The translations under genes and the position numbers were made by a program. From positions 1 to 44,035 of the forward strand of contig NW_021834938.1 of assembly GCF_006345805.1 (NCBI RefSeq): 44,035 nt of DNA. Direction: 5' to 3'. The DNA is from Octopus sinensis. Lineage: Eukaryota. The notes below the pieces were generated by a model. That model made no database searches. It was not told where the DNA came from and was given only the letters and a program-made list of their open reading frames with translations. Shown piece by piece: positions 1-44,035 of the stretch (position 1 is its first letter; every line of letters starts with the position of its first letter).

Positions 1-149
1 GAGTCAACGATTTTTAAAATAATTTACTCATCATTTTGTTTCCCATTTTTAATGCATTTTTTTTTACTATTCTTTGGCTATAACTCTCTAAAAATGCTTA
101 TATAGTTATTTCCCTTACAAACCCGAGCAACGCCGGGCGATACTGCTAG
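1..149 (+). mobile_element. Non-autonomous Helitron, 3' end
   Basis: Subterminal GC hairpin cccgagcaacgccggg followed by terminal CTAG (146-149) then T. Same family as 6489-6887. Confidence 0.8.
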
Positions 150-730
150 TTTAGAAATAAATAACTATATAGTTTTCTCTTTCTCTTTTTTTTTAAATTA
201 TATTATTATTACTAGTATTGTTGTTAACATACATACATACAAGCATATGTAATGATAATATGGTGGATGTAAACATGAACAAAACAAGAATGGAACAACA
301 ACAACAACAAACATTACTGAACGTATATAAACAGAGATACAAATATTACAGGCATCCCCCCACCACCACACATTAAATAAAATAGACCGCCACATAGAGA
401 TATAAGCAGCGCAAATGAAGACATACAATAGAAATACAAAATGGCTGACTGTTAGTAAGGATTGACCACAAATAAGTGAGAAGAAACAAAGGACCACTGA
501 TGCGGTCACAGAGTGTGACGAAAGAACTCTGACCGAAATAAGTTTAAGATTAATGTAAAAAAATAAAAATAACACTGAAGCAAAGTACCACCAAATATAT
601 AGTGCGTGTGTTTTTATTGGCTAAACTGGCAAAATGACCATTCCGAAATATAACATATCTATTTCAACACACGACTTCACATAAAAAAGAATGTGCACAA
701 CAATATATAAACGTATATATATATAATATA

Positions 731-773
<43 letters not shown>

Positions 774-807
774 ATTAGAGGTTTGAGATGATGTACAGGT
801 ATTTAAT

Positions 808-1100
808 ATTAGAAGAAATGAGGTACTCAGAAATTCGGATGGTTTTATATTTACAGATATTTATTTGTATATACATGTTTTTATACATCATATAACTTAT
901 ATAATATACCATAAATCAGCGCTTTCGTCCATTCTGGTGGATTTTTCAAATTGAGTTCAATTTTGACAAATCCACCAGAATGGACGAAAGCGTTCACATA
1001 TGATATATGATTAAGTTATATGATGTTAAAAACATGTATATACAAATAAATATCTGTAAATATAACCATCCGAATTTCTGAGTACCTCATTTCTCCTAAT
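808..1100. repeat. ~290-bp near-perfect palindrome, probably inverted Penelope-like LTR remnants
   Basis: attagaagaaatgaggtactcag... is the reverse complement of ...ctgagtacctcatttctcctaat, with the centre at ~955. The Penelope assignment is inference. Confidence 0.85.
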
Positions 1101-1377
1101 TATATATATATACATACAGGCGGACCCCATGTTTACGAATCCATTCTTTCGTAAAGTGAAACATTCGTATAGTGGGGTATTATCGTCCATTAAGAAAACA
1201 ATGGATATACCTTTAATTGTTTCCCATTAAAGAAGTTGATACTTAAAATTTCTTAAATTGGAAAAAAAAAGAAAGAAAAAGGTCAAGATAAAAATAGCAA
1301 TATTGAAGAGTATAATTTCTTTTATTAAATCACAAACAACTGAATGAAAAAATAGAAAAACATTTAAAACAAAAAAA

Positions 1378-1479
1378 GGCGATCCTACGGTATACGTACC
1401 GGAAGTTGCTTTGTTTACATTTCTGAAGATAACTGAAACCCTTCTCTCCCCACCCCCTAACCTCCTATCATATATATAT

Positions 1480-1515
<36 letters not shown>

Positions 1516-1586
1516 ATCTATTAGTATTATATATATATATACGCACTTTCTTGAAATGTATCCAGTACTTATACCGAAGTTACGCC
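1378..1586. mobile_element. Short MITE with GG-terminal imperfect TIRs (second copy 8102-8328; one end at 20143-20192)
   Basis: ggcgatcctacggtatacgtaccgga at the left versus the reverse complement of the right end, ggcgtaacttcggtataagtactgga. Internal (TA)n; no clear TSD. Confidence 0.6.
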
Positions 1587-1879
1587 CCCCCAAAATTCAA
1601 CTCCTGAAATTTAATTCGTATCCATCGGGTCTGCTGTTACTGGGGCCTCTGAGCGAATGTCAGTTCCATTTGATGCGTTTCTTTTTGTTTTCGTGGTTGG
1701 TCCATTTTAGTTTTCGGTACTTTTTGCTTTCTCCTCTACCCACCCCCATTAAAAATTCCCATTTAAAACTGGGTTATCTCCCCACTTGAAAATTGAGTTC
1801 CTGTGCGACAAGAGCTTGGATGAAACGAGTTTGATCCTGTTGATTCAATACTTCAATTAGATTTCGGGTGCTTCCCTTG

Positions 1880-2526
1880 CGCTGTATGTCTCTGGTTACT
1901 TTTGGCCCAAACATAGACAGCTCTATTATGTTGTGATCCGAGACTAATGTCGGAGTCACTTTCACATCATGGATGAGATCCATATTCTTCATGAAGCAGA
2001 GAGGCAAAATGTTATTTGCCCTAGTTGGTCTGAGCACAGCTTGCTCCATGAATAGGGCATTGGTGAGGTTGAGCAGGGACTCCACCTGTGCTTGCTTGCA
2101 ATGAGTCATTCCTGAGAGCATGAGACCTTCGGGCCATTTGACGTTGGGATAGTTGACATCACCCATAAGTAATATGGTCACGTGGTGTTCCAGATTCATG
2201 AGGATTTCTTTAATTCTTGTGAGGCAATCTTCAAACTTACCTATGTGGTTTGGGGCATCCGATGGTCAATATGTATTGTGTTGTCTTATGTATACAGTTA
2301 GAGTGTCACATAATGAATTTGAGTATGAGAGTAAGACCTGGGGTGTGAGGTCATCTTGGATGTATACAGCAACTCCACTCTGGCTCCTTTCCTTTCTGTC
2401 TGTTCGCAGTATGGTATATTTTGGTCCGTGTACTTCTCCATCCTCTATATCAGGGCTGAGGTGGGTTTCTAAGAGTGATGTGCATAGGACTTGATTGCGT
2501 ACAGCAAGGTCTCTCAGGAAGAATTT
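1880..2526 (-). mobile_element. LINE ORF2 apurinic-endonuclease fragment (CR1/L2-like), degenerate
   Basis: Translation shows APE motifs ETHL, RTDR...GVAVY, MGD(V/F)N.P...W, PTR.NNIL.L and SDH. Interrupted by stops/frameshift. Confidence 0.85.
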
Positions 2527-2942
2527 GGATCTTTTCGGTTTGAACGGCAGTTTTTAAATGATTTCCCACGCAAAACTAACACTTTTAAACTTCGTAGACT
2601 GGTAAATGTGTTTATAAAACATCTTTTCTCTTGGCTTTATCGAGAAAATTCTATAATTTGTTAGACATTTGTTGTTGTTTTTCTTCAATTTCTGCAATTT
2701 CAACCAATCAATGACGTCTATTGAGGTGAAAACATCCTGTGCCGTATGAATATGTCCCTCGCTTAAGAAACAGATTTGGTTTATTTACATTGCTGAAGAA
2801 AAAAAAGATACCCTTCCCCCCACCCCTGACCATAACCCTAAAAGAGATTTAAATGCAATAGATCGATACTAGGGTCATAATTATGGGTGACAATTTCATA
2901 TGACACCGCTAGAAAAAACTGCCGTTCAAACCGAAAAGATCC
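2527..2942. mobile_element. MITE with ~29-bp TIRs and GG termini (Merlin-like)
   Basis: ggatcttttcggtttgaacggcagttttt ... aaaaaactgccgttcaaaccgaaaagatcc. The 8-bp TSD agaaattt is perfect in the second copy. Confidence 0.88.
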
Positions 2943-3377
2943 AGAAATTTTGCTCTAATTATGATGCGACAGGCTCCCAATAATTAGTCAAAATATTGGC
3001 GTGACGACTATGCAGTCGGTAGGGGAGGAGCCATCCTGTGTCTGTTCACTGTGGTGATCTTGCGCAGTGGTGGGCAAGGTTCCCTGTCTGCGCTTGGTAT
3101 GATTGTTATAAAATGTTATCAGATTTTAATAAGATGTTTAATTTTTTTCAGTTTTCTTGTTTATTAATATTTCCCTTATTTGTTTTTCTTTTATTTTTGT
3201 TTTATTGAGAGTTAAATAATTTTTAGTAAAGGGAGATAACCAAAAGTAGCGATTTTTCTCTATTAAACATGGGGAGATAACCTAATTTTTTTAAGGGAGA
3301 TAACCAAAAGTACCGAGTTTCTTTCGTTAAAAAATTATCTGAAGCTGTTTGTTGTTAAATATTTAATAAAGCCTTCT

Positions 3378-3718
3378 GTGGAGGCGCAATGGCCCAGTGG
3401 TTAGGGCAGTGGACTCGCGGTCTTAGGATCGCGGTTTCGATTCCCAGACCGGGCGTTGTGAGTGTTTATTGAGTGAAAACACCTAAAGCTGCACGAGGCT
3501 CTGGCAGGGGATGGTGGTGATCCCTGCTGTACTCTTTTGCCACAACTTTCACTCTTACTTCCTGTTTCAAAGGGCCGGCCTTGTCACTCCCTGTGTCACG
3601 CTGAATATCCCCGAGAACTACGTTAAGGGTACACGTGTCTGTGGAGTGCTCAGCCACTTACACGTTAATTTCACGAACAGGCTGTTCCATTGATTCGGAT
3701 CAACCGGAACCCTCGTCG
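3378..3718 (+). mobile_element. tRNA-derived SINE (family A), 3' end lost at the junction with the caspase
   Basis: A box tggcccagtgg and B-box-like gtttcgattccc. Colinear with the full copy at 15312-15683 up to cctcgtcg. Confidence 0.9.
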
Positions 3719-3721
3719 ACG

Positions 3722-4573
3722 GATGCTGAACGTGTGAATGTGAGTACAGAAGCTCAGTTCCATCAACCAACTAGGGAAGATTTAATGAAATGGTTCGAAA
3801 AATATGACATGAAACATAAAAAGCGAGGTGTTGCCAACATCTTCAACAATGAAAAGTTCAAAGACCCAAAAAAACGTCCAACTCTTTACGGCTCATCAAA
3901 AGACACAGAAGATTTTAAAGCATCATTATTAAATCTTGGATTTCGTGAAGATGACATCAAAGTTCATACAGATGAAAGTGCCGATGAGATACGCAGGGCT
4001 TTGAACGAGTTTGAGCAAGATAATCCTGATATTGAAGGTAATATTGACTGCTTTATTTGTGCCATTCTGAGCCATGGTAAGGAAAATGATATCATATATG
4101 GATACGAAGGTGAAGTTGAGCTGGACGAATTGCTTTCTTACCTGAGACCCGATCGCTGTCCATCTCTGATAGAAATACCTAAATTAATCTTTCTTCAAGC
4201 ATGTCGTGGAAGCAAGATTGATGTTGGAGTCGAAAGAAACGATGCCGAGGAAGAAGAATCTGGAAAAAAGCCCCCGAAAATTCCAATCATGGCAGATATG
4301 TTGGTTTTCCATTCGTCATCAAATAAATATCCGTCAATGAAGGATAAAGATACAGGTTCGTGGTTTATGCAAACTTTAAGTAGAATGTTGATGGAATACG
4401 GCGCAGAATATGAAATTATGAAACTGTTAGCTGCGGTCTGTAACCATGTTGCCTCCCTTGAATTGCAAATTTCCTTTAATTTGGAAGGTGAAAGTGTTAA
4501 TTCTGACTTTAAACAAATGCCTCAGATTATGACGACATTGCGCAAAGAACTAAAGTTTGAACCGAGGAGGTAA
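3722..4573 (+). CDS. Caspase-3/7-like (peptidase C14A) copy 1. Single exon; lacks the paralog's ATG and splice acceptor; first in-frame ATG at 3785; may be a pseudogene
   Basis: Open frame with Y.M.HKKRG.A.IFNN, ILSHG (catalytic His), PKLIFLQACRG (Cys at 4202-4204), ADML, GSWFMQ and KQMP...TTLRKEL.F. The 3635 start in the ORF track lies inside the SINE. Confidence 0.88.
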   Translation, partial: DAERVNVSTEAQFHQPTREDLMKWFEKYDMKHKKRGVANIFNNEKFKDPKKRPTLYGSSKDTEDFKASLLNLGFREDDIKVHTDESADEIRRALNEFEQDNPDIEGNIDCFICAILSHGKENDIIYGYEGEVELDELLSYLRPDRCPSLIEIPKLIFLQACRGSKIDVGVERNDAEEEESGKKPPKIPIMADMLVFHSSSNKYPSMKDKDTGSWFMQTLSRMLMEYGAEYEIMKLLAAVCNHVASLELQISFNLEGESVNSDFKQMPQIMTTLRKELKFEPRR

Positions 4574-5311
4574 AACATTTCAGATGTGAGATCCTTAAAG
4601 AGAATCGAAGCTTCTTACGGTGAGAATTTCTGATACATCTCCATATTATACGAAAAGAATATATTTTACAAACACATATTTTAGGAACTAATATATCTAC
4701 AAGGAAGTACACAGTTTTCACGCATAATACCTACAGTATATATTGATAAATAGATTAATATGAGGTTTTCAGCCAAAAAAAAATTCCTTATGTGATTACA
4801 AACTTGATTTGACTTAATAAATATCCACTAACATTTTAAGGTGCTTAACTAAAACTATTTCCTACCACAAATTTTACTAAGAACACCAGTGAATTATAGG
4901 TCCATTCTAAATTACAAAATAATCCTACATTCTGAAAATTGAACCAACATTCTTTTATATACAACTAAATATGAACAATATTAATATCTAGGCCATTTTA
5001 TTCATGTATTTTCCTATATCGCTGGATTCGTAACAGTTTCTCTGCCAAAGAGAAATTTTTTATCTTTCTTCTCTCACTGCATTAAACTATCTCAGCACCA
5101 TTGCGTTATATCTTTTTCAATTATTCCATTTTGTTTCTTTGTTACTATGGTGAATAATCTCCTGTTATCAACACAGAGTCTCTGAAATGACAACGAAATA
5201 ATAAAATGTATAAGCTTTTACGCTAGTTTTTAATTTATGAAAATATTTAAAGTGTGAAAGAAAGGTTGTGATATAATTTTGTTGTATGCGTAAAAAAATT
5301 TATGATAAACA

Positions 5312-5440
5312 GGCGAAGGTAAAGAACATGCACTTCCGATGTTTAGGGTCGGGTTTAGGGTTAGGGTTTTGGGCTCAGGTTTTGGGTTCGGGTTAGGGTT
5401 ACGATGAAAACGAGTGGTGTGCGCATTCTTTACTTCCGCC
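5312..5440. mobile_element. Mini-MITE with GG termini and internal TTAGGG-like repeats (second copy 13608-13736)
   Basis: Imperfect TIRs ggcgaaggtaaagaacatgcac / gtgcgcattctttacttccgcc; flanks gataaaca / gataaaat. Confidence 0.65.
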
Positions 5441-5461
5441 GATAAAATAATTAAATTTCTG

Positions 5462-5882
5462 GGCGATCTTTCGTCTCTAGTAGACCTTTCAGTCGATTTC
5501 CGTAAAAAAATATATTTTTTTTACATATGGGCTTGCGGGAACTTTTGAAGTAATATACATACATATACACATACACCGAGTAAAAAATTTCAGTTATCTC
5601 TTTCTTTCACACATTACTCTCTCTGTCTCTTCACACACACTAACAGAAGCACTTCACTTACACAACATACTGTCTGTCTCCCACACCCCATCAAACGCAC
5701 ACACACACATGTACATCAATGCTTGCCATGCACGGTAACTTCAAAAGAACTTCCCTCGTCATAAATGGCTTTCTCTTAGTCTCTTTCGCTCTCATTACTT
5801 CAAAAGTTCCCGCAAGCCCATATGTAAAAAAAAATAATTTACGGAAATCGACGGAAAGGTCTACTAGAGACGAAAGATTGCC
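5462..5882. mobile_element. Foldback MITE with ~90-bp TIRs and 8-bp TSD (Merlin-like)
   Basis: ggcgatctttcgtctctagtagaccttt...gaagtaat is inverted at the right end. TSD aatttctg is clear in the copy at 13758-14177. Confidence 0.88.
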
Positions 5883-6488
5883 AATTCTGATTGTTTGCGT
5901 GAATTATCGGCTGAAGTAGCCATTAAGCAAAATACACACGGATTGAGGAGGGTGTGAATACCACCATATGTCTATACTACGACTACTAGGAGCTGTATAT
6001 GACTCCTGATTTTGGGAGGTGACTGCTATTTCTAGCGTCGGAGGTCAACAGTTTACATAGATGAAGATGACGAGAACTGTTGAGATTTTTACGGAAAAAC
6101 TTTATGTTTTGTTGAGAGAGTTTGGATGTTATTGAAATGATATTAGGATAAATGTTGAGAACTTTTCAACGTTATTGAAATAGGATTCGTTTAGTTATTG
6201 CTCGTCGTTTTTTGTAGTGAATATTTCTACCTACTTCTCGGGAAAGTGAAACTATTTGTTCGGCAATTTCCGTATAAATGTAGTGAAGCCGAACAAACAC
6301 GGAAAGCAAGAAGGCGAGGCCGTGGTACAACCACTGTTTTATCAGACGCCCAGGAAAGGAAGGAAAGAGTATTTAAAGTTTCGAGCCAAGCCCTTCTTCA
6401 GAAATACAGGCAATTCCAGAGGAAAACGGAGGAAGAAAATCGGCAATGATACACACGTGGTGACATTGTGAAATGACCGATATATATA

Positions 6489-6887
6489 TCTTTATATATA
6501 AAAGGAATTGTGTGTCTGTCTCCTACGATTTAGATTCCTACCTACTCCCACATTTTGCGGTGGCAGTTTAACCAAAACCGGGTATCTTATAGTCGTGATT
6601 CATATCGAGCCCTTCTGGGTATTAGCGCGCGTCTACGCTGAGTCTAACGATTTTTAAAAAAGTTTACATCATTTTTTTTCCATTTTATTGCATTTTTTTT
6701 CGCTATTATATACGGGAAGTAACTCTCTAAAATGTCTACGATGAGTCAACGATTTTAAAAATAATTTACCATCATTTTTTTTCCATTTTTAATGCATTTT
6801 TTTGCTATTCTTTGGTTATAACTCTCTAAAAATGCTTATAGAGTTATTTCCCTTACAAATCCGAGCAAGGCCGGGCGATACTGCTAG
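6489..6887 (+). mobile_element. Non-autonomous Helitron, complete
   Basis: 5' TC after A, 3' hairpin plus CTAG before T, no TSD. Confidence 0.85.
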
Positions 6888-7461
6888 TATAGAAATAAAT
6901 AACTATATAAGTTTTTTTTCTCTTTTTTTAAATTTATTATTATTATTACTAGTATTGTTGTTATACATACATACATACATACAAGCATATGTAATGATAA
7001 TGATGGGTGGATGTAAACATGAACAAAACAAGAATGAACAACAACAACAACAACAACAAATACATGAACGTATATAACAGAAGATACAATATTACAGCCT
7101 CCCCCCACAACAACAACATTAAATAAACATAGACGCACATAGAGATATAAGCATGCGCAAATGAGACAACAATAGAAATACAAATGGCTGACGTTAGTAA
7201 GGAGAGACACAAATAAGTGAGAAGAAAACAAAGGACCACTGATGCGGTCACAGGAGTGTGACGAAAGAACTCTGGCCGAAATAAGATTAAGATTAATGTA
7301 AAAAAAATAAATACACTGAAGCAAAGTAACACCAAATATATAGTGCGTGTGTTTTTATTGGCTAAACTGGCAAATGACCATTCCGAAATATAACAATATC
7401 TATTTTCCAACACATCACTTCACATAAAAAAATCTGCACAACATTATATAAACGTATATAT

Positions 7462-7496
<35 letters not shown>

Positions 7497-7529
7497 TAGA
7501 AGGTTTGGAGATGATGTACAGGTATTTAA

Positions 7530-7828
7530 TATTAGAAGAAATGAGGTACTCAGAATTCGGATGGTTTTATATTTACAGATATTTATTTGTATATTACATG
7601 TTTTTATACATCATATAACTTATATACTATATCATAAATCAGCGCTTTCGTCCATTCTGGTGGATTTTTCAAATTGAGTTCAATTTGACAAATCCACCAG
7701 AATGGACGAAAGCGTTCACATATGATATATGATATAAGTTATATGATGTATAAAAACATGTAATATACAAATAAATATCTGTAAATATAAAACCATCCGA
7801 ATTTCTGAGTACCTCATTTCTCCTAATA
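7530..7828. repeat. Second copy of the ~300-bp palindrome
   Basis: Duplicate of 808-1100. Confidence 0.85.
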
Positions 7829-8231
7829 TATATATATATATACAGGCGGACCCCATGTTTACGAATCCATTCTTTCGTAAAGTGAAACATTCGTATAGTG
7901 GGGTATTATCGTCCATTAAAAAAAAAACAATGGATATACCTTTAATTGTTTCCCATTAAAGAAGTTGATACTTAAAATTTCTAAAATTGGAAAAAAAGAA
8001 AGAAAAAGGTCAAGATAAAAATGCAATATTGAAGAGTATAATTTCTTTTATTAAATCACAAACACTGAATGAAAAAATAGAAAACATTTAAAACAAAAAA
8101 AGGCGATCCTACGGTATACGTACCGGATTGCTTTGTTTACATTTCTGAAGATAACAGAAACCTTCTCTCCCACCCTAACCTCCCATATATATATATTATT
8201 TATATATATATAATATATATATATATAATAT

Positions 8232-8283
<52 letters not shown>

Positions 8284-8609
8284 AGCACTTTCTTGAAATG
8301 TATCCGGTACTTATACCGAAGTTACGCCCCCCAAAATTCAACTCCTGAAATTTGATTCGTATCCATCGGGTCTGCTGTTACTGGGGCCTCTTGAGCGAAT
8401 GTCAGTTCCATTTGATGCGTTTCTTTTTGTTTTCGTGGTTGGTCCATTTTAGTTTTCGGTACTTTTTGCTTATCTCACCCCCATTAAAAAATTGCCATTT
8501 AAAAACTGGGTTATCTCCCCACTTGAAAATTGAGTTTCTGTGGCGACAAGAGATTGGATGAAACGAGTTTGATCCTGTTGATTCAATACTTCAATTAGAT
8601 TTCGGGTGC

Positions 8610-9258
8610 TTCCCTTGCGCTGTATGTCTCTGGTTACTTTCGGCCCAAACATAGACAGCTCTATTATGTTGTGATCCGAGACTAATGTCGGAGTCACTTT
8701 CACATCATGAATGATGTCCATATTCTTCATGAAGCAGAGAGGCAAAATGTTATTCGCCCTAGTTGGTCTGAGCACAGCTTGCTCCATGAATAGGGCATTG
8801 GTGAGGTTGAGCAGGGACTCCACCTGTGCTTGCTTGCAATGAGTCAATCCTGAGAGCATGAGACCTTCGGGCCATTTGACGTTGGGAAAGTTGAAATCAC
8901 ACATAAGAAATATGGTCACATGGTGTTCAAGATTCATGAGGATTTCTTTAATTCTTGTGAGGCAATCTTCAAACTTACCTATGTGGTTTGGAGCATCCGA
9001 TGGTCAATATGTATTGTGTTGTCTTATGTATACAGTTAGAGTGTCACATAATGAATTTGAGTATGAGAGTAAGACCTGGGGTGTGAGGTCATCTTGGATG
9101 TATACAGCAACTCCACTCTGGCTCCTTTCCTTTCTGTCTGTTCGCAGTATGGCATATTTTGGTCCGTGTACTTCTCCATCCTCTATATCTGGGCTGAGGT
9201 GAGTTTCTAGGAGTGTTGTGCATAGGACTTGATTGCGTACAGCAAGGTCTCTCGGGAA
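8610..9258 (-). mobile_element. LINE endonuclease fragment, duplicate copy
   Basis: Same motifs as 1880-2526 (CDFNFP..W, PTR, SDH). Confidence 0.85.
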
Positions 9259-9266
9259 AGAAATTT

Positions 9267-9682
9267 GGATCTTTTCGGTTTGAACGGCAGTTTTTTAAAA
9301 TGATTTCCACGCAACTAAACACTTTTAAACTTCGTATACTGGTAGAATGTGTTTATAAAACATCTTTTTCTCTTGGCTTTATCGAGAAAATTCTATAATT
9401 TGTTAGATATTTGTTGTTGTTTTTCTTCAATTTCTGCAATTTCAACCAATCAATGACGTCTATTGAGGTGAAAACATTCTGTGCCGTATGAATATGTCCC
9501 TCGTTTAAGAAACAGATTTGGTTTATTTCCATTTGTGAACAAAAAAAGATACCTTCCCCCCACCCCTAACCCTAACCCTAAAAGAGATTTAAATGCAATA
9601 GATCGATACTAGGGTCATAATTATGGGTGACAATTTCATATGACACCGCTAGAAAAAACTGCCGTTCAAACCGAAAAGATCC
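9267..9682. mobile_element. MITE with 29-bp TIRs and 8-bp TSD
   Basis: TSD agaaattt at 9259-9266 and 9683-9690. Confidence 0.9.
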
Positions 9683-10120
9683 AGAAATTTTGCTCTAATT
9701 ATGATGCGACAGGCTCCCAATAATTAGTAAAAAATATTGGCGTGACGACTGTGCAGTCGGTAGGGGAGGCCATCCTGTGTCTGTTCACTGTGGTGATCTT
9801 GCGCAGTGGTGGGCAAGGTTCCTTGTCTGCGCTTGGTATGAATTGTTATAAAAATGTTATCAGATTTTAATAAGATGTTTAATTTTTTCAGTTTTCTTGT
9901 TTATTAATATTTCCATTATTTGTTTTCTTTTTTCTTTTTTTGCTTTATTGAGAGTTAAATAATTTTTAGTAAAGGGAGATAACCAAAAGTAGCAATATTT
10001 CTCGTAAAAAATGGGGAGATAACCCAATTTTTTAACGAAGATAACCCAAAAGTACCGAGTTTTTTTCGTTAAAAAAATTATCTGAAGCTGTTTGTTGTTA
10101 AATATTTAATAAAGCCTTCT

Positions 10121-10306
10121 GTGGAGGCGCAATGGCCCAGTGGTTAGGGCAGCGAACTCGTGGTCTTAGGATCGCGGTTTCGATTCCCAGACCGGGCGTT
10201 GTGAGTGTTTATTGAGCGAAAACACCTAAAGCTCCAAAAGGCTCTGGCAGGGGATGGTGGTGATCCCTGCTGTACTCTTTTGCCACAACTTTCACTCTTA
10301 CTTCCT
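10121..10306 (+). mobile_element. SINE family A, 3'-truncated at a rearrangement junction
   Basis: Same 5' flank (aataaagccttct) as 3378 and 15312; homology stops at cttacttcct. Confidence 0.88.
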
Positions 10307-10361
10307 CCGCAAGAATATAAATTGAATGATGAATAAAAATATAAAATTGAAAATACAACTT

Positions 10362-10468
10362 ATCAGAAGTTGGTGTGGCGAGCAGGGGACATATTAAGAA
10401 CGGTCAATGACGATATAAATAGGGCTTCCAATCTTTCCACATGGAAGTGATTCCATGGTTTAAAACCA
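10362..10468 (+). mobile_element. Degenerate Penelope-like reverse transcriptase fragment
   Basis: Frameshifted translation SEVGVASR/DILRTVNDDINRASNL/..EVIPWFK resembles, from recall, the SE.G..S..IL..IN..I....L.QW....VI.WFK segment of Penelope-type RTs. Confidence 0.45.
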
Positions 10469-10547
10469 AGCAGGGTAGACGCAGGGCAAGGTGTACTCAT
10501 CTCCCTCTCTTTCTCTCGATCACCCTACATGTGTGTGTGTGTGTAAA

Positions 10548-10775
10548 AGGCGGCGAGCTGGCAGAAACGTTAGCACGCCGGGCGAAATGCTTAGCGGTAT
10601 TTCGGCTGCCGTTACGTTCTGAGTTCAAATTCCGCCGAGGTCGACTTTGCCTTTCATCCTTTCGGGGTCGATAAATTAAGTACCAGTTACGCACTGGGGT
10701 CGACATAATCGACTTAATCCGTTTGTCTGTCATTGTTTGTCCCCTCTGTGTGTTAGCTCCTTGTGGGCAGTAAAG
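10548..10775 (+). mobile_element. tRNA-derived SINE with Nin-like central domain (family C)
   Basis: ggcggcgagctggcagaa head, B box gagttcaaattcc, central gcctttcatcctttcggggtcgataaattaagtaccag. Confidence 0.8.
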
Positions 10776-10788
10776 AAATATATATATA

Positions 10789-11188
10789 CTAGCAGTATCG
10801 CCCGGCGTTGCTCGGGTTTGTAAGGGAAATAACTATATAAGCATTTTTAGAGATGTAAAGTATAATAGCCATCTCAATATGGCTTACCACAAGGGGGGTG
10901 GTTACTGTAGCTTTTTACGTTCTGAGATTTAATAATACATTTTTAGAGGGTTATTTCCCTTATATAATAGCGAAAAAAATGCATTAAAAATGGGAAAAAA
11001 TTATGATAAGTTTTTTTTTAAATCGTGGACTCATCGTAGACAGGCACTAATACCCAGAAGGGCTCGATATGAATCACGACTATAAGATACCCGATTTTGG
11101 TTAAACTGCACCGCAAAATGTGGGAGTAGTTAGGAATCTAAATCGAAGGGGACAGACACTCACACTACTACAGTTTTATATATATAGA
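10789..11188 (-). mobile_element. Non-autonomous Helitron
   Basis: Reverse complement of the 6489 family, with CTAG at 10789 and the TC end at 11188. Confidence 0.82.
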
Positions 11189-11240
11189 TATGGTAATTTG
11201 GCAGGTGGGGGTGCGTTTATCTTATTCCTGCCATTACACA

Positions 11241-11281
<41 letters not shown>

Positions 11282-11364
11282 TCTGTCTGGATTAAGGTAG
11301 TTTAAATGTAGATCAACTCTGATACAACACAACGGTTACTCGAAAACAGAAATCTTTTCCCCGA

Positions 11365-11446
11365 CAAGAAGGAAAGAAAGAAAGAGAGAGAAAGAAAGAA
11401 GGAGAGAAAGAAAGAAAGAAGGAGAAGAAGAAGGAAGGAAAGGAAG

Positions 11447-11479
<33 letters not shown>

Positions 11480-11737
11480 AAAAAGGAAGGAAGAAAGAAA
11501 GAGAGATAGAAAGGGGAAAGGAAGGAAGGAAAGAAGAAAGAAAGAAAGAAAGAAAGAAGGAAAGAGTGAAAGATAGAAAGAATGAAAGAGAGAAAGAAAG
11601 AAAGAGAGAAAAAAGGAAGGAAGAAAGAAAGACAGATAGAAAGAGGAAAGGAAGGAAGGAAAGAAGAAAGAAAGAAAGAATGAAAGAAAGAAAGAAAGAA
11701 GAAAGAAAGAAAGAAAGAAAGAAAGGAAGAAAGAAGG
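11365..11737. repeat. (GAAA/GGAA)n polypurine tract
   Basis: Directly visible; it explains the ORFs at 11313-11861. Confidence 0.95.
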
Positions 11738-12029
11738 TAACAAATAAATAAATGTTATTTGAAAGCGAATGAGGAAATTTCGAAAGCCTTTCATCTCGTC
11801 TAAAGGCTGACCTGGTTTGTGCAGCTGAAGTGCTGAGCAGCCGATTGCAGTTTACATGCAACCAGTTGTCGTTTCATTTAATTCCTGTTGAAAAACAACT
11901 TCACTTTCTCTTTGGATTTCAGGTCAAAAGCAATTCGGTTGGATTTCGCAAACGCATGCGCATTAACTATCAATCTATATACCATACCCGGAACTAATTT
12001 CAGCTTATTGCATTTCTAGAACGGATGAT

Positions 12030-12881
12030 ATGGATGCTGAACGTGAGAATGTGAGTACAGAAGCTCAGTTCCATCAACCAACTAGGGAAGATTTAATGAA
12101 ATGTTTCGATAAATATGACATGACACATAAAAAGCGAGGTGTTGCTTACATCTTCAACAATGAGAATTTTAAAGACTCAAAACTTTCAACTCGTCACGGC
12201 TCATCAAAAGACACAGAAGATTTTAAAGCATCATTATTAAATCTTGGATTTCGTGAAGATGACATCAAAGTTCATACAGATGAAAGTGCCGATGAGATGC
12301 GCAAGGCTTTGAACGAGTTTGAGCAAGATAATCCTGATATTGAAGGTAATATTGACTGCTTTATTTGTGCGATTCTGAGCCATGGCGGTGAAGACGATAT
12401 CATATATGGATACGAAGGTAAAGTTGAGCTAGACGAATTGCTTTCTTACCTGAGACCCGATCGCTGTCCGTCTCTAACAGGAATACCTAAATTAATATTT
12501 ATTCAAACATGTCGTGGAAGCAAGATTGATGTTGGAGTCGAAAGAAACGATGCCGAGAAAGAAGAATCTGGAAAAAAGCCACCGAAAATTCCAATCATGG
12601 CAGATATGTTGGTTTTCCATTCGTCATCAAATAAATATCCGTCAATAAGGGATAAAGATACAGGTTCATGGTTTATGCAAACTTTAAGTAGAATGTTGAT
12701 GGAATACGGCGCAGAATATGAAATTATGAAACTGTTAGCTGCGGTCTGTAACCATGTTGCCTCCATTGAATTGCAAATTTCCCTTATTTTGAAAGGTGAA
12801 AGGGTTAATTCTGACTTTAAACAAATGCCTCAGATTATGACGACATTGCGCAAAGAACTAAAGTTTGAACCGAGGAGGTAA
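12030..12881 (+). CDS. Caspase-3/7-like (peptidase C14A) copy 2. Single coding exon probably starting at 12020
   Basis: 283-aa ORF with SHG, QTCRG (Cys 12510-12512), GSWFMQ and KQMP. Upstream are a branch-like actaat and acceptor gcatttctag (12018-12019); in-frame TDDMDA. Confidence 0.92.
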   Translation: MDAERENVSTEAQFHQPTREDLMKCFDKYDMTHKKRGVAYIFNNENFKDSKLSTRHGSSKDTEDFKASLLNLGFREDDIKVHTDESADEMRKALNEFEQDNPDIEGNIDCFICAILSHGGEDDIIYGYEGKVELDELLSYLRPDRCPSLTGIPKLIFIQTCRGSKIDVGVERNDAEKEESGKKPPKIPIMADMLVFHSSSNKYPSIRDKDTGSWFMQTLSRMLMEYGAEYEIMKLLAAVCNHVASIELQISLILKGERVNSDFKQMPQIMTTLRKELKFEPRR

Positions 12882-13757
12882 AATATTTCAGATGTGAGAT
12901 CCTTAAAGAGAATCGAAGCTTCTTACGGTGAGAATTTCTGATACAACTCCATATTATACGAAAAGAATATATTTTACAAACATATTTTAGGAACTAATAT
13001 ATCTACAAGGAAGTACACAGTTTTCACGCATAATACCTACAGTATATATTGATAAATAGATTAATATGAGGTTTTCAGCAGAAAAAAATTGCTTATGTGA
13101 TTACAAACTTGATTTGACTTAATAAATATCCACTAACATTTGAAGGTGCTTAACTAAAACTATTTCCTACCATGAATTTTACTAAGAACACCAGTGACTT
13201 ATAGGTCCATTCTAAATTACAAAATAATCCTACATTCTGAAAATTGAACCAACATTCTTTTATATACAACTAAATATGAACAATATTAATATGTAGGCTA
13301 TTTTATTCATGTATTTTCCTATATCGCTGGATTCGTAAAAGTTTCTCTGCCAAAGAGAAATTTCTTCTCTCACTGCATTAAACTATCTCAGCACCATTGC
13401 GTTATATCTTTTTCAATTATTCCATTTTGTTTCTTTGTTACTATGGTGAATAATCTCCTGTTATCAACACAGAGTCTCTGAAATGACAACGAAATAATAA
13501 AATGTATAAGCTTTTACGCTAGTTTTTAATTTATGAAAATATTTAAAGTGTGAAAGAAAGGTTGTGATATAATTTTGTTGTATGCGTAAAAAAATTTATG
13601 ATAAACAGGCGAAGGTAAAGAACATGCACTTCCGATGTTTAGGGTCGGGTTTAGGGTTAGGGTTTTGGGCTCAGGTTTTGGGTTCGGGTTAGGGTTACGA
13701 TGAAAACGAGTGGTGTGCGCATTCTTTACTTCCGCCGATAAAATAATTAAATTTCTG

Positions 13758-14177
13758 GGCGATCTTTCGTCTCTAGTAGACCTTTCAGTCGATTTCCGTA
13801 AAAAAATATATTTTTTTTACATATGGGCTTGCGGGAACTTTTGAAGTAATATACATACATATACACATACACCGAGTAAAAAATTTCAGTTATCTTTTCT
13901 TTCACACATTACTCTCTCTGTCTCTTCACACACACTAACAGAAGCACTTCACTTACACAACATACTGTCTGTCTCCCCACCCATCAAACACACACACACA
14001 ATGTACATCAATGCTTGCCATGCACGGTAACTTCAAAAGAACTTCCCTCGTCATAAAATGGCTTTCTCTTAGTCTCTTTCGCTCTCATTACTTCAAAAGT
14101 TCCCGCAAGCCCATATGTAAAAAAAAAATAATTTTTACGGAAATCGACGGAAAGGTCTACTAGAGACGAAAGATTGC
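13758..14177. mobile_element. Foldback MITE, duplicate copy
   Basis: ~90-bp TIRs; TSD aatttctg on both sides. Confidence 0.88.
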
Positions 14178-14801
14178 TAATTTCTGATTGTTGCGTGAAT
14201 TATCGGCTGAAGTAGCCATTAAGCAAAATACACACGGATTGAGGAGGGTGTGGCTGGTATATGTGTGAATACCACCATATGTCTATACTACGACTACTAG
14301 GAGCTGTATATGACTCCTGATTTTGGGAGGTGACTGCTATTTCTAGCGTCGGAGGTCAACAGTTTACATAGATGAAGATGACGAGAACTGTTGAGATTTT
14401 TACGGAAAAACTTTATGTTTTGTTGAGAGAGTTTGGATGTTATTGAAATGATATTAGGATAAATGTTGAGAACTTTTCAACGTTATTGAAATAGGATTCG
14501 TTTAGTTATTGCTCGTCGTTTTTTGTAGTGAATATTTCTACCTACTTTCTCGGGAAAGTGAAACTATTTGTTCGGCAATTTCCGTATAAATGTAGTGAAG
14601 CCGAACAAACACGGAAAAGCAAGAAGGCGAGGCCGTGGTACAACCACTGTTTTATCAGACGCCCAGGAAAGGAAGGAAAGAGTATTTAAAGTTTCGAGCC
14701 AAGCCCTTCTTCAGAAATACAGGCAATTCCAGAGGAAAACGGAGGAAGAAAATCGGCAATGATACACACGTGGTGACATTGTGAAATGACCGATATATAT
14801 A

Positions 14802-14926
14802 TCTTTATATATAAAAGAGAATTTGTGTGTCTGTCTCCTACGATTTAGATTCCTAACTACTCCCACATTTTGCGGTGCAGTTTAACCAAAACCGGGTATC
14901 TTATAGTCGTGATTCATATCGAGCCC
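14802..14926 (+). mobile_element. Helitron 5' fragment truncated by deletion
   Basis: Matches 6489-6613, then switches abruptly to unit-internal sequence. Confidence 0.8.
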
Positions 14927-15660
14927 TATTGGCGTGACGACTGTGCAGACGTCAGGGGAGGCCATCTCGTGTCTGTTCACTGTGGTGATCTTCCGCAGTG
15001 GTGGGCAAGGTTCCCTGTCTGCGCTTGGTATGAATTGTTATAAAAATGTTATTAGATTTAAATAAGATGTTTAATTTTTTCAGTTTTCTTGTTTATTAAT
15101 ATTTCCCTTATTTGTTTTCTTTTATTTTTTTGTTTTATTGAGAGTTAAATAATTTTTTAGTAAAGGGAGATAACCAAAAGTAGCGATTTTTCTCGTAAAA
15201 AATGGGGAGATAACCTAATTTTTTAAGGGAGATAACCCAAAAGTACCGAGTTTCTTTCGTTAAAAAAATTATCTGAAGCTGTTTGTTGTTAAATATTTAA
15301 TAAAGCCTTCTGTGGAGGCGCAATGGCCCAGTGGTTAGGGCAGCGGACTCGCGGTCTTAGGATCGCGGTTTCGATTCCCAGACCGGGCGTTGTGAGTGTT
15401 TATTGAGCGAAAACACCTAAAGCTCCACGAGGCTCCGGCAGGGGATGGTGGTGATCCCTGCTGTACACTTTCACCACTCTTACTTCCTGTTTCTGTTGTA
15501 CCTGTATTTCAAAGGGCCTTGTCACTCTCTGTGTCACGCTGAATATCCCCGAGAACCACGTTAAGGGTACACGTGTCTGTGGAGTGCTCAGCCACTTACA
15601 CGTTAATTTCACGAGCAGGCTGTTCCGTTGATTCGGATCAACCGGAACCTTCGTCGTCGG
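14927..15660. repeat. Third, partial copy of the duplicated unit
   Basis: Matches 2995-3718 and 9736-10305. It is joined to a truncated Helitron at 14926 ('gagccct|attggcgtgacg'). Confidence 0.9.
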
Positions 15661-15683
15661 AACCGACGGAGTGCTTCCATCCC
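15312..15683 (+). mobile_element. Full-length SINE family A with 13-bp TSD
   Basis: aataaagccttct at 15299-15311 and 15684-15696. Confidence 0.93.
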
Positions 15684-16339
15684 AATAAAGCCTTCTTCTT
15701 CAATTAAATCTTCTAAAAGTAGAAGGAGAATGAGGAGGAGAAGAAGAAGAAGGGGGAGGAAAAGAAAAATCGCTTGAAAGTCGTTTCTCTGCAAAAAATG
15801 AAAAAAAGTTAAATGCAACATTTCTTCAGCTGGAAAAAAGCAACTGAAAAATTCCGGCAGTTTTTTGATCTGGGCCGGACGATTCTCCTTGGCTCTTCCC
15901 ATTGAGTTGATTTGCTAGTTTTTTGAAACGATCGAACCTACAATAGCTCGCTACAAATGTTTCCTTCGATCCGTCTTATTTATCCTTAAGCGGGTTAAAA
16001 AGTTAAACTGCTGTACTGAAAAGTACAGCCCAAGTGACAAATAAAATCTATGAATTTGATCGTTAATACAAGATGTCAGCAGTTTTTCTGTGCATGAAAT
16101 TAAACTTTCATTATCTTTTCTTCGTAAACAAGTTGAATTTAGAGAGTAACTTCCTTTAACTCAATTTAAATATCTTCCATTCGCTTCAAAACGGTACAAA
16201 CAGATGAAGGAGCCATATCAAATTTGTTTGATAAATTCTTTTTTTTTTTTTTCGCTTTTCGTAAAGATGAAGTTTCGTAAATCGGGATTACGTAAAACAA
16301 GTTATGCCTCTGTGTATGTGTAGACGAGGGTGGCCCTCG

Positions 16340-16393
<54 letters not shown>

Positions 16394-16477
16394 TAATAAT
16401 AATTTAATATAATATATATATATTATATATATAAGGGCAAAATTGAGGCTTGAATTAGTTGCACCTTTTCGCGTTGC

Positions 16478-17212
<735 letters not shown>

Positions 17213-17485
17213 TTATTTAATCAATTCGCATTTTATTACAAAAGCAATTGCTTCATGTTTCTTCTTATCCTTTGTTTTGCATCTAAGAATTCTTTCTTTT
17301 TGAAACTGTCACGAGGCTATTAAAGGAAAGTAAAGATGCGTAAAAGAATTTTAAATAAGAAAAGAAAAGATAAACGGAATGAAGTGAGATTAAAATGCCG
17401 GTTAACGTGAAAGGATTCGGGCAGGCACTGACAGACATCAAAGCCCATCAGAAAGCAGTTGCAGACGATCGCTCGAGGTAACAAT

Positions 17486-17533
17486 CGGAAGTGACGCTGC
17501 CAGGCCGGAAGTGACGCTCGTTGCCATGGTAAG
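17486..17533. promoter_or_regulatory. Candidate promoter module: two ETS-type CGGAAGTG sites plus an RFX X-box-like motif
   Basis: cggaagtgacgct twice, 20 bp apart (17486, 17506), then gttgccatggtaag (17520-17533), in a locally CpG-rich patch. Confidence 0.5.
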
Positions 17534-17582
17534 CATTTTTTTTTTTTCGCTTTTCATATCACGAGATGAAGTTTCGTAAAAC

Positions 17583-18013
17583 GACAATCTTTCGTCTCTA
17601 GTAGACCTTTCCGTCGATTTCCGTAAAAAAATTTTTTTTCTTTTTACATATGGGCTTGCGGGAACTTTTGAAGTAATGAGAGCGAAAGAGACTAAGAGAA
17701 AGCGATTGTATGACGAGGGAAGTTCTTTTGAAGTTACCTTTCAGGGGGACTGTTGATGTACATTTGTGTGTGTGTGTGTTTGATGGGGTGTGGGAGACAG
17801 ACAGTATGTTGTGTAAGTGAAGTGCTTCTGTTAGTGTGTGTGAAGAGACAGAGAGAGTAATGTGTGAAAGAGAGAGATAACTGAAATTTTTTACTCGGTG
17901 TATGTGTATATGTATGTATATTACTTCAAAAGTTCCCGCAAGCCCATCTGTAAAAAAAAAAAAAAATTTTTTACGGAAATCGACGGAAAGGTCTACTAGA
18001 GACGAAAGATCGC
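17583..18013. mobile_element. Foldback MITE, independent insertion in the opposite orientation
   Basis: Same TIRs as 5462; TSD cgtaaaac on both sides. Confidence 0.88.
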
Positions 18014-18489
18014 CCGTAAAACAAAGTATGCCTCTGTATTTGTGTGTAGACGAGGGTGGCCCTTGTATATATATAAGGGTAAAATTGAGGCTTAAATTAG
18101 TCTCACTGTTGTCCGACATTAGTAATGCGCATGCTCAACAAGATGTCCAATACAGCGCGCAGGGAGGGCACCTGGCTGTAATTATGTGTCGCTAAATTAA
18201 ATCGCATTCATCCGAACAGCAACTAAACACTTTTAAACTTCGTATACTGGTAGAATGTGTTACATAAAACATCTTTTTCTCTTGGCTTTATTGAGAAAAT
18301 TCTGTAGTTTGTAACATATTTGTTGTTTAATTTCTTGCATTTCGGCAATTTCAACCAATCAACGACGTCTATTGAGGTGAAAACAATATCTGCCGAAGTC
18401 TGTCAACAACAATTTTTTTGCGGTGTCATATGAAAAGAATACAAAGGCAAAATTAGTCTCACCGTTCGTATTTTCATTTTCGTCTCGGC

Positions 18490-18716
18490 CCGCCGACATT
18501 AGTAATGCGCATGCTCAGTCAGATGTCCAATACAGCGCGCAGGGAGGGCACTTGGCTGTAATTACGTGTCGCTAAATTAACTCGCATTCATCCGAACAGC
18601 AACTTTTTATTATATATAGAACACAACAGAATGGAAAATGAGTTCTATATAATATAACCTCTGTATCTATACACAGACTCAAGTTATTTCCAGATAATAT
18701 TCTGATACACGCCAGG
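18490..18716 (+). promoter_or_regulatory. Putative promoter and non-coding first exon of zinc-finger gene 1
   Basis: NRF1-like tgcgcatgctca motif and donor gccag|gtaatg at ~18715. The region is homologous to the reverse complement of 36780-37130. Confidence 0.55.
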
Positions 18717-19239
18717 TAATGGCTTTGTTATTCACGTTGTTCTTCTCATTCGATCATATTCTCTTCGTTCTTCGATCAATATAATGTTTCTTCTCTTTTG
18801 TTTGTTTCTTTGATCTGTCATGATGTTCGTAACAGCCCCTGAAATCTAGCGAACTAGAAATAGCTGCTAAATTACCCTTAAATTATACCCTGCCGCCGTC
18901 TTAAATACTGAGAACGGCGACCCTCGAAGTTAGTCCGCCGCATTTCAATATTGTCTTTTAGCAACTGGTGACCTTTTGTGAATCAGTCTCAGAGCAGCTG
19001 TGTTTCGAAGTCCCATACCCCACGGGATACGAAAATAAGTACTGGGAACGAAAACGTAAACAAACAGCCATAACTCCAGGCTGGAGGTAAAGAATACGTA
19101 CACCACCCGTATCAAAATGTACATGTATACAGGGTGGCCCAAAAGAAGGTACTATTTAAAAGAGTGGTCCCGGTGCGCGCACTCTCGTACTCGCGCATCC
19201 GCGCTAGCTAGTCGTGACTAGTCGATCCGTTAACTACTA

Positions 19240-20015
19240 CCGTAAATCCTCGAGTATAGTCCGACCTTGAGCATAATACACCGGGGATTTTTAGGGGGCT
19301 GTACCTCTGAAAAACCTAAACCTTTATTGTTATTGTATACGGTAACGTCCTTTATTATTATTGTATATATAACATAATGCAAACGTGTAGCCTTTTTGTG
19401 CATTTTGTTTGCATAAAATAAAGAAATAACAGTAATAATGTTCAATAAATGTTGCTTACTACAAGTTAAGGATGATTCTTTTATGACTTCATTGCTTTCA
19501 GGCTTAGCTTAAGGTATTTTCGCACCCTTGGGTATAATACGCAGAGGATTTTTAGGGGGCTGTACCTCTGAAAAACCTAAACCTGGTGTATAATACGCAC
19601 CCCTTCTCTAATTTGAGTCAAGGAGGTGCATATAACGTCCTTGGTTTGTAAAAATGTGTACGGTAACGTCCTTTATTATTATTGTATATTTAACATAATG
19701 CAAACGTGTAGCCTTTTTGTGCATTTTGTTTGCATAAAATAAAGAAATAACAGTAATAATGTTCAATAAATGTTGCTTACTACAAGTTATGGACGATTCT
19801 TTTATGACTTCATTGCTTTCAGGCTTAGCTTAAGGTATTTTCGCGCCCGACATCACAAAATGCGTCTGAATAAACATTGCCGGACAGCAAATAAGGACTC
19901 GGACATTGCTTAGAAAATAATTTTTATTTTTAACCTTGTATATAGTACGCACTAGGGATTTTGACCTTTAAATTTTGGGGGGGAAAAAATGCGGATTATA
20001 CTCGAGGATTTAAGG
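19240..20015. mobile_element. Non-autonomous Tc1/mariner (Tc2/pogo-like) DNA element with an internal tandem duplication
   Basis: TA|ccgtaaatcctcgagtatagtccg ... cggattatactcgaggatttaagg|TA. 19275-19525 is repeated at 19535-19845. Confidence 0.8.
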
Positions 20016-20224
20016 TATTTTTCTTATAACAAATATTCATACAAATTCGGTTGAATGTTATAAGAAGAGCGTTAAACGACGTTTTTAGAGTGTGATGGGG
20101 GTACCAGAAACAGGTAGTGTGTTATTTAAAAAAAAGAATTTAGGCGTAACTTCGGTATAGGTACCGGAAGTACCGGATACATTTCAAGAAAGTGTTTATA
20201 TATATATATATATATATGGGAGGT

Positions 20225-20340
20225 TATTTTTTTGTAAACCCAGTACTTATTCTATCGGTCTCTTTTGCCGAACCGCTAAGTGACGGGGACGTAAACACAC
20301 CAGCATCGGTTGTCATGCAATGCTAAAGGGACAAACACAG

Positions 20341-20371
<31 letters not shown>

Positions 20372-20712
20372 CGACGGGCTTCTTTCAGTTTCCATCTACC
20401 AAATCCACTCACAAGGCTTTGGTTGGCCCGAGGCTATAGTAGAAGGCACTTGCCCAAGGTACCACGCAGTGGGACTGGACCCAGAACCATGTGGTTCGTA
20501 AGCTAGCTACTTTACCACATAGACACTCCTGCGCCTATATATATATACGACGGGCTTCTTTCAGTTTCCGTCTACCAAATCCACTCACAAGGCTTTGGTC
20601 GGCCCGAGGCTATAGTAGAAGACACTTGCCCAAGGTACCACGCAGGGGGACTGAACCCGGAATCATGTGGATGGTTAGGAAGCTACTTACCACACAGCCA
20701 CTCCTGCACCTA
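20225..20712 (-). mobile_element. SINE family B with two tandem heads
   Basis: Partial tail 20225-20345; heads ~20370-20537 and ~20547-20712. Confidence 0.85.
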
Positions 20713-21040
20713 TACACACCTGTACATCAAGTTGTTCTTGATATACAAAGGTGACATAAAATTGTGCAATGTCAGCCAAATAGCGTGTAACGCGTTAGAC
20801 AAAATGAAGGTGTAGCAGCGGTCTTTTGTTGTTGTCGTTAAGCAACAAGACGGGTAAGGGTGATTAGGTGATGGTGTAGGGCTTAGGGGCGGGAGACCCC
20901 AGACCTTGGGAAAAGCAACAAACTTTGGTTGTCTTGTAGTCGAGGGCTCTTCATTGACACCCGACACCACTGGGAGGTGACCCCTGAAGTCACTGGCTCC
21001 AGGTCCAAATTCTTGAACGGCCAGCTGCTGTCTTTAAATA

Positions 21041-21434
21041 TTTTTTTTTTGGAAGCGCTCCGTCGGTTACGACGACGAGGGTTCCGGTTGATCCGAATCA
21101 ACGGAACAGCCTGCTCGTGAAATTAACGTGTAAGTGGCTGAGCACTCCACAGACACGTGTACCCTTAACGTAGTTCTCGGGGATATTCAGCGTGACACAA
21201 AGAGTGACAAGGCCGGCCCTTTGAAATACAGGTTCAACAGAAACAGGAAGTAAGAGTGAGAGAAAATTGTAGTGAAAGAGTACAGCAGGGATCACCACCA
21301 TCCCCTGCCGGAGCCTCGTGGAGCTTTAGGTGTTTTCGCTCAATAAACACTCACAACGCCCGGTCTGGGAATCGAAACCCCGATCCTATGACCGCGAGTC
21401 CGCTGCCCTAACCACTGGGCCATTGCGCCTCCAC
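21041..21434 (-). mobile_element. Full-length SINE family A
   Basis: A-tail seen as T10 at 21041-21050; TSD tctttaaat at 21031-21039 and 21436-21444. Confidence 0.92.
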
Positions 21435-21457
21435 ATCTTTAAATCTATAGATTGGAA

Positions 21458-22035
21458 CACAAGTTTCTATGATTTAATTTGAAAGCAATCAGGTGTCATG
21501 TCCAAAGCTTGTCAGTAAAGAATTGTAAAATTTCTACTGTTGAATGTCTGTGGTCGGCCTGAGGCTATAGTAGAAGACACTTGCCCAAGCTGCCATGCAG
21601 CGGGAACGAACCTGGACCCAAGTGTTTGGTAAGCAAGCTATTTACCACGTTCTTTAGTGGCATAGATATTGAAGCCCAAAGATGCATTAGGGATCTTAGC
21701 ACAAGTTTCTATGATTTAATTTGAAAGCAATCAGGTGTCATGTCCAAAGCTTGTCAGTAAAGAATTGTAAAATTTCCGCTGTTGAATGTCTGTGGTCGGC
21801 CCGAGGCTATAGTAGAAGACACTTGCCCAAGCTGCCATGCAGCGGTAACGAACCTGGACCCAAGTGGTTGGTAAGCAAGCTATTTACCACGTTCTTTAGT
21901 GGCATAGATATCGAAGCCCAAAGATACATTAGGGATCTTAGCACAAGTTTCTATGATTTAATTTGAAAGCAATCAGGTGTCATGTCCAAAGCTTGTCAGT
22001 AAAGAATTGTTAAATTTCCACTGTTGAATGTCTGC
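21458..22035. repeat. 242-bp tandem repeat (~2.4 copies) containing a SINE-B head fragment
   Basis: cacaagtttctatgatttaatttgaaagc at 21458, 21700 and 21942. ~1.4 inverted copies at 34882-35217. Confidence 0.9.
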
Positions 22036-22315
22036 TGTTTAATTAATTATTAATTGTCTCATAAAACTTATATTGTTTTGTTTCTCTGTTCTTTCAGAAT
22101 GTCTGATGGTATTGGCAGCAGAGGCATTGTATCTTAAGACGATGGTTTAAAGAATAAAGGAACCTGTTATACAAAGCAGATGTAACTATATTCATATAAA
22201 CCTGTGATGGAATTGCCATGAAATATTTCCAGAGGACGAAGATATTTGTTAGAAATACAATATAAAAATAGAGAAAGGAAAAGACATCCTAAGAAAGAGA
22301 GGAAGTCTATGGGAA

Positions 22316-23749
22316 ATGTCTGGGGTTTGTGCTGCATTGAATGTGAAGAAAGAAAGCCAAGGGAGTGGTTTACCTGATGAGATGTTGAAAAAGAAGAAGG
22401 GCAAAACTTCATATCACTGTGATATTTGTAAAAAGACATTCCAGAAACAACGTAACCTGACTATTCACAAACGCATTCATACAGGAGAAAAGCCATACCA
22501 CTGTGATATATGTGGTAGTTTATTCTTGTTAAAAAATCACCTAAATGTACACAAACGTATTCACACAGGAGAGAAACCTTACAGCTGTGATATCTGTGGG
22601 AGATCTTTCACACAAAGTGGTGACTTAAAAGCTCACAAACGCACTCACACAGGAGAGAAACCATATCATTGTGATATCTGTGGTAAATCCTTTTCACAAG
22701 GCAACCAAGTTACTGTGCACAAACGCATCCATACAGGGGAGAGACCATTTCATTGTGATATCTGTGGCAAATCCTTCATTGGGAGTTATGTGCTAAAGGC
22801 TCACAAACGCATTCATACTGGAGAAAAACCTTATCACTGTGATATCTGTGGTAAATCATTCACTGGGAGTGGTCACGTAGCCACTCATAAACACATTCAT
22901 ACAGGAGAGAGGCCATATCAATGTGATATCTGTGGTAAATCATTCTCTCGTAATCATCACTTATCTTTTCACAAACAGATTCATACAGGAGAGAAACCAT
23001 TTCCCTGTGATATCTGTGGTAAATCATTCTCTCAAAAATCTGGCTTAGTTGTCCACAAACGTATTCATACCGGAGAGAAGCCATTTCACTGTGAAATCTG
23101 TGGTAAATCATTCTCCCAGGCACGTCATGTAACTGATCACAAAAGCGTTCATACAGGTGAGAAGCCATATCACTGTGATGTCTGTGGCAAATCATTCTCT
23201 CAAAAATATGGCTCAACTGTCCACAAACGTAGTCATACAGGAGAGAGACCTCACAGCTGTGACATCTGTGCTAAATCATTCTCTCAGACCTGTGACTTAA
23301 AAAAACACAAAATTACTCACACTGGAATCAGACAGTATCACTGTGATATCTGTGGTAAATCATTCTCTGGAAGTGGGGACTTGACTAGACACAACAGAAT
23401 TCATACAGGGGAGAAGCCATTTCATTGTGATATCTGTGGTAAATCATTCCCTGAAAAAAATCTCTTAACTATACACAAACGCATTCATACAGGAGAGAAA
23501 CCATATCACTGTGATATCTGTGGTAAATCATTCGCTCGAAGTAGCGATTTTACTAAACACAAACGTATTCATACACGAGAGAAGCCATTTCACTGTGATA
23601 TCTGTGGTCAATCATTCTCTCAAAGCAGTCACTTAACTAAACACAGACGTATTCACACAGGAGAGAAGCCATATCACTGTGACAGCTGTGGTAAATCTTT
23701 CTCTCATCCAAATACCCTCACTACACACAAATGTGGAGAAAAAGCATAA
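22316..23749 (+). CDS. C2H2 zinc-finger protein with 15 canonical fingers plus 1 degenerate terminal finger
   Basis: 477-aa ORF of 28-aa repeats CxxC-12-HxxxH with TGEKP linkers and a basic KKKKGK segment. Acceptor ttctttcag at 22096-22097; aataaa at ~23865. Confidence 0.95.
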
Positions 23750-24208
23750 AGCGATTTCCAGTCGATCATAAATCCTTTAAAAGTTATTTCCATGTGATGT
23801 GTAACGTGCAACAGTTGATCGGAAGCTCCTCTTCCATCTGTGCTGTCTCTACATAACAATTGCCAATAAATAAATGTTGATCGGTTGAATTCTCTGGTCT
23901 AGGTTTACCATGTACGGAGAGAGTGTTAATGTACAAGGTGTGGGAATGATTGCACATACTAGGGTTGGTGCAGGGCAAGGAGTAGAGAATTCTGCACATA
24001 TTGAGAGAGGATCATAGAAACAGAGGACACTAGATACGGGGGGAGTTATACCAACGGGAAATTTTTTTATTTTAGGGTAATAATACTTTTCTTTTGAAAA
24101 TTTGTATTCATTTCTTCATTCTGTGTAGCTAAAAGTTGTATTTGTGTTCATACTCTTTTTGTCATTACCCAGGTTTTGTTGGGCACAACATTTCGTTATA
24201 AATCACTG

Positions 24209-24553
24209 TGCTAACCAACCACATGGTTCCGGATTCAGTCCCACTGCGTGGCACCTTGGGCTAGTGTCTTCTGCTATAGCCCCAGGCCGACCAATGCCTT
24301 GTGAGTGGATTTGGTAGATGGAAACTGAAAGAAGCCTGTCGTATATATATATGTGTGTGTGTTAGTCCCCCTAGCATTGCTTGACAATCGATGCTGGTGT
24401 GTTTACGTCCCCGTCACTTAGCGGTTCGGCAAAAGAGACCGATAGAATAAGTACTAGGCTTACAAAGATTAAGTCCCGGGGTCGAGTTGCTCGACTAAAG
24501 GTGGTGCTCCAGCATGGCCGCAGTCAAATGACTGAAACAAGAGTAAAAGAGTA
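24209..24553 (+). mobile_element. SINE family B, slightly 5'-truncated
   Basis: Head, microsatellite and tail ending tgactgaaacaagagtaaaaga. Confidence 0.88.
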
Positions 24554-24617
24554 ATATCACCAGGAGAAAGTTGAATGATGTTCGTTTATCAAATGCAGTG
24601 CTGCAGAATAACGAGAT

Positions 24618-24827
24618 CTCTTTACTCTTTTACTCGTTTCAGCCATGCTGGAGCACCACCTTTAGTAGAGCAACTCGACCCCGGGACTTATTCTTTTTGT
24701 AAGCCCAGTACTTTTCTATCGGTCTCTTTTTGCCGAACCGCTAAGTGACGGGGACGTAAACACACCAGCATCGGTTGTCAAGCAATGCTAGGGGAACAAA
24801 CACAGACCCACAAACACACACACATAC

Positions 24828-24884
<57 letters not shown>

Positions 24885-27800
24885 GACAGGCTTCTTTCAG
24901 TTTCCGTCTACCAAATCCACTCACAAGGCATTGGTCGGCCCAGGGCTATAGCAGAAGACACTTGCCCAAGGTGCCATGCAGTGGGACTGAACCCAGAACC
25001 ATGTGGTTGGTTAGCAAGCTACTTACCACACAACCACTCCTACACCTATGATATATATATATACATACATACGATGGGCTTCTTCCAGTTTCCGTCTACC
25101 AAATCCACTCACAAGGCATTGGTCGGCCCAGGGCTATAGCAGAAGACACTTGCCCAAGATGCCACGCAGTGGGACTGAACCCAGAACCATGTGGTTGGTT
25201 AGCAAGCTACTTACCACACAACCACTCCTACACCTATGATATATATATATACATACATACGATGGGCTTCTTCCAGTTTCCGTCTACCAAATCCACTCAC
25301 AAGGCATTGGTCGGCCTGAGGCTATAGCAGAAGACACTTGCCCAAGATGCCACGCAGTGGGACTGAACCCGGAACCATGTGGTTGGTAAGCAAGCTACTT
25401 ACCACACAGCCACTCCTACACCTATGATATATATATATATACATACGATGGGTTCTTCCAGTTTCCGTCTACAAATCCACTCACAAGGCATTGGTCGGCC
25501 CAGGCTATAGCAGAAGACACTTGCCCAGATGCCACGCAGTGGGACTGAACCCGGAACCATGTGGTTGGTTAGCAAGCTACTTACCACACAACCACTCCTA
25601 CACCTATGATATATATATATACATACATACGATGGGCTTCTTCTTCCATTTCCGTATACCAATCCACTCACAAGGCATTGTCGGTCGGCCCAGGGCTATA
25701 GCAGAAGACACTTGCCCAAGATGCCACGCAGTGGGACTGAACCCGAACCATGTGGTTGGTAAGCAAGCTACTTACCACACAACCACTCCTACACCTATGA
25801 TAATATATATACATACATACGATGGCTTCTTCCAGTTTCCATCTACCAAATCCACTCACAAGGCATTGGTCGGCCCAGGGCTATAGCAGAAGACACTTGC
25901 CCAAGATGCCACGCAGTGGGACTGAACCCAGAACCATGTGGTTGGTTAGCAGGCTACTTACCACACAGCCACTCCTGCGCCTATATATATACGACGGGCT
26001 TCTTTCAGTTTCCGTCTACTAAATCCACTAACAAGGCATTGGTCAGCCCGGGGCTATAGCAGAAGACACTTGCCCAAGATGCCACGCAGTGGGACTGAAC
26101 CCAGAACCATGTGGTTGGTAAGCAAGCTACTTACCACACAACCACTCCTACACCTATGATATATATATATACATACATACGATGGGCTTCTTCCAGTTTC
26201 CATCTACCAAATCCACTCACAAGGCATTGGTCGGCCCGAGGCTATAGCAGAAGACACTTGCCCAGATTCCACGCAGTGGGACTGAACCCAGTACCATGTG
26301 GTTGGTTAGCAAGCTACTTACCACACAGCCACTCCTGCGCCTATATTATATACGACGGGCTTCTTCAGTTTCCGTCTACTAAATCCACTAACAAGGCATT
26401 GGTCAGCCCGGGGCTATAGCAAGAAGACACTTGCCCAAGATGCCACGCAGTGGGACTGAACCCAGAACCATGTGGTGGTAGCAAGCTACTTACCACACAA
26501 CCACTCCTACACCTATGATATATATATATACATACATACGATGGGCTTCTTCCAGTTTCCATCTACCAAATCCACTCACAAGGCATTGGTCGGCCCGAGG
26601 CTATAGCAGAAGACACTTGCCCAAGATGCCACGCAGTGGGACTGAACCCGGAACCATGTGGTTGGTTAGCAAGCTACTTACCACACAACCACTCCTACAC
26701 CTATGATATATATATATACATACATACGATGGGCTTCTTCCAGTTTCCATCTACCAAATCCACTCACAAGGCATTGGTCGGCCCAGGGCTATAGCAGAAG
26801 ACACTTGCCCAAGATGCCACGCAGTGGGACTGAACCCAGAACCATGTGGTTGGTTAGCAAGCTACTTACCACACAGCCACTCCTGCGCCTATGATATATA
26901 TATATACATATATACGATGGGCTTCTTCCAGTTTCCATCTACCAAATCCACTCACAAGGCATTGGTCGGCCCAGGGCTATAGCAGAAGACACTTGCCCAA
27001 GATGCCACGCATGGGACTGAACCCGGAACCATGTGGTTGGTAAGCAAGCTACTTACACACAGCCACTCCTGCGCCTATGATATATATATATACATACATA
27101 CGATGGGCTTCTTCCAGTTTCCATCTACCAAATCCACTCACAAGGCATTGGTCGGCCCAGGCTATAGCAGAAGACACTTGCCCAAGATGCCACGCAGTGG
27201 GACTGAACCCAGAACCATGTGGTTGGTTAGCAAGCTACTTACCACACAGCCACTCCTGCGCCTATGATATATATATATACATACATACGATGGGCTTCTT
27301 CCAGTTTCCATCTACCAAATCCACTCACAAGGCATTGGTCGGCCCAGGGCTATAGCAGAAGACACTTGCCCAAGATGCCACGCAGTGGGACTGAACCCGG
27401 AACCATGTGGTTGGTAAGCAAGCTACTTACCACACAGCCACTCCTGCGCCTATGATATATATATATACATACATACGATGGGCTTCTTCCAGTTTCCATC
27501 TACCAAATCCACTCACAAGGCATTGGTCGGCCCAGGGCTATAGCAGAAGACACTTGCCCAAGATGCCACGCAGTGGGACTGAACCCAGAACCATGTGGTT
27601 GGTTAGCAAGTTACTTACCACACAGCCACTCCTACACCTATGATATATATATATACACACATACGATGGGCTTCTTCCAGTTTCCATCTACCAAATCCAC
27701 TCACAAGGCATTGGTCGGCCCAGGGCTATAGCAGAAGACACTTGCCCAAGATGCCACGCAGTGGGACTGAACCCGGAACCATGTGGTTGGTAAGCAAGCT

Positions 27801-30053
27801 ACTTACCACACAGCCACTCCTGCGCCTATGATATATATATATACATACATACGATGGGCTTCTTCCAGTTTCCATCTACCAAATCCACTCACAAGGCATG
27901 GTCGGCCCAGGGCTATAGCAGAAGACACTTGCCCAAGATGCCACGCAGTGGGACTGAACCCAGAACCATGTGGTTGGTAAGCAAGCTACTTACCACACAA
28001 CCACTCCTACACCTATGATATATATATATACATACATACGATGGGCTTCTTCCAGTTTCCGTCAACCAAATCCACTCACAAGGCATTGGTCGGCCCAGGG
28101 CTATAGCAGAAGACACTTGCCCAAGATGCCACGCAGTGGGACTGAACCCAGAACCATGTGGTTGGTTAGCAGGCTACTTACCACACAGCCACTCCTGCGC
28201 CTATATATATATACGACGGGCTTCTTTCAGTTTCCGTCTACTAAATCCACTAACAAGGCATTGGTCAGCCCGGGGCTATAGCAGAAGACACTTGCCCAAG
28301 ATGCCACGCAGTGGGACTGAACCCGGAACCATGTGGTTGGTAAGCAAGCTACTTACCACACAACCACTCCTACACCTATGATATATATATATACATACAT
28401 ACGATGGGCTTCTTCCAGTTTCCATCTACCAAATCCACTCACAAGGCATTGGTCGGCCCAGGGCTATAGCAGAAGACCTTGCCCAGATTCCACGCAGTGG
28501 GACTGAACCCAGAACCATGTGGTTGGTTAGCAAGCTACTTACCACACAGCCCTCCTGCGCCTATATATATATACGACGGGCTTCTTTCAGTTTCCGTCTA
28601 CTAAATCCACTAACAAGGCATTGGTCAGCCCGGGGCTATAGCAGAAGACACTTGCCCAAGATGCCACGCAGTGGGACTGAACCCAGAACCATGGGTTGGT
28701 AAGCAAGCTACTTACCACACAACCACTCCTACACCTATGATATATATATATACATACATACGATGGGCTTCTTCCAGTTTCCATCTACCAAATCCACTCA
28801 CAAGCAGGGTCGGGTCGCCCGAGGCTATAGCAGAAGACACTTGCCCAAGATGCCACGCAGTGGGACTGAACCCGGAACCATGTGGTTGGTTAGCAAGCTA
28901 CTTACCACACAACCACTCCTACACCTATGATATATATATATACATACATACGATGGGCTTCTTCCAGTTCCCATCTACCAAATCCACTCACAAGGCATTG
29001 GTCGGCCCAGGGCTATAGCAGAAGACACTTGCCCAAGATGCCACGCAGTGGGACTGAACCCAGAACCATGTGGTTGGTTAGCAAGCTACTTACCACACAG
29101 CCACTCCTGCGCCTATGATATATATATATATACATACATACGATGGGCTTCTTCCAGTTTCCATCTACCAAATCCACTCACAAGCATTGGTCGGCCCAGG
29201 CTATAGCAGAAGACACTTGCCCAAGATGCCACGCAGTGGGACTGAACCAGAACCATGTGGTTGGTTAGCAAGCTACTTACCACACAGCGACTCCTGCGCC
29301 TATGATATATATATATACATACATACGATGGGCTTCTTCCAGTTTCCATCTACCAAATCCACTCACAAGGCATTGGTCGGCCCAGGGCTATAGCAGAAGA
29401 CACTTGCCCAAGATGCCACGCAGTGGGACTGAACCCAGAACCATGTGGTTGGTAAGCAAGCTACTTACCACACAGCCACTCCTGCGCCTATGATATATAT
29501 ATATACATACATACGATGGGCTTCTTCCAGTTTCCATCTACCAAATCCACTCACAAGGCATGGTCGGCCCGAGGCTATAGCAGAAGACACTTGCCCAAGA
29601 TGCCACGCAGTGGGACTGAACCCAGAACCATGTGGTTGGTTAGCAAGCTACTTACCACACAGCCACTCCTACACCTATGATATATATATATACACACATA
29701 CGATGGGCTTCTCCAGTTTCCATCTACCAAATCCACTCACAAGGCATTGGTCGGCCCAGGGCTATAGCAGAGATACCTTGCCCAAGATGCCACGCAGTGG
29801 GACTGAACCCGGAACCATGTGGTTGGTAAGCAAGCTACTTACCACACAGCCACTCCTGCGCCTATGATATATATATATACATACATACGATGGGCTTCTT
29901 CCAGTTTCCATCTACCAAATTCACTCACAAGGCATTGGTCGGCCCAGGGCTATAGCTGAAGACACTTGCCCAAGATGCCACGCAGTGGGACTGAACCCAG
30001 AACCATGTGGTTGGTAAGCAAGCTACTTACCACACAGCCACCCCTGCGCCTAT
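24618..30053 (-). repeat. SINE-derived satellite: ~28 tandem ~188-bp SINE-B heads (24880-30053) attached to a single tail (24618-24820)
   Basis: Unit ends (cctat) counted at 25048, 25236 ... 30051. On the minus strand each unit carries A-box-like tgg(c/t)tgtgtgg and B-box-like ggttcagtccc. Confidence 0.95.
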
Positions 30054-30224
30054 GTACAGAATCTGGAGAAGTCTGGTGGCTGGTTAGAAACAAAGCAAGC
30101 ATGCATCGCAGCAAACCCCAATTTGTTCTGCAAGAAAAACGGGATCTTTTCAGCCCCGTCTCATGAATATTTTTCAGACCTGGAATAGCTGTCTTACATA
30201 TATTGGAATTTTTTTTAGTCTTCT

Positions 30225-30384
30225 TTCAGTTATTGAAGTGCAGCCATGCTGGAGCACTGCTTTTAGTCAAAGAAATCGACCCCAGGACTTACTCTTTGTA
30301 TGCCTAGTACTTATTCCATCAGTCTCTTTTGCCAATAAACACACTAACATCGGTTGTCAAGTGATGGTGGTGGGACAAACACAC

Positions 30385-30420
<36 letters not shown>

Positions 30421-30762
30421 GACGGGCTTCTTTTAGTTTCTGTCTACCAAATCCACTCACAAGGCTTTGGTCGGCCCTAGGCTATAGTAGAAGGCACTTG
30501 CCCAAGGTACCACGCAGTGGGACTGAACCCAGAACCATGTGGTTCGTAAGCAAGCTACTTTACCACACAGCCACTCCTGCGCCTATATATATATACGACG
30601 GGCTTCTTTCAGTTTCCGTCTACCAAATCCACTCAGAAGGCTTTGGTCGGCCCGAGTCTATAGTAGAAGACACTTGCCTCAGGTGCCACGCAGTGGGACT
30701 GAACCCAGAACCATGTGGTTCGTAAGCAAGCTACTTTACCACACAGCCACTCCTGCGCCTAT
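30225..30762 (-). mobile_element. SINE family B with two tandem heads
   Basis: Tail 30225-30380; heads ~30420-30585 and ~30596-30762. Confidence 0.85.
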
Positions 30763-30879
30763 ATATCTAGAATGAAACAGACCAATTCTTCACAATCATA
30801 CTGAGCAACAGCAGAAACACGGAGGCATTTTTCTGATTTCTTCTGCTGCGGATTCTATCGTTCATCTTTTCATCTGGTT

Positions 30880-31100
30880 CTCATCGTGCTTTGTGGCATA
30901 TCAGGTGACAGCAAAATCCTTCGACTTTCCAACCCTGAAAGATCCCTGGCAGCTTGTTCCAATGTTAACCCCTCTGCTTTTAAGATCTTTTGTTACTGTT
31001 CTCCGTCACATTTCTTTTCGTCGGCCACATCTTTTTTTTACCTTGTGGAACCCATTGCAAGAGACCCTGAAAGTTTGGTTGGAACAGTGATATGCACCAA
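30880..31100 (-). mobile_element. RTE-clade LINE 3' remnant
   Basis: Minus-strand translation (with frameshifts) LQWVPQGKKRCGRRKEM*RRTVTKDLKSRG.TLEQAARD resembles the RTE C-terminal W.P.GKR.RGRP..TWRR motif. Confidence 0.6.
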
Positions 31101-31130
31101 AAGAATTAAGAGCAGGGAAAAAGTATACTC

Positions 31131-31734
31131 TTAACCCTTTTGATACCAACCCGGCGGAAACCGTCTCTGGCTCTGTAGTACAAATGTCTTACTTTCATAA
31201 GTATTGAATTAAAATCTTCCACCAAACCATCGTCACAATTTATGTTCCTTACATTAGCTTAATGATAACAGTTATTTTACTAAATTCTTTGTTATATTTA
31301 AAATTAATTGAATGAAACACAGAGCATCTCAGCAGAAATATGGTAACAAAAGGGTTAAAATATATAATAGAGAAACAATTCTTAACCCTTTTGTTACCAA
31401 CCCGGCTGAAACCAGCTCTGGCTTTGTAGTACAAATGTCTTGTTTTCATAAGTTCCAGAAATATGGTAACAAAAGGGTTAAAATATATAATAGAGAAACA
31501 ATTCTTAACCCTTTCGATACAAACCCGGCTGAAACCAGCTCTGGCTCTGTAGTACAAATATCTTGTTTTCGTAAGTTCTGAATTAAAATCTTCCACCAAA
31601 CCTTAGTCACAATTTATGTTCCCAACACTAGTTTAATGATAACTGAGTTCTTTTACTAAATTCTTTGTTATATTTAAAATTAATTGAATGAAACACAGAG
31701 CATCTCAAAATAAACACGGTAACGAAAGGGTTAA
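31131..31734. mobile_element. Three tandem piggyBac-like MITEs (31131-31358, 31382-31481 internally deleted, 31505-31734)
   Basis: Each reads TTAA-CCCTTT...AAAGGG-TTAA; the identical 23-bp spacer aatatataatagagaaacaattc separates them. Confidence 0.85.
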
Positions 31735-32054
31735 AGACTTTATTTATCCATCTTAGTTTGTCTTATTAGGTACAGTGTAAATTTGGCTGTTTTCCAGCAG
31801 TAATGTCTCAAAGATCTTTTGTAATGTTTGTGTCAGATGTAAGTGCTAGAAAGAGATGGATATGCGGGGAAGAAGTATGTACGCCTGGCAAGGTGCTGAA
31901 TAAGATAAAAAGTGAGACAAGTTAACTCTGCTCAATGCCACTTGAAAGAGAGAGATTTTGTTTGTGTTCTGTCTTTATACATGTTCAAAAGCTGAAGCTA
32001 GATCGAGAGAACGCATTCAGCTGTGCTGAATTAAAGATGCTCAGGAAAAGAACA

Positions 32055-32945
32055 GGCCCTTACTCTCAGATGGTAATGCTTGAGGGACAGACAGTTGGCT
32101 AAGGCCCTTACTCTCAGAGGGTAATGCTTGAGGGACAGACAGTTGGCTAAGGACCTTACTCTCTGATGGTAATGCTTGAGGGACAGACAGTTGGCTAAGG
32201 CCCTTACTCTCAGAGGGTAATGCTTGAGGGACAGACAGTTGGCTAAGGACCTTACTCTCAGATGGTAATGCTTGAGGGACAGACAGTTGGCTAAGGCCCT
32301 TACTCTCAGATGGTAATGCTTGAGGGACAGACAGTTGGCTAAGGCCCTTACTCTCAGAGGGTAATGCTTGAGGGACAGACAGTTGACTAAGGCCCTTACT
32401 CTCAGATGGTAATGCTTGAGGGACAGACAGTTGGCTAAGGCCCTTACTCTCAGAGGGTAATGCTTGAGGGACAGACAGTTGACTAAGGCCCTTACTCTCA
32501 GAGGGTAATGCTTGAGGGACAGACAGTTGGCTAAGGCCCTTACTCTCAGAGGGTAATGCTTGAGGGACAGATAGTTGGCTAAGGCCCTTACTCTCAGAGG
32601 GTAATGCTTGAGGGACAGACAGTTGGCTAAGGCCCTTACTCTCAGAGGGTAATGCTTGAGGGACAGACAGTTGGCTAAGGCCCTTACTCTCAGAGGGTAA
32701 TGCTTGAGGGACAGACAGTTGGCTAAGGCCCTTACTCTCAGATGGTAATGCTTGAGAGACAGACAGTTGACTAAGGCCCTTACTCTCAGAGGGTAATGCT
32801 TGAGGGACAGACAGTTGGCTAAGGCCCTTACTCTCAGATGGTAATGCTTGAGGGACAGACAGTTGGCTAAGGCCCTTACTCTCAGATGGTAATGCTTGAG
32901 GGACAGACAGTTGGCTAAGGCCCTTACTCTCAGAGGGTAACGCTT
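32055..32945. repeat. 48-bp minisatellite, ~18.5 copies
   Basis: Unit ggcccttactctcaga(g/t)ggtaatgcttgagggacagacagttggctaa; starts at 32055 and 32919 are 18 x 48 apart. Confidence 0.97.
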
Positions 32946-33754
32946 CAGAAACCAGCTGGAGAGTGTAATGACAGTCGCTTCCGTTAGGACCCCATGGAGG
33001 AGATGCCTGAGGATTTTACCTCAACAACCCTTCCTGGAAAAGTGGGTAGAGATAATGGATGGATCGATGCTGGTTGTCACTGGTTTATGACAATTCATTT
33101 CTCATTTATTTACCCCCAACTGTACAGTGATGTTATCCCAGGTTTACTTCTTACGTGTTAACCCACAATGTCAAAGAAATCAGAGGGAAATTCTTTGCCG
33201 CTTCTGAAAGTGTGTCTCAAGGAATACATTGGGTTCTTCTGGAAACTTTTATTAAAAACTAGAGTATTAGCTGTCACAGGGCAAGTAAAACTTTCCAAGG
33301 GTACTTTTGCTGATGTGGGTAGTATCAGGGTATATAGCATGCACACAATAATTATAAATTTAACTTTTACTGATACAAAATGAAGAAATCAATACAAATT
33401 TTCAAGAGAAAAGTATTTATTACCCTAAAATAAAAATAATTTCCCGTTGGTATAACTCCCCCCCGTATCTAGTGTCCTCTGTTTCTATGATCCTCTCTCA
33501 ATATGTGCAGCATTCTTCTACTCCTTGCCTGCCACCAACCCTAGTATGTGCAATCATTCCCACACCTTGTACATTAACACTCTCTCCGTACATGGTAAAC
33601 CTAGACCAGAGAATTCAACCGATCAACATTTATTTATTGGCAATTGTTTATGTAGAGACAGCACAGATGGAAGAGGAGCTTCCGATCAACTGTTGCACGT
33701 TACACATCACATGGAAATAACTTTTAAAGGATTTATGATCGACTGGAAATCGCT

Positions 33755-34600
33755 TTATGCTTTTTCTCCACATTTGTGTGTAGTGAGGGTATTTGGATGA
33801 GAGAAAGATTTACCACAGCTGTCACAGTGATATGGCTTCTCTCCTGTATGAATACGTTTGTGGACAACTGAGCCAGATTTTTGAGAGAATGATTGACCAC
33901 AGATTTCACATTGATATGGTTTCTCTCCTGTGTGAATGCGTTTGTGAGAAATGAAAGTACTTCTATAAGAGAATGATTTGCCACAGATATCACACTGATA
34001 AGGCCTCTCTCCTGTATGAATGTGTTTGTGGGTTGCTAAGTGATCAATTCGAGCGAATGATTTACCACAGATATCACAGTGATGAGGTTTTTCTCCAGTA
34101 TGAATGCGTTTATGAGCTTTTAGCACATGACTCCCAGTGAAGGATTTACCACAGATATCACAGCCGTAAGGCCTCTCCCCTGTATGAATGCGTTTGTGTT
34201 TGGTAACTTGGTTGCCTTGTGAAAAGGATTTACCACAGATATCACAATGATATGGTTTCTCTCCTGTATGAGTGCGTTTGTGAGCTTTTAAGTCACCACT
34301 TTGTGCAGAAGATTTACCACAGATATCACAGCTGTAAGGTTTCTCTCCTGTGTGAATACGTCTGTGTACAGTTAAGTTATGTTTCAACAAGAATAAACTA
34401 CCACATATATCACAGTGGTATGGCTTTTCTCCAGAATGACCTTTTTTGTGAATAGCTAGAATACACTGTTTCTGGAATGTCTTTGTACAAATATCACAGT
34501 GATATGAAGTTTTGCCCTTCTTCTTTTTCGACATCTCATCAGGTAAACCACTCCCTTGGCTTTCTTTCTTCACATTCAATGCAACACAAACCCCAGACAT
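33755..34600 (-). CDS. C2H2 zinc-finger protein with 8 fingers plus 1 degenerate terminal finger; paralog of 22316-23749
   Basis: 281-aa ORF with near-identical N- and C-termini, exactly 588 bp (7 x 84) shorter than its paralog. Acceptor at 34819-34820. Confidence 0.93.
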
Positions 34601-35319
34601 TTCCCATAAACTTCCTCTCTTTCTTAGGATGTCTTTTCCTTTCTCTATTTTTATATTGTATTTCTAACAAATATCCTCGTCCTCTGGAAATATTTCATGG
34701 CAATTCCATCACAGGTTTATATGAATATAGTTACATCTGCTTTGTATAACAGGTTCCTTTATTCTTTAAACCATCGTCTTAAGATACAATGCCTCTGCTG
34801 CCAATACCATCAGACATTCTGAAAGAACAGAGAAACAAAACAATATAAGTTTTATGAGATAATTAATAATTAATTAAACAGCAGACATTCAACAGTGGAA
34901 ATTTAACAATTCTTTACTGACAAGCTTTGGACATGACACCTGATTGCTTTCAAATTAAATCATAGAAACTTGTGCTAAGATCCCTAATGTATCTTTGGGC
35001 TTCAATATCTATGCCACTAAAGAACGTGGTAAATAGCTTGCTTACCACACACTTGGAACCAGGTTCGTTCCTGCTGCATGGCAGTTTGGGCAAGTGTCTT
35101 CTACTATAGCCTCGGGCCGACCACAGACATTCAACAGTGGAAATTTTACAATTCTTTACTGACAAGCTTTGGACATGACACCTGATTGCTTTCAAATTAA
35201 ATCATAGAAACTTGTGCTCAAATCTACATATTTACAGGCTACGGGCACAATTTAATTTTGTGTAACATTAAATACATAATTTGGGAGGGCAACCAGATGT
35301 AAAAAAACCTTGCTGGGAC

Positions 35320-35522
35320 TGACCTCATCTGTGCTTGTGCCACGCAAAAAGCACAGAGTCCACTCTGCTGGGTTGTTGGTGTTAGGAAGGGTATCTAGTG
35401 GTAAAAATCCTGCCAAAACAGTCACAGAAGTCTAATGCAGGCTTCTGCCTGGCCAGTACCTGTCAAACTCTTCCCACCCATACCAGCCTGGAAGGCAGAC
35501 GTTAAACGATGATGATGATGAT
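35320..35522 (+). mobile_element. Diverged SINE 3' half ending in (GAT)n (family D)
   Basis: ttggtgttaggaagggtatc core-like motif and gacgttaaacgatgatgatgatg tail. Confidence 0.55.
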
Positions 35523-35671
35523 TACACAACAGGATAGTGAACACCATGTGAGGGCTTGCAGAATAGATGAGCCCTGAACCCTCTAGTGGTTGTATTTTCC
35601 TTAGTTTTCCTTTATTTTTGTCCCCTTTTCATGCTTGTGCCCAGATGTTTCATAAAAGCAAACATATTCTT

Positions 35672-36033
35672 TTATTTGTTTCAGTCATTTGACTGTGGCC
35701 ATGCTGGAGCACTGCCTTTAGTCGAACAAATCGACCCCAGGACTAATTCTTTGTAAGCCTACTACTTCGGTCTTTTTCGCCGAAATGCTGAGTTACGGTG
35801 ACATAAACGCACCAACACCGGTTGTCAAACGTTGATGGGAGGGGGAACATAGACATACAAACATACACACATATATATACGACGGGCTTCTTTCAGTTTC
35901 CGTCTTCCAGATCCATTCACAAGGCTATGGACGGCCTGAGGCTATACTAGAAGACACTTGCCCAAGGTACCTCGCAGTGGGACAGAACCCGGAACCATGT
36001 GGTTCGTAAGCAAGCTACTTTTCCACATAGCCA
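35672..36033 (-). mobile_element. SINE family B
   Basis: Tail, microsatellite and head on the minus strand. Confidence 0.85.
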
Positions 36034-36284
36034 ATCGTTTAGTTAGGCGGCGGGGCAAAATGAGTAACTTTTGATTCTTTGTTATTGTTTTCCTATCTAT
36101 TTCGAATCATTGCATTCCATCAAGATTTTGGATGTCGGGGAGGTAAATGCACACACACACACACACACATGTGGTGCGGGAGTAAATACACACGTGTGTG
36201 TGTGTGTGTGTATTTACCTCCCCGCCATCCAACAGTTTCACAACGAGTCTTAGTTTGTTTATATTCTCGTAACATAGAATCGGC

Positions 36285-36761
36285 GGCAATCTTTCGTCTC
36301 TAGTAGACCTTTCCGTGGATTTCCGTAAAAAAATTTTTTTTGTTTACATATGGGCTTGCGGGAACTTTTGAAGTAATGAGAGCGAAAGAGACTAAGAGAA
36401 AGCGATTGTATGACGAGGGAAGTTCTTTTGAAGTTACCGTGCATGTGAAGCATTGATGTACATGTGTGTGTGTGTGTGTGTTTGATGGGGTGTGGGAGAC
36501 AGGCAGTATGTTGTGTAAGTGAAGTGCTTCTGTTAGTGTGTGTGAAGAGACAGAGTAATGTGTGAAAGAAAGAGATAACTGAAATTTTTTACTCGGTGTA
36601 TGTGTATATGTATGTATGCATGTATGTGTGTGTGTGTATGTATCTATGTATGTGTGTATATGTATGTATATTACTTCAAAAGTTCCCGCAAGCCCATATG
36701 TAAAAAAAAAAAAATTTATACGGAAATCGACGGAAAGGTCTACTAGAGACGAAAGATCGCC
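36285..36761. mobile_element. Foldback MITE, independent insertion
   Basis: Same TIRs; TSD gaatcggc on both sides. Confidence 0.88.
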
Positions 36762-36948
36762 GAATCGGCAAATCGGAAACCGAACGCAGGGTCTGATTTA
36801 AGGGTAATTCAGCGGTAAATCTGTAAGGTAAGTTTGACCAATTTAGCTGCTATTTCTAGTTCATTCGTTTCCAAGGGACGTTACGAATTTCACGACGGAT
36901 CATAGAACCGAAACAAAGGAAAAACAACGTTAATTACAAATAAGTTAC

Positions 36949-37135
36949 CTCATCGAATGTTTCCCAGGTATCTGGAAATTAAATCAATGTGTGTGAGTTG
37001 ATATATATTATATTATATACATCTTCTTTCCCGTGATTTTCTACAAGAGGTTATTCCTCGAATGAATGGAATTCGATTCAGTTGTATATTCTTCCTGTTT
37101 GGGCTGTACTGTAGCTGAGCATGCGCATTGGACGA
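36949..37135 (-). promoter_or_regulatory. Putative promoter and non-coding first exon of zinc-finger gene 2
   Basis: Minus strand reads aatgcgcatgctcag ... tttccagata ... gag|gtaact (intron starting at 36948), colinear with 18504-18720. Confidence 0.55.
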
Positions 37136-37174
37136 GGAGAGAGAGAAAAAAAAGCGCGGGGCCAATTTAAGCCG

Positions 37175-37207
<33 letters not shown>

Positions 37208-37605
37208 CTAGCAGTATCGCCCGGCGTTGCTCGGGTTTGTAAGGGAAATAACTATAAAGCATTTTCAGAGAGTTATAGCCAAAAGATAGCAAAAAAATGC
37301 ATTAAAAATGGAAAAAAAATGATGGTAAATTTTTTTTTAAATCGTAGACTCATCGTAGACATTTTTAGAGAGTTACTTCCCTTATATAATAGCGAAAAAA
37401 TGCATTAAAATGGAAAAAAAATGATGGTAAATTATTTTTAAAATTGTAGACTCATCGTAGACGCGCGGTAATACCCAAAAGGGCTCGATATGAATGACGA
37501 CTATAAGCTACCCGGTTTTGGTTAAACTGCACCGCAAAATGTGGGAGTAGTTAGGAATCTAAATCGTAGAAGACAGACACACAACTTCACTTTTATATAT
37601 AAAGA
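37208..37605 (-). mobile_element. Non-autonomous Helitron
   Basis: CTAG plus hairpin at 37208; TC end at 37605. Confidence 0.85.
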
Positions 37606-37625
37606 TATGTATATGTGTGTGTATG

Positions 37626-37667
<42 letters not shown>

Positions 37668-37789
37668 AACCTTTACATAAATAAATAACGTGAAATACAC
37701 GAAGGGACGAACAAAAAGACAAACGGGTCATTCAAAGCCTTCATTCTTCAGTCAGAAACTGATCCCTCATCGCAGATTTCGGCTTTTTA

Positions 37790-38265
37790 TTTGTTTCAGT
37801 CATTTGACTGCGGCCATGCTGGAGCACCGCCTTTAGTCGAGCAAATCGACCGCAGGACTTATTTGGTCTTTCTTGCCGAACCGCTAAGTTACCGGGACGT
37901 AAACACACCAGCATCGGTTGTCAAGCGATGTTGAGGGGACAAACACAGGCACACAAACATACACACACACACACATTCTATATATAAAATATATCTATAT
38001 ATATATATATTTATATATATATGTATATACTCTTTCACTTGTTTCAGTCATTTGATTGTGGCCATGCTGGAGCACCGCCTTTAGTCGATCAAATCGACCC
38101 CGGGACTTATTCTTTGTAAGCCCAGTACTTATTTTATCGGTCTCTTTTGCCGAACCGCTAGGTATATATATATATATACGACGGGCATCTTTCAGTTTCC
38201 GTCTACCAGATCGACTCACAAGGATTTTGTAGGCCCGAGGCTATAAGTAGAAGACACTTGCCCAA
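37790..38265 (-). mobile_element. SINE family B fragments (two tails, partial head)
   Basis: ttgtttcagtcatttgactgcggccatgctggagc at ~37791 and ~38039. Confidence 0.8.
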
Positions 38266-38402
38266 ATTGGAATACGATGATTGCTTAATGCATTTTATAT
38301 ATACACTTTATATACGTTGGACACAATTTTAGAGCCTTGATATATTCGCTCCTGTTTTTCCATTTTCCCCAAAACAAACAAAATTAAAATATTCACTACA
38401 TA

Positions 38403-38807
38403 TAGGCGCAGGAGTGGCTGTGTGGTAAGTAGCTTGCTAACCAACCACATGGTTCCGGGTTCGGTCCCACTGCGTGGCATCTTGGGCAAGTGTCTTCTGC
38501 TATAGCCCCGGGCCGACTAATGCCTTGTGAGTGGATTTGGTAGACGGAAACTGAAAGAAGCCTGTCGTATATATGTATATATGTGTGTGTTTGTGTGTCT
38601 GCGTTTGTCCCCCTAGTATTGCTTGACAACCGATGCTGGTGTGTTTACGTCTCCGTCACTTAGCGGATCGGCAAAAGAGACCGATAGAATAAGTACTGGG
38701 CTTACAAAGAATAAGTCCCGGGATCGATTTGCTCGACTAAAGGCGGTGCTCCAGCATGGCCGCAGTCAAATGACTGAAACAAGTAAAAGAGAAAAGAGAA
38801 AAGAGTA
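38403..38807 (+). mobile_element. Full-length SINE family B
   Basis: ggcgcaggagtggctgtgtgg head through to the tgactgaaacaagtaaaaga tail. Confidence 0.9.
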
Positions 38808-38959
38808 ATATGATACAACCTTTTGTTAAATGCGTGTATCTACTACGTAATTAAGCGTGACTATTTCATAGAATTGCACTTAAGCGCATGCGTTAAGTGC
38901 TAAGCGATACAAAAAAATTGGTTATCCAATCACCATCGCCACCATCATCATCATCATCA

Positions 38960-39151
38960 TCTCTCTCTCGCTCTTCTCTTCCTCTCTCTCTCTCTCTCTC
39001 TCTCTCCCTGCCTCTTCTCTTCCTTACTCTCTGCCTTTCTTTAACCTCACCATCGGAACATTACCCCCCTCTGCGAAAATGATACCTTTAACTCTCCCCC
39101 TCAACTTTCAACTAATTTCTTTTACGTTCCCCCTACCTCACCGCATGAACG

Positions 39152-39186
<35 letters not shown>

Positions 39187-39313
39187 CTTTCTCTTTCTCC
39201 TTCTTTCTGTCTCACTCTTCGCCTTATCCTCTTTTTCTTTCTCCTCTCTTTCCCTTCAACTAATCACGTGAAAGCGTTACAATTACACTCCCTCTACCTT
39301 ACGTCATGGACGC

Positions 39314-39348
<35 letters not shown>

Positions 39349-39558
39349 CCTCTTCTGCTTTCTCTTTCTCTTTCTCTTTCTCTCTCTCTCTTCTGCTTTC
39401 TCTCTCTCTCTCTCTCTCTCTTCTGCTTTCTCCATCTCTTTCTCTTTCTCTCTCTTTGTCTCTCTCTCTCTCTCTTCTGCTTTCTCTCTCTCTCTCTCTC
39501 TCTCTATTTCTCTATCTCTCTCTTCTGCTTTCTCTCTCTCTTTCTCTCTCTATCTCTA
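38960..39558. repeat. (CT)n polypyrimidine low-complexity region
   Basis: Directly visible. Confidence 0.92.
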
Positions 39559-39660
39559 ATCACATGAAAGCGTTATCGTCTGGCTAACTAACGGAATGAC
39601 AAGGAAAATTATTATAAGATGATCTTCTATAATGGTATATGAATATAAATGTAACTTAAA

Positions 39661-39964
39661 TCTTTATATATAAAAGTGAAGTTGTGTGAGTGTCTGTCTC
39701 CTACGATTTAGATTCCTAACTACTCCCACATTTTGCGGGGCAGTTTAACCAAAACCGGGTATCTTATAGTCGTGATTCATATCGAGCCCTTCTGGGTATT
39801 AGCGCGCGTCTACGATGAGTCTACGATTTTTAAAAAAAATTACCATCATTTTTCCGCATTTTTAATGCATTTTCGCTCGGTTTATATAAGGGAAGTAACT
39901 CTCTATAAATGCTTAAATAGTTATTTCCCTTACAAACCCGAGCAACGCCGGGCGATACTGCTAG
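39661..39964 (+). mobile_element. Non-autonomous Helitron
   Basis: A|TC start, hairpin, CTAG|T end. Confidence 0.87.
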
Positions 39965-40349
39965 TATATTATAATCTGCTCGTTGTTGTATTTTGGGACG
40001 GTCATTTTTTTCCCAAATAAACACACGCACTATATATTTGTTCTTCGCTCGTTTATTACTGTTCTTATTATTTTAACTCATGTCCATTGTCCGGAAATCT
40101 TTTTTTTCACACATCTGTGACCTCTTCAGCGATACTTTTCGTTTCCGTGTGTGCTCTTGCTCCACTTTACCCTATTCTGCTCTTCTATGATGTGTCACAG
40201 ATGTGTGACGAAAGATTTCCGGACATGACCATCCCGAGATACAACAATATCTGTTTCAACACAAGATTTCATATCAGGAATCTTGCAACACAAATTGATA
40301 AACATAATCTGATCACCATTTCAGAAAATTTTCGCCATTCTCTTTGATA

Positions 40350-40722
40350 CTAGCAGTATCGCCCGGCGTTGCTCGGGTTTGTAAGGGAAATAACTATAAA
40401 GTATTTTTAGAGAGTTATAGCCAAAAAATAGCAAAAAAATTGGAAAAAAATTATGGTAAATTTTTTTGAGAGTTAAAAAGGTCGAGTTGCATCCCCTAGA
40501 CAGTCTGTGGTTTGTGTTTCTGATTCTCGACCCCATGTCGAATTTATCGATTTTTTTCAGAACTGGGGGAACTTTTCAAAATTTTCGCTGCGTTAGTTTT
40601 GAATTATGACATTGGGCTATGTGTGTGTCAAGTTTCATCAGAATCGGTTGAAAGCCGTGGTCAGGGTGAGGGTACAACCAAACAGACACACAGACAGACA
40701 AACTGCCGTTTATATAGAGAGA
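40350..40722 (-). mobile_element. Helitron with the same 3' end but a different 5' body
   Basis: CTAG, hairpin and ~110 bp are shared with the family; the remainder is unrelated, ending ttatatagaga. Confidence 0.65.
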
Positions 40723-40925
40723 GATAAAGACGAAGTTGGCTGGGGCAAAATGAGTAAGCCAAGATAAGGTAAATGTATCGCTTCAGTTCTCCAGAAAACA
40801 GACTCATACTCATCAGTAGCTATCCTTAGACATCAGAAATTCCCAAAATAAGTTTAAATATCTTGGTCAAATGAAAAAGGATCTGGGGAAGATAGCACAC
40901 GATATGAAATTAGCATAACTCGACT

Positions 40926-41521
40926 AGGCGCAGGAGTGGCTCTGTGGTAAGTAGCTTGCTAACCAACCACATGGTTCTGGGTTCAGTCCCATTGCGTGGG
41001 ACCTTGGGCTAGTGTCTTCTGTTATAGCCCCGGGCCGACCAATGCCTTGTGAGTGGATTTGGTAGACGGAAACTGAAAGAAGCCCGTCGTATATATATAT
41101 AGGCGCAGGAGTGGCTGTGTGGTAAGTAGCTTGCTAACCAACCACATGGTTCTGGGTTCAGTCCCACTGTGTGGCACCTTGGGTAGGTGTCTTCTGCTAT
41201 AGCCCCGGGCCGACCAATGCCTTGTGAGTGGATTTGGTAGACGGAAACTGGAAGAAGCCCGTCGTATATATATATATAGGCGCAGGAGTGGCTGTGTGGT
41301 AAGTAGCTTGCTAACCAACCACATGGTTCTGGGTTCAGTCCCACTGTGTGGCACCTTGGGCAAGTGTCTTCTGCTATAGCCCCGGGCCGACCAATGCCTT
41401 GTGAGCGAATTTGGTAGACGGAAACTGAAAGAAGCCTGTCGTGAGCGTCCAATAATACTTTATTTGTTCCACATCCTTGCGTTGTTGTTTTTTTTTTTTG
41501 TTTTCTTGTTTGGATTAACTT

Positions 41522-41565
<44 letters not shown>

Positions 41566-41768
41566 TAATATATGTGTGTGTGTGTGTGTGTGTCTGTGTG
41601 TGTGTGTGTTTGTGTGTTTGTGTTTGTCCCCCCTAGCATTGCTTGACAACCGATGCTGGTGTGTTTGCGTCCCCGTCACTTAGCGGTTCGGCAAAAGAGA
41701 CCGATAGAATAAGTACTGGGCTTACAAAAAAGAACAAGTCCCAAGTTGCTCGATTTGCTCGACTAAAA
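40926..41768 (+). mobile_element. SINE family B: three tandem heads (40926, 41101, 41278) and a downstream tail (~41600-41768)
   Basis: ggcgcaggagtggct repeated at ~176-bp spacing, separated by (TA)n. Confidence 0.88.
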
Positions 41769-41904
41769 ATGTAACAAAATATTCCGTATAGTTTCTTTAC
41801 GATCCACTGGAGTGTCCGCTTTGCGATTAATTTGCACACCATGCAGTTAAAGAGAAGAAATTATTGAAATTAGACATTACTCATTTTGCCCCATTTTACA
41901 CCTT

Positions 41905-42927
41905 AGAAGCTTGTCGTATATATGTATATATATGTGTGTGTATGTATATGTTTGTGTGTCTGTGTTTATCCCCCTAGCATCGCTTGACAACCGATTCTGG
42001 TGTGTTTACGTCCCGTAACTTAGCGGTTCGGCAAACGGGACTGATAGAATAAGTACTGGGCTTACAAAGAATAAGTCTCGCGCTCGATTTACTCGACTAG
42101 AAGGCGGTGCTCCAGCATGGCCGCAGTCAAATGACTGAAACAAGTAAAATAGTAAAGAGTATAGTCAAATGACTCTTTTACTCTCGTTTTACTCTCTTAC
42201 CGGTTTCAGTCATTTGACTGCGGCCATGCTGGAGCACCGCCTTTAGTCGAGCAAATCGATCTCAGGACTTATTCTTTGTAAGCCTAGTACTTATTCTATC
42301 AGTCTCTTTTGCCGAACCGCTAAGTTACGGGACGTAAACACACCATCATCGGTTGTCAAGCAATGCTAGGGGGACAAACACAAACACACAAACATATACA
42401 TACATACACATATATATACATATATACGACAGGCTTCTTTCAGTTTCCGTCTACCAAATCCACTCACAAGGCTTTGGTCGGCCCGAAGCTATAGCAGAAG
42501 ACACTTGCCCAAGGTGCCACGCAGTGGGACTTAACCCGGAACCATGTGGTTGGTAAGCAAGCTACTTACCACACAGCCACTCCTGCGCCTATGTTTCGGA
42601 TTCTCCCAACTTCAACAACAACAACTATGCTGTCCAATTTTTACTCCTGAATGCAGGGTAGACCAAAATAAGAAATAATGAAAAGAAAATATTTTTTCCT
42701 GAACGTACATATAATGCCATTTTATTTCATTAAGTTTTGAAAATTGAAACAGCTAAATTAACTCAGGCGCAGGAGTGGCTGTGTGGTAAGTAGCTTGCTA
42801 ACCAACCACATGGTTCCGGGTTCCGTCCCACTGCGTGGCATCTTGGGCAAGTGTCTTCTGCTATAGCCCCGGGCCGACCAATGCCTTGTCAGTGGATTTG
42901 GTAGACGGAAACTGAAAGAAGCCTGTC

Positions 42928-42970
<43 letters not shown>

Positions 42971-43180
42971 ATGTATAATGTTTGTCTCCCCCCCAACATC
43001 GCCTGACAACCGATGCTGGGTGTTTACGTCCCCCGTACTTAGCGGTTCGGCAAAAAAGACCGATAGAATAAGTACTGGGCTTACAAAGAATAAGTCCCGG
43101 GGTCGAGTTGCTCGACTAAAAAGGCGGTGCTCCAGCATGGCCGCAGTCAAATGACTGAAACAAGTAATAGAGTAAGAGTA
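41905..43180. mobile_element. Cluster of SINE-B copies in alternating orientation: tail + (41905-42160), full - (42172-42592), full + (42766-43180)
   Basis: Family head and tail motifs on both strands. Confidence 0.88.
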
Positions 43181-43358
43181 AATGCTTCCCGTCATTGTCA
43201 ACACACTGTTGGAGACGTTCATGAAAGTTAGGGATAACACTTTGGATGATTTCTTCTGGAATGGTGAAATGTGATTTCTTCTTGTGTGGGGGGATATTTA
43301 AAATTGAAAGTATTCAGTCATCGCCCTCGATCTGTTGATGAATTAAAACGCGCAATTT
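43179..43358. mobile_element. Tc1/mariner-type transposase C-terminal remnant, internally inverted
   Basis: Plus 43270-43358 reads CDFFL/GYLKLKVFSHRPRSVDELKRAI; minus 43262-43179 reads IPEEIIQSVIPNFHERLQQCVDNDGKHL. Confidence 0.7.
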
Positions 43359-43628
43359 GTGTAGAAATAGCAGCCATTAATATGTTGTCAGCATAACACT
43401 GATGGATGAAACATTTAATGCTGTTGAGGCATTCCTTGAAGCGTGGTAGAGGAGTCAGGAGTGGCCTATAGAGCCCAACTTCTATTAGATTGTTGGTTTT
43501 ATAATACACAGAAGCTGTGTCACAAAAGCTAACATAAAGATGGAAAATAAAGATTATTTTTGTATATTTACATTTGATCAGTTCACTAAGACACCATGAA
43601 CACTTAGAAATTATATTTCCGGTCATAT

Positions 43629-43996
43629 GTGGAAGCACTCCGTCGGTTACGACGACGAGGGTTCCGGTTGATCCGAATCAACGGAACAGCCTGCTCGTGA
43701 AATTAACGTGTAAGTGGCTGAGCACTCCACAGACACGTGTACCCTTAACGTAGTTCTCGGGGATATTCAGCGTGACACAGAGAGTGACAAGGCCGGCCCT
43801 TTGAAATACAGGAAGTAAGAGTGAGAGAAAGTTGTGGTGAAAGAGTACAGCAGGGATCACCACCATCCCCTGCCGGAGCCCCGTGGAGCTTTTTAGGTGT
43901 TTTTGCTCATAACACTTCACAACGCCCGTCTGGGAATCGAAACCGCGATCCTATGACCGCGAGTCCGCCACTCCCCACTGGGCCAGTACGCCTCCA
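43629..43996 (-). mobile_element. Full-length SINE family A
   Basis: TSD ttccggtcatat at 43617-43628 and 43998-44009. Confidence 0.92.
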
Positions 43997-44035
43997 ATTC
44001 CGGTCATATAAACCCATATCGAATCTTATTTTAGC

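Follow-up and report, generated by a model that had tools for sequence, protein, structure and literature searches.

Background

Cleavage after aspartate (Asp) is the defining trait of caspases; the basic-P1 proteases of the same clan CD, such as metacaspases and paracaspases, have S1 pockets lined by acidic residues. The caspase S1 pocket is formed by Arg179, Gln283 and Arg341 (caspase-1 numbering, used throughout), the last of which additionally anchors P3 (PMC12550167). Some caspase-like proteins depart from this arrangement. Mouse caspase-12 carries an Arg341Lys substitution, is predicted to be a non-functional enzyme and has been classed with the pseudocaspases or as a modulator (PMC11121540), and the rodent caspase-12 gene is described as being under purifying selection (PMC11630849). 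Similarly, caspase-3/7-4 of the mussel Mytilus galloprovincialis has Arg341 substituted, for which an altered specificity has been proposed (PMC3037946). The regulator cFLIP-L also has a caspase fold and acts through heterodimer formation (PMC11121540).

Caspase loci can also be labile. The primate caspase-1 locus has been described as a product of tandem duplication, gene conversion, pseudogene formation and positive selection (PMC11630849). An expansion of effector caspases in molluscs is already known, from a tree that holds three Octopus species (PMC11543851), and cephalopod caspases are listed in PMC9389742 and PMC4199593, in the available portions of which S1 loss is not mentioned. Within the literature covered, which omits most subscription journals, no paper was found that describes S1 losses in a clade of intronless caspases from octopus, and the literature searched held nothing usable on the kinetics of S1-arginine mutants.

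The window analysed here, an entire 44,035-base contig of the 2.72-Gb Octopus sinensis genome, contains two caspase copies, one of which has both S1 arginines replaced. An initial annotation of this DNA interpreted that copy as a caspase of shifted P1 specificity or a substrate-blind decoy.

Results

The S1 pocket of copy 1

The first caspase sequence, copy 1 (3722..4573, forward strand), is an intronless coding remnant matching Pfam PF00656 (E 3.4e-49), for which caspase-7 was the top match in a fold search (E 1.7e-16). It lies within an open frame at 3605-4573 that has no stops and no frameshifts. Domain, fold and the His-Cys dyad in SHG and QACxG motifs mark copy 1 as a caspase (C14A) by descent: in alignment with caspase-7, the catalytic His (CAT, 4073..4075, forward strand) is intact, as are Gln283 (CAA, from 4196) and the catalytic Cys (TGT, from 4202) of the QAC motif (4196..4204, forward strand). 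Gly238 and Ser339 are likewise intact, and Trp340 is replaced by Met. The second sequence, copy 2 (12030..12881, forward strand), is complete, intronless and has both arginines, as does its O. vulgaris orthologue, P0022. It reads QTCRG, not the QACRG of copy 1, with the changed codon at 12507-12509, a variant common to P0022.

Both substituted codons are as the initial annotation gave them: CTT (Leu) at 3884..3886, where copy 2 has CGT (12192-12194), and AAG (Lys) at 4340..4342, where copy 2 has AGG (12648-12650), all on the forward strand. Their assignment to caspase-3 Arg64 (Arg179, an S1 position) and Arg207 (Arg341, an S1/S3 position) is borne out by a phmmer alignment to caspase-7 (PDB sequences, E 1.7e-37), which is free of gaps in both loops and places the Leu on the L1-loop Arg and the Lys on the SWR-motif Arg. 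The trio at 179, 283 and 341 is therefore Leu/Gln/Lys, not the Arg/Gln/Arg of Asp-specific caspases, and none of the three is acidic, unlike the residues expected to line S1 in a basic-P1 clan CD protease. A new Arg lies three residues before the Leu, aligned with a Met three residues before the caspase-7 Arg. An AlphaFold model of copy 1 has a mean pLDDT of 59, falling below 50 in the 341 loop, such that the pocket and the new Arg are below judgeable quality; the caspase fold itself is borne out by the model.

It is rare for a caspase with an intact dyad to lack both S1 arginines. Among outside caspases, the dyad is found in 148 of 162 full domains from 148 representatives (34 partial domains being left out); 142 of these 148 dyad-bearing domains have both arginines, five lack only Arg341 and one lacks both.

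The Leu at position 179 would be unable to bind the P1 carboxylate, eliminating one of two salt bridges to P1 Asp, and the Lys at 341 would hold both the P1 carboxylate and P3 less well than Arg, weakening the other. With one salt bridge removed and the other weakened, cleavage after Asp is predicted to be strongly reduced; as no acidic residue has been gained, the protein would probably be Asp-blind and largely inactive, not retargeted. Hence the loss of Asp binding anticipated by the initial annotation is the expected result of the substitutions. The shift in P1 specificity that it also suggested is without positive support: the pocket has acquired no new residue, acidic or otherwise, and Gln283 is unchanged.

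Array structure and the 5' end of copy 1

The two copies belong to a tandem array. The region 3721-6613 duplicates 12032-14927 at 96.5%, the DNA preceding copy 1 resembles that following copy 2 (2994-3723 and 14927-15661, a 92% match), and a partial further unit of the array occupies 1-3563. Duplicated frames at 1774-2265 and 8470-9003 (reverse strand) look to us like a LINE endonuclease fragment; the surrounding 3.1 kb is missing after copy 2. The 3' flank of copy 1 (4574..6613, forward strand) differs from that of copy 2 by just 0.7% (14/2022), against 4.9% (42/849) for the coding parts. Positive selection was considered as the cause of this gap and rejected: silent divergence between the coding parts is high as well (dS 0.074), so recent homogenisation of the flanks fits better. 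P0022 falls in the 90% cluster of copy 1, and has both arginines with a start resembling copy 2 and an end resembling copy 1. The caspase array in the window is unstable.

The frame of copy 1 had been described as undisrupted, which is accurate with respect to stops and frameshifts but not to its 5' end. A high-copy repeat (3380..3723, forward strand), with a word depth in the DNA runs in the millions and which we take to be a tRNA-type SINE, is fused by its 3' end to codon 2. Elements of this type also begin at 10123, ending early at 10306, and at 15314, where the element is complete. At the rearrangement junction (3719..3724, forward strand) the SINE end and the coding sequence have a short run of bases in common, with similarity to copy 2 beginning at 3721; the point of fusion is 3721-3723, and the native ATG and upstream DNA are absent. 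Upstream of copy 2 lies a conserved, promoter-like pair of motifs, CGCATGCG and CCGGAACT (11953..11995, forward strand), presumably NRF1-like and ETS-like respectively, which copy 1 has lost. CGCATGCG is present in 11 of 18 other loci of the clade described below and the second, MGGAA-type motif in 15 of 18; neither was found in three outgroup loci. An AG preceding the copy 2 ATG was considered as a splice acceptor, but is GG in the paralogue L003; this idea was therefore dropped in favour of a single-exon gene.

Copy 1 has thus been stripped of its start codon and of the regulatory DNA ahead of it, as is typical of a 5'-truncated pseudogene, and for that reason is likely to be a crippled duplicate. 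The junction may have been produced by rearrangement inside the unstable array, and the lost motifs may represent the promoter, in which case their removal would have silenced or weakened the gene. On balance we lean towards reading copy 1 as a 5'-truncated tandem duplicate that is likely silent or weakly expressed, with any protein made from an internal ATG likely to be folded, Asp-blind and largely inactive. Two features count against silence. The first in-frame ATG opens a 262 aa frame (3785..4573, forward strand) that comprises the whole catalytic domain and is found by exact look-up as P0021, a predicted protein in NCBI/UniRef, with a second in-frame ATG, at 3809, also ahead of the whole domain; and the SINE end brings a CCGGAACC motif to 18 bases ahead of the junction.

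In runs guessed to be RNA, contigs were found with the exact difference pattern of copy 2. Those of one such run, X4, continue 5' of codon 2 into the native upstream sequence that is missing from copy 1. All depth at 3885 is Arg in the four runs guessed to be RNA, as is all depth at 4341 in three of them, with 18.3 of 25.8 in X4; such contigs reveal presence only, in animals that may or may not carry copy 1, and were given no weight as evidence. No contig spanning the SINE junction was present among those listed for the DNA runs and the guessed RNA runs.

Support for the two codons

The codons were checked in contigs from four DNA-type runs (X1, X2, X3 and X7), of which X2 and X7 represent one sample. 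A 112-base contig in X1 matches copy 1 exactly over 3806-3917, spanning the Leu codon; over this interval copy 2 would show 11 base differences together with a 3-base gap, and the next paralogue, L003, nine base differences. The presence of the Leu-loop haplotype in another organism's DNA run counts against the truncated-duplicate reading. At the second site, position 4341, a 94-base contig in X7 has one difference and no G, and in X2 the G is missing from 155 of 356 depth units, meaning that a non-Arg codon is present. Plain sequencing error was thereby ruled out codon by codon. The assembly-error check proposed in the initial annotation therefore came out in favour of each codon singly, but never of both in one run: X1 has only Arg at 4341, X2 and X7 have only Arg at 3885, and X3 has no cover at either. 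Leu and Lys occur together in none of the four DNA runs, the contigs showing presence and not absence, and the assembly is the sole basis for placing them in cis.

This distribution would also be expected if the array were variable in copy number and had been collapsed, with Leu from one copy or allele and Lys from another joined by the assembly consensus, in which case no gene with both changes would exist. Such a mosaic is compatible with the range of depth in X2, where single contigs span 60 to 615, with the window being an entire unplaced contig of 44 kb, and with the patchwork nature of the coding parts, as seen in P0022. Yet real recombination within the array would look identical, the contigs do not speak to absence, and just 456 bases separate the two codons; we regard the mosaic as unlikely.

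An intronless clade of octopus caspases

A search of the genome gave 53 caspase matches, the best 30 of which were taken for comparison. Copy 1 belongs to a set of at least 19 intronless paralogues; these 19 loci, which may include haplotype duplicates, fall in a 38-row clade (SH-aLRT 100 in a quick tree) whose named members are without exception from Octopus. Just two of the best 150 matches among 50% cluster representatives exceeded 50% identity, both being Octopus proteins. Classified at five key sites, eight of the 19 loci are canonical, four retain the dyad with a changed S1 pocket (copy 1, L004, L005 and L014) and seven have a broken dyad, such that 11 of the 19 lack at least one key residue. 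Arg341 has been replaced in separate branches by Lys, Ile, Gly, Glu or Thr/gap, and across the clade Arg179 has become Leu or Cys and Gln283 Glu or Ala. The search for further Leu/Lys variants suggested by the initial annotation was productive: P0008 has Lys at 341, and Leu179 has arisen independently in the O. vulgaris protein P0020, whose dyad is intact and whose residues at 283 and 341 are altered. For several broken types, orthologues kept as open frames are present in O. bimaculoides or O. vulgaris, and no counterpart of copy 1 was present among the O. vulgaris protein matches listed.

These recurrent S1 losses make the double change in copy 1 appear less singular than the initial annotation held; its branch also evolves at a near-neutral rate, as detailed below, and the native start and upstream motifs are gone.

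Other members of the family show distinct pocket changes. Gln283 is replaced by Glu in L004, L005, L006 and L008, two of which have an intact dyad; the change introduces an acidic side chain into the S1 pocket. With Arg341Ile in addition, and its upstream motifs retained, L004 is a stronger candidate than copy 1 for an altered specificity. L014 and P0020 are orthologues with an intact dyad, Gln283Ala and loss of Arg341; their L1 loops differ strongly and Arg179Leu is found only in P0020. A second caspase expansion in the genome (L017-L027) is nearer to ordinary caspase-3/7 and includes Arg341Glu in L024 and L027, with weaker positive selection (2dL 13.9, nine loci).

Selection and clustering of changes

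Selection was tested with our own codon model, the one-ratio likelihood of which agreed with that of IQ-TREE. Of the 19 clade loci, 14 were used, after a near-duplicate and four strongly diverged loci had been dropped. M2a was favoured over M1a (2dL 67.9), with 16% of sites at a dN/dS of 3.1, and the positively selected sites concentrate in loops around the active site. The signal persisted when gappy loops were masked (2dL 27.7), when thirds of the alignment were given their own trees (p 0.015, 6e-5 and 0.032) and when copy 1 was omitted (33.5), although gene conversion may still inflate these tests. Of the two S1-arginine columns, neither Arg179 (posterior 0.00) nor Arg341 (posterior 0.24) was called as positively selected. 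Five altered paralogues jointly have a dN/dS of 0.66 (p 0.002 against 1; 0.70, p 0.047 with columns masked), values that include time before breakage. The branch leading to copy 1 has a dN/dS of 1.04, not different from 1 (0.55 with the L1 loop masked, not significant), and that leading to copy 2 of 0.41.

There are 13 clear and three probable amino-acid changes private to copy 1. Seven lie in the 18 codons of the L1 loop, which contains Arg179 (3836..3889, forward strand), where there are no private silent changes; a scan for seven of about 15 changes in 18 codons gave a P of about 0.001. The chance of hitting both arginines is 0.003-0.008, calculated for one gene and before allowing for around 30 paralogues. 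The L1 cluster and the hit on both arginines are poorly explained by pure decay. Ten of the 16 private changes lie within 170 bases of the SINE junction, and breakpoints can acquire clustered changes through error-prone repair; this crowding makes such repair an alternative to selection. The L1-loop changes may have arisen either before truncation, under selection, or after it, through decay or through error-prone repair close to the junction.

Selection on the L1 loop would be a component of the proposal that copy 1 is proteolytically active and has a P1 preference that is either new or relaxed, for instance for small neutral or hydrophobic residues. The private L1 cluster fits this, as do the intact His, Cys, Gly238 and Ser339, the independent occurrence of Leu179 in P0020, where the dyad is intact and positions 283 and 341 are altered, and the known occurrence of P1 shifts in clan CD (PMC11121540). 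Nevertheless we consider it very improbable: no acidic residue is found at 179, 283 or 341, replacement of Arg341 affects the P3 anchor as well (PMC12550167), the gene is 5' truncated, and the model at the 341 loop is too weak to indicate any pocket.

An expressed, substrate-blind pseudo-caspase, translated from the ATG at 3785 or 3809, is a further reading. It might pair with copy 2 or another paralogue to damp or tune it, in the manner of cFLIP or caspase-12, or soak up caspase inhibitors of pathogens. The whole domain is open, and the C-terminal strand, which forms the dimer contact in caspases, is identical in the two copies. Other broken paralogues are kept open in O. bimaculoides or O. 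vulgaris and five of them have a joint dN/dS below 1, and the clade as a whole is under positive selection with or without masking. In addition, bacterial OspC-family enzymes, which occur in Vibrio as well, are reported to modify exactly this arginine in caspase-7 (PMC9239266). Against this, the native start and upstream motifs of copy 1 are gone, its branch has a dN/dS of 1.04, the listed O. vulgaris matches lack a counterpart, and the values for broken paralogues cover the period before breakage too. We judge a pseudo-caspase role for copy 1 to be rather doubtful.

Other features of the window

Two C2H2 zinc-finger frames form an inverted pair, 93% alike over 1.4 kb: one of 498 aa (22253-23749, forward strand) and one of 302 aa (33755-34663, reverse strand), shorter by 196 aa, equal to seven 28 aa fingers. 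At 24863-30054, a 188-base unit that is also common as a dispersed repeat occurs in 28 tandem copies. A 48-base minisatellite of 18.6 copies (32054-32945) gives two open frames of more than 320 aa on the reverse strand, which are probably not a gene.

Discussion

The family-level pattern is more interesting than copy 1 alone. It is conceivable, and we put it forward tentatively, that diversifying selection on the intronless octopus caspase array has repeatedly rewired the Asp pocket, giving rise, as part of an arms race in immunity, to a repertoire of decoys and of 'caspases' that are not Asp-specific, with copy 1 and P0020 as independent, dyad-intact losers of both arginines. By analogy, OspC-type modification is a possible reason for the repeated loss of the S1 arginine. 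Should any of these octopus proteins cut after another residue, the family would be a natural experiment in P1 switching within clan CD; should its members be decoys, pressure from pathogens on cell death in cephalopods would be indicated. Paralogues that have upstream motifs and are shared across species, such as L004 and L014/P0020, are better test subjects than copy 1.

Copy 1 shares with caspases-3 and -7 (MEROPS C14A, PF00656) the fold, a short prodomain, SHG, QACRG and Gln283, but differs in the replacement of both S1 arginines, Met at Trp340, the lack of introns and the loss of the first ATG and upstream DNA. Mouse caspase-12 is likewise a full caspase with Arg341 changed to Lys; by contrast, it is a CARD-bearing inflammatory caspase for which the available account names only the Arg341 change, whereas copy 1 is without Arg179 too. 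Caspase-3/7-4 of M. galloprovincialis is, like copy 1, a molluscan executioner-type caspase with Arg341 substituted, but Arg179 is given as conserved in all mussel caspases of that study. As with copy 1, cFLIP-L adjoins an active paralogue; unlike copy 1, which keeps the dyad, it is without catalytic residues and has DEDs. Finally, the primate caspase-1 locus offers a parallel in its tandem duplication, gene conversion, pseudogenes and positive selection, but the Octopus expansion is an independent one, of intronless, executioner-type genes.
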